From a virus: a stretch of DNA of 42,368 bases. A program made the position numbers and the translations under genes. Positions 1 to 42,368 of the stretch are shown here, piece by piece (position 1 is the first letter of the stretch; each line of letters begins with the position of its first letter). Where the stretch lies: IMG/VR virus record IMGVR_UViG_3300033075_000143, positions 1 through 42,368 of that record. One strand, written 5' to 3'. Under the pieces are notes generated by a model, which was not told the origin of the DNA, searched no databases, and was given only the letters and a program-made list of their open reading frames with translations.

Positions 1-66
1 GTCGCGCCAGAGCGCCGCTGATCCAGAGAGGCCGTCGCGCCAGAGCGCCGCTGATCCAGAGAGGCC
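1..66. repeat. 33-bp direct tandem repeat GTCGCGCCAGAGCGCCGCTGATCCAGAGAGGCC. Two full copies (1-33, 34-66) and an 11-nt partial copy at 67-77.
   Basis: Read directly from the sequence. An identical 33-mer ends the window at 42336-42368. Confidence 0.95.
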
Positions 67-211
67 GTCGCGCCAGACCGCCATTGAACCGCAGCGCCGC
101 CTCGCGCACGAGGCATTCGACCAGCAATACGCCGACATGCTGTCTAGGCTACAGCGCCGCGACGCGCACGGGGTCGAGCAGATTATTAGCGAGTTTGCTA
201 CAAATGGCTGA
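2..211 (+). CDS. C-terminal part of an ORF that continues from the right end of the window (42157..42368). Hypothetical protein with SRQSAADPERP 11-aa repeats and the tail ...IEPQRRLAHEAFDQQYADMLSRLQRRDAHGVEQIISEFATNG.
   Basis: Frame 2 is open from nt 2 to the TGA at 209-211. This stop overlaps the next gene (ATG 204). The frame stays continuous with 42157..42368 whether or not the 33-nt end duplication is removed, because 33 is a multiple of 3. Confidence 0.5.
   Translation, partial: SRQSAADPERPSRQSAADPERPSRQTAIEPQRRLAHEAFDQQYADMLSRLQRRDAHGVEQIISEFATNG
187..200. promoter_or_regulatory. Operator-like imperfect palindrome TAGCGA-GT-TTGCTA, 3 nt upstream of the ATG at 204.
   Basis: It has the same half-sites as the palindromes at 37878, 39242, 41506 and 41986. 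No convincing -35 lies upstream. Confidence 0.4.
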
Positions 212-737
212 CGACGAGATCACCGACCCGCTCGGCCGCGAGATGCTTGGACTGCCGCCTCTCGACCAGCAGGCGGCCCCAGCGGCCGAACCGCCGAAGC
301 CGATCGAAGACCCGTTCAAGCGCGACAGAGGCGGTTTGTTCGTCAAGGGCGGCCCGAGCGGCCCAGGGCGGCCAAAAGGCACGCGCAACAAGCTGGCGAC
401 GACGTTCTTCGACAACCTCTACGCCGCTTGGCAGGAGCAGGGCGAAAGCGTCATACGCCGCGCCTTCTTCCACGACCCCGTGAAGTCTCTCGGCATCGTC
501 GCGCAGCTCATGCCGTCGAAGATCGAGATATCCGACACCACGCTACAGGACGCAGACGATGACAAGCTCGCAACAATCCTCGACAGACTTGAGCGTATTC
601 GAGATCAGCGAGCACGATCTGCAAAGCCTGTCGGCGGAGGAACAGGAGTTCCTGCTCTCACGCTTGAAGGCCGAGCAGTCGAAACGTCAGTCGACGAACC
701 GTCTCGCGTATTATCGCCCATACCCAAAGCAACATGA
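204..737 (+). CDS. DUF5681-type protein, candidate small terminase subunit.
   Basis: Carries the motif GGLFVKGGPSGPGRPKGTRNK and sits directly upstream of TerL. I take ATG 204 as the start rather than TTG 84, because 84-203 belongs to the upstream ORF in another frame. The last ~130 nt have poor third-position GC and overlap TerL. Confidence 0.6.
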   Translation: MADDEITDPLGREMLGLPPLDQQAAPAAEPPKPIEDPFKRDRGGLFVKGGPSGPGRPKGTRNKLATTFFDNLYAAWQEQGESVIRRAFFHDPVKSLGIVAQLMPSKIEISDTTLQDADDDKLATILDRLERIRDQRARSAKPVGGGTGVPALTLEGRAVETSVDEPSRVLSPIPKAT

Positions 738-2094
738 GTTCCACTGCGCGGGCGCGCAGCCCGTCTACGAGCGGCTGTTCATGGCCGGAAACCAGCTCGG
801 CAAGACGTGGGCTGGCGCGTTCGAGGTGGCTCTGCATCTGACCGGCCGCTACGATCTCTATCGCGGCCCCAACGGCGAAGCGTGGGAAGGGCGGCGCTTA
901 GACAAGCCCGTTACGTGGCTCGCCGGCTCGGAGTCTTCCGAGTTGACGCGCGACGGCGTGCAGCGCCTGCTCATCGGCTCTCCATCCGATGAGAGCGCAT
1001 GGGGAACCGGCGCGATCCCAAAGGAGGCGCTGCTCGATTGGAACCGCAAGCAGGGCGTCCCAAACGCGCTCGACAGCGTGACCGTTAGGCATGTCGCCGG
1101 CACGTCGACACTGCTTTTCAAGTCCTACGACCAGGGCCGCGGCAAATGGCAGGCAAACACCGTCGACGGCGTGTGGTTCGACGAAGAGCCTCCCTTCGAC
1201 GTCTACTCCGAAGGCCGCACCCGCACGACGGCGACGCAAGGCATCGTCCTCGTCACCTTCACGCCGCTGCGCGGCATATCGCAAGTCGTCAAGCGATACC
1301 TCAACGAGCCGAGCGAGCATCGCAAGGTCGTCGTCATGACGATCAGGGATGCCGAGCATATTTCGCCAGAAGACCGCGAGCGTATCATCGCCGGCTACCC
1401 TGCGCACGAACGCGAGGCGCGCGCCAACGGCGTGCCGACGATGGGCGCCGGCGCGGTGTTCCCGATCGCCGACGAAGAGATCACGTGCGATCCGATCCCC
1501 ATTCCCGTGTGGTGGCGGCGGCTCGGCGGGATCGACTTCGGATGGGACCACCCTACCGGCGCCGTCGAGATCGTCCACGACCCCGAGCACGATATCGTCT
1601 ACATCGTTCGCGAGTACCGGCAGAAGCGCAAGACCGCCCAGGAGCACGCCATGACGCTTCTCGGATGGGGCGAAGACTTGCCGTGGGCGTGGCCGCACGA
1701 CGGGCTCCAGCACGACAAGGGAGCGGGCGGCCAGATCAGGAAGCAGTACCGCGACGCGCGGCTCAAAATGCTGCCCGAGCACGCGACCTTCCCCGACGGA
1801 ACGAACAGCGTCGAGGCCGGAAACTTCTTCATGCTCGAACGCATGCAGACAGGCCGCCTCAAGGTGTTCAGGACGTGTCCCCTCTGGCTCGAAGAGAAGC
1901 GCCTCTACCACAGGGAAGAGACAGCCGACGGCGGCTCGAAGCTCGTCAAGATCGACGACGACTTGTTATCGGCTAGCAGATATGCTATTATGATGCTTCG
2001 CAAGGCGCGCATCGTCGAGGCCCGCACGCGATTCGGCGTTCCCGTCAGGGGCGGCGAGCCACGGGTGGCGGAGGGAACCGGCGAGGTGTGGTAG
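559..2094 (+). CDS. terL: Terminase large subunit.
   Basis: 511 aa. N-terminal YYRPYPKQHEFH and MAGNQLGKTW (Walker A-like), plus a C-terminal nuclease-like region. Position and size are typical. The start could instead be TTG 589. Confidence 0.9.
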   Translation: MTSSQQSSTDLSVFEISEHDLQSLSAEEQEFLLSRLKAEQSKRQSTNRLAYYRPYPKQHEFHCAGAQPVYERLFMAGNQLGKTWAGAFEVALHLTGRYDLYRGPNGEAWEGRRLDKPVTWLAGSESSELTRDGVQRLLIGSPSDESAWGTGAIPKEALLDWNRKQGVPNALDSVTVRHVAGTSTLLFKSYDQGRGKWQANTVDGVWFDEEPPFDVYSEGRTRTTATQGIVLVTFTPLRGISQVVKRYLNEPSEHRKVVVMTIRDAEHISPEDRERIIAGYPAHEREARANGVPTMGAGAVFPIADEEITCDPIPIPVWWRRLGGIDFGWDHPTGAVEIVHDPEHDIVYIVREYRQKRKTAQEHAMTLLGWGEDLPWAWPHDGLQHDKGAGGQIRKQYRDARLKMLPEHATFPDGTNSVEAGNFFMLERMQTGRLKVFRTCPLWLEEKRLYHREETADGGSKLVKIDDDLLSASRYAIMMLRKARIVEARTRFGVPVRGGEPRVAEGTGEVW

Positions 2095-2108
2095 CCGCAG
2101 AGGTTTGA

Positions 2109-2321
2109 ATGTCGCTCTTCGATCAGCCCAAGGCTGCGCCTCCCGTCATCATCCCGCCCCCCAAAGTTCCGCAGATCGACGACGCGATCTCGCGGCGCAA
2201 TCAGGAAGATCAGCAGCGCATTCGCAACACCGGCCGCGGCTCGACGCTGCTCGCCGGGACGCGCGGCCTTTCCGATCTCGGCAGCGTTGGCGCTCCGACC
2301 GCAACAGGAGGCGCACAGTGA
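2109..2321 (+). CDS. Hypothetical small protein (70 aa).
   Basis: ORF with the codon bias of its neighbours. Its stop overlaps the next start (GTGA). Confidence 0.5.
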   Translation: MSLFDQPKAAPPVIIPPPKVPQIDDAISRRNQEDQQRIRNTGRGSTLLAGTRGLSDLGSVGAPTATGGAQ

Positions 2322-2578
2322 GCATTCGCAAAATCCTCGCCGCCCGCGGCAAGACGCACGGCGACTTCGGCGAGCACGCGCGGATCACGCAGGCGCTCAA
2401 GGACGTCATGCACGCCAGCGACGGGTGGGCGCGGCTCAACCCGGCACAGCGCGAATCGCTCGAAATGAACGTCCACAAGGTAGGGCGCATCCTCGCCGGC
2501 AACCCCGATCATCGCGACCATTGGGCGGATATCGCGGGCTACGCGCAGCTCGTCGCCGACAGACTGCCCGACGAATGA
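2318..2578 (+). CDS. Small all-alpha phage protein, DUF6378 / MazG-like NTP-pyrophosphohydrolase-type motif.
   Basis: GTG start with AGGAGG 7 nt upstream. Motif RGKTHGDFGEHA...KVGRILAGNPDHRDHWADIAGYAQL. Confidence 0.45.
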   Translation: MSIRKILAARGKTHGDFGEHARITQALKDVMHASDGWARLNPAQRESLEMNVHKVGRILAGNPDHRDHWADIAGYAQLVADRLPDE

Positions 2579-2739
2579 AGGACGATCTGCCCGACCCCCG
2601 TCAGCTCAATCTCGACCTTGGCGACGAGGAAGCGAGCGCGCGGGAATTGCGCGACGTCGCTCTGACGGCGATGTGGGTGTTCGGGTTTCTGATCTTGATG
2701 GTCGCTATCTGCGCCACGGCGCTGTGGAGGCTGACGTGA
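2575..2739 (+). CDS. Small membrane protein (54 aa).
   Basis: ATGA overlap with the previous gene. One hydrophobic helix, LTAMWVFGFLILMVAICATALW. Confidence 0.45.
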   Translation: MKDDLPDPRQLNLDLGDEEASARELRDVALTAMWVFGFLILMVAICATALWRLT

Positions 2740-4349
2740 GCACGGCCAAGGAGCTGATCGACCGCCAGCAGAACATGAAGACCAAGCGCGCTCAGTTCGA
2801 GCGGCAGTGGCACATGATCGGCATGCAAGTCCTGCCGCGCTACGACGACTTCATCAACAAGGCCGTCCAGGGCGCGCGCCGCGACCAGTTCATCTACGAC
2901 AGCACCGCGCCTCTCGCGCTGGAGAGCTTCGCCGCTGCGCTCGAAAGCCTTCTCGTCCCGCGTACACAGTACTGGCACGGCCTCGCGCCGGTCGACAAAA
3001 GCCTGTCGAGCCTCCGCGTGCGGCGTTTCAACGAAGACGTTCGCGCGTTCATGTTCGCCGCGCGCTACTCGCCCTACGCCAACTTCGCCTCTCAAATCCA
3101 AGAAGTCTTTCTGGAGCTTGGAGCTTTCGGCACCGGTATCATGTTCATTGAAGACGCCCGTAACCGTGGCGTCTGCTACCACACGATCCCGCTCGCCGAA
3201 GCCTTCATTGCGCAGAACGCGCAGGGCTTCGTCGACACGATGTTCCGGCGCTACGAACTGTCGGCGCGCGCGGCCTACCAGCGTTGGGGCGAGCGTCTGC
3301 CCGAAGCGATCCGCAAGTGGGTCGAGAAGGAACCGGATCGCACGTTCGAGTTCCTGCACGTCGCCATGCCTAACGAAGACGTCAAGCGCGGTTCGCGCAC
3401 GTTCCGGGGCATGAATATCGCGTCGTTCGATATCTCTGTAGAGGGGTCGGCGGAGCTTTCGGTCGGCGGCTTCCGCACCATGCCCTACGCCGTCTCGCGC
3501 TACACGACTGCGGCGCGCGAGGTCTACGGCCGTTCTCCTGCGCAGATGGCGCTCGCCGATATTCGCTCGCTCAACGAAATGGCGAAGACGAACCTGCGCG
3601 TAGGCCAGCTCATCGCCGACGCACCGATCCTGACGAGCGACGTCGACGCCCTGTCGCCCTTCTCCATGAAGCCAGGCGCCATAAACGCCGGCTATCTCAA
3701 CGAGCGCGGCGACCAGCTCGCCAAGCGCATGGAGCCGGTAGGCGATCCGCGGATCACGCTCGAAATGGAGAACCAGCGGCGCGAGACGATCAACCGTTCG
3801 TTCCTCGTGACGCTCTTCCAAATCCTGATCGACACGCCGCAGATGACGGCGACCGAAGTGCTGGAGCGCGCGCAGGAAAAGGGAGCCCTGCTCGCGCCGA
3901 CGATCGGCCGCCAGCAGTCGGAATTGCTCGGCCCGATGATCGAGCGCGAGCTGGATATCCACTGGCACGCCGGCCGCATCCCGCAACCGCCCGAGGAGCT
4001 TATGGCGCGCGGCGGGCTCAAGATCGAATATTCCTCGCCGCTCGACCGCGCGATGCGGGCGGAAGAAGGCGTAGGCATCCTGCGCACGATCGAGGCCGTC
4101 AAGCCGATCGCAGATATCGACCCCACGGTGCTGCGCAAGTTCAATTGGGAGCGCACTGTCGACACGCTGGCCGAAGTCAACGGCATGCCTGTCCGGTGCC
4201 TCAACACCGAAGACGAAATGGCCGCCAAGGCGCAGCAGGAGCAGCAGGCGCAGGCCGTGCAGCAGCTCACGGAGCTTGCGCCCCAGGCGGCGGCCGCGGC
4301 GAAGAACATGGCGCAGGCGCAGGCCGTCGCGCGGCAACCGGGGTTCTGA
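2736..4349 (+). CDS. Portal (head-tail connector) protein, podovirus type.
   Basis: About 537 aa, with a GTGA overlap start. N-terminal ...RAQFERQWHMIGMQVLPRYDDF... and a Q/A-rich C-terminal tail. Located after TerL. Confidence 0.85.
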   Translation: MSTAKELIDRQQNMKTKRAQFERQWHMIGMQVLPRYDDFINKAVQGARRDQFIYDSTAPLALESFAAALESLLVPRTQYWHGLAPVDKSLSSLRVRRFNEDVRAFMFAARYSPYANFASQIQEVFLELGAFGTGIMFIEDARNRGVCYHTIPLAEAFIAQNAQGFVDTMFRRYELSARAAYQRWGERLPEAIRKWVEKEPDRTFEFLHVAMPNEDVKRGSRTFRGMNIASFDISVEGSAELSVGGFRTMPYAVSRYTTAAREVYGRSPAQMALADIRSLNEMAKTNLRVGQLIADAPILTSDVDALSPFSMKPGAINAGYLNERGDQLAKRMEPVGDPRITLEMENQRRETINRSFLVTLFQILIDTPQMTATEVLERAQEKGALLAPTIGRQQSELLGPMIERELDIHWHAGRIPQPPEELMARGGLKIEYSSPLDRAMRAEEGVGILRTIEAVKPIADIDPTVLRKFNWERTVDTLAEVNGMPVRCLNTEDEMAAKAQQEQQAQAVQQLTELAPQAAAAAKNMAQAQAVARQPGF

Positions 4350-4350
4350 C

Positions 4351-4611
4351 GTGGCCGATATTTTTCTCCCGCCGCAGATCGCCGTCCAGCTTCCACAGGC
4401 GCTCGACGCTCTCGCCCGCAAGGCGGAGCGCGGCGAGGTGCGGACATTCCACATCGTCTACGTCGACGAACGCGGGCAAGCACACGAAGCGTTCAAGCTC
4501 GACCCGACGCGCGGCAACCGCGATCTCAACATCATCGGCAACGTCATGATCGACCGCGTGGAGAAGTTCTCGGCGTTCGTCGACTCGAAGCAGAAAATTC
4601 ACACCGCATGA
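4351..4611 (+). CDS. Hypothetical protein (86 aa).
   Basis: GTG start 2 nt after the portal stop. Confidence 0.5.
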   Translation: MADIFLPPQIAVQLPQALDALARKAERGEVRTFHIVYVDERGQAHEAFKLDPTRGNRDLNIIGNVMIDRVEKFSAFVDSKQKIHTA

Positions 4612-4850
4612 GATTCAACGACCCGACGTGGGATCGCCCCGAGAACGCGATGGGCCGCAGGCACAAGGAGCTTGAGGCCGACGAGGTGCGCGCTTTCGGC
4701 GTCGTCACTGTCGACGCGGACGGCAAGGTGAACGTCGATTGGTGGGCGGCCGATGAAGATACGCCGCTTGTCGCTTCTGGCGCGAAGGCGCTGGAGCAAA
4801 GCATGTTGGCGCGTGCCGTGCTCGCCGCCGAACCCGCGGGCCGCGCGTGA
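4608..4850 (+). CDS. Hypothetical protein (80 aa).
   Basis: ATGA overlap start. Confidence 0.5.
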   Translation: MRFNDPTWDRPENAMGRRHKELEADEVRAFGVVTVDADGKVNVDWWAADEDTPLVASGAKALEQSMLARAVLAAEPAGRA

Positions 4851-5119
4851 GCGCGCAGCACTATTCGCGCAAGCAGCTCGCGCTCCGGCGGCTCCTGACG
4901 GACGGCCGCGGCGGTCTCAACGCCGATGCGAAATGTCTCGTCGCCGATCTACGCCGCTTCTGCAAGGCGGGCAGGACGACACAGTACAGCCCCGTCACGG
5001 GCGCGGTCGACGTCAATGCGACCATGATCGCTCTCGGCAGGCAGGAAGTGTTCGAGCGGCTGGAGCGTATGCTGCTCGTCGACAAGATCGAGATATTGAC
5101 CGCTTCGGAGGATGATTGA
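4847..5119 (+). CDS. Hypothetical head-module protein, possibly Bbp19-like.
   Basis: GTGA overlap start. The resemblance to Bordetella phage BPP-1 Bbp19-type proteins is from memory only. Confidence 0.45.
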   Translation: MSAQHYSRKQLALRRLLTDGRGGLNADAKCLVADLRRFCKAGRTTQYSPVTGAVDVNATMIALGRQEVFERLERMLLVDKIEILTASEDD

Positions 5120-6090
5120 TGCGGAAGTTCTTCTTTCTCTCCACGACGTTCTTCGTTCGTGAAGGCGAGGCCGGCGGCGCGGGCGGCGCGGGCGGTGCGG
5201 GCGGCGCGGGCGGTGCGGGCGCCGGCGGTGCGGGCGCGGGCGGTGCGGGCGCCGGCGGTGCGGCGCTCGCGGGCAAGATGGAAGGCGGCGGACAGCAGCC
5301 GACCACAGGGGACGACAGCGGAGACGCGCCGTGGTATTCGACCCTGCCGACAGAGCAGCACGCCCTGATCCAGACGAAGGGCTGGAAGGACGCAGGCGCA
5401 GTCGTCGAGAGCTACACGAATCTAGAGAAGCTGTTCGGGGCCGATCGCGCTGGCCGCACCGTCACCATACCTACCGACAAGTCGACGCCCGAAGAGATCG
5501 CCGCCTTCCACACGAAGCTCGGCGTGCCCGACAAGGCCGAAGGTTATGAAATCAAGATCGCCGAAGGCGTCGACCCGACCTTCTCGAAGATGATGGCGGC
5601 GGCCATGAAAGACGCCGGCATTCCGAAGGGCGCGGGCGAGAAACTGGCGGCGGTTTATCAGCAGCAGGAGGCCGCGGCGACGACGGCGTTCCTCGCACAG
5701 AGCGACGCCGACATGCGGGCGCTCCAGACCGAATGGGGCGCCGACTTCGACGCGAAGCTGGAGACCGCCGGGCGCGGCGCGGCGGCGCTCGGCCTCAAGG
5801 ACCGGGCGCTGCGCGATAAGCTGGAGCGCGCGGTCGGCACGAAGACGCTCCTGACGTGGGCGCACATGGTCGGCGAAATGACGTCCGAGCACGGCGGCCC
5901 GCGCCTCGGGTCGGACGGTAGCAAGTCTGCTACTTTCACCTTGACAAAGGAAAGCGCCCAAGCCAAGGTGGAGGCGCTTACGAAGGATTCCGAGTTCCAG
6001 TCCCGTCTCCAGTCGCCCAACGCGAAGGTTCGCGACAAGGCGATGATCGAATGGGAAGAGGCGCACAAGCAGCGCGCGGCGTTCGGATAG
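5119..6090 (+). CDS. Scaffolding protein with an N-terminal Gly/Ala repeat.
   Basis: ATG 5119 has GGAGG 6 nt upstream and a TGATG overlap with the previous gene. The protein is helical and charged, sits directly before the major capsid gene, and has the C-terminal ...DKAMIEWEEAHKQRAAFG. Confidence 0.65.
   Translation: MRKFFFLSTTFFVREGEAGGAGGAGGAGGAGGAGAGGAGAGGAGAGGAALAGKMEGGGQQPTTGDDSGDAPWYSTLPTEQHALIQTKGWKDAGAVVESYTNLEKLFGADRAGRTVTIPTDKSTPEEIAAFHTKLGVPDKAEGYEIKIAEGVDPTFSKMMAAAMKDAGIPKGAGEKLAAVYQQQEAAATTAFLAQSDADMRALQTEWGADFDAKLETAGRGAAALGLKDRALRDKLERAVGTKTLLTWAHMVGEMTSEHGGPRLGSDGSKSATFTLTKESAQAKVEALTKDSEFQSRLQSPNAKVRDKAMIEWEEAHKQRAAFG
5173..5262. repeat. In-frame GGCGGYGCG 9-bp tandem repeat (x5), followed by 15-bp GGCGCS-GGCGGTGCG units. 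Encodes (GGA)n / (GAGGA)n.
   Basis: Read directly from the sequence. Confidence 0.9.
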
Positions 6091-6154
6091 TCCTTTAGCG
6101 GCCTGCCGCCCCGGCCAGACAACCGCGAACCCCTGAAACACAGAGGATCGCGCC

Positions 6155-7060
6155 ATGTCTTTCCAGGTGCCTACCCATTTCGTCCAGGCCTACACCACCA
6201 ACGTCATGATGCTGCTCCAGCAGAAGGGCGGCAAGTTTCAGGACGCCGTTATGACCGGCTCCTACACCGGCAAGGGCGCGAAGGCCGTCGAGCAGATCGG
6301 CGCCGTCAAGCCGGTGAAGAACCTGTCGCGTCACAGCGACACGCCGCTGATCTCGACCCCCGCGGACGCTCGTTGGGTCTATCCCAACGACTACGAATGG
6401 GCCGATCTGATCGACAATCAGGACCGGCTGCGCATGCTGATCGACCCGACTTCGGGCTACGTCCAGAACGCCGTCACGGCGATGCGCCGCGCGCAGGACG
6501 ACGAAGTGCTCCAGGCGTTCTTCGCCGCGGCCAACACGGGCGAGAACGGCACCACGTCGACGGCTTTCCCCGGCGGACAGGCGGTCGGCGTCAATGTCGG
6601 CGGCACGTCGTCGAACATGAACGTCGCGAAGCTGCGCGCGGCCAAGCGCCTGTTCATGGCGGCCGGCACCGATCTCGAAGAGGAAAAGCTCTTCTGCGGG
6701 ATCACCGCGGCCGATCACGACGGCCTGCTCAACGAAATTCAGGTCACGAACCTGGACTTCAACAACCGTCCGACGCTCGTCGAGGGCAAGGTAACGGACT
6801 TCATGGGCTTCAACTTCAAGCATGTCGAGTTCTCCGACACCGCCTCCTATGACGCCGCGGCGACGCTCGTCTCGGGCGGCAACCGGCTGTGCCCCGCGTG
6901 GGCGCGCAGCGGCATGCACCTCGGCATGTGGAGCGACGTCGAAGTCCGCGTCGACCCTCGTCCCGACAAGCGCTACGCGACGCAGTGCTACGCGAAGACC
7001 ACGATCGGCGCGACCCGCACCGAAGAGAAGCGTGTCGTCCAGATCACGACCACCGGCTAA
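6155..7060 (+). CDS. Major capsid protein.
   Basis: 301 aa and follows the scaffold gene. A strong hairpin lies downstream. The sequence style is that of HK97-fold podovirus capsid proteins. Confidence 0.85.
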   Translation: MSFQVPTHFVQAYTTNVMMLLQQKGGKFQDAVMTGSYTGKGAKAVEQIGAVKPVKNLSRHSDTPLISTPADARWVYPNDYEWADLIDNQDRLRMLIDPTSGYVQNAVTAMRRAQDDEVLQAFFAAANTGENGTTSTAFPGGQAVGVNVGGTSSNMNVAKLRAAKRLFMAAGTDLEEEKLFCGITAADHDGLLNEIQVTNLDFNNRPTLVEGKVTDFMGFNFKHVEFSDTASYDAAATLVSGGNRLCPAWARSGMHLGMWSDVEVRVDPRPDKRYATQCYAKTTIGATRTEEKRVVQITTTG

Positions 7061-7062
7061 CA

Positions 7063-7086
7063 GGCGCGGCGCTTCGGCGCCGCGCC
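7063..7086 (+). terminator. Stem-loop GGCGCGGCGC-TTCG-GCGCCGCGCC followed by CTTCGTTTC. Intrinsic terminator or attenuator after the capsid gene.
   Basis: 10-bp perfect stem with a TTCG loop, followed by a partial T-tract. Confidence 0.6.
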
Positions 7087-7127
7087 CTTCGTTTCAATAG
7101 GCGCGCTGCGCCGCATCGGAGGCTTCA

Positions 7128-7601
7128 ATGGCCGATCTCTATTCCGCCCTGATCACGGGCGAATCTCTCAAGCCCGTCATCAAGCCGTCGTCGAGCAAGT
7201 ACGGCGGCCGGCAGGCGCTCTATCGCGCGATCATCAACATGGCCGCCGCGACCACGACGACCGGCTCTGGCTCCGACACGCAGGCCGTCACCACGTCCGA
7301 CAACGTGCTGCTCTGCCGCATCCCCGCCGGCTATTCGTTCAAGTGCGGCTGGATGACGACCGACACTTCGCTCGGCTCCGCCGTCGTGGCGATCGGCACG
7401 AACAAGTCGCACGCCTCCAACGGCCAGTTCCGCGCGGCGGCGACCTTCACGGCGACCGACACGCCGACGCCGTTCGGCAAGGCTTCGGCGCTGGCGGCCT
7501 CCCACTTCACGGCCGACACGTCCGTCTATCTGACGTGCGCGACCGCGAACCTCCCGACGTCGGGCACCCTCGTGATCGATATCGAGGTTGCGCGCCAGTA
7601 A
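7128..7601 (+). CDS. Head decoration / cement protein candidate.
   Basis: 157 aa, Thr/Ala/Ser-rich with a beta-type composition. Lies directly after the capsid gene, like BPP-1 cement protein. GGAGG RBS. Confidence 0.5.
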   Translation: MADLYSALITGESLKPVIKPSSSKYGGRQALYRAIINMAAATTTTGSGSDTQAVTTSDNVLLCRIPAGYSFKCGWMTTDTSLGSAVVAIGTNKSHASNGQFRAAATFTATDTPTPFGKASALAASHFTADTSVYLTCATANLPTSGTLVIDIEVARQ

Positions 7602-7648
7602 CCCGCAGGGCTCTTACTCCCGCCCTGCCTGGGCGCTCTGCGCAACTC

Positions 7649-7670
7649 GACGCGGCCTACGGGCCGCGTC
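7649..7670 (+). terminator. Hairpin GACGCGGCC-TACG-GGCCGCGTC followed by TCCTTG.
   Basis: 9-bp stem with only a weak T-tract. Confidence 0.4.
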
Positions 7671-7692
7671 TCCTTGAACCCGGAGGCGCGCA

Positions 7693-7896
7693 ATGGCGCA
7701 GCACCAGTACGACGCCGTGAACGATGATTCGGTGGAGAACATCGTCGCCAATCAGTCGAGCGGGTCGTCGATCAGCACGTCCGCCGTGCGCCTGACGATC
7801 GACGATTCCAACTGCCGCACGAAGGAAGAGGCCGTAAACCTGATCGAGAAGATCAGGCAGGCGGTCATCAAGGGCGTGTGGCCGCCGACGCCGTAA
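7693..7896 (+). CDS. Hypothetical protein (67 aa).
   Basis: GGAGG RBS 7 nt upstream. Confidence 0.5.
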   Translation: MAQHQYDAVNDDSVENIVANQSSGSSISTSAVRLTIDDSNCRTKEEAVNLIEKIRQAVIKGVWPPTP

Positions 7897-7907
7897 GGAA
7901 CTGACGC

Positions 7908-8156
7908 ATGGCTACTCAAGGCGTTCATGGGCTCCAGTCTGCGGACGACGCCTTCCCCGTCACGCCGAATGACGGCGCGGACATTTCGGTCGAGAGCCGC
8001 GCCATCGTCGCGGCGGCGGCCGGCAACGTCCAGGTGACGATGAAGAGCGGCACGACGCTCGTCATTCCTGTCGCGGCCGGCGTGCCGATCCCGATCCGCG
8101 TCACGCGTATCTGGAGCACGAACACGACCGCCACCGGCATTGTGGTGCTCGTGTGA
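7908..8156 (+). CDS. Head spike base-like protein (RcGTA Rcc01079-type).
   Basis: 82 aa. The pattern VTPNDGADI...AAAAGNVQVTMKSGTTLVIPVAAGVPIPIRVTRIWSTNTTATGIVVLV matches my memory of the spike-base family. Confidence 0.5.
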   Translation: MATQGVHGLQSADDAFPVTPNDGADISVESRAIVAAAAGNVQVTMKSGTTLVIPVAAGVPIPIRVTRIWSTNTTATGIVVLV

Positions 8157-9613
8157 GGCCGATCGGCATTGGCCTCGGCGTAGGATTTATCGCAGGCGCC
8201 GCCGCGGGCGTTACGCCCGTCGCCGCATGGGACGCCTCTACCTCCACGCTCGCGCAACTCACGGCCCTCGCGTCAGTCTCCCGCCCCTCGCTTGCGACGA
8301 TGTTCGACAGCACGGGGAAGTTGACGTATGGGCCGAATAATCTGCTGACGCAGAGCAATACGTTTAGCAATGCGGCGTGGACGGCAAATTCCAATCAGGT
8401 CACGGTAACGTCTGGATTCACTGATCCCCTCGGGGGATCAAATGCGTGGCGGTTGCAAGGAACTGGCAATTCTTGGTATCTGCTACAGCAATTGTCCTAC
8501 ACAGGACAGACGCTTATCACATTTTGGGTGAAGTCGAATACCGGCCTAACCCAAAATGTTAAGCTTGTGACAGGGGGTAACGGCGGAGCCGATATTCCGG
8601 TCACTACGTCATGGACGCAGATCGCGCTCGCGGGACTAAACCCGACTACACCGAATGGGTCGTATGTAGGCATTCGGCGAGATGCTGCAAATAGCCTAGC
8701 CGACATTCTAATTTATGCGCCAACAGCGTCCGCCGTCACCTACGAGACCACGCCCCGCACAGGCGATCAGGTCATCACGACCTCTGCGGCCTACTACGGC
8801 CCGCGCATCGACTACGACCCGGCCACGCTGGCGGTTAAGGGGCTGCTAATCGAGGAAGCGCGGACGAACGCTTCCTATCCTAGCACGGGGTCGTTAAGCG
8901 GCGGCAATTGGACTGTCACCGCGCTTAACTACCCATCTGCGACAACCGGCATTGATGGTACAAACAGTGCGGTCAAGGCGGCTCTGTCAGCGGGGACGAG
9001 CGCGAGCGCCGGATATGCAATCTCCACAACCGCATCAAATACCGGAGTGGTAAGCGCATACGCTAGACCCGCTGGATATAACTACCTGATATTAGTTCGC
9101 GGCGCGTATGCATCTAACGATTGGGCGATCTTCGATGTTAACGGCGGAACGGTGGTACAAGCCCCAACATTCGCCGGGTCAACAGCCATAATCCGCCAAG
9201 GTCCGAATGGCTTTTGGTATTGCGAGCTTCGTTCCACTCAGAATACGACGATCAGCGCTTTCTCTGTGACGAGTGCGGTCAACAATACAGCCAATGCAAA
9301 CGGTACCGATGGTATTTATATCACAGAGTTCCAAACAGAACTTGGCGTGACGTTTGGAACCTCTCGTATTCGCACATCCACAGCCTCAGTCACCCGCGCT
9401 TCCGACGCTCTCACTGCCGCCTCTCTCACGACCAACCCCGCGATTATCCAGTATCGCTCTATCTCGACAGGAACCCGCGCCCGCAAGGTCATCAACCCGT
9501 GGTCTGGCGTGTCGAGTGAGGTTGACGAGTGGATTGAAGCGATCCGCATCTATCCCTCTGGCACAAGCGGGACGTATCTGAATACGAAGCTCACTGTGGA
9601 TGGGCCGTGGTGA
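8153..9613 (+). CDS. Head-spike-fibre-like / receptor-binding fibre protein.
   Basis: 486 aa with a GTGA overlap start. Two lectin-like modules begin NNLLTQSNTFSNAAWTANSNQVTV and LLIEEARTNASYPSTGSLSGGNWTV. GC is clearly lower than in the flanks. Confidence 0.5.
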   Translation: MRPIGIGLGVGFIAGAAAGVTPVAAWDASTSTLAQLTALASVSRPSLATMFDSTGKLTYGPNNLLTQSNTFSNAAWTANSNQVTVTSGFTDPLGGSNAWRLQGTGNSWYLLQQLSYTGQTLITFWVKSNTGLTQNVKLVTGGNGGADIPVTTSWTQIALAGLNPTTPNGSYVGIRRDAANSLADILIYAPTASAVTYETTPRTGDQVITTSAAYYGPRIDYDPATLAVKGLLIEEARTNASYPSTGSLSGGNWTVTALNYPSATTGIDGTNSAVKAALSAGTSASAGYAISTTASNTGVVSAYARPAGYNYLILVRGAYASNDWAIFDVNGGTVVQAPTFAGSTAIIRQGPNGFWYCELRSTQNTTISAFSVTSAVNNTANANGTDGIYITEFQTELGVTFGTSRIRTSTASVTRASDALTAASLTTNPAIIQYRSISTGTRARKVINPWSGVSSEVDEWIEAIRIYPSGTSGTYLNTKLTVDGPW

Positions 9614-10029
9614 AACAGCTTGTCATCAATTTCCCAACGCAGGGCTCGCTAATCCAGCTTGCGACCGCGCTTGGGTATTATGACGCGGTGAAGGCGAAGG
9701 TGATTGCGCAAGCGCGCGTCGGCATCGGCGCGTATTTCTTCAATTACGTGGGTGCGGTGGTTGTGGTTCCTGCCGTGTACGACAACGCCATGCCGCCGAA
9801 CGTGGTCACGCCCGCTGTCATGGCTCCGGGACTGTGGGCGAGGTTGAGACACAACGCAGACCCCGCAAGGCTTGACGCCAAGATTGCGCAGTCTCGCACA
9901 CAGGCTCAGACGCTTGGCATCACGATCTATTACCGCGCTCCGATTGGCGTGAACAACGCAATCGTCTGGACGTCTGACGGCGTGACACAAGCGCCTTCGT
10001 ATGTTGATGGCGTTGGGGTTATCGCATGA
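9607..10029 (+). CDS. Hypothetical virion-module protein (140 aa).
   Basis: ORF overlapping both neighbours by a few nt. Confidence 0.45.
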   Translation: MVKQLVINFPTQGSLIQLATALGYYDAVKAKVIAQARVGIGAYFFNYVGAVVVVPAVYDNAMPPNVVTPAVMAPGLWARLRHNADPARLDAKIAQSRTQAQTLGITIYYRAPIGVNNAIVWTSDGVTQAPSYVDGVGVIA

Positions 10030-10640
10030 GCGCATCCGACACCAAGCTCCAGATCATCAACGCGGCGCTCGCGCACCTTGGCAAGCCGCCTGCCGGCGCG
10101 CTCACCGATCCGACCGAGAACGCGCGTACGATGACGGCTATCTATCCCGTCGTTGTGCGCGCAGAACTGCGAAAGCACGCATGGTCGTTCGCTATGGCCC
10201 GCGCCTCGCTCGCGGCTGACGTCGCTACGCCGTCGTTCGACTATGCGCGCCGGTTCAGGACGCCGGGCGATTTCATGCGGCTCGTCGTCGCTAGCGATCT
10301 GTGGATCGACACTTCGATACGCGAGGCGGCGCAGGAAGACCTCCCGATATTCACGATTGAGGGTCAGTACATCCTGACGAACCTCGACGCTCCGCTGCGC
10401 GTTCGCTACGTGCGCGACGTCACGGAGCAGCCCGAAATATTCGACGCCGCTTTCGTCGAGGCGCTGTCTTTCATGCTCGCGTACCGCGCCGCGCCGTCGC
10501 TCATGAAGAACGAGGCGCGCACGAAGACGATCCGCGAGGACTATCGACAGGCGCTCTTCGACGCCAAGCGCACGAATGCTATCGAGCTGCCGCCGCGCGA
10601 GCGCGAAGACGGGAGCTGGATCACGTCGAGGGCGTGGTGA
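10026..10640 (+). CDS. Tail tubular protein A / adaptor (T7 gp11-like).
   Basis: 204 aa. N-terminal KLQIINAALAHLGKPP is typical of gp11-type proteins. It precedes the nozzle gene. Confidence 0.65.
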   Translation: MSASDTKLQIINAALAHLGKPPAGALTDPTENARTMTAIYPVVVRAELRKHAWSFAMARASLAADVATPSFDYARRFRTPGDFMRLVVASDLWIDTSIREAAQEDLPIFTIEGQYILTNLDAPLRVRYVRDVTEQPEIFDAAFVEALSFMLAYRAAPSLMKNEARTKTIREDYRQALFDAKRTNAIELPPREREDGSWITSRAW

Positions 10641-10641
10641 C

Positions 10642-12963
10642 ATGCCGCGCGCCGTTCCGCTCATTCAGGCGTTTAACGCGGGCGAACTGTCCGAGAACAT
10701 GGCGGCACGCACCGACCAGGACAAGTATCGTGGCGGCTGTAAGGTTCTACTGAACGCGATCCCGGTTGCACAAGGCCCGGCGCGCAACCGTGCGGGCTCT
10801 CGCTACGTTGCGTCGACGAAGAGCAACAGCAAAGCGTGGCTGCGCAAGTTCGAATACTCCGCGCGCCAATCCTACGTGCTGGAGTTCGGCGATACATATC
10901 TCCGCTTCTTCACGAACCGCGGGCAGCTTCTATCGGCCGGTAGTCCATACGAGATCGTGTCAGCGTTCAATGCCGCCTCGCTCGTTGCGCCCGATCAGAG
11001 CGGCGCGCTCCGCAGCGCGCAGCTCAACGATATCATGTGGCTGTGCAGCGCCAACGGGACTGTCGCGCCGCAGAAGCTAAAGCGTCTCGGCGCGACGAAC
11101 TGGACGATGACGCCCGTCGATTTCCAGTGGGGGCCGTTCGTATCCGTTGACCCACTCAACACGATCAAGGTTTCCGCGTCGGCGGCGACCGGGAGCATAA
11201 CGCTCTACGCGAGCGCGGCGGTGTGGGATGCGCGCGATATCAACAACTACTTCTACATGGAGATCGTCGACCCCGGAGCGACGACTGTATGGCAGGCCGG
11301 CGTGACATTCGCGCTCGGGACGATTGTTCGCAACAACGGGAATTTCTACAAAGCGGTGTCCTTCTCTGGCACCTTCGGCACCACGGCGTCTGTTCCGCCT
11401 ACCCACCTCGTTGGCGTGGTCACGGACGGTTCGACGTCGATCGCGTGGCAGTATCTGCACTCGGGTTTCGGGATCGTGAAGATAGCTACTGTGGCCGGTG
11501 ACGGGCTCAGCGCGACGGGCACCGTTGTCGAAGCGGCCAACTACGGCAACGCGGCGGCTGGCGTCACGCCAGAACTTCCGAAGGCAATGATAAACGCTGG
11601 CAGCGTAGGCACGGTCGCGACGGGGTCGAGCGCCAACTCGACGACGCGATGGGCGCGTTCGCTTTTCAACTCCGTCGACGGCTACCCGACAGACGTCAAG
11701 GTATACCGTAATCGTGTGTGGTACACGCGCGATCTATGGCATGCTTTCTCTGTCGAAGGCGGCTACGACGACTTCTCGCTCAAGACGAACGGCGCGTTTC
11801 CTACGGCGCAATCCGCTATCGTGATCCGCACGGGTATAGACAAGCTCGACGCGGCGCGGTGGATCATGGCGTCGAAACGTGCGCTCGTCGGCGGTTCGCT
11901 GCTCGAAGCATCTATAGGCGAGCAGACAGGCAACCAGGTATTCTCGTCGACGAACGTGAAGGCCGATCCCGAGACGCGCTATGGCGGCCAGTTCACGCAG
12001 CCGGTCGCGGTGGGAAACGCCGTGCTCTTCTTCCAACGCGGCGGCAAGCGGCTGCGCGAAATGATCGTTGACGACACAGGTCAGAATTTCAAGGCCGACG
12101 ATCTTACCGCGCTAGCCGACCACATATTGCGCGAGCGCGCGGTCGACGCCGACTACGCGCAGGAGCCGAACACGCAACTTGGATGCGTGCGACGCGACGG
12201 TATCATGTCGACGCTCACCTACAATCGCGAGCGCAACGTCGTCGGATGGGCGCGTTTCCAGATGGGCGGCGTGAGCGCATCGGGCGCCTACGGCGCTATC
12301 GAGAGCACCGCATGCATCGCATCGCCGGATGGAGATCGCGACGACAGGTGGCTTATCGTCAACCGTACCATCAACGGGCAGACGGTGCGCTTTGTCGAAT
12401 GGATCGAAGACGAACTGAAAATTGAGACGGACGTCAAGGCCGCATTCTACTGCGACGCGGGGCTCACCTATTCTGGCGCGGCCACGCAGACGATCGGCGG
12501 TCTTACGCACCTCGTCGGGCAGACGGTGGCCGTCCGCGCGGACGGCGCCACGCACCCGCAGAAGGTCGTCGCCGCGGACGGGACGATCTCGCTCGATTGG
12601 CCGGCTTCCATCGTCCACGTCGGCCTGCCCTACCGCACGATCGTCGCGCCGATGAGGCTCGACGTGAGTATGCCTGACGGTACTGCGCAGACGCGGATAA
12701 AGTCGTTCGGCGATATATTCCTGCGGCTGAAGGACACGATCGGCGGTAAGCTCGGTCCGTCGCTCGACCGACTGGACCCGATCATCGTTCCCGGCCTGCG
12801 CTCCGACGCGGCGCTCTCCGACACGCCAGTCCCGTTCACGGGCGACGTCATGGTCACGGCGCCGGCCAACACCGACACGGACGGATGGATATATCTCGTG
12901 CAGGACGACCCGCAGCCCTTCACGGTCGTCGGCATAGTCCCGCGGGTAGAGATCAATGATTAG
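10642..12963 (+). CDS. Tail tubular protein B / nozzle (T7 gp12-like).
   Basis: 773 aa from ATG 10642. N-terminal LIQAFNAGELSENMAARTDQDKYRGGC. Size and position fit. Confidence 0.7.
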   Translation: MPRAVPLIQAFNAGELSENMAARTDQDKYRGGCKVLLNAIPVAQGPARNRAGSRYVASTKSNSKAWLRKFEYSARQSYVLEFGDTYLRFFTNRGQLLSAGSPYEIVSAFNAASLVAPDQSGALRSAQLNDIMWLCSANGTVAPQKLKRLGATNWTMTPVDFQWGPFVSVDPLNTIKVSASAATGSITLYASAAVWDARDINNYFYMEIVDPGATTVWQAGVTFALGTIVRNNGNFYKAVSFSGTFGTTASVPPTHLVGVVTDGSTSIAWQYLHSGFGIVKIATVAGDGLSATGTVVEAANYGNAAAGVTPELPKAMINAGSVGTVATGSSANSTTRWARSLFNSVDGYPTDVKVYRNRVWYTRDLWHAFSVEGGYDDFSLKTNGAFPTAQSAIVIRTGIDKLDAARWIMASKRALVGGSLLEASIGEQTGNQVFSSTNVKADPETRYGGQFTQPVAVGNAVLFFQRGGKRLREMIVDDTGQNFKADDLTALADHILRERAVDADYAQEPNTQLGCVRRDGIMSTLTYNRERNVVGWARFQMGGVSASGAYGAIESTACIASPDGDRDDRWLIVNRTINGQTVRFVEWIEDELKIETDVKAAFYCDAGLTYSGAATQTIGGLTHLVGQTVAVRADGATHPQKVVAADGTISLDWPASIVHVGLPYRTIVAPMRLDVSMPDGTAQTRIKSFGDIFLRLKDTIGGKLGPSLDRLDPIIVPGLRSDAALSDTPVPFTGDVMVTAPANTDTDGWIYLVQDDPQPFTVVGIVPRVEIND

Positions 12964-13375
12964 CGTCGTTCCCGCCGAAGCCGGAATGTTGCTGCGCATG
13001 CGCGTCCAGCGCGCCCAGGCGCTCCACCCGAAGATGACCTTCGCGATGGTGAGCCGCGCGATCGAGACGGGGCAGGCGTGGGCGGCCGTCGACGGTACGG
13101 CGCCTCTGGCGCTCGGGGGCCTCTCGCCGCAGACGGACACCCGCGCCGTCGTATGGGGGGTGTTATCCGACAGCATCGGTGCTACCATGACGCTGATCCA
13201 TCGCGAGGTGCGCCGCCGGTTGGCGGTCGCCGCTTTCGAGCGGATCGAGGCGCACATCGCGCTCGATCACGACGAGGGTCATCGCTGGATCAGGCTGCTC
13301 GGCTTCGAGCAGGAAGGCGTCATGCGTAAGTTTTTCCAAGGTCGAGACTTCGCGCTCTACGCACGGGTGAGATAG
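12956..13375 (+). CDS. GNAT-fold-like protein in the T7 gp13 position.
   Basis: 139 aa. The C-terminal ERIEAHIALDHDEGHRWIRLLGFEQEGVMRKF resembles RimJ/RimL-type acetyltransferases. Confidence 0.5.
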   Translation: MISVVPAEAGMLLRMRVQRAQALHPKMTFAMVSRAIETGQAWAAVDGTAPLALGGLSPQTDTRAVVWGVLSDSIGATMTLIHREVRRRLAVAAFERIEAHIALDHDEGHRWIRLLGFEQEGVMRKFFQGRDFALYARVR

Positions 13376-13905
13376 TGGCCGATCCGATCACAATGGGGCT
13401 GACCGCCGTTGCCGGTATTTCGGGCATGGGCTCCGCGCTGCTCGGCGCCAGCGGCGCGCGCGCGGCCGGCGAGGCGTCAGGCGCGGCGTCCGACTACAAT
13501 TCGATCATGGAGCGCATTCGTGCGCAGCTCGCCCGCGATCAGGCCGCGCAGGAGGCGACGACGTTCGTCAACGAAGGCCGTCAGCGCGAGGCCGCGCTCC
13601 AGACGGCGATGGGCGAAAACGGGATTGATTCGTCGGTCGGCTCGTCCGTCGTGGCGCTCAACGCGCTTCGCGACAAGGACACGCTCGACGCCATGACGCG
13701 CATCTACACGGGCGAAGTCGAGGCGACTGGCCGCCTCAACGAAGCGGGGCTCTACGACCGCAAGGCGCAGTACGACCGGCAGGCCGGCGCGCTCGGCGCA
13801 GGCTCCAAGCTGCTCGGCGGCATGTTCGACGCCTTCCGCCTCGCTGGCAGCCTCAAGTTCGGCAAGAGCGGCGAGCGCGGCGCGTCCGCGCAGATGGACG
13901 TCTGA
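13375..13905 (+). CDS. Internal virion / core protein (T7 gp14-like).
   Basis: 176 aa with a Gly/Ala-rich hydrophobic N-terminus. Position fits. Confidence 0.5.
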   Translation: MADPITMGLTAVAGISGMGSALLGASGARAAGEASGAASDYNSIMERIRAQLARDQAAQEATTFVNEGRQREAALQTAMGENGIDSSVGSSVVALNALRDKDTLDAMTRIYTGEVEATGRLNEAGLYDRKAQYDRQAGALGAGSKLLGGMFDAFRLAGSLKFGKSGERGASAQMDV

Positions 13906-13906
13906 C

Positions 13907-16498
13907 ATGGCGGACTTCTTCACGAACCTTCTCACGCCGTCGCAGAGCCCGCGCCAGCAGCTTGGGGGCCGCGCCGCGTCCGGCGACGACTTCGGCGCGC
14001 AGTCGGCGCGTGCGGCAGGCAGCTACGGCGACGCGCTCGGCAAGGCGGGTGCGCTCTTCGCAGACGTCGCCGCCAAATACAAAAAAGATCAGGAAACCCT
14101 GGACGAGTTCAATCTGCAAAAGTCGTTTGCTGATTTCCAGGCGGCCGAGAACGAAAAGATGGCCGCGGCTTCGCGGGGGGTGAAGGACGGCGCCAAGGAC
14201 TTCGCCAAGGGCTACATGAACGGCTCGGGCGAAGAGCCGAAGCCCGGCGCGCAGCCGGAAGACACGTTCACATCGCGGTCAAGCGCGTGGCTCGACGCCA
14301 ACGTGAAGAACATGCCCGATACCCGGCGCGCGGAGTGGGGCGCGCGCATGGAGCAGTATCGCAAGAGCGTCGCGGCCTTCGCGCTTAGGACCGAACTGGA
14401 ATCGCGCGACAGCTACTACAAGTCGGAAGTCGGCAAACAGCTTGATCGGCTGAGCACGCAGATCGACCAGCAGCCCGAGAGCGTCGACGCTTTTCGCGCG
14501 CGCGGCGAAGAGATCATCAATGCGTCGGGCATGTCCGAAGATGACAAGCGCACGCACCGCGACAAGTGGAAGAACGACGCGGCTTACGTCTACGCCGTCG
14601 CCAAGGCGCACGACAGCCCCGAAGCGGTCGCAACCGCGATGGGCTCCGTCAAGGCTGGATATTTCGCGCGGCTGCGCGGCAAGGAGAATGCGGGCGGCGA
14701 TCCGAATGCGCGGCCCAGGCTCCCGAACGGCGAACTGGCGTCGTCTGCAACGGGCTTCTACCAGTGGACGGACGGGACTTGGAAGGCCGTCGTCAACTCA
14801 CCGGATGGCAAGGAGGCCGGGCTGCGGCTCAACGGCCGCGGCGATCTCGCGCAGGAAGAGAAGGCGATCCGCATCTTCACCGAGAAGAACGCGGACACGC
14901 TCAAGAGCGCGGGGATCGAGCCGAGCGAGAAGAACCTCTACATGGCGCATTTCCTCGGCGCGGCCGGGGCGACGAAGTTCATCGGCGCGATGAAGAAGGA
15001 TTCGAGCCAGCTCGCAGCTACGGTCGACCCGCAGGCCGCGGTCTCCAATCCAACGGTCTTCTATGTCGGCGGCGATCCGGCGAAGCCGCGTTCTGTCGCC
15101 GAAGTCTACGCGCTCCAGACGCAGAAGTTCACAGGCGCGGCCGTGGCGATGCAGGAGGACAAGCGGTTCTCCGACATGACCTACCAGCAGCGCATGCGCG
15201 TCTACGACATGGCGGAGCGCCAATCGCAGGAGCAGGCGAACGCCGCCGACGCGCGCCGCACCGCCGATCACAATGCGTGGCTCAACGACATGGCGCTCAA
15301 GGCGCACGACGGCAAGATCGGGCAGTCCGATATCGACGCTGCGCGCGCCAACGGCCGCCTGACGGATTTCGGCGATGTGTCGAAGCTGGAGCGCATCGTC
15401 GCCGCCCGGCAGGAGGGGCAGGACACGCTCGGCAAGTTCAGCGCGCGCATCAACGACCCGGCGGCGACGTGGAACCCCTTCGACAAGGACCACAAGGATC
15501 AGGTCAACGAGGGCGTGAAGGCGCTCGGCAACACGCCGGCCGCGGCATTCTCCGTCTACGAGAAGACGGGCATCGTGCCAGAGGTGGCTGGCGTCGCCAT
15601 GCGCGGCGGCCTCGCTTCCAACGACCCGGCGAAGGTACAGGAGGCGGCGAACCTCGCCGGCAACATGCTCGCGCGCAACCCGAACGCCTTCGCAGGCGTG
15701 CAGGGCGGCTCGTCTCTCGAAGAGGCCGGCGTTTCCTTCAATCACTATGTCAACGATCTCGGCATGACGGCGCAGGAGGCTGCGCGCAAGATCGCCGACA
15801 GCAACACGCCAGAGTTCAAGCGCAGCGCCAAGGTGCGCGATGACGACGTGAAGGCGTTTAAGCAGGAGCTTGCGAAGGGCGATCCGCAGGGCACGGTGCA
15901 GAACGCATTTGCTGGCGGCCTGATCTCGCGCATATGGAACGGCAAGCCGGCGCTCGGGCTCGGCGCGGATCAGCGCGGCGCGATCATGCAGGACTTCGCT
16001 GAACTTGCCGCGCAGCACTTCGCTGAGGGCGGCGACAAGGACCGCGCGCAGGCGTGGGCGACGTCGCAGATGAAGAAGCTATACGGCGTCTCGAACGGCG
16101 TGCTCATGAAGTTCCCGCCCGAGCGCAGCTACCCCGACGTCGACGGCAAGTGGGATTATGTCTATCGGCAGGCGGCCGACGAGATCAAGAAGTCGAGCGG
16201 CGCGGACGTCGACCCCTCGAAGGTCTATCTCATGCCGCTGCCGACGCTCACGGCCGAAGCCTTCCGTGGCGGCAAGCCCGCGCCCTACTCCGTCCACTAC
16301 GTCGAGACGGTCGACGGCCAACCCATGCACAAGGTTCTCCACGGCAAGGGCTTCATCGCGGACCCGCGACCGGCGCAGGAGAAGTTGGCGGCGGAACGGA
16401 AAGCGCAGTTTGAGAAGGCGCAGCATGACCGCATGCATCCGAGCGCCGAAGACGTCGCGCTTGACGCGCCGCCGAAATGGGAGCCCCCGACCGACTAA
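13907..16498 (+). CDS. Internal virion protein with a lytic transglycosylase (SLT) domain.
   Basis: 863 aa. Motif GKENAGGDPNA...SSATGFYQWTDGTW (E...S-x-x-G-x-x-Q) at about 14680-14785. Confidence 0.75.
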   Translation: MADFFTNLLTPSQSPRQQLGGRAASGDDFGAQSARAAGSYGDALGKAGALFADVAAKYKKDQETLDEFNLQKSFADFQAAENEKMAAASRGVKDGAKDFAKGYMNGSGEEPKPGAQPEDTFTSRSSAWLDANVKNMPDTRRAEWGARMEQYRKSVAAFALRTELESRDSYYKSEVGKQLDRLSTQIDQQPESVDAFRARGEEIINASGMSEDDKRTHRDKWKNDAAYVYAVAKAHDSPEAVATAMGSVKAGYFARLRGKENAGGDPNARPRLPNGELASSATGFYQWTDGTWKAVVNSPDGKEAGLRLNGRGDLAQEEKAIRIFTEKNADTLKSAGIEPSEKNLYMAHFLGAAGATKFIGAMKKDSSQLAATVDPQAAVSNPTVFYVGGDPAKPRSVAEVYALQTQKFTGAAVAMQEDKRFSDMTYQQRMRVYDMAERQSQEQANAADARRTADHNAWLNDMALKAHDGKIGQSDIDAARANGRLTDFGDVSKLERIVAARQEGQDTLGKFSARINDPAATWNPFDKDHKDQVNEGVKALGNTPAAAFSVYEKTGIVPEVAGVAMRGGLASNDPAKVQEAANLAGNMLARNPNAFAGVQGGSSLEEAGVSFNHYVNDLGMTAQEAARKIADSNTPEFKRSAKVRDDDVKAFKQELAKGDPQGTVQNAFAGGLISRIWNGKPALGLGADQRGAIMQDFAELAAQHFAEGGDKDRAQAWATSQMKKLYGVSNGVLMKFPPERSYPDVDGKWDYVYRQAADEIKKSSGADVDPSKVYLMPLPTLTAEAFRGGKPAPYSVHYVETVDGQPMHKVLHGKGFIADPRPAQEKLAAERKAQFEKAQHDRMHPSAEDVALDAPPKWEPPTD

Positions 16499-19400
16499 TG
16501 CCCATCTTCGATCTCGATCCCTCGCAGTTCCCTGTCCGCACGCAGACGGGCGCGGCCGAGCTTGTCGATCCCGCCATACTGCAAGACAAGCAGATGGCCG
16601 AGACGTTGAAGAACGAAAAGGCGTTTCAACTGCTCGGCGCGGCTTTTCGCGAGAGCAACACGATCGGCTCGGCGCTCGGTCGGCAGACGCTCGGCGTCGA
16701 CAATCAGCCCGAAGACGGCTTCAACGCATGGAACGACATTGCCGGCACGAAGTACGAGCCGCATTGGAAGTCTTTCGTCAGCGCCAACAACCAGCGTTAC
16801 GCCGACAGCATCAAGCGCCAGATCGACATGGAAGAGCAGGACCGCAGGCTCGTAGCCGCTGCCGGCTGGCGCGGAACACTGGCGAGCTTCGCCGCCAACA
16901 CGCTCGATCTGCCGATCCTGATCCCTGGCGGCGGGCTCGTGCGCAGCGTCAAGGGCGGCTACTCCATGGGCGCATCGGCGCTCGGCATCGGCGCTGCGGC
17001 CGGCGTGGGCGTCGGCGTCCAGGAAGCCGCGCTGCACGCCTCGCAGGAAACGCACACGGGGCAGGAGAGCGCGATCAACATCGGCGCTGGCGTGGTGCTC
17101 GGCTCCATGCTCGGCGCCGGCGCCGCGGGGCTTCTCTCACGCGCGGAGCGCAAGGTGGCAGCTAAGGCGCTGCTGAATATAGAGACGGGGGCCGGCGCTC
17201 CGTCGACAGAATTGCTCGCGGCGATCGAACGCGCGCCTCCGAGCGCCGTGTCGCGAGAAGTCGACGTCAACGGCGCGGTCAACTTCCATGTCGACCGCGG
17301 CGCAGCGGGCGCTACGCGATACTCTGCTTCGGACTCTGGCGTGTCGCAGCGCGCCCGGGCGGGGGACGCGGGTTTCGACGCAGTGCTCAATCAGGATGGG
17401 TATTTTGCGCGTGACGTGGTGGCGATCGGGAGTGAGACAGACCCTGCGAAGCTCCCGTTCCGGGGTACGCGTGCGCAGCACGATCTGATCGCAGAACTCG
17501 CCGCGCACGCGGACGATATCGACGCGCCTAAGAGCGCAGGATTCTACTACGATCTTATCGAAGACGTCGTGCGAGGCAAGAAGAGCGTCGAAGATGCGCG
17601 AGCGGCATTCGAGGCCGCGCATTCAGCCGGAGGCTCCGCCGAAACCGGTGTGCAGGTGGCCGCGGCGGCGGGCGCAGACACCGTGCAGAAGCTCGCGATC
17701 CGCGATCTATCCGTTGACGGCACGGTGGCCGATGCATGGGCACGGACGACGAAGAACGTCAACCCGAATCTCCGCTCCAACTATCGTCCCGTCGCCGCCG
17801 CCCGCGAATATATGCAGCAGCTTGCGGAGAATACCGTCTATCAGGTCGCTCACAACGAGGGGCGGACGGTCGGACCTTCGGTCGAGACGACGAGCCGCGT
17901 CGCCTTCGTGTCGCGCATGGGCGAGGCGGTCACGGCGCACGACGCGGCCTACGAGGCCATGTCGAAGGCCGGCATCAACATGACGCACGGCGACTTCGAG
18001 GATGCGGTCGGCCGCGCCATGCGCAACGGCGACGCCGACGCCAATCCGCATGTTCAGCAGGCCGCGCAGATGTGGCGCGCGAAGGTGTTCGAGCCCTTCA
18101 AAAAGGAGGCGATCGAGCTTGGGCTCCTGCCCGCCGACATTCCGATCAAGACCGCCGCCTCTTATTTCTCGCGCGTCTACAACAAGGTGAAGCTGATTGC
18201 GCAGGAAGGACGGTTCAAAGACCTGGTGACGGGGCACTATTCCGGCGTGCTCGCCGACGAATATTCGCAGTCTGTTCAGGCGATGCAGAAGCGCAAGGCG
18301 CGGCTCGGGCAGGAGGCGGCCGATCTCCAGATGAGCCCGGCGTCGCGCATGTCGACGATGAAGAGCCTAGAGGAGCAAGGGGCGCGTCTCGATCAGGCGA
18401 ACGCCGAACACGTCGCGCGGCTCGCCGACATTTCCGATCTGCGGCAGAAGGTGAAAGAGGCGCGGCTGGCCGGCGACAACGTGGCGAGCCAGATGGCCGA
18501 GCAGGAGATCGCGCGGATCAAGGAAGAAGGCGGCGCGGGGCTGAAAGCGTATCAGGAGCAGCGATCCGTTCTTCGTCAGCGCATGCGCAACGTCGATCTC
18601 GGCTACGCCGGCATCGCGAGCCGCACCGACCAGATCGTGCAGTCGCTCGTCAACATCGAAGAGACGAACCACCGCCAGCTTTCGCGCCTCGTCGACAAGG
18701 GCCGGCGATTCGAGCGTGAGGCGCAGCGGCTCGATCCCGAGAAGTACGAGGCCCGCAAGTCCGAACTGATAACGTCCTTCAACCAGGTTGCGCAGCGCGC
18801 TGACCGCGCCGCCGACCGCACGAAGGCGGCGATCGAGAGGATGCGGACGGAGGCGGAGGCACTGCCGCCCGATCACACGCCCGACACCCGCGGCCTGGGA
18901 CAGCAGTATCACGGTTCGTCGAACGACAAGCTAGAGCTCGACGATCATTTTTACACGCCGCTGAACTATTATGGTCAGGGCTTCTACACGACAGACGCGG
19001 CAGACGTGGCGCAGGGCTACGCGCGTAAGGGCTCTAAGCGCACGGGCAAGCAAGTAGTCTACAGCGTCAAGGAGAGTAGGCCGCTCAACATATACGATGC
19101 GGAAGCGCCACTCGGCGGCGAGGTGCTCAAGCACCTAGAGGAGGAAGCAAAGGGGAAACATTCGATATCCGACGCGATCGGCGTCGCGCTCGACACCAAG
19201 CCGAAGAACCTCCGCGAGTTCTACGACGCCATGCGCGAAGAAGGAACCGCGCTCGGAATGTCCGCGGACGATATACAGGAAGGGTTCTCGGCGTTAAACG
19301 ATACGCTGCGTAACCTTGGGTATGATGGGTTGCGCCATCTCGGCGGGCTGCGCACGAAGACGGCGCCACATAACGTCACGATCTACTTCAACCCGACGAA

Positions 19401-21585
19401 GGACGTTACGATAGCGCCGACGGCACCGGCCTACGGACCGCGGGGCAGGGCCGCTGAGATGACGGCGAAACTCGAACAGCACGAACAGACGCAGCGCGCC
19501 CACGCCGCCCGGCTCCAGCGCATCGCCGACAGGCTCGACCGGCTGGAGAACTTCGACCCCGAAGCGGCGCTAGCGGAGGTGCGCGCGGGCGTCGACGCCG
19601 CCGTGGAGCAGATCAGCCATTCGTCGCTCATGCGCGGCGAGAAGTCGCAGCGCCTCAAGGACAGGCTGGAGCGCCTGGACCCGAAGGCGGTCGAGCGCAG
19701 GCTCAAGGAGATCGACGCGACGAAGCGCGAGATCGACATGAACTTCTACGACCGTTGGGGCCGCGTCGAAGGCGCAGGAACGAAGAGCCCCAACTTCGAT
19801 CTCATGGCGCGCGACATTGCCAACGACGTCCATGACGCGCTCACCGGCCGCAGGCACCGCGATGACAGCGCCGCCTCGCACCCGGAGTTTTTCACGCCGA
19901 TCACCCGCGGCCCGATGAAGGATCGCACCTTCAACATACCGGACCGCATGATCGAGGACTTTCTCGAAAGCAACGTCCGCGAGGTCGGCGAACGCTACGC
20001 GCGCACGATGGCTGGCGAGGTCGAACTGACGCGCCGATTCGGTCGCGCCGACATGCGCGACCAGTTGACGGAGATCGGCCACCAGTACCGCGATCTGCGC
20101 GACGCCGTGCAGGCGGCCAAGACGCCGGAAGAGATCAAGGGTCTCGTTGGCCGCTCGCCGGGATTCGCCGAAGGGCTGAAAGGCAAGCTGGCGGGGCAGG
20201 ACGAATTGACCCGCTCGCGCGAGGCGGCGCTGAGCTTCCTCGACAAAGACGAACTGTCCGCACGCAATGATCTCACCTCCGTCCGCGATCTCGTGCGCGG
20301 CATGTACAAGGTGGACGCCAATTCGGGCAACTACGCGCGCGTCGTGCGCTCCGTCATGGCCTACAACTACATTCGCCACATGGGGAATTTCATCGCGGCG
20401 AACTGGTCGGAGCTTTACCGGCCGGCGATGGTCCACGGCCTTGGCCGCTACATGAGCGAAGGCATCGCGCCGCTCGTGAAGAACCTCATGCGAGGCTTCG
20501 AGGGCGAGGCCGCCGCGTCGATCAAGGAGGCGAAGCTCGCGGGCCTCGTCAGCGAGCGCGTCCTGCACGCGCGCATGGCGGCCTTCGGCGAGGTGGCCGA
20601 TCCCTACGCCAAGGGCTCCGCCTTCGAGCGGTTGCTCTTCAACGGCACCAAGATCGCGACGAAGTGGAACGGGCTGGCGGCCTTCACGGATTTCGAGCAC
20701 TCGCTCTCGGCGATCGTGACGCAGAACCGCATCCTAGAAGCGGCGACCGGCAAGGCCCCCGACGTGCGATACCTCGCCTATCTCGGGATCGACGAGAACA
20801 TGGCGAAGCGCATCGGCGCCCATTTCGAAAAGCACGGTGAGGTGCTGGACGGCAACGTGCATGTCGCCAACACGGAGCGGTGGGGCGACGACGTTGCGGT
20901 ACGCACATACCGCGCCGCCGTGAACAAGGACGTCAACACGATCATCCCCCACAAGGGGCTCGGCGACATTCCGCTGTTCTGCAACACGCCGACCGGCCGC
21001 ATGATGCTCCAGTTCCGCGCCTTCAACATGGCGGCGAACCAGCGCGTCACCCTGCGCGGCTTGCAGGAGAGCCCGACGCGCTTCGTCTCGGGCCTCGTCG
21101 GCGCAACGACGATGGGCATGGCGGCGGCTTACTTCACGGCGCTGCGCGGCGGCAAGGACAGCTACGATCGGTTCGTGAAGGAGGCGAGCGCCAATCCGGG
21201 GTTCCTGGTCGGCGAAGGGCTCGACAAGGCCGGCATCTTCACCCTGCCCTTCGAGGCGGCCAGTTCCGTGCAGGCGATGGCCGGCGGCGCGGGCTTCCGC
21301 GACTTCAACCCGATCAAGAGCCCCATAGCGGCGGCGTGGCCGGGCGGGAGCGCGCCGGTCGAGGATCGGTACGGCTCCAGCGACCCCCTTTCGCGGCTTC
21401 TCGGGCCGTCCGCCTCGATCCCCTACACCTTGTCAAAGGCGACTGGATTTGGTATCAAAACTGCTACCGGAGGCGAAGGCTCCAAGCAGCAGAAGAAGGC
21501 AGCGGCGATGCTCGCGCCCTACAGCTCCTACTACGGCTTCCGTGAGGTGCTGCAACTGCTGACCGGAGATAGCCCCTACCGCTGA
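16498..21585 (+). CDS. Giant internal virion / ejection protein (T7 gp16 analogue) with an embedded ART-like domain.
   Basis: About 1695 aa from ATG 16498 (TAATG overlap). Gly/Ala-rich hydrophobic segments near both ends, long coiled-coil-like stretches, and YHGSS...GQGFYTT...GYDGLRH at about 18895-19410. Confidence 0.7.
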   Translation: MPIFDLDPSQFPVRTQTGAAELVDPAILQDKQMAETLKNEKAFQLLGAAFRESNTIGSALGRQTLGVDNQPEDGFNAWNDIAGTKYEPHWKSFVSANNQRYADSIKRQIDMEEQDRRLVAAAGWRGTLASFAANTLDLPILIPGGGLVRSVKGGYSMGASALGIGAAAGVGVGVQEAALHASQETHTGQESAINIGAGVVLGSMLGAGAAGLLSRAERKVAAKALLNIETGAGAPSTELLAAIERAPPSAVSREVDVNGAVNFHVDRGAAGATRYSASDSGVSQRARAGDAGFDAVLNQDGYFARDVVAIGSETDPAKLPFRGTRAQHDLIAELAAHADDIDAPKSAGFYYDLIEDVVRGKKSVEDARAAFEAAHSAGGSAETGVQVAAAAGADTVQKLAIRDLSVDGTVADAWARTTKNVNPNLRSNYRPVAAAREYMQQLAENTVYQVAHNEGRTVGPSVETTSRVAFVSRMGEAVTAHDAAYEAMSKAGINMTHGDFEDAVGRAMRNGDADANPHVQQAAQMWRAKVFEPFKKEAIELGLLPADIPIKTAASYFSRVYNKVKLIAQEGRFKDLVTGHYSGVLADEYSQSVQAMQKRKARLGQEAADLQMSPASRMSTMKSLEEQGARLDQANAEHVARLADISDLRQKVKEARLAGDNVASQMAEQEIARIKEEGGAGLKAYQEQRSVLRQRMRNVDLGYAGIASRTDQIVQSLVNIEETNHRQLSRLVDKGRRFEREAQRLDPEKYEARKSELITSFNQVAQRADRAADRTKAAIERMRTEAEALPPDHTPDTRGLGQQYHGSSNDKLELDDHFYTPLNYYGQGFYTTDAADVAQGYARKGSKRTGKQVVYSVKESRPLNIYDAEAPLGGEVLKHLEEEAKGKHSISDAIGVALDTKPKNLREFYDAMREEGTALGMSADDIQEGFSALNDTLRNLGYDGLRHLGGLRTKTAPHNVTIYFNPTKDVTIAPTAPAYGPRGRAAEMTAKLEQHEQTQRAHAARLQRIADRLDRLENFDPEAALAEVRAGVDAAVEQISHSSLMRGEKSQRLKDRLERLDPKAVERRLKEIDATKREIDMNFYDRWGRVEGAGTKSPNFDLMARDIANDVHDALTGRRHRDDSAASHPEFFTPITRGPMKDRTFNIPDRMIEDFLESNVREVGERYARTMAGEVELTRRFGRADMRDQLTEIGHQYRDLRDAVQAAKTPEEIKGLVGRSPGFAEGLKGKLAGQDELTRSREAALSFLDKDELSARNDLTSVRDLVRGMYKVDANSGNYARVVRSVMAYNYIRHMGNFIAANWSELYRPAMVHGLGRYMSEGIAPLVKNLMRGFEGEAAASIKEAKLAGLVSERVLHARMAAFGEVADPYAKGSAFERLLFNGTKIATKWNGLAAFTDFEHSLSAIVTQNRILEAATGKAPDVRYLAYLGIDENMAKRIGAHFEKHGEVLDGNVHVANTERWGDDVAVRTYRAAVNKDVNTIIPHKGLGDIPLFCNTPTGRMMLQFRAFNMAANQRVTLRGLQESPTRFVSGLVGATTMGMAAAYFTALRGGKDSYDRFVKEASANPGFLVGEGLDKAGIFTLPFEAASSVQAMAGGAGFRDFNPIKSPIAAAWPGGSAPVEDRYGSSDPLSRLLGPSASIPYTLSKATGFGIKTATGGEGSKQQKKAAAMLAPYSSYYGFREVLQLLTGDSPYR

Positions 21586-21633
21586 GCCCGCAAGCGGACA
21601 ACTCGGCTCTGACGTTTGAAAGGACGTTGAGCC

Positions 21634-23319
21634 GTGACTGTCGCCAACGCGATCAGCGAGCAGTTCTACCTCGGCGACGGCGTTACGACGTCGTTCGACT
21701 TCACCTACCCCGTCCAGGCCGTCACTGATCTCGTCGTATCCGTCAACGGCTACGCCATGACGCTCGGCGTGGATTACTCTGGCGTACTGCTCGTCGGCGG
21801 CGCGTCGGGCGCGCGGATCACCTTCACGGCCGCGCCGGCCAACGGCGCGACGGTATTCCTGCTGCGCGCGCCGCCCGTGTCGCAGGGCTTCGCCTTCGTC
21901 GCCGGCATGAAGATTTGGGAAGGCACGATAGGCGCAGTCGTCGACAAGCTGACTATGCTTGTCGCGAAGCTCTCTCGCCGCGCCCTCGTCCTGTCCGACA
22001 CGGACCCCACGACGTCGCCGCTCGTGCTGCCGTCCAAGAGCGTACGCGCCGGAACGGCGCTCGGCTTCGACAGCAACGGCAATCCGACGACGCTGCCGGT
22101 CACGCCGATCACGAGCTACGCGGGGCTCTTCTCGCAGATCAACACGTGGCTCGCACAGCAGATATTCAAAACCGCATCCGACGCCTTCACCGCGACCGCT
22201 GGCTATAGCGGCGGCACGACCAACGCGCGCGTGTTGGCCGTATCGGGCGCCGTCGCCGCGCCGGGTTCGACGCAGGACGCTGCGGCCGTGGTGCAGAAGT
22301 CGACGGCTTCTGTCGCGACGAGCGGCGTTAACCCTGCGCATTACGCCTCGATCTTCAAGACCGTGAGCGGCGCCAATACGCGCGCCACCGCATCCTACGC
22401 GGAAGGTCAGGATTCTGCGGGCGGCGCGGGTTCGTGGGTCGAGGCGTTCAGAGGCTACGCGGGCATCACGGCCGGGGCGCTCGGGTCGGCCTTCGGCGGC
22501 ATCTTCTCGGGCGGCGTCGGCGCTGGCGTCACCTACACCTATCTGTTCGGCGTGCGCGCAGGCGTCGAGAATTTCTCTGGCGTCGACGCGCCACAGTGGG
22601 CCAGTTTCGACTGGAGCAAATACTCCGCTGGTTTCGTGGCGTCGAACAACAGGACTGGCGTCGGCAACAAGTCTGACGTCGCTTTCATGACAGACCCCGA
22701 TTCGGGCGCTCCGTTCCGCACCGGGTTCGCGGTCTACGGCGATGACGGGGCCGGGCGCGTCGGCGTCGATCACACCGCATTCACCACGCGCGGGCAGTTG
22801 CATATCGGGTTAGACTTCTCGCGCTCGACATTCGTCATGACGCCGCTCCTGCTGCCGAACAACAACGCGATCCGAATTAAGAATGCGGCGTTAACGGCGA
22901 ACTTGAGCGTCATTAGCGTCGACACTTCGAACCAGCTCATCCTGGGCGCGGACGCAGTACAGACGATCATACCAACGCAGCTCACCGTAACCGGGCCGTC
23001 GATCGCGCAGGTATTCGTGGGAAGCGCCCCGCTGACGAAGACAGCCAACTACACGGTCGACAGCGGGGCGACGAAGGACCGCACGATCACCTTCAACGGC
23101 GCGGCGAGTCTGACGCTCACGCTTCCTGCCGCAGCGTCGTGGACTGGCCGCCGCATCCGCGTTCGCACCATCGCCGCCTTTACCGTCGTCTCGGCCTCCT
23201 CGAACGTAGTGCCGCTTGCAGGCGGCGCGGCCGGAACGGCGATCCTCGCTGCTACCGCCGGCAAATGGGCCGATCTCGAATCGGACGGCTCCAACTGGAT
23301 CATAACGGCAGGCAACTAA
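21634..23319 (+). CDS. Tail fibre / tailspike protein.
   Basis: 561 aa. N-terminal FYLGDGVTTSFDFTYPV...VSVNG...DY is typical of podovirus fibre anchors. The C-terminus is Ala/Ser/Thr/Gly-rich. Confidence 0.6.
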   Translation: MTVANAISEQFYLGDGVTTSFDFTYPVQAVTDLVVSVNGYAMTLGVDYSGVLLVGGASGARITFTAAPANGATVFLLRAPPVSQGFAFVAGMKIWEGTIGAVVDKLTMLVAKLSRRALVLSDTDPTTSPLVLPSKSVRAGTALGFDSNGNPTTLPVTPITSYAGLFSQINTWLAQQIFKTASDAFTATAGYSGGTTNARVLAVSGAVAAPGSTQDAAAVVQKSTASVATSGVNPAHYASIFKTVSGANTRATASYAEGQDSAGGAGSWVEAFRGYAGITAGALGSAFGGIFSGGVGAGVTYTYLFGVRAGVENFSGVDAPQWASFDWSKYSAGFVASNNRTGVGNKSDVAFMTDPDSGAPFRTGFAVYGDDGAGRVGVDHTAFTTRGQLHIGLDFSRSTFVMTPLLLPNNNAIRIKNAALTANLSVISVDTSNQLILGADAVQTIIPTQLTVTGPSIAQVFVGSAPLTKTANYTVDSGATKDRTITFNGAASLTLTLPAAASWTGRRIRVRTIAAFTVVSASSNVVPLAGGAAGTAILAATAGKWADLESDGSNWIITAGN

Positions 23320-23543
23320 TGGACCGGACTGGCTCGAAGCTGATCCCCGATTGGCGCAAGGCGCACCGCTTCGCGACAGTGTGGGTAGCCGCCTTTTGGG
23401 GCGCCATGTGCTTTGCCGCCGCCGCGTGGCTGACGCTCGACGGCAAAATTCCGGCGTGGGCTTTCTGGACGGGCGGCGTGCTCGTCTTCGCCTCGATATC
23501 CGTCGCGCGCGTCACCAAACAGCCGGGGCTTCACGATGAGTAG
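23319..23543 (+). CDS. Holin candidate (two transmembrane helices; pinholin-like).
   Basis: 74 aa. Helices VWVAAFWGAMCFAAAAWLTL and AFWTGGVLVFASISVA. Lies immediately upstream of the lysozyme gene. Confidence 0.55.
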   Translation: MDRTGSKLIPDWRKAHRFATVWVAAFWGAMCFAAAAWLTLDGKIPAWAFWTGGVLVFASISVARVTKQPGLHDE

Positions 23544-24009
23544 GGTCAAGCGCAACGCCGCCATAGGCGCGCTCGCCGTTTCGTTCATCGGCGGCGCGGA
23601 GGGGCTTCGCCAGACGGCCTACCCCGATCCGGCGACGCGCGGCCACCCGTGGACCGTCTGTTACGGCCACACCGGCAAGGACGTGACGCCCGGCGTTCAC
23701 AAGAGCCTCGAAGAGTGCAAGGCATTGCTGCTGAGCGATCTCGACGAGCGCGCAGGCGATTATATCGAGGGGTGTATTCCGGCGCTCCAGACCGCCCCTC
23801 CCGGCCGCTACGTCGCGGTGCTCTCCCTCGCCCACAATATCGGGGCGGCCGGCGTCTGCCACTCCAGCGTCGCGCGCGATCTCAACGCTGGCCGCGTCGT
23901 CCAGGCGTGCAACGATCTGCTCAAGTTCAACCGGGCGGCCGGCTTCGTCATGCCTGGCCTCACGCGCCGCCGGGAGCGTGAACGCGAGCTTTGCCTGCAA
24001 GGGACTTGA
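23536..24009 (+). CDS. Endolysin, GH24 lysozyme with a probable N-terminal signal-anchor-release segment.
   Basis: EGLRQTAYPDPATRGHPWTVCYGHTG gives the E-8-D-5-T triad. The N-terminal AAIGALAVSFIGGAEG is Gly/Ala-rich. Confidence 0.85.
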   Translation: MSRVKRNAAIGALAVSFIGGAEGLRQTAYPDPATRGHPWTVCYGHTGKDVTPGVHKSLEECKALLLSDLDERAGDYIEGCIPALQTAPPGRYVAVLSLAHNIGAAGVCHSSVARDLNAGRVVQACNDLLKFNRAAGFVMPGLTRRRERERELCLQGT

Positions 24010-24012
24010 GCC

Positions 24013-24276
24013 ATGCCCCTAGCGTTTCTGCTATCGAACTGGAAACTCGTCGGCGTCGTCGCGGGTTCCGTCCTTCTCGCATCGTGGCTCGGCTGCGAAC
24101 GCATGAAGCTCATCCACGAGGGGGCGCAGCAGGAGCGCCAGAAGATCGAAGAGGCGAACCATGCAGCCGAACAGAAAGCCGACACGGGCGCGCGCACTGT
24201 TGATGAATGCTACGCTGCTGGCGGCTCTTGGAACCGTCATCGCGGGGTGTGCGAGCAGCCCGGCCCCGGTAAATAA
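24013..24276 (+). CDS. i-spanin (Rz-like).
   Basis: N-terminal transmembrane helix followed by a charged periplasmic part. It embeds the start of the next ORF. Confidence 0.6.
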   Translation: MPLAFLLSNWKLVGVVAGSVLLASWLGCERMKLIHEGAQQERQKIEEANHAAEQKADTGARTVDECYAAGGSWNRHRGVCEQPGPGK

Positions 24277-24403
24277 GCCCTGCGGCGTGATCGAAGATTC
24301 GCTCGGCTCCGTCTCGGGCAAGACGCGCAACGACCAGCGGCGGATCGACCGGCACTTCGAGCGCGGCTTCGTGGCCGGTTGCTGGACGCGGGACGCGCAG
24401 TAA
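24161..24403 (+). CDS. o-spanin (Rz1-like lipoprotein).
   Basis: Lipobox LGTVIAGC. The ORF overlaps the i-spanin gene out of frame. Confidence 0.65.
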   Translation: MQPNRKPTRARALLMNATLLAALGTVIAGCASSPAPVNKPCGVIEDSLGSVSGKTRNDQRRIDRHFERGFVAGCWTRDAQ

Positions 24404-24649
24404 GTGACCCGCCCCACCTACGACGCGCGGATCACGCTCGGCAACGTCCTGACGCTCGTCTCGCTGGCGGTGGCGGCGTTCGTTGGATGGGGCAATTTCT
24501 CGTCTGAGCGCGCGCTCAACGCGCAGCGCATGACGCTGATCGAGAAGCGCCTGGACCAGCGCGACGCCGACCATGACCGCATCATGCAGATCGAGGCGGA
24601 CGTGAAGTTCATTCGCTCCAGCCTGGAGAAACGCGCCGAAGCGCGCTGA
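24404..24649 (+). CDS. Membrane protein with a coiled-coil tail (81 aa). Last gene of the rightward arm.
   Basis: GTG start. Transmembrane helix VLTLVSLAVAAFVGW. Confidence 0.45.
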   Translation: MTRPTYDARITLGNVLTLVSLAVAAFVGWGNFSSERALNAQRMTLIEKRLDQRDADHDRIMQIEADVKFIRSSLEKRAEAR

Positions 24650-24677
24650 TTGTCCAAACCCCGCACTGTTGCCTCCT

Positions 24678-26657
24678 TCACTCCAGCACGACCGACCAGC
24701 CGGTCTTGTTCTTCCCCGCCTTCGTGTGCAGCGTCTCGCCGTCGTCGAAGGTGAAGGGCTGCATGAATAGCTCGGCGATTTTCTCGCGGACGTGCGTGAC
24801 GCTTGATCCACCGAAGACGCTCAAATCCCAACCGGGCAGCGTTACGAGGTGCTTCGCCAGCGTGAAGGCGTTGACGTCGGCGACGTTCTCCTGCCTCATG
24901 TAGTTGCGCACCTCGCGCGCGACGTCCTCGGGCTTGATCGCCGCCTCGCTCTCGATCTCGACGGGGTAGAGCACGCCGACTTCATCGCCCGAGCGCAGCA
25001 CCACCGACTGCCGGCGGAACCACGTCGGCCGCCCCGAGCGCAGGGTGAGGTTCGCCTTGGCGTCGTCGAGCCGCACGTAGTTGTTCAGCTTGGCGGGCGG
25101 GATGCGATACTTGAGCCCGTCATCGGCGCTCGCCTCGAACAGCGTGAGGCCGATGCGCGCGGAATTGATGATCGCGGACGCCCCTCGAAAGGCGTCTTGC
25201 GAGGCGCGTTCGCCGCCCTTCGGGGTGTGGTGCGCCAGCACGACAGCGATGTTGTAGTCTCGCGCGAGCTGGCGATAGGCCGCCATGATCGCCTTCATGT
25301 CCTGCTGATTGTTCTCGTCGCTGTCGTGCGTCTCCACAACGGGGTCGACGAGCAAAACGCCGATCCCCTGCTCCCGGCAAAGCTCGCCGAGCGCGGCCAT
25401 TTCGTGAGTGCGGAACTTCGGCGGCGAGGCGTCTGCGATCTTGAAGGGGTAGTCGGCGCCAGAGAGCATCGCCACGCCCTGCATGACGGCCTTCGGGTCG
25501 AGATCGTAGACGGTGCAAATCGCCCGCATGCGGCGGGCCATTTCGTCGTAGTCGTCTTCGTTGTTGATGACGAGCGCCTTCGTCTGCCCGCGAAACTCGA
25601 AGCCCGCAAACCGCTTCCCGAGCCACGCATGGGCGGCAATCGTCAGTTCGAGGGTCGATTTGCCGACGCCGCCGGGCGAGGCGATGATCGTGACGGCGCC
25701 GCGCATGATCCGGCCGGGCGCGATCCACGGCCGCGCCGGCAGGGCCACCTCGTCGGGCAGATCGCGGAATACGATGTGCTTGACGACCGAATCGGCCTCC
25801 GTCGAGAATACGTCCGCTGGCGGCTCGACCTTGACCCCGGCAAATTCGGCTGCCGGCGCCAAGGCTCCCGGCTGGCGGGTGCCGTAGGCGTAGGCGTTGG
25901 CGACGATCCCCGCGACGTCGCCCGGCAGGATCGGCGGATCGCAGCGCTCGCTCCAGTGCTCCACGATCAGGTCGACGGCCCGCTTCTCGCTGATCCCGTA
26001 GTCCTTCACGGCCGCGGCGACGCGGTAACAGGTGTCGTTGAGCTGGCCCGCCTGCGCAGGCTTCCGCCATTTCAGGAACTCGGTCGCCGCCGCGATCGAC
26101 GTCTCAAGATCGAGATCGACGAGGGGCGCCGTCTCTGCGCGGTCGCGGGGGGCGTCCAGGCGGTCGAGAAGGGCGGCGGGCACTTCCTTGAGTGGCGCGT
26201 CGGTTTCCAGCGCGTACGCGCCCTGCGGGGTCACGGAGCCCGGAGCCACGACGAACCCGTGAAAACTGCGCACGTCAAGGCCTTCGCCGAGCTTCCCCGC
26301 GGAAAGAGAGCGGTTCGGGCCGCGGTAGTAAAGATGCAAGCCGCCGCTCGGCGTACGGACCGTGAGGGTTTCCAGCGCGTCGGACAGCACGCCTAATTCC
26401 GCCGCGCTCTCCATGCCGCGCCGGCCGCCCTTGACGTCTATGTCGAGCACGATCATGTGGTCGCAGAGCACGCCCACGTTGAAATCCTGCTCCCATCCGG
26501 TGACAGGATCGCGCCAGAGCCTTTCAATCTCTTCGGGATCGCGGGTCGCCGTGCGCGTCCAGCCTTTTTCGCGCGGGCGCTTATCTCCAGGAATGAGCGG
26601 GAACACAGGGAAGCCCCTGGCCGCCCACGACTTCGCGTGCCCGAGCAACGAAGTCAC
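24678..26657 (-). CDS. Bifunctional primase-polymerase (PrimPol) fused to a RepA/DnaB-like ATPase.
   Basis: 659 aa. N-terminal GFPVFPLIPGDKRPREKGW...LDIDVK...GGLHLYY. Walker A IIASPGGVGKSTL and Walker B LLVDPV. Confidence 0.85.
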   Translation of the reverse strand: MTSLLGHAKSWAARGFPVFPLIPGDKRPREKGWTRTATRDPEEIERLWRDPVTGWEQDFNVGVLCDHMIVLDIDVKGGRRGMESAAELGVLSDALETLTVRTPSGGLHLYYRGPNRSLSAGKLGEGLDVRSFHGFVVAPGSVTPQGAYALETDAPLKEVPAALLDRLDAPRDRAETAPLVDLDLETSIAAATEFLKWRKPAQAGQLNDTCYRVAAAVKDYGISEKRAVDLIVEHWSERCDPPILPGDVAGIVANAYAYGTRQPGALAPAAEFAGVKVEPPADVFSTEADSVVKHIVFRDLPDEVALPARPWIAPGRIMRGAVTIIASPGGVGKSTLELTIAAHAWLGKRFAGFEFRGQTKALVINNEDDYDEMARRMRAICTVYDLDPKAVMQGVAMLSGADYPFKIADASPPKFRTHEMAALGELCREQGIGVLLVDPVVETHDSDENNQQDMKAIMAAYRQLARDYNIAVVLAHHTPKGGERASQDAFRGASAIINSARIGLTLFEASADDGLKYRIPPAKLNNYVRLDDAKANLTLRSGRPTWFRRQSVVLRSGDEVGVLYPVEIESEAAIKPEDVAREVRNYMRQENVADVNAFTLAKHLVTLPGWDLSVFGGSSVTHVREKIAELFMQPFTFDDGETLHTKAGKNKTGWSVVLE

Positions 26658-26797
26658 AGGGGCACCAGTCGGAAATAGCGATTGCCGCGGCGTACGATGT
26701 CGCGATGCGCAGGAACGATACAGACGTTAGCCACATTTTCTTTGGCGCTCACGTCGCGGAGCGGATTGCGAGCCGACCTTATCACGGGGCGGCTCCG

Positions 26798-27043
26798 TCA
26801 GATAGCGTAGAGACGATAGGTGCGACGCTCGCGGCCCGGCCTCACGGCGTAGCCGTGCTTCGCCAGATGGCCGTTGAGCCGATTGACGTAGGACGTCACC
26901 TCGCGCTGCGCGTCACGCGTGTTGGCCGGCGGCCGGCGTCCGAGATAGCGCTCGTGCAGGGCGGTGATCGGCGTGTCCCTGTCAAGGCGCAGCAGCCGAT
27001 ACAGGTCAAGCATGCGCGGCGGCAGTTCGATCATGTCGCTCAT
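26798..27043 (-). CDS. Small putative winged-helix DNA-binding protein.
   Basis: 81 aa from ATG 27043 (ATGA overlap with the polymerase stop). C-terminal ...GYAVRPGRERRTYRLY. Confidence 0.45.
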   Translation of the reverse strand: MSDMIELPPRMLDLYRLLRLDRDTPITALHERYLGRRPPANTRDAQREVTSYVNRLNGHLAKHGYAVRPGRERRTYRLYAI

Positions 27044-29157
27044 TTCACATATCTCTTCGCTTCCCACGCCGCAGCCGAGAGCGGACAGCCCTGCAACCAC
27101 GGGATATGCGACAGCATCAAACTCTTGAACGCCTCTACGCTACCGAACGATTCAGGCACTTCGGCCAGCAGCTCGTCATGGACGGTGAGGATCAGCGGAT
27201 AGCCTGCCTCTTCCGCCGCGAACATGCCGTTGACCATGACGTCGCGCGCCGTGCCCTGGACGACGTTGTTGCACTGGAGCCCGCCATAGAGGCGCTGCGG
27301 CCCCCACTGCTTCGTCACGCTGTCGACCGCATCGTATTCGATCTGGAGCTTGCGGCGGCCGTCAGGGTCCGTCTCGATCAGGCGCGGGCTCGCGTAGGCG
27401 ATGACGCGCTTCGAGGGGAGCTGACAGAAGAGGAAGCCGTTGGCGGCGATGTAGGCCGCCTTGCCGTCGTAGGCGAAATGCTTCGTGCCCGGCGAGCCGA
27501 CAGCGGCAATGGCCGCGTCCTGCAAGTCCCACCAGCCCTGTACGAGATCAGGATGCGCCGCGCGCCAGTTAGAGACGGTTACGAACAGGCCGCACCAGTC
27601 GAAGCGGTCGAGGCCGTAGGTGTTCCGCGATCCGTATTTGTCCTCGGCGGCGGCCCATTGCTCGTCGCTCACCGCCTCGCGCGCCACCCTCGCGACGTCG
27701 TGCGGCTTGATGAAATAGTTGGCCGCCATGCTGAGATAGGCGCCGACGCTGCCCTGGTAGCCGAGCGCCAATTCCTGCACCTTGCCGATCTGGCGTTGCG
27801 GCTTCGTCACCTCCGCGACCGGCGTCCCGAAGCTGCGCGAGTAGGACAGGAGATAGAGATCGGGGCCACTGCCGGCGTCGTATTCGCGGAAGGCTTGCAG
27901 CTTCCACGCCTCGCCCGATATCCAGGCGTTGAGCCGCCCTTCGATATTCGAGTAGTCGCCGCCGACGAGCCGGTTGCCGGGGCCGGCAATGAACATGGAG
28001 CGCAGCGCCTTCGACAGCGTTTCGAGCGGTTCGATCCCGAGCATTTCGAGACTGTCGACGATCTCGCGCGCCGACATGCGCGTCTCCAGAAACTCGTGCA
28101 GCGTTTCGACCCGCGGCAGATCGCGGTCGGGATCGACGCGCGGAAAGTTCTGCGGCTGCACGAGGCGGCCCGCCCACCGGCCTGGACCGGCGCCGTGATA
28201 GTTCAGCATGCCCTTGCAGCGGCCGTCGCGCGACACCGATTCTCGCATCGCCCGGTACTTGGCCGTCGATGCCTTGCCGGCGGCGCGGCGAAGCGCCACG
28301 ACTTCCTGGGCGTCGGTGTCGCCGTACAGTTCCGCGCCCGCGATCAGTTCCTCGTGCTCGCCCTTGGCGACGCTCTCGCAGGGAATGCCGCGCTTGTTCA
28401 GCCACTCGACGATCGCGCGCGTCTGCGTGACCTTCTGAACGTCGCCGTCCGTCAGATACCACATGCGTTCGTTGGCGCGCTTGATCGCCTCGTGCGCAAC
28501 GTCGCCGGCGCGCTGCACCGCCCGCTCGTCGATCAGGACGCCACGATCGTTGATGCGCTGGTCCAGTTCCCATACTCGGCGCTCTTCCGCCGACAGGCGC
28601 GGCAGGGCCTCGTCGACCGTGCATTCCGTGTCGACGTCGATCCCGCAATAGCGCGACAGGCGCTCGATATGTTCGGGGTCGCGGTCGAAGATCGGCACGC
28701 CATTGTCGAAGCCGCGCGGTCGGCACATGCGCAGCATGAGCGCATAGCCTTCCTTGTCCTTCTGAACGGGCGTGCGCAGCACCGACGCGAGCATGTCGAG
28801 CCCCTGCGGGAGCGCGAGCGCGGCGGCGCGCGCCATCGTGCAATCCTGCTGCTCGATCTTGAGGGGCGGCCAATGCGGGGCGTCGCGGCGGAGCACGAGG
28901 TTCCACGTCGTCCGCTCGAAGATGGCGTTGTGCGCCACGACCTTGCCGCCGCTCTCGACATGCGCGAGAAGGTCGAGCGGATCGTCGCCGCCCGGCCGCC
29001 AATCGCCTTCCGCGACGATCCACCTGTTCTCTTCGTCGATCAGCCTCCAGCGCAGCACGTAAATGCCGGCGTAGGGGCTCTCCGAATAGGCGTGGACGCC
29101 CGTCTTGCGAAGATCGCGGTCGTTGAACGTCTCGAAATCCAGATGCAAAACTTGCAC
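27040..29157 (-). CDS. Family A DNA polymerase with a 3'-5' exonuclease domain.
   Basis: 705 aa with a GTG start. LHLDFETF (Exo I) and ...QGTARDVM...ILTVHDELLAEV (motif C). Confidence 0.9.
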   Translation of the reverse strand: MQVLHLDFETFNDRDLRKTGVHAYSESPYAGIYVLRWRLIDEENRWIVAEGDWRPGGDDPLDLLAHVESGGKVVAHNAIFERTTWNLVLRRDAPHWPPLKIEQQDCTMARAAALALPQGLDMLASVLRTPVQKDKEGYALMLRMCRPRGFDNGVPIFDRDPEHIERLSRYCGIDVDTECTVDEALPRLSAEERRVWELDQRINDRGVLIDERAVQRAGDVAHEAIKRANERMWYLTDGDVQKVTQTRAIVEWLNKRGIPCESVAKGEHEELIAGAELYGDTDAQEVVALRRAAGKASTAKYRAMRESVSRDGRCKGMLNYHGAGPGRWAGRLVQPQNFPRVDPDRDLPRVETLHEFLETRMSAREIVDSLEMLGIEPLETLSKALRSMFIAGPGNRLVGGDYSNIEGRLNAWISGEAWKLQAFREYDAGSGPDLYLLSYSRSFGTPVAEVTKPQRQIGKVQELALGYQGSVGAYLSMAANYFIKPHDVARVAREAVSDEQWAAAEDKYGSRNTYGLDRFDWCGLFVTVSNWRAAHPDLVQGWWDLQDAAIAAVGSPGTKHFAYDGKAAYIAANGFLFCQLPSKRVIAYASPRLIETDPDGRRKLQIEYDAVDSVTKQWGPQRLYGGLQCNNVVQGTARDVMVNGMFAAEEAGYPLILTVHDELLAEVPESFGSVEAFKSLMLSHIPWLQGCPLSAAAWEAKRYVK

Positions 29158-29233
29158 GACTTGTCTCTCTTCGACATGAAGAAAACGCCTGCGCGGGCTC
29201 GTCCAAAGTCACGCAGGCGCTCCTAGCAGAGCG

Positions 29234-29257
29234 GGCGCGGCGCTTCGGCGTCGCGCC
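29234..29257. terminator. Stem-loop GGCGCGGCGC-TTCG-GCGTCGCGCC, 23/24 identical to the hairpin at 7063-7086. A TTTT tract follows on the + strand only.
   Basis: Read directly. It lies between the SSB and polymerase genes, both of which are on the - strand. Confidence 0.5.
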
Positions 29258-29264
29258 TTTTCGA

Positions 29265-29897
29265 TCAGAACAGCGAAGACGGATCGACTTCGCTGCTGAT
29301 CCCGCCGACAGCCACGCCGGCAAAGTCCTTGGTCGGGTCCGAACCGCCGCCGCCCAACTCGACGTCATCGGCGATCTTCATGATCGACTGGAGCCCGAAG
29401 CTGACGCCCTTCTTCATCTTCGCGTCGAAGGCGAAGGCGCGCAGCGTCGCCATGACCCACATGCCGGGGTAGACGCTCTTCTCTTCCACGATCGGCAGCG
29501 TCTTGGCGTCGACGACGGGCGGCTTGCGCTCGCCAGAGGCGACGATGAAAAAGCCGCCGACTTCGTAACCGGAGAATTGCACCTTCTCGTCCTGCTTGCG
29601 GAACGGCGTGTGCAGCGTCGGGCCGCCCGGCTTGCCGGCGTTCGGCCATTTCTCGATCGCGCACGCCGCCGCAGCGGCCTTGAGCACGGAGAGATCGGCG
29701 CCCACGGGAAAGAGCAGCGTCGCCGTGAACTTCTCCTTGCCGCCGGCCTCCATCGGGGGCTGCGGCTTGAAGAGGTGCGGGAACGACAGGCGCGCGATGC
29801 ACGTCCTGATATTGCCGCTCTCCAGCTTCGTGCATGGATATGCGGTGAGCAGGCTTTGCACCCATTCGGGGCTCATGTTGGTCGTCTTCTCGGTCAT
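29265..29897 (-). CDS. ssDNA-binding protein, DUF2815 / T7 gp2.5-like.
   Basis: 210 aa. ARLSFPHLFKPQ...KFTATLLFP, plus an acidic C-terminal tail ending ...DPSSLF. Confidence 0.75.
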   Translation of the reverse strand: MTEKTTNMSPEWVQSLLTAYPCTKLESGNIRTCIARLSFPHLFKPQPPMEAGGKEKFTATLLFPVGADLSVLKAAAAACAIEKWPNAGKPGGPTLHTPFRKQDEKVQFSGYEVGGFFIVASGERKPPVVDAKTLPIVEEKSVYPGMWVMATLRAFAFDAKMKKGVSFGLQSIMKIADDVELGGGGSDPTKDFAGVAVGGISSEVDPSSLF

Positions 29898-29934
29898 CTG
29901 TTCTCTCCGTATCTGTGCATCGGTACTCGGTACA

Positions 29935-31200
29935 TTACGCCGCGGGAAGTTTCACCGACGCGTAGTCGGTCGCGACAGCGTTCACGGCAGGCCGCTTGTC
30001 GCTGGCAGGGGCGATACGCACGCCCGAGCTTTCCTTGATCGTGTATTTGAGCGAGAAGGCTTCCTTCGCCTTCCGCAATTCGTCCTTGTCCTTCACGCGG
30101 GCCGCCAGTTTGCGCTCGATCTCCGTGATCGTGGCGAGCTTGCGCGGGCGAATCTCGTCTTCGGCAATGTCGTAGAGAAGGCCGAACTCCGACACCAACT
30201 CGTCTTCGTCGCCGTTGAACTTGCGACGGCTGTCCTTCTCGACGAGTTTGTAGCCAGGAATGCCGATCCCGTTCTCAAGGCATTCGAGCGCGAACTGGCG
30301 CACCTGCCCGAACCATTCTTCGAGAATGTCCGCGCCGAGCAGGATGCGGCTGATCTGCATGAGCCCGAGATCGCGCGGCGGCGGCAGGAGCTTCGGCGTG
30401 TCGATCGCGCCGACGCTCTCGAACTCCAGTTTGGCGGCCTTGAGGCCCTGCTGCTCGCGCTCGACGCAGATCGCGGCGGCCGGGCAGAACTGGCAATGCG
30501 GGCCTGCATGACGCGGCGCGTCGGGCTGCTTCGCCGCCGCGATCCCCGCCTCCAGTTCGGCCGAGAAGTCGAGCAGTTCGAGCGGGTCCATGAGCCATTG
30601 CTTGACCGCGCCGGCCTCCGATACGTTTCGCGCGCGAGGCTGGACGATGAAAATCTCGACCGCCTCGATCGGCCAGTCCGAATGCGCGAAGGCGGCGCCC
30701 ACGGCGTAGAACTTGGCCTGCGTGTTGTTCGTCGCGTCGACGGCGACGCCCGCGCCGTGCTTGTAGTCGAAGATCGCGAGGCGCTTGCGGCTCGGCGAGT
30801 AGACCAGCGCGTCGTTGGTGCCGAACACTTCGTCCTTGTCGGCCGTCGCGATCTCCAGGGAGAAACGCTGCTCGACGAAAAGCTCGGCGGAGGGATCGGC
30901 GTCGAACTCCGCCCACACGGCGGAGAGATAGACGTCGACGGCCTCGACCATTTCGTGACTGATCTGGCCTCGCGCGCCGTCGAGCAGATAGGCGGCGTCA
31001 GAGTTGGTGTAGCCAGCGGCCGTGCGAACGCCGTCCTTGAGGCATTGCTCGGCGAGCGCGTGGGCGATCTTTCCCTCCTGCGCGTAGCTGGAGGTGGGGC
31101 GTGGCGGAACGGTGTCCGCCAGCGCCACCGATCCGGGGCAGCGGAGCCATCGCGACGCGACGGACCCGCCGAAACGTGAATGGCTCCGCTGCTCGGTCAT
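29935..31200 (-). CDS. PD-(D/E)XK nuclease, DUF2800 (Cas4-like Cys cluster).
   Basis: 421 aa. SRFGGSVASRWLRCPGS, FDYKHGAGVAV...NTQAKFYAVGA, HCQFCPAAAIC. Confidence 0.8.
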   Translation of the reverse strand: MTEQRSHSRFGGSVASRWLRCPGSVALADTVPPRPTSSYAQEGKIAHALAEQCLKDGVRTAAGYTNSDAAYLLDGARGQISHEMVEAVDVYLSAVWAEFDADPSAELFVEQRFSLEIATADKDEVFGTNDALVYSPSRKRLAIFDYKHGAGVAVDATNNTQAKFYAVGAAFAHSDWPIEAVEIFIVQPRARNVSEAGAVKQWLMDPLELLDFSAELEAGIAAAKQPDAPRHAGPHCQFCPAAAICVEREQQGLKAAKLEFESVGAIDTPKLLPPPRDLGLMQISRILLGADILEEWFGQVRQFALECLENGIGIPGYKLVEKDSRRKFNGDEDELVSEFGLLYDIAEDEIRPRKLATITEIERKLAARVKDKDELRKAKEAFSLKYTIKESSGVRIAPASDKRPAVNAVATDYASVKLPAA

Positions 31201-31204
31201 GATC

Positions 31205-31714
31205 TTAACCCTTCAACGCTTCGTCGAGCTTCGCGTGGACCGCGCCGTACAGGCTCTCGGGCAGGCCCGTGAGCGCCTTGTGCGCGCCGCCGGTCGCGTC
31301 GAGAATGGCCTTCTGCGCCACGCCCGCGCTCTTGGCCTTGAGCACTTCCGTCAGCTTCGACTTCATCTGGTCCAGGCTGAACGCGGCCGCAGACGCCGCA
31401 GCCTGCGCGGGAGCTTGCGTTCCGGAAGCCGCAGGCGGGGCAGATGCAGCGGGGGCTTCCGTCGTCGGGGCGGAGCCAGCCGGGGCCGTCGTAGCGGCTT
31501 CGCCGCCCGCGAAAGGGTCGACCGCAGCGGGAGCAGCCGGCTCGGGCTTCGGCTCTTCGGCCTTCTTCGTCGCGCGGCCCGCCTTCGGCGCCGTTGTCGG
31601 TTCGGCAGCGACGCCGCCAACCGGGACGGTCACGCCGACCAGCCCGAAAAGCTCTTTGCCGAGCGCCACGGCCTCGGCCGCGGTGTCGGCGGAAATCTCG
31701 ATCTTCACACCCAT
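31205..31714 (-). CDS. Hypothetical protein with a long Ala/Pro/Thr linker.
   Basis: 169 aa ORF in the replication module. Confidence 0.5.
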   Translation of the reverse strand: MGVKIEISADTAAEAVALGKELFGLVGVTVPVGGVAAEPTTAPKAGRATKKAEEPKPEPAAPAAVDPFAGGEAATTAPAGSAPTTEAPAASAPPAASGTQAPAQAAASAAAFSLDQMKSKLTEVLKAKSAGVAQKAILDATGGAHKALTGLPESLYGAVHAKLDEALKG

Positions 31715-31718
31715 CGGT

Positions 31719-31976
31719 TCAATCCTTCCAAGTTGCGGCTTTGACGGCCCACATCTGCGCGCCCTGCGCTTCGGTGATCGCGACGGAGGCCATGCGCTTC
31801 ACCTCGGGCGAGGTGGCGCGCAGGCGCAGCGCGTTCATTTCGTCGATCGCGACGGCGAACTGCGACTTGATGGCGTTCACGAGCGGATCGCCGCTCGGGT
31901 TAAAGGAAAGGCCGACTGCCTTTTCTCCGAACGTCATCGGCCTACCGTTTGGGTTGTCCATGTTAAAAAGCTCCAT
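31719..31976 (-). CDS. Small two-helix protein, possibly an Acb2/Tad1-hairpin-type nucleotide sponge.
   Basis: 85 aa. Motifs LSFNPSGDPLVNAIK and AITEAQGAQMWAVKAATW. The family assignment is from memory only. Confidence 0.4.
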   Translation of the reverse strand: MELFNMDNPNGRPMTFGEKAVGLSFNPSGDPLVNAIKSQFAVAIDEMNALRLRATSPEVKRMASVAITEAQGAQMWAVKAATWKD

Positions 31977-32028
31977 ATAGCAGAAGTGCTATTGCACGAC
32001 TTGTCTTACGCCTGTCGGTAGCAGATTG

Positions 32029-33351
32029 TCAAGAGCCGACGATCCGAACGATAGCAGCCGTCTTTTCGGACACCCGTTGCGTGACGCGCTGATCTATTGA
32101 ATTTGCAAGGGAAATGAAGCGCGCGCGGCAGTTGCGGGTTTGGCCGATGCGGCTGATCCGCTTGATAGCCTGCGCGTTGTCGGCGGGGCTCCACGACGAT
32201 TCGAACATGTCGAGGTGCGCCGATGCGGTGAGCGTTATGCCCGTGCCGCCTGACTTGTAGTTCAGCACGGCGCATTTGATCTTGCCGGCCTGGAAGTCCT
32301 TCACGATCTGGACGCGCTTCGTCTCCGACGTCGGGCCGTTCAGCAGCGCGCAGGGAATGCCGGCGGTTTGCAGGCAGTCCACAATTATTTCGAGCGCGCG
32401 GGTGTGGAAGCCGAATACGACCATCTGATCGAGGCCGTTCCGAAACTCTTCGACGAGCAGCGCGCCGTAGGCGGGCGCCTTCGATTCGCCGACCAGCCGG
32501 CGCAACGTGGCGATATGCGTCGAATCGAGGAACGACAGGCCGCCCTTCTCGATCGCGTCGAGGATCGCCGATTCGAGGCCGGGGTAGGTGCGCAGGAGAT
32601 CGCGGATTTCCGCCGTGTCGCCGTCAACCTCGCTCGTCGTCAGGAACACGGGCGGCAGTTCGAGCCCGACGTCGTTCATCGTGCGACGTAGGGACGCGAC
32701 GCGCAGGATTTGTTGCAGCTCCGGCACCATTTCGTCGCGCGGCTTCTGCGTCGACGAATAAGTGCCCTGGTAGCTCTTGAAGTATCGCTTGGTGAAGGCG
32801 GCGAGCGTCAGCGGCGTGTGGCCCGAGCAGCGCAGAAAGGTCCAAATATCTATCGGGTCGTTGGGGATCGGCGTGCCCGAAAGCCACCACGTCTGCGCGG
32901 CGTTGGCGACGAGGCCGTTGAGCCCCGTGCTGTCCTTCCCGAGCAGGGTTTTCGTGCGCGTCGTGTCGGCGTTCTTGAGGTAGTGGCACTCGTCGAAGAT
33001 CAGGGCGTCGATCAGATCCTCTTTCAGATAGTCGGCCCACTTCACCGCCATTTCGTAGGAGACGAGCAGGCCTTGCGCGCGGCCCTTGAGCCAGTATCCG
33101 AGATCGTGAATCGTGCGCGCCTTGACGACGCGGCGCTCCCTCATCGAAAACTTTCGCACCTCGCCGGCCCACACTTCACGCACGGCGGCCGGCGCCACCA
33201 CGACGAAACGCTCCGCGCCGCAGCGGTCGAGCGCCCCGATCGCCTGCGCGGTCTTGCCGACGCCCATTTCGTCGAAGAGGCCCGTACGTTCACGACCGGC
33301 AAGCCAGTCCGCGCCCGTCTGCTGGAAGGGGAGAAGGGGAAGTGGGCTCAA
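32029..33351 (-). CDS. SNF2/DEAD-like helicase.
   Basis: 440 aa with a TTG start. LFDEMGVGKT (motif I), IFDECHYLKN (motif II), and a C-terminal helicase domain with QAIKRISRIGQ. Confidence 0.85.
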   Translation of the reverse strand: MSPLPLLPFQQTGADWLAGRERTGLFDEMGVGKTAQAIGALDRCGAERFVVVAPAAVREVWAGEVRKFSMRERRVVKARTIHDLGYWLKGRAQGLLVSYEMAVKWADYLKEDLIDALIFDECHYLKNADTTRTKTLLGKDSTGLNGLVANAAQTWWLSGTPIPNDPIDIWTFLRCSGHTPLTLAAFTKRYFKSYQGTYSSTQKPRDEMVPELQQILRVASLRRTMNDVGLELPPVFLTTSEVDGDTAEIRDLLRTYPGLESAILDAIEKGGLSFLDSTHIATLRRLVGESKAPAYGALLVEEFRNGLDQMVVFGFHTRALEIIVDCLQTAGIPCALLNGPTSETKRVQIVKDFQAGKIKCAVLNYKSGGTGITLTASAHLDMFESSWSPADNAQAIKRISRIGQTRNCRARFISLANSIDQRVTQRVSEKTAAIVRIVGS

Positions 33352-33357
33352 AGCCGC

Positions 33358-33462
33358 TCACTTCCGCAGCCACCCCCAAAAGCAGGCGATGACGAGCGCA
33401 AACGCGAGGTAGGTGAAGAACACCCCTCGCCAGTCCGTCGAAGTGACCCATTCCGGCTGCAC
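33358..33462 (-). CDS. Possible 34-aa membrane peptide.
   Basis: GTG-started ORF VQPEWVTSTDWRGVFFTYLAFALVIACFWGWLRK with high third-position GC, filling the gap between the MTase and helicase genes. No clear RBS. Confidence 0.3.
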   Translation of the reverse strand: MQPEWVTSTDWRGVFFTYLAFALVIACFWGWLRK

Positions 33463-33471
33463 ATGGGGGTT

Positions 33472-34125
33472 TTATCGCTCTTCCTGGTTCAAGAACAGCC
33501 GGTTGTTGAAGCCGTCGCGCCGCAGCCACCGGAACACCGGGTCGGCCCCGAGCACGAGGTTTTCGGCCGTCCATACGTGCCACGCGAAATCTTCCTTGCC
33601 GCCCTTGGCGTCGAGCCCAAGCTCCACGACGTCGCCCGGCGGCATGGATGGCCGCGGCACCATGATCCACACGCGCGCCGGCTTGTTCGCCTCGAACCAC
33701 GGCGCGGCGCGATCGGAATACATGAACGTCGCCGGCAGGATCAGCGCCACCTTGTCGAAGGTGCCGGCGGCCAGTTCGGACACGAGCAATTCGACGATCT
33801 TGCGCCCCTGCGCGCGGCTGTAGGGCGGGTTGGAGAAGACCGACGCGCCGCGCAGCTTCTCGAAGTCGAGATCGAAGACGCTGGAGATCGTGACCGGGTG
33901 CTTTGCGCCGCGGTTGCGGATATCGGAGCCGAAGGCGAAATGGCCTGCGGCGGCCGCGGCGTCGAGCACGCGGCCCATTCCGCAGTGCGGGTCGTAGACC
34001 ATACCGCCCGGCACGTCTTCGACGTCGAAGATGCGCTTGTCGCACCACGTTTCTTCGACGTACCAGTTGTCGGAGTGGCGCGGCCACACTTGCGCGTTCG
34101 AGGGGCGCGGGGCTTCGGCGTTCAA
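33472..34125 (-). CDS. N6-adenine DNA methyltransferase (orphan).
   Basis: VYDPHCGMGRVL (motif I) followed by FSNPPYS (motif IV). Probable TTG start overlapping the upstream stop (TTGA). The rest of the 349-aa track ORF is Arg-rich off-frame text. Confidence 0.75.
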   Translation of the reverse strand: MNAEAPRPSNAQVWPRHSDNWYVEETWCDKRIFDVEDVPGGMVYDPHCGMGRVLDAAAAAGHFAFGSDIRNRGAKHPVTISSVFDLDFEKLRGASVFSNPPYSRAQGRKIVELLVSELAAGTFDKVALILPATFMYSDRAAPWFEANKPARVWIMVPRPSMPPGDVVELGLDAKGGKEDFAWHVWTAENLVLGADPVFRWLRRDGFNNRLFLNQEER

Positions 34126-34484
34126 AACGCGCTCCCGTCGTCTTCCGGGGGTCGCAGGCTGTCGATATGCGTGCCGCAGTGCTTGCACACTTTCGGGTTG
34201 TAGTCCGACGCGACGTGGCCGGGGCAGTCGTCCTCGGATATCGGCGGGTCGCCGACATCGAGCATGACAGGCGGGTGCCCGGTCCCGAGAACGCGAAGGA
34301 TGATCGGAGCCCCTGCGACGATGCGCGCGATCTCGTGCGGCGTGGGCTCCCACGCCGTTTCCATCGCAGGGGTTTCCGGACCGCCTACGGAGCAGTGGAT
34401 TGTGACGTCGCGGACCGGGAGCCCGAGGTAGCCTTGAGACTTGCCAAGCACGCGCGTCGCGCCGGGGATGCGACCGATAATCAC
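34122..34484 (-). CDS. Conserved-looking hypothetical phage protein (120 aa).
   Basis: GTG start in a GTGA overlap. ...GYLGLPVRDV...METAWEPTPHEIARIVAGAPIILRVLGTGHPPVML... Confidence 0.5.
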   Translation of the reverse strand: MIIGRIPGATRVLGKSQGYLGLPVRDVTIHCSVGGPETPAMETAWEPTPHEIARIVAGAPIILRVLGTGHPPVMLDVGDPPISEDDCPGHVASDYNPKVCKHCGTHIDSLRPPEDDGSAF

Positions 34485-34684
34485 TTCCGTTCCCCCGTCG
34501 CGGTCCAACTGTCGAGCACACGCAGCGCCCGTTCGGCCTCCCCGCCCTGCTCCGCGGCCGTCAGCGGCGCCGGGCAGTCCGTGTCGTGGTCGTAGTAGGT
34601 AGAGTGTGTCGCGGGGCTCCAGAGCAGCGCGCCGCCGCAATCGGGGCAGCGCGGTTTCAGCAGCGGTTCAGCAGAGGATTTCAT
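34481..34684 (-). CDS. Small zinc-ribbon-like protein (67 aa).
   Basis: CPDCGG...DHDTDCP. ATGA overlap start. Confidence 0.5.
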   Translation of the reverse strand: MKSSAEPLLKPRCPDCGGALLWSPATHSTYYDHDTDCPAPLTAAEQGGEAERALRVLDSWTATGERK

Positions 34685-35001
34685 TTCGTTCGCCTCCGGT
34701 TCGAGCTTCGTTCCGTCCCTTTCGGAGCGGTCTTTGCTGAAATCCGGGGCGATTTGGGGTGTGGCGTTACGTTGGTAAGGGAGAGGCCGAGAGTTCGATC
34801 CTCTCTCGCAGCACCACGCTTCGCCCCGAAAATGTAGGGACTGCCAGATGTAGGCACTGCGCCGATCCGCCGCAGATCGGCGCGGTTCAGTTGTATTTCA
34901 GCAGAGATAAGCGGCTTCTCACACCTGAGAGCCAGCTCAGTAATGATGAAGTCCGTTGCGAGCGCGACGTCGGCCAGATAGTCGGCGTCATTAGCGTTCA
35001 T
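34681..35001 (-). CDS. Hypothetical protein. The ORF runs antisense across the tRNA fragment.
   Basis: ATG 35001 has GGAGG 5 nt upstream and an ATGA overlap with the next gene. The C-terminal two thirds is low-complexity and may not be genuine coding. Confidence 0.35.
   Translation of the reverse strand: MNANDADYLADVALATDFIITELALRCEKPLISAEIQLNRADLRRIGAVPTSGSPYIFGAKRGAAREDRTLGLSLTNVTPHPKSPRISAKTAPKGTERSSNRRRTK
34772..34816 (+). pseudogene. 3' half of a tRNA-Thr(GGU)-like gene: anticodon loop TTGGTAA, 3' anticodon stem, variable loop, full T-arm GAGAG-TTCGATC-CTCTC, acceptor 3' strand TCGCAGC, and ACCA.
   Basis: Read directly. The upstream 35 nt cannot form a D-arm or the 5' anticodon stem. 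Confidence 0.6.
34832..34860. repeat. Direct repeat ATGTAGGNACTGC x2, separated by 3 nt and lying 16 nt after the tRNA fragment.
   Basis: Read directly. Confidence 0.8.
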
Positions 35002-35002
35002 G

Positions 35003-35215
35003 TCAGCCTCCATACCTATTCAAAAAATAAGGAAGGGAGTTTAAAACGTCCGCAAAAGACGTTGCATCTCGCTGTGATCTTCCAACTCCATCAAGCTGAT
35101 CTGCAATTCTCTTTAAACTGATCGCGATAGAAAGGGCTGCGCATTCCATCGGAGTTTGCACATCTTTGCATTCAGGTTCTAGTTTCCCTTCAAGGGGATG
35201 TGGAACATCGCTCAT
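35003..35215 (-). CDS. Hypothetical protein (70 aa).
   Basis: ATG 35215 has GGAG 8 nt upstream. Lies in a low-GC region. Confidence 0.45.
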   Translation of the reverse strand: MSDVPHPLEGKLEPECKDVQTPMECAALSIAISLKRIADQLDGVGRSQRDATSFADVLNSLPYFLNRYGG

Positions 35216-35230
35216 TTGTTGGCTCCGCGA

Positions 35231-35261
35231 TAAAAAGGAGAAGGGGCGCTCAAAGCGCCCC
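35231..35261 (-). terminator. Intrinsic terminator on the - strand: GGGGCGC-TTTGA-GCGCCCC followed by TTCTCCTTTTTATC.
   Basis: 7-bp GC stem plus a T-tract. The stop codon of the upstream ORF sits in the loop. Confidence 0.55.
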
Positions 35262-35579
35262 CGTTCCAAAATTCCAAAGGCATTTCCAGCATCCGCGCGG
35301 TCCAACCGAAATCAGCCAACGCTCATCGTTTGCCCGAATGCAAACGATATTGACGCTCTTCGCGATCGGGAAACGAGCGTTCGAGGTAGAAGCCTCCGAT
35401 TTCCCACTCGCGCATCGCTTGTAAGTCCGCCGGATATAATCTTCGACGTCTTCCGACTTGTAGCACACCCCTGAGAGGAAGGCGTAATGCGTGAGCAGCG
35501 ACTTTTTGCGCGCGCGACGGAGTTCCGCCGCGTCGAGCATGGGCCATTGGCTCAGCACTTCGCCTTCCGCGAGGTACAC
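35250..35579 (-). CDS. Putative DNA-binding protein, excisionase/HTH_17-like N-terminus.
   Basis: The pattern ...LSQWPMLDAAELRRARKKSLLTHYAF.SGVCYKSEDVEDYIRR resembles MerR/Xis-type HTH proteins. Weak call. Confidence 0.35.
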   Translation of the reverse strand: MYLAEGEVLSQWPMLDAAELRRARKKSLLTHYAFLSGVCYKSEDVEDYIRRTYKRCASGKSEASTSNARFPIAKSVNIVCIRANDERWLISVGPRGCWKCLWNFGTGAL

Positions 35580-35581
35580 GT

Positions 35582-35785
35582 CTAGCTCACCGACTTTTCG
35601 GCGGCGTGCTGACCGAGAAGCTGCATGGCTTCGGACAGTTCACCTTCCGGCGACACGAGCGCGGCCGGCTCGGCCTTGCCGACGATCTGCGAGGCGTAGT
35701 TGAGCATTTCGTTCGTGGCTTCCGCTTCCGTCTCGAAGAGCGCGCCGCTCGGCGTGAGGAAACGCTCGACCTTCTGAATCTGCAT
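35582..35785 (-). CDS. Hypothetical protein (67 aa).
   Basis: ORF coupled to the RuvC-like gene stop. Confidence 0.5.
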   Translation of the reverse strand: MQIQKVERFLTPSGALFETEAEATNEMLNYASQIVGKAEPAALVSPEGELSEAMQLLGQHAAEKSVS

Positions 35786-36285
35786 TATCGTCCCTTTCCA
35801 AGTTTACGCTCGCCCCACAGAGCGAGCATCGCGGCTTCGGCACGACCATCGTGCTTCTGCAACGGCCAGAGGTGCGCGTGGTGCGGCAGCAGCTCGTTGG
35901 CGCGCGCACGGATCACCTTCGAATTGTCAGAGGGACATTTCATTTCGGCCTTCCACACGGACGGCGCGACAGGCTCGACGGAATAGCCAAGCCCGAAGGC
36001 GATCCCGCGCAGCACGCCGCAGCCGAAACCGAAATTGAAAGCGGCCGATGCGGATTGACCGGGCCGCCCGTTGACGTCCTCGATCACGAAATGCGTGGCG
36101 CCGAGCCCCTTGAAAGTGTCGAGCAGCGCGTAGACTTCGGCGATGTTCAGGATCGTGCGCTTCTTCTGGCCGCGCTTGAGCGCCTTCTCCAGCGTCGGCA
36201 TGTCATAGACGTCGAACGCGCCCAACTTCGTGTCGTCGAAGCAGAGAGCGCCTTGGAGGCCCGGATCGCAGGCGACGAGTATCAT
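35785..36285 (-). CDS. RuvC-like Holliday junction resolvase.
   Basis: MILVACDPGLQGA..., VIEDV..., KHDGRAEAAMLALWG. Confidence 0.8.
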   Translation of the reverse strand: MILVACDPGLQGALCFDDTKLGAFDVYDMPTLEKALKRGQKKRTILNIAEVYALLDTFKGLGATHFVIEDVNGRPGQSASAAFNFGFGCGVLRGIAFGLGYSVEPVAPSVWKAEMKCPSDNSKVIRARANELLPHHAHLWPLQKHDGRAEAAMLALWGERKLGKGR

Positions 36286-37838
36286 GCTGCCTCCATCAGC
36301 GCGCGGAGGACTTGGGCCGCGACTTGCGGAACGATTGCATTGCCGCCAATGCGCAGGAGACCCACTCGGCCGGGAAGCCCATCAACCAGAAGACGAATTC
36401 CGGAGCCAACGCGCCGCGCTTTGCCGTCGGCGCCGATGCGCAATTCTGCGTCGCGCCAGAAGGAGTGCCGCAGGCCTGGTCCTCCAAGCGAGCCCGCGCC
36501 ATGCGTTCCCGCGTTCCAAAACCCCGCCCGCCGTTCGCCGTCACCCGCGGCGTTGCCCAGCTCGCGCTCTCCCGCGCCTGTATCGGCAGGTGCGCATTCC
36601 CGCCGCCTTCCGTCTTCGTCGTCCTGCCGCCCTCGCCGTCCGACGCTTTCGGCGTGGCCCATGCGCTCACCTGATCGTTCAGGTTCGCCATGCCGTGGCC
36701 TTCCGCCTTCTTCGCTGCGATGTATTCCGGCGTGTGCGCCGGGAAATGATCGCGCGCCTGTGGCGTCGCCCATTGCGACCCAATAGAGCCGCTGTCTGAT
36801 GTGCGGCGCATCGACGGCGCAAGCCGGGATATCGGTCGTCCCGAAGGCGTAACCGATTGACTCCAAGTCAGAGGAAACTCCGTCGACCCAACTTTCGACA
36901 GCCGCTCCTTCAGCCGGGCCTCCCATTTTGCCAACGGATGCTCCTGCGCCGATGCGCGAAGTTCCTTGATCCCGTCCGCGACCTTCAGGACCGGCTCCTC
37001 GCCCCAGGTATTCATCATCACGTTCAGCGCGAACAGCACCACGCGGACGTTCGTGATCGTGTAGCCAAGCTCCGGGATGATCCGGTCGAGCGAAGGACTG
37101 TCCCACGTCCTGCCCCCGTCCAACCGGAAAGGTAAACCCGAAATCTCGCAGCGCCCCGCGTCGATCCTCGCCTGCAACTGGTCCGCGAACTGGTCGAGAT
37201 CGAAGGGTAAGCCCGCCTGCTTCGCTCGGTAGCGCGCGGCCGTAACCAGCACCGAAGCGCGGTTCTTCTCCCTGTATTTCTGGAAAGAACCCGACCTCTG
37301 CGCCTTCGAGCCAATCCGATAATTCGCCTGCCATTCCCGGCAGCACGTCTTGCATTGCGCGTGCAAGCCACTCGAACTGGCGTGCTTGCCCCGCGTCCGA
37401 TAGAACTCCGAGAAGGTCTTCTCCTGCCCACATCGACTGCACGTCTTTGTCGACTGGCCTTCTTGTGCCTGTGGCGTTGGACACCTGTTCTCCAACCACA
37501 ACGGGCGGTCGACACTCTCGGATGAGGCGAAAGAAGTCGGGCCACAGGTGCCGAGGATCGTCGGCGCCCCTGCCTTTTCCCGCGACGCTGAACGGCTGGC
37601 ACGGGCACGAGCCGGTCCAGAGCGGTCGGTCGTCGGGCCATCCGGCAAGTCGGGCGGCAACGCTCCAGAGGCCGCCTCCGGCGAAGAAATGACACTGTGT
37701 GAAGCCTCGAAGGTCATCCGGCCCGACGTCGGTTATGCTCCGAGTGTCGACTTCGCCGTCTGCGATCACGCCGAGAAGGATCGCCGCGCGTAGCACTTCT
37801 GCTGCGGCAGGCTCGATCTCATTGTAGTACGCCGGCAA
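36282..37838 (-). CDS. DNA (cytosine-5) methyltransferase reading frame (frame A).
   Basis: AYYNEIEP..., HFFAGGGLW (I), GSCPCQPFS (IV), VVVGEQV (VI), APHIRQRLYWVA (VIII), RIGGNAIVPQVAA (X). Probable TTG start at 37838, behind CTGCTAGGGG. The stop overlaps the RuvC ATG. Two internal stretches look off-frame. Confidence 0.65.
   Translation of the reverse strand: MPAYYNEIEPAAAEVLRAAILLGVIADGEVDTRSITDVGPDDLRGFTQCHFFAGGGLWSVAARLAGWPDDRPLWTGSCPCQPFSVAGKGRGADDPRHLWPDFFRLIRECRPPVVVGEQVSNATGTRRPVDKDVQSMWAGEDLLGVLSDAGQARQFEWLARAMQDVLPGMAGELSDWLEGAEVGFFPEIQGEEPRFGAGYGRALPSEAGGLTLRSRPVRGPVAGEDRRGALRDFGFTFPVGRGQDVGQSFARPDHPGAWLHDHERPRGAVRAERDDEYLGRGAGPEGRGRDQGTSRIGAGASVGKMGGPAEGAAVESWVDGVSSDLESIGYAFGTTDIPACAVDAPHIRQRLYWVAMGDATGARSFPGAHAGIHRSEEGGRPRHGEPERSGERMGHAESVGRRGRQDDEDGRRRECAPADTGAGERELGNAAGDGERRAGFWNAGTHGAGSLGGPGLRHSFWRDAELRIGADGKARRVGSGIRLLVDGLPGRVGLLRIGGNAIVPQVAAQVLRALMEAA
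36296..37501 (-). CDS. +1-frame ORF (frame B): zinc-ribbon / HNH-like module, then W-A-T-P repeats and WLMGFPAEW.
   Basis: KTCSRCGQEK...HAQCKTCC; SPSLDRIIPELGYTITNVRVVLFALNVMMN; WATPQARD, WATPKASD, WATPRVTANGG. Third-position GC favours this frame at 37141-37200 and 36661-36720. The start is undefined (in-frame TTGs at 37501 and 37495, ATG only at 37717). Confidence 0.45.
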   Translation of the reverse strand: MWLENRCPTPQAQEGQSTKTCSRCGQEKTFSEFYRTRGKHASSSGLHAQCKTCCREWQANYRIGSKAQRSGSFQKYREKNRASVLVTAARYRAKQAGLPFDLDQFADQLQARIDAGRCEISGLPFRLDGGRTWDSPSLDRIIPELGYTITNVRVVLFALNVMMNTWGEEPVLKVADGIKELRASAQEHPLAKWEARLKERLSKVGSTEFPLTWSQSVTPSGRPISRLAPSMRRTSDSGSIGSQWATPQARDHFPAHTPEYIAAKKAEGHGMANLNDQVSAWATPKASDGEGGRTTKTEGGGNAHLPIQARESASWATPRVTANGGRGFGTRERMARARLEDQACGTPSGATQNCASAPTAKRGALAPEFVFWLMGFPAEWVSCALAAMQSFRKSRPKSSAR

Positions 37839-37873
37839 GCGCTCACCCCTAGCAGAATTGCAGCACTTGTCGC

Positions 37874-37902
37874 ACGATAGCAATTGCTACCGAGAAACGC
37901 AA
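37874..37902 (-). promoter_or_regulatory. Leftward promoter P_L3: -35 TTGCGT, 17-nt spacer, -10 TATCGT. The palindrome TAGCAATTGCTA (37878-37889) occupies the spacer and the first bases of the -10.
   Basis: Read directly. Shares its architecture with three other sites. Confidence 0.55.
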
Positions 37903-38072
37903 GAGCCCCGAAACGTCCTGTGGGGGCTGACGTTCGGGGCTCAAGGGACGCGGATTGCACGCAGGAGCGCACGGCCGCAGCTATTGAGTATCAAACGCTA
38001 CTGATTCGAGCAACAGGTAGCTTGCGCTACCGCAGATACGATTCGGCAATAGTTGTGAATAACGGGTAGACG

Positions 38073-38114
38073 AAAAACCGCGCCGGGTTTCCCCGACGCG
38101 GTTCTTTCGCTTTG
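38073..38114. terminator. Bidirectional intrinsic terminator: AAAAA-[AACCGCGCCGGG / CCCGACGCGGTT stem]-CTTTCGCTTTG.
   Basis: 11 of 12 stem positions pair, with a 4-nt loop. A TTTTT tract follows on the - strand. Confidence 0.65.
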
Positions 38115-38310
38115 CAGCGTCTCGCCCCTGCTAGGTGGGCGCCCCTATTTTATCCAATCCTCGTGGTGCTTCAAGCGGCTGCGTCTGCGGATCGCAACTC
38201 CGATAGGAGGCCCCCGATTTCCGATGCTTTCTCTTCGACGATGTTTGCGAGCTTTTCGTAGGCGGAGGGAGGGAGCATTTCTTCGAGCCGGCCGCTGACG
38301 TAGGCATGGA

Positions 38311-38922
38311 TCAGATCGCCGCTATGGCCGCATCAATTTTCATCTTCTGCGCTTCGAGCGACTGGCGCAGCGCGTGGCGCTGGCGCGCGTCGAGCGTTTC
38401 ATGCACGCGACCGGCGCAGATCGCCTGAACGGTCGAGCGCGGGATCATGACGACATGCGCCACGACCGAATCGCTCGCCCCCGTCGCGTCCTTGTAGAGC
38501 CGCAGCAGCGGCATGTCGTTGACGGGGCGCGGCGCTTTCTGTGTGAAGGCGTGCGGCCCTTTGCCGCGTTGCGGCGCCGGGGTGAAGACAGGCGGCTCGA
38601 TCGCCTCAATGCGCTGCCGCAATTCGGCGTCGCGCGTGGCGTCCTGTGCCTGCTGCGCCGTCACGGCTTCGGCGGGCTTTCCCACAGGAATATGCGCGCG
38701 GGGCGGCGGAGGGGGCGCGGGCGGCGTGGGCTGCGCCTCTACGGCCGCCAGCAGCACGTCGGCAACCAGCTCGCCGTCGTTGGGGTCGACGCCCTTTTCC
38801 CGCGCCAGCACGGCCTCGGCCTCGGCGAACTGCTGCGGGCCGGGCAGGAGGCGGAACGTCGGATCGTCCGCGAGGCACTGCGCGGCCCGGCGAATTACTT
38901 CGTTGCGGTGGTCGGTTTCCAT
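38311..38922 (-). CDS. Early protein with a Pro-rich linker and a C-terminal HTH-like segment.
   Basis: 203 aa. ...SDSVVAHVVMIPRSTVQAICAGRVHE... Confidence 0.5.
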   Translation of the reverse strand: METDHRNEVIRRAAQCLADDPTFRLLPGPQQFAEAEAVLAREKGVDPNDGELVADVLLAAVEAQPTPPAPPPPPRAHIPVGKPAEAVTAQQAQDATRDAELRQRIEAIEPPVFTPAPQRGKGPHAFTQKAPRPVNDMPLLRLYKDATGASDSVVAHVVMIPRSTVQAICAGRVHETLDARQRHALRQSLEAQKMKIDAAIAAI

Positions 38923-39215
38923 TTCCGGGCTTCCTCGATAGTGCGAAAATCCTGGTCGACGAGATAGGCGACGACGCCGGCCAGCGTGCGGAAGTTGCCG
39001 TAGCTCTCCAGCCCGCGCGCCGGCTGGCCGTGGCGCTGGACCGGGGCGAAGACGTTGACGAGATAGCGGGACGGCGCCGGATCGGTATCGCCGCGCGCCA
39101 CGATGGAGGCTACGCGGCCATACCGGCCCGAAACCTCGACGGTATAGAGATTGATTCGCTTCGCCCCCAAGGCGTCGAGAGACGCCAAGGGGAAATCGGT
39201 TTGCAGTTGCGTCAT
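38895..39215 (-). CDS. Hypothetical early protein (106 aa).
   Basis: First ORF after P_L2. CTGCTAGGGG lies 6 nt before the ATG. Confidence 0.5.
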   Translation of the reverse strand: MTQLQTDFPLASLDALGAKRINLYTVEVSGRYGRVASIVARGDTDPAPSRYLVNVFAPVQRHGQPARGLESYGNFRTLAGVVAYLVDQDFRTIEEARKWKPTTATK

Positions 39216-39237
39216 TGTGAACCCCTAGCAGAGTTGA

Positions 39238-39266
39238 TAAATAGCAAATTTGCTACACGGACGCAA
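39238..39266 (-). promoter_or_regulatory. Leftward promoter P_L2: -35 TTGCGT, 17-nt spacer, -10 TATTTA, with the palindrome TAGCAAATTTGCTA (39242-39255).
   Basis: Read directly. Confidence 0.55.
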
Positions 39267-39270
39267 CCGC

Positions 39271-39699
39271 TCACGGGCCGAAACGCCGTCCGGTGAGATA
39301 GGCAAGCCGGCGATTCGCCGCCGACAGGTTGCGGAAGGCGTCGAGCCGCCTTCCGTCGTGCAGGATCACGTATTCGTTGCGCCCGACGCCCTTGCCGGTT
39401 CGCTCGTCTTCACTGAGCGGGCGCACCGCAAGCGCGAGGCGGCCCAGATCGAATGCGGGGTGGCGCCAAAGCCATTGCCGGCCTTCGCCCATGATTCCTA
39501 CGGCGTCGCGCACCTCGGGCGTCCATGACCATCCTAGCCGGCCCCACGTATCGGCGCGGCGATGATCCACCGCACCCGTTGCTTCATCGCCGTAGAAGAT
39601 GCGCACCCACGCGCGCCGCGCCGTTGCGGCCTCAATGGCGGCCGCGCGCTCCGCCGTGAACAGCGGAGCGCGGGATTGGAGAAGAGCGGCGGCCGTCAT
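39271..39699 (-). CDS. Hypothetical early protein (142 aa).
   Basis: ATG 39699 is in an ATGA overlap with the upstream gene. The upstream part of the 295-aa track ORF is the off-frame reading of the hexapeptide repeats. Confidence 0.5.
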   Translation of the reverse strand: MTAAALLQSRAPLFTAERAAAIEAATARRAWVRIFYGDEATGAVDHRRADTWGRLGWSWTPEVRDAVGIMGEGRQWLWRHPAFDLGRLALAVRPLSEDERTGKGVGRNEYVILHDGRRLDAFRNLSAANRRLAYLTGRRFGP

Positions 39700-40319
39700 T
39701 TCAATGCGCCCGCGGCAATCATGCGCTCGAAGTGATCGAGGATTGAATCCGTCTCCGCGCCGAGAGGCGTCCCGCCGCGCGTGCGCGTCCAATGCTCGCG
39801 CGCCTCTTTCATCGTGAAGAATCTGCGACCGGCAGCGATGCGCGGCGCGTTCTTGCCCTGGTGCGTCAGTGTGAACGTGTAACCGTCTGAGCGGGTGGCG
39901 ACAACTATGGGCTTCGACACCCGCGCATTGCCGGACACCTGCGCATTGCCGTACACCCGCGCATTGCCGTACACCCACGCATCGCCGTACACCTGCGCAT
40001 CGCCGTACACCCGCGCATTGCCGTACACCTGCGCATCGCCGGACACCCGCGCATCGCCGTACACCCACGCATCGCCGGACACCTGCGCATTGCCGTACAC
40101 CCGCGCATCGCCGGACACCCACGCATTGCCGGACACCTGCGCATCGCCGGACACCCACGTATTGCCGGACACCTGCGAAAGATTAGCCTCGCTGGATATC
40201 CAGCCGCCGATCGTTCCGGCCTCAGTAAATCCGATCGCTCGCACCGCACGTATGCGCTTCAGCGTCACGCCGAACACGATCTTCGTTTCGCCTGTAAATT
40301 CGTATTTCTTGTCGCTCAT
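39696..40319 (-). CDS. Hexapeptide-repeat (beta-helix-like) protein.
   Basis: 207 aa with 14 consecutive V-[SY]-G-[DN]-[AT]-x units. N-terminal ...LKRIRAVRAIGFTEAGTIGGWISSEANLS. C-terminal ...YTFTLTHQGKNAPRIAAGRRFFTMKEAREHW. Confidence 0.7.
   Translation of the reverse strand: MSDKKYEFTGETKIVFGVTLKRIRAVRAIGFTEAGTIGGWISSEANLSQVSGNTWVSGDAQVSGNAWVSGDARVYGNAQVSGDAWVYGDARVSGDAQVYGNARVYGDAQVYGDAWVYGNARVYGNAQVSGNARVSKPIVVATRSDGYTFTLTHQGKNAPRIAAGRRFFTMKEAREHWTRTRGGTPLGAETDSILDHFERMIAAGALK
39921..40172. repeat. 18-bp tandem repeat array (about 14 units) encoding the hexapeptide repeats.
   Basis: Read directly. Example units are gcattgccggacacctgc and gcatcgccgtacacccgc. Confidence 0.9.
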
Positions 40320-40405
40320 TTTCCAAAACTCCTAGCAGAGAGTTTGAAGCCGCCCCGATTGGCGCTTCGTCCTGCGCACTCGCGAGAATGCGCAGGGTCG
40401 AAACG

Positions 40406-40627
40406 TCAAAAATACTCTTGAGCCCATCTGTCGAAGACGCGATCGTTTTCGCCTTCGAACATTTCAGGGACGGCGGCGCAGTGCTCGACGTTTCGCAACG
40501 CGTCGCTTGTGCAATCGCCGGGCTGGAAATAGACGGACTTGCCGTCTTTCTTGCGGATAAGCGTTGCGCCGACTCGCAAGGCGTAGAAGCTGTAGCGCTT
40601 CGTCTCGAACATCGGAGCGGCGGCCAT
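40406..40627 (-). CDS. Hypothetical early protein (73 aa).
   Basis: ATG 40627 is in a TGATG overlap. Confidence 0.5.
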   Translation of the reverse strand: MAAAPMFETKRYSFYALRVGATLIRKKDGKSVYFQPGDCTSDALRNVEHCAAVPEMFEGENDRVFDRWAQEYF

Positions 40628-40902
40628 CAGAACGCCTCCCCGTAAGCGCTTTCGATACGCTCGCCCGTGTGGGCGCACGTCAGTTCCGTGTCTTCCCAAT
40701 TGACGTCGACCGCTACCACACGCCACCCATCGTCGCACTTATTGGCAATGCTCCAAAGAATGTTGCGACGCTCCGCCTTCGCCGCCTTGAACGAAATAGC
40801 CGCGCCATCGCTGGCGATAAAGTAGAGAGGATATCCGCCCGGCCATGCGTATGCGCCGTTGCGAATTGCGCGCCTGAAATCGTGAATGGTTTCGATTGCC
40901 AT
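40627..40902 (-). CDS. Hypothetical early protein (91 aa), WPGGYP...NWE...C.H family.
   Basis: CTGCTAGGAG lies 8 nt before the ATG. AYAWPGGYPLYFIASDGAAIS...VNWEDTELTCAHTGERIESAY. Confidence 0.55.
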   Translation of the reverse strand: MAIETIHDFRRAIRNGAYAWPGGYPLYFIASDGAAISFKAAKAERRNILWSIANKCDDGWRVVAVDVNWEDTELTCAHTGERIESAYGEAF

Positions 40903-40930
40903 TGTCGTTGCTCCTAGCAGGTGAGCGGGA

Positions 40931-41143
40931 TTAAGCGGTTTCCCTGGCGAGCCTCAACAGTTCGCCGCGATAGTTCGCGAGCCAGCGGAACGCCGGCAGG
41001 TATTCGTCGACGGATTGGCCGCTCCTGGCGATTGCGACCATGCGCCAGTGAAGCGACATGGATCGTTCGTTTGCGGCATTGGCGCCGAATCGACGCACAA
41101 AGCGGCGCGCGACGTAGTAGGCGCGTTCGGAGGGGCGGCGCAT
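40931..41143 (-). CDS. Hypothetical early protein (70 aa from ATG 41143; the track gives 88 aa from 41197).
   Basis: ATG 41143 has a GGACGAGGGG RBS and follows the stop of a short upstream ORF. Confidence 0.45.
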   Translation of the reverse strand: MRRPSERAYYVARRFVRRFGANAANERSMSLHWRMVAIARSGQSVDEYLPAFRWLANYRGELLRLARETA

Positions 41144-41147
41144 GGCG

Positions 41148-41261
41148 TCAACCCCTCGTCCTGCGGAGGCGAACGAGCTGCGACCAGTCAGAGCCATAGC
41201 GGCCGCTATAGGTCGCGCCGTAGCGGCTCGACACGCGAGGGAATGGATTGAAACGGGGCAT
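41148..41261 (-). CDS. Possible 37-aa ORF MPRFNPFPRVSSRYGATYSGRYGSDWSQLVRLRRTRG.
   Basis: TAATG overlap with the upstream gene. The SRYGA motif recalls small phage early proteins. Below the ORF-track size cutoff. Confidence 0.3.
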   Translation of the reverse strand: MPRFNPFPRVSSRYGATYSGRYGSDWSQLVRLRRTRG

Positions 41262-41470
41262 TAGCGCGCCTCCGTCTCGACGGCGCGCAGCAGCGCTGCG
41301 AGCGATGCGTACTCTACGCCGTTACGCACGTACCGCTTGACGTGCGAGACGTAGCGCGCACAGCCATCGTTACGCCCGTTCCATGAGAACAGTAGCGTGT
41401 CGCTGCCGTGAAGCCGGACGACGTGGCCGGCGCCGCGGCCGAACCATTTAGACATTGCGTATTTTGCCAT
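41261..41470 (-). CDS. Hypothetical early protein (69 aa). First gene of the leftward arm.
   Basis: CTGCTAGGAG lies 8 nt before the ATG. It is downstream of P_L1. Confidence 0.5.
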   Translation of the reverse strand: MAKYAMSKWFGRGAGHVVRLHGSDTLLFSWNGRNDGCARYVSHVKRYVRNGVEYASLAALLRAVETEAR

Positions 41471-41501
41471 TGGGCTAGCTCCTAGCAGGTTGAACGCTCA
41501 T

Positions 41502-41530
41502 TGATTAGCAATTTTGCTAGAGCGTGTCAA
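41502..41530 (-). promoter_or_regulatory. Leftward promoter P_L1: -35 TTGACA, 17-nt spacer, -10 TAATCA, with the palindrome TAGCAATTTTGCTA (41506-41519).
   Basis: Read directly. Confidence 0.6.
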
Positions 41531-41575
41531 ACGCTATTTTGCGCTCCGCCCGATCAATCCGCTTCCGAAACGATT

Positions 41576-41690
41576 ATCCGCCGCTTCTGGCCGCGCCTAT
41601 TCGATAGCATTCGATATCCCGAAACGCTCGTAATCGCGATAGTAATCGCTCGTAATTCCTTCGTAATTCATCGAAACGGCTAGTAATCGC
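41576..41690. repeat. Iteron-like cluster: CGAAACG x3 (41576, 41620, 41672), ATTCGATA x2 (41599, 41609), and GTAATYSM x5 (41630, 41642, 41652, 41663, 41683; mostly 10-12 bp apart).
   Basis: Read directly. An AT-rich stretch follows at 41735-41775. Confidence 0.6.
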
Positions 41691-41789
41691 TCTACAATTC
41701 CATCGCAACGGCGTCGATTCGTGCGCTCTACTGCATATCTTCAATCTATTCTTATTTTCTCTTCCTGTTTTACCCTAAAGGCGCTTCGG

Positions 41790-41868
41790 AAGGGGTAGAG
41801 AGGGGAACCCCTTTAGGGGGTTTCCCGCTCTATCCCCTTTCCTGCGCCACGGCCGGTTTGGGGTAGAG
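41790..41868. repeat. GGGGTAGAG x2 direct (41792, 41860) plus an inverted near-copy CTCTATCCCC (41828). The first and the inverted copy close a compound hairpin around GGGGAACCCCTTTAGGGGGTTTCCC.
   Basis: Read directly. Confidence 0.6.
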
Positions 41869-41972
41869 CTACAGAGAGGCCCAAAGAGGCCGTTTAGGTC
41901 GTCTCGGCTACTAGGGTAGCTTGGCGGTCTGCCGAGCCTATCCAGCGGCCACGGCTGTTCGCCGCAGACCCC

Positions 41973-42001
41973 TTCCAAGGTCGAATAGCAACTGCTATCG
42001 T
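41973..42001 (+). promoter_or_regulatory. Rightward promoter P_R: -35 TTCCAA, 17-nt spacer, -10 TATCGT, with the palindrome variant TAGCAACTGCTA (41986-41997).
   Basis: It has the same spacing and the same -10 hexamer as P_L3, on the opposite strand. It lies 156 nt upstream of ATG 42157. Confidence 0.5.
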
Positions 42002-42156
42002 CCGGTTCGGCCGGATCGGTATCAAATCCGCTCCGGTAGCTGGTATCTGGATACCGCATTTCGCCGTGTCGGCCGTCAACGGCCGTCAAGCCTGCTACGG
42101 TGGATCGGTTAGACCGAATATCCAATCCGCCTTCACACCGCCCAGGAGCTATACGC

Positions 42157-42368
42157 ATGCGCGAATCGGATACCCGCAACGCCACGCCGCCACCTCGCCG
42201 CCTCGCCGTCCCGGCTATCAGGCGTTCCGGCGATCCGGCGGCGCCGCCCGATCGGAAACGTGGAGAGACGGGGGGTGGGGGCCGGATCGGCGCGTCGGTG
42301 GTGCGGGGGGAAATAGCACCTTCGCACGCTGCGCCGTCGCGCCAGAGCGCCGCTGATCCAGAGAGGCC
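42157..42368 (+). CDS. N-terminal part of the ORF that continues at the left end of the window (2..211).
   Basis: ATG 42157 has AGGAG 8 nt upstream. No stop occurs before the window end. The last 33 nt are the SRQSAADPERP-encoding repeat. Confidence 0.5.
   Translation, partial: MRESDTRNATPPPRRLAVPAIRRSGDPAAPPDRKRGETGGGGRIGASVVRGEIAPSHAAPSRQSAADPER
42336..42368. repeat. Terminal copy of the 33-bp repeat, identical to 1-33.
   Basis: Read directly. It is either an assembly overlap of a circular or terminally redundant molecule, or a genuine third tandem copy. Confidence 0.95.

Follow-up and report, generated by a model that had tools for sequence, protein, structure and literature searches.

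The window analysed here is the whole 42,368-nt stretch of viral DNA (IMG/VR record IMGVR_UViG_3300033075_000143), and the features described below lie on its minus strand (Table 1). Two long ORFs offset by +1 share this strand, as an earlier sequence-only reading of the DNA had described; we refer to their frames as A and B and to their products as alpha and beta. The likely alpha start is TTG 37838 (M-P-A-Y-Y-N-E), with GGGGTGAG just ahead of it, and a close relative (P0235) is called from MPAYYNE. The alpha stop (TGA, 36282-36284) overlaps the ATG of the downstream gene (ATGA), and the phrog_1770 match (1e-26) confirms the RuvC-like resolvase proposed for it. ATG 37717 is a candidate beta start: several lineages also have ATG here, created by the alpha D-D codons (GAT GAC), and a strong Shine-Dalgarno sequence was not found ahead of it. 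Alpha consists of motif blocks joined through two unconstrained linkers. Beta comprises a weakly constrained leader, a zinc-ribbon/HNH-like module and a core made of a hairpin (TWSQSVTPSG..RRTSDSG), three WATP units and a motif-IX-like string. All motif strings quoted in the earlier reading were present at their places, and its description of a two-frame mosaic with recognisable protein text in both frames held, A and B each matching protein families. Its observation that third-position GC switches with the motifs was reproduced by a sliding profile, in which GC3 is higher in A at 37680-37530 and 36900-36780 and higher in B at 37470-36900 and 36780-36300. Direct reading likewise confirmed the [ML]G[DHN]A units of frame A as the off-frame image of TGG GCN ACN CCN.

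Table 1. Features of the overlapping methyltransferase locus and its neighbour, in window coordinates
Feature	Position	Strand	Remarks
ORF A (mechanical), 533 aa	36282..37883	-	frame A; extends to TTG 37883
Alpha ORF from likely start	36282..37838	-	C5 cytosine methyltransferase catalytic large domain; motifs I, IV, VI, VIII, X
Beta ORF (ORF B), 473 aa	36296..37717	-	frame B, +1 of alpha; nested inside ORF A
Alpha motifs I (FFAGGG, 37688-37671), IV (SCPCQPFS, 37610-37587) and VI (VVVGEQV, 37502-37482)	37482..37688	-	
Left copy of imperfect 13-nt direct repeat of target, TTGGAGAACAGGT	37483..37495	-	keeps alpha motif VI codons (G-E-Q-V)
Inserted element, 570 nt (190 codons), one flanking repeat copy included	36913..37482	-	after motif VI
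CxxC...CxxC zinc ribbon of module (CSRC/CKTC)	37343..37441	-	frame B; predicted model confident here
HNH-like core of module, C-E-I-S-G ... S-P-S-L-D-R-I..G-Y...N-V-R-V-V....N	37010..37150	-	frame B
Right repeat copy, TGGGAGGCCCGGC	36913..36925	-	keeps beta codons W-E-A-R of helix PLAKWEARLKERL
Alpha motifs VII-VIII (WVDGVSSDLESIGYAFG...APHIRQRLYWVA) overlapping beta N-terminal core (GSTEFPLTWSQSVTPSGRPISRLAPSMRRTSDSG)	36774..36890	-	both texts kept in distant phages
Alpha motif VIII, APHIRQRLYWVA	36809-36774	-	frame A
Beta variable region, three WATPxxxD units (at 36772, 36661, 36559)	36465..36773	-	frame A is a stop-free unconstrained linker
Doubly constrained segment	36350..36464	-	alpha SFWRDAELRIGADGKARRV...LLVDGLPGRVGLLR; beta KRGALAPEFVFWLMGFPAEWVSCA, motif-IX-like string
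Beta motif-IX-like text, ...FVFWLMGFPAEWV	36421-36350	-	frame B
Alpha motif X (GGNAIVPQVAAQVL; GGNAIVPQ...) and C-terminus	36285..36347	-	only frame A constrained; beta ends 36296
RuvC-like Holliday junction resolvase gene	35785..36285	-	downstream; phrog_1770 match; start overlaps alpha stop

Frame A was tested for the C5 methyltransferase patterns FxGxG (I), PCQ (IV), ENV-like (VI), QxRxR-like (VIII) and GNxxxP (X), and these occur in the correct order as FFAGGG, CPCQPFS, GEQV, PHIRQRLYW and GNAIVPQ. The profile search suggested for each frame gave a match of PF00145 to frame A at 50.8 bits (cut-off 22) that aligned just profile positions 66-118, and aa 17-532 matched phrog_363 'DNA methyltransferase' at 3e-60. 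Between motifs VIII and X the frame A chain contains neither motif IX nor a folded target-recognition region; the text there is G/R/A/E-rich, with omega about 1 in related clades.

Frame B matched phrog_1008 (2.5e-18, aa 242-460), and a search with the beta profile matched 32,663 cluster representatives. The WATP/LMGFP text defines a separate beta-subunit family, which the earlier reading had not recognised. No catalytic motif or Pfam domain occurred in the 120 best beta relatives, and the predicted model of the beta core was poor (pLDDT 65), with no fold match found. The region of WATPxxxD units is presumed to be the target-recognition part of beta; it could not be aligned with that of L049, a relative whose flanks are nevertheless 89-97% identical. 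Using hhalign, the sole hit of beta LAPEFVFWLMGFPAEW to motif IX of M.HhaI was weak (E=0.11, 24 columns) and involved an approximate M.HhaI sequence, while joining the frames into an A-B-A chimera gave a better Pfam match in only one of two cases. These comparisons weakly support beta as a subunit that may supply motif IX and target recognition.

The same pair, scored as a full-length ORF carrying motifs IV, VI, VIII and X that is overlapped by a WxTP/LMGxP ORF in its +1 frame, was present in all 38 scorable related loci, from cultured phages as well as metagenomes. The layout is found in the cultured-phage genomes of K1ind2, Haboob and RcIroh, and in K1ind2 both ORFs are already annotated in GenBank. 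We estimated frame-specific selection in two related clades (13 and 8 sequences) with our own OLGenie-style count, in which pairwise counts come from non-independent pairs. From the start to motif VI A alone is constrained (omega A 0.13-0.15, omega B 0.55-0.73), and across the overlap at motifs VII-VIII omega is 0.15-0.25 for A and about 0.5 for B. Over the variable region B alone is constrained and A is neutral (omega A 0.79-1.06, omega B 0.12-0.21). The 45 codons leading up to motif X are constrained in both frames (omega 0.25-0.50 for A and 0.25-0.26 for B), and from motif X to the end constraint is seen in A only. The frame-specific conservation that had been proposed as a check is thus present as purifying selection, which switches frame along the gene. 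Further, all 19 lineages keep frame A open over the variable region that codes for beta, where synonymous shuffles predict about 42 stops in total. For the window alone this openness is not significant (P=0.41), and the argument from the variable region therefore rests on the family and not on the window sequence. Retention of the pair in 38 loci, frame-specific selection and stop avoidance all favour one of the options raised earlier, a genuinely overprinted (dual-coding) gene, and it is on selection and stop avoidance that translation of both alpha and beta is inferred.

The insert is coding in frame B (GC3 0.8-0.93), and in frame A it reads as stop-free text rich in G, A, R, E, D and P. Two relatives, L049 and L050, are without it: they are 96-97% identical to the window upstream up to 37483, and homology restarts at 36925 with a 13-nt overlap. 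The uninvaded target reads TGGGAGAGCAGGT, and the helix PLAKWEARLKERL whose codons are kept in the right repeat copy is the beginning of the constrained beta core. The same module occupies the same site in seven divergent relatives (L046, L047, L051 (P0233), P0231, P0238, P0254 and P0316), whose alphas are only 45-55% identical to the window alpha; in L051 the module is 67% identical to that of the window, the beta core only 42%. Because it is absent from 97%-identical relatives and present at the same site in seven divergent ones, the insert behaves like a homing element. Its absence from these relatives supports the earlier proposal of an out-of-frame endonuclease-like ORF, without its own start, that entered the gene between motifs VI and VIII. 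The module is in frame with beta and without a stop in at least eight loci or proteins (the window, L046, L047, L051, P0138, P0143, P0144 and P0150). Frame A is also open: over the insert the window has 0 stops in 177 B-coding codons vs 4.9 expected from synonymous shuffles (P=0.0018), and over the module there are 0 vs 3.1 expected in L046 (P=0.016), 0 vs 7.2 in L047 (P<2e-4, at 51% GC) and 0 vs 5.6 in L051 (P<2e-4). The frame corresponding to alpha contains 7-9 stops in free-standing homologues of the module.

Endonuclease profiles had been suggested for frame B, and the outcome was divided: aa 86-259 matched phrog_3322 and phrog_1035 'endonuclease / endonuclease VII' (1e-29 and 7e-24), but Pfam gave no match to HNH, Endonuclease_7 or any other nuclease family. 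There were 93 viral matches at E<=1e-3, several bearing HNH endonuclease names. Free-standing phage endonucleases of phrog_3322/phrog_1035 (e.g. PaMx28 gp51) are 38-43% identical to the window module and share with it a C-E-x-[ST]-G ... S-P-S-L-D-R-I..G-Y...N motif (the frame B SPSLDRI...GY string lies at 37099-37061); unlike the module, each is a gene in its own right, 130-220 aa long and with a start and a stop codon. The AlphaFold model of the module is confident (pLDDT 94), and its best structural matches in the PDB are HNH / beta-beta-alpha-metal nucleases, namely PacI (prob 0.98), Gme HNH (prob 0.99) and Hpy99I, together with T4 endonuclease VII, at Foldseek E-values of only 5e-3 or worse and TM-scores of 0.3-0.56. 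Invariant residues of the module family (C, S, R, Y, N, N) are kept across 61 members. However, the His that is catalytic in HNH enzymes is not conserved in the family. PacI, too, is not known to have the His that normally serves as general base. Given the missing catalytic His and the lack of a Pfam nuclease match, the module may be inactive as a nuclease.

Split C5 methyltransferases are known. M.AquI is reportedly a natural C5 methyltransferase made of two polypeptides from overlapping ORFs, split in the variable region and, unlike the fully nested pair here, with only a brief ORF overlap. The chains of M.EcoHK31I are 309 aa (alpha) and 176 aa (beta) long, the former equal to the K1ind2 alpha (309 aa) and the latter close to the constrained beta core here. 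M.EcoHK31I, from E. coli HK31, is a heterodimeric C5 methyltransferase whose beta lies wholly inside the alpha gene in another frame; both chains are required and activity is lost when the beta start codons are removed (Lee, Kam & Shaw 1995; Fung et al. 2006; both as described in PMC2836561). Compared by description, the architecture of our locus would be the one published for M.EcoHK31I, with a beta ORF fully nested in the alpha ORF on the same strand in the +1 frame, here and in 38 loci. The two differ in that the literature places target recognition of M.EcoHK31I in alpha, whereas in our case the alpha stretch between motifs VIII and X is neutral and constraint lies in beta. Further, M.EcoHK31I belongs to a restriction-modification system and has no reported endonuclease insert, whereas the genes described here belong to phages and no restriction gene was seen next to them. 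Among phages, ORF28 and ORF29 of K1ind2 ('Mte8-like protein'/phrog_1008 and 'C-specific methylase'/phrog_363, families found in Kagunavirus and other phages) form the same nested pair, ORF28 matching phrog_1008 at 1e-64; these phage homologues lack the insert, unlike the window. Database labels for beta ('DNA methyltransferase', 'Mte8-like') are silent on the overlap with alpha and on what beta contributes, and the literature we found merely lists the name 'Mte8-like'.

The insert itself resembles the ShiLan domain (Arsenault, Gosselin & Gogarten 2025, PMC11855218), where a DNA methylase gene of an actinobacteriophage conceals an HNH endonuclease in another frame. That domain spans about 200 codons at a conserved methylase site, reads as stop-free disordered text in the host frame and as a zinc-finger plus HNH-type protein in the alternative frame, has no intron or intein signature and shows a disjunct distribution suggesting homing (PMC11855218). 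Shared features are presence and absence among close relatives, a conserved site and a host frame without stops. In contrast to ShiLan, whose endonuclease begins with GTG and ends with TAA inside the insert, the module here is stop-less and runs into a pre-existing overlapping beta: between ATG 37717 and the beta core, frame B crosses the module without a break, and it is likewise stop-less in L046, L047 and L051. The module also comes from a His-less family without a Pfam model, and its host, as far as the methylases can be compared by description, is a dual-coding alpha/beta enzyme, so that stops have to be avoided in both frames of the insert. Split overlapping-frame enzymes and hidden out-of-frame endonucleases in phage methylases have each been published already; in the literature we found no report combining a dual-frame alpha/beta methylase with an endonuclease insert.

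Several other explanations were weighed. The module might have been domesticated as a working beta domain, adding DNA binding or cutting that shares the target recognition of beta. The stop-free in-frame fusion in at least eight loci or proteins, the invariant residues kept in 61 family members and the very confident predicted model are in its favor. However, near-identical phages differ in whether they carry the insert, and the same element is found in very different hosts, which points to recent mobility rather than a fixed function. The fusion, moreover, may simply be forced, since, if beta starts upstream, an insert that closed frame B could not be accommodated at this site, and the catalytic His is absent. 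We therefore regard domestication as unlikely.

Programmed ribosomal frameshifting (+1, then -1, twice) could instead join the A and B segments into one chain with motifs I-VIII, target recognition, IX and X. The order of motifs across the frames does mimic a canonical single chain, motif IX in frame B lies about 10 codons ahead of motif X in frame A, and for one artificial A-B-A chimera the Pfam alignment reaches the end of the profile. Yet frame A is stop-free over about 100-200 neutral codons, although a skipped segment needs no openness, and both frames are constrained at the same codons, at motifs VII-VIII and over the 45 codons just before motif X. No X_XXY_YYZ heptamer occurs at any of the frame transitions, and in M.EcoHK31I it is separate alpha and beta chains that restore activity (PMC2836561). 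The paired +1/-1 recoding considered in the sequence-only reading is thus very improbable.

We judge it equally improbable that the insert is a self-splicing intron or intein that is removed, with an open frame A by coincidence. Homing endonuclease genes do usually sit in introns or inteins, and the insertion site is highly conserved. An Rfam search of the insert, however, returned no group I intron or other family even at E<=1, and by direct reading the frame-A junctions (...GEQV/SNATG and ...AVES/WVDG) have no Cys/Ser/Thr at the start and no His-Asn at the end. Frame A is moreover stop-free in four independent invaded loci where 3.1-7.2 stops are expected in each, and the analogous ShiLan insert likewise lacks a splicing signature (PMC11855218).

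Two further possibilities are barely credible. Indels from assembly or sequencing, or decay into a pseudogene, might have scrambled an ordinary single-frame methylase gene in this metagenomic contig, with its four apparent frame switches within one gene, but the layout is identical in 38 independent loci, among them finished genomes of cultured phages, both ORFs are intact and under purifying selection, and homopolymer runs of 6 or more are absent from the gene, so that compensating indel errors, as once suggested, do not account for it. Frame B might also be a non-functional by-product of GC-rich sequence in an ordinary methylase with low-complexity linkers, long off-frame ORFs being common at 64% GC and the openness of the variable region not being significant in the window alone; against this, frame B stays open and is conserved also at a phage GC content of 51-58% (L001, L002, L008 and L047), is constrained where omega A is about 1, and contains a beta family of the size given above and a module with strong homologues and a high-confidence model.

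In conclusion, we consider it likely that the locus is one gene encoding two proteins in overlapping frames, plus a mobile HNH-like element inserted after motif VI. Frame A would encode alpha, the catalytic large domain of a C5 methyltransferase with motifs I-VIII and X, its chain kept continuous by stretches that are free in sequence but barred from stops. Frame B would encode beta, a separate subunit giving the variable WxTP-repeat region and motif IX, and we infer that the two associate into an active enzyme, by analogy with M.EcoHK31I. The 570-nt element, which presumably spread by homing and whose endonuclease-like module might cut DNA, would have entered just past motif VI, where constrained beta begins, bringing a duplicated copy of the dual-coding target; owing to this duplication motif VI of alpha survives on the left side and the first helix of beta on the right. 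Lacking a stop of its own, the module would be translated as part of beta, while in alpha these nucleotides would be read as a loop of 190 residues that is probably disordered.

The window carries two open reading frames on the same strand that, in an ORF scan, overlapped each other nearly completely. ORF A, which encodes the large domain of a C5-methyltransferase (alpha), matched phrog_363 'DNA methyltransferase' (3e-60), and its match to Pfam PF00145 (50.8 bits) was restricted to motifs IV-VI. For the nested ORF B (beta), residues 86-259 matched phrog_3322 and phrog_1035, 'endonuclease / endonuclease VII' (1e-29 and 7e-24), and residues 242-460 also matched phrog_1008, labelled 'DNA methyltransferase'. 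NCBIfam gave no match for beta and only a sub-threshold dcm match for alpha, and no match was obtained with megablast of the locus DNA against phage genomes. All motif strings quoted in the sequence-only reading were found at the locus, and the alternation of third-position GC content (GC3) between frames that it had counted was reproduced in a sliding GC3 profile. P0001, the sole frame-B gene call on record, starts inside the zinc-ribbon/HNH-like domain of ORF B (the module); exact look-up of P0001 found no identical record, and no frame-A product identical to that of the window was returned. The nested pair is evidently mishandled by automatic annotation.

Coordinates of features at the methylase locus of the window and at related loci
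Sequence	Feature	Positions	Strand	Remarks
Window	ORF A (alpha)	36282..37883	-	533 aa
Window	ORF B (beta)	36296..37717	-	473 aa, +1 frame relative to A
Window	Gene call P0001 (frame B)	36296-37252		318 aa
Window	Beta WxTP region	36470-36751		
Window	Rfam 'Flavivirus_DB' match	36813-36890	+	23.7 bits, E=0.054, sub-threshold
Window	Terminator-like hairpin, right insert junction	36880-36901	-	
L017 (IMG/VR 2937877337_000001)	Nested pair	2122-3531		alpha 470 aa, beta 454 aa, five WxTP units
L048 (Logan SRR14194031 contig)	Noted features	69-866, 863-2659, 948-2012, 2019-2522		
L005 (cyanophage Cy-LDV1)	Downstream-gene observation	2429-2914, 3279-3755		
L051 (106-kb contig)	Downstream-gene observation	3277-3516		

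Using tblastn with either frame A or frame B, the same places were matched in other phage genomes. Both ORFs are annotated in the GenBank record of E. coli phage K1ind2, where ORF28 'Mte8-like protein' (matched by phrog_1008 at 1e-64) is nested in the +1 frame of ORF29 'C-specific methylase', and the nested pair is also present in Pseudomonas phage Haboob, Rhodobacter phage RcIroh, cyanophage Cy-LDV1 and an uncultured podovirus. From the phage records and 39 IMG/VR loci, 38 loci including the window could be scored. In each of the 38, WxTP repeats and a [WL]LMGxP string were encoded by a long +1 ORF inside a full-length ORF with motifs IV, VI, VIII and X. Because this layout is shared by all loci scored, an assembly error is excluded, as is a by-product of GC-rich sequence, several two-frame loci having only 51-58% GC. 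A profile of the frame-B core matched 32,663 representatives of 50%-identity clusters (E<=1e-3); among the best 120 relatives listed, none carried a catalytic motif or a Pfam domain. Frame A had at least 7,965 relatives, with PF00145 present in all 120 of those listed. Many called beta proteins start at profile positions 18, 24 and 28, which suggests that the few shared start positions are conserved and are created by Asp-Asp codons of alpha (GAT GAC yielding ATG in the +1 frame). Upstream of motif VI, a chance test of frame-B openness is uninformative since the alpha sequence itself permits few stops there.

Frame-specific selection was estimated in two clades, of 13 and 8 sequences, from their codon alignments. 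Each nucleotide difference was classed by its effect on the encoded amino acids (altered in A only, B only, both frames or neither frame), and an OLGenie-style estimate (omega, values below 1 indicating purifying selection) was calculated with our own script and bootstrapped over codon columns. From the start to motif VI, omega A was 0.13-0.15 and omega B 0.55-0.73 with an interval reaching 1, followed by 0.15-0.25 for A and about 0.5 for B between motifs VI and VIII. The variable region, which begins at motif VIII and ends 45 codons ahead of motif X, showed the reverse, with omega A at 0.79-1.06 and omega B at 0.12-0.21. Over the last 45 codons before motif X, both frames were constrained (A: 0.25-0.50, B: 0.25-0.26), and from motif X to the end A is constrained and B has already ended. 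The two-frame mosaic described in the sequence-only reading is thus confirmed and equals a mosaic of constraint.

None of the 19 diverged lineages had a frame-A stop in the B-coding variable region, where synonymous shuffles of B predicted 0.5-7.5 stops per lineage and about 42 in total. The window by itself is not significant in this test (P=0.41), so for the variable region the argument from stop avoidance rests on the family. The most extreme stop-free linker among the set is that of L017, whose frame A contains no stop in 208 beta-coding codons where 7.5 would be expected. If a frame evolves neutrally and is yet kept open, it would, judging from these substitution and stop counts, be translated as a linker, and constraint on both frames at the same codons is incompatible with a single polypeptide. 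In combination, the two observations argue for two proteins and against frameshifting, the alternative in which ribosomes would switch between the frames. No slippery heptamer was found at the frame junctions, and homopolymer runs in the gene do not reach 6 nt.

Frame B contains a conserved hairpin (LTWKxxxTPSG...RTS), followed by the variable WxTP repeats and then by LNPxFxxWLMGFPxEW, which resembles motif IX in form and lies about 10 codons before the frame-A motif X. Direct evidence for its identity as motif IX is weak: in hhalign, this string gave a sole match to M.HhaI residues 268-291, at E=0.11. Modelled alone, the beta core was poor (pLDDT 65, pTM 0.27), and neither a structure search with this model, which its quality made meaningless, nor a PDB sequence search with the beta profile returned a match. 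The poor model would be compatible with a subunit whose folding depends on its partner, but it proves nothing. One of two artificial A-B-A chimeras extended the Pfam match to the end of the profile.

The alpha/beta architecture matches that of a published enzyme, M.EcoHK31I, to which we liken it on architecture alone. The M.EcoHK31I chains of 309 and 176 aa correspond to the length of K1ind2 alpha and roughly to that of the constrained beta core. Both of its chains are needed, and silent removal of the beta start codons abolished activity (PMC2836561). Whereas the literature assigns target recognition in M.EcoHK31I to alpha (PMC2836561), constraint in the family of the window maps to beta, and the selection map suggests that recognition may reside in beta and not in alpha. 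Further, the WxTP region of the window could not be aligned with that of two metagenomic contigs, L049 and L050, although its flanks are 89-97% identical. This variable region appears to have been exchanged as a cassette, as would be expected if beta sets target specificity.

Alignment with relatives showed that the alpha gene of the window contains 190 extra codons (570 nt) directly after motif VI (GEQV), inserted at the point where beta constraint starts. Upstream, L049 and L050 share 96-97% identity with the window as far as position 37483, and they lack this insert; homology resumes at 36925 with 80.6% identity. A 13-nt segment present once in the uninvaded sequence, TGGGAGAGCAGGT, can be aligned with each end of the insert. 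The left copy retains the alpha G-E-Q-V codons and the right copy the beta helix PLAKWEARLKERL, so that each copy of a formerly dual-coding target now serves one frame. A longer flanking duplication of about 55 nt was considered and rejected, as only the 13-nt repeat, perhaps reaching about 25 nt, is supported. In frame A the insert reads as G/A/R/E/D/P-rich text with a GC3 of 0.3-0.6, compared with 0.8-0.93 in frame B, and is free of stops (4.9 expected, P=0.0018). An Rfam search of the insert found no intron family, and intein residues are absent from its frame-A junctions. The sub-threshold 'Flavivirus_DB' match and the terminator-like hairpin at the right junction both look like chance.

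The module encoded by the insert in frame B consists of a CxxC...CxxC ribbon and a domain without a Pfam family. Most of its relatives are stand-alone phage genes encoding 130-220 aa, PaMx28 gp51 being one of them. The structural model was very confident (pLDDT 94, pTM 0.76) and its best PDB matches, modest in strength (best E 4.6e-3), were the HNH enzymes PacI, Gme HNH, Hpy99I and Cas9 HNH, with T4 endonuclease VII lower down; against viral models, 93 matches were found at E<=1e-3, several of them named HNH endonuclease. A PDB sequence search with the module returned nothing, and Pfam gave no nuclease family and only weak zinc-finger noise on 61 relatives. The residues C, S, R, Y, N and N are invariant in the family within C-E-x-[ST]-G...S-P-S-L-D-R-I..G-Y...N....N. 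The module lacks the catalytic His usual in HNH enzymes, which makes its activity uncertain.

In three further loci the module occupies the same site as an in-frame beta fusion with alpha reading through. Frame A contained no stops in L046, a Logan contig (3.1 expected, P=0.016), in L047, a Gemmataceae MAG contig of 51% GC (7.2 expected, P<2e-4), or in L051 (5.6 expected, P<2e-4); in free-standing homologues, the frame used by alpha is interrupted by 7-9 stops. The module is also found in the alpha proteins P0231, P0238, P0254 and P0316 and in the gene calls P0138, P0143, P0144 and P0150. Between L051 and the window the modules are 67% identical and the beta cores only 42%. In addition, the alpha residues beside the insert (IRECRPP...GEQVSNA.GTRR) are common to invaded genes and not shared with the closest uninvaded relative of the window, as expected if the flanks had been converted together with the element. 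The insert thus looks mobile.

Related arrangements were observed elsewhere in the set. In L048, a free-standing copy of the module gene, beginning with a duplicated alpha N-terminus (MSGVYYSDNDPFCCAWLREL), lies just upstream of the alpha/beta methylase. That methylase gene also contains a canonical HNH ORF (phrog_1271, 2e-14), located in the frame of beta past the beta stop and ahead of alpha motif X. Alpha reads through this ORF without stops (2.9 expected, P=0.02), which makes it a second site of insertion where such read-through is seen. P0146, a 167-aa module-family protein with C-terminal alpha motif X text (GGNAIVPQLAAAFIEAAA), and P0249, an alpha that carries an additional stretch of about 130 aa immediately ahead of motif X, hint at further insert arrangements around the 3' end of these genes. 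L005 and L051 carry a canonical endonuclease VII gene immediately downstream of the methylase. That of Cy-LDV1 has an N-terminal zinc ribbon as in the window module and is followed by a RuvC-like resolvase; in the window, a resolvase directly follows the methylase.

The insert is the same kind of thing as the 'ShiLan domain' described by Arsenault, Gosselin and Gogarten 2025, which has no intron or intein signature and whose disjunct distribution suggests homing (PMC11855218). The ShiLan endonuclease begins at a GTG start of its own and ends at its own TAA stop, and its translation was left unexplained by the authors (PMC11855218). It belongs to a different nuclease family and, unlike it, the window module lacks a stop and runs into a host ORF predicted to be translated already in that frame, which would provide a route to expression and force openness in two frames. 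Based on the sequence comparisons, the locus is best explained as a putative EcoHK31I-type nested alpha/beta cytosine methylase with a beta-fused, ShiLan-like hidden endonuclease element. More tentatively, a homing-type endonuclease may have entered the nested beta ORF in frame and be translated as a beta domain, leaving alpha with a harmless loop; we consider this possible, though somewhat doubtful. In-frame insertion into beta would then be the solution of the endonuclease to its expression problem. The element would have to avoid stops in both frames simultaneously, and would bring with it a duplicated dual-coding target of which each copy then serves one frame only. A stronger version would unite nuclease domain, beta target recognition and alpha methylase in one complex.

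Both components are of known kinds and their combination is undescribed in our limited literature search, which likewise turned up neither a frame-resolved map of selection nor an account of how large the beta family is; a search on 'Mte8' gave one passing mention. The nested layout, represented in the literature found by one restriction-modification enzyme (M.EcoHK31I), actually belongs to a very large phage and prophage family, for which automatic annotation calls just one of the two frames or yields truncated versions. Recognition in beta, if so, bears on the prediction of specificity and on the engineering of split methylases. The insert itself is natural DNA that must avoid stops in two frames although only one of them is coding, and such loci will be misread by gene finders, by screens for inteins and introns, and by filters for pseudogenes. 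Fusion to beta offers an answer to the question raised by ShiLan of how a hidden endonuclease gets translated and, if the stronger complex version is true, cutting and protective methylation would share a single specificity.
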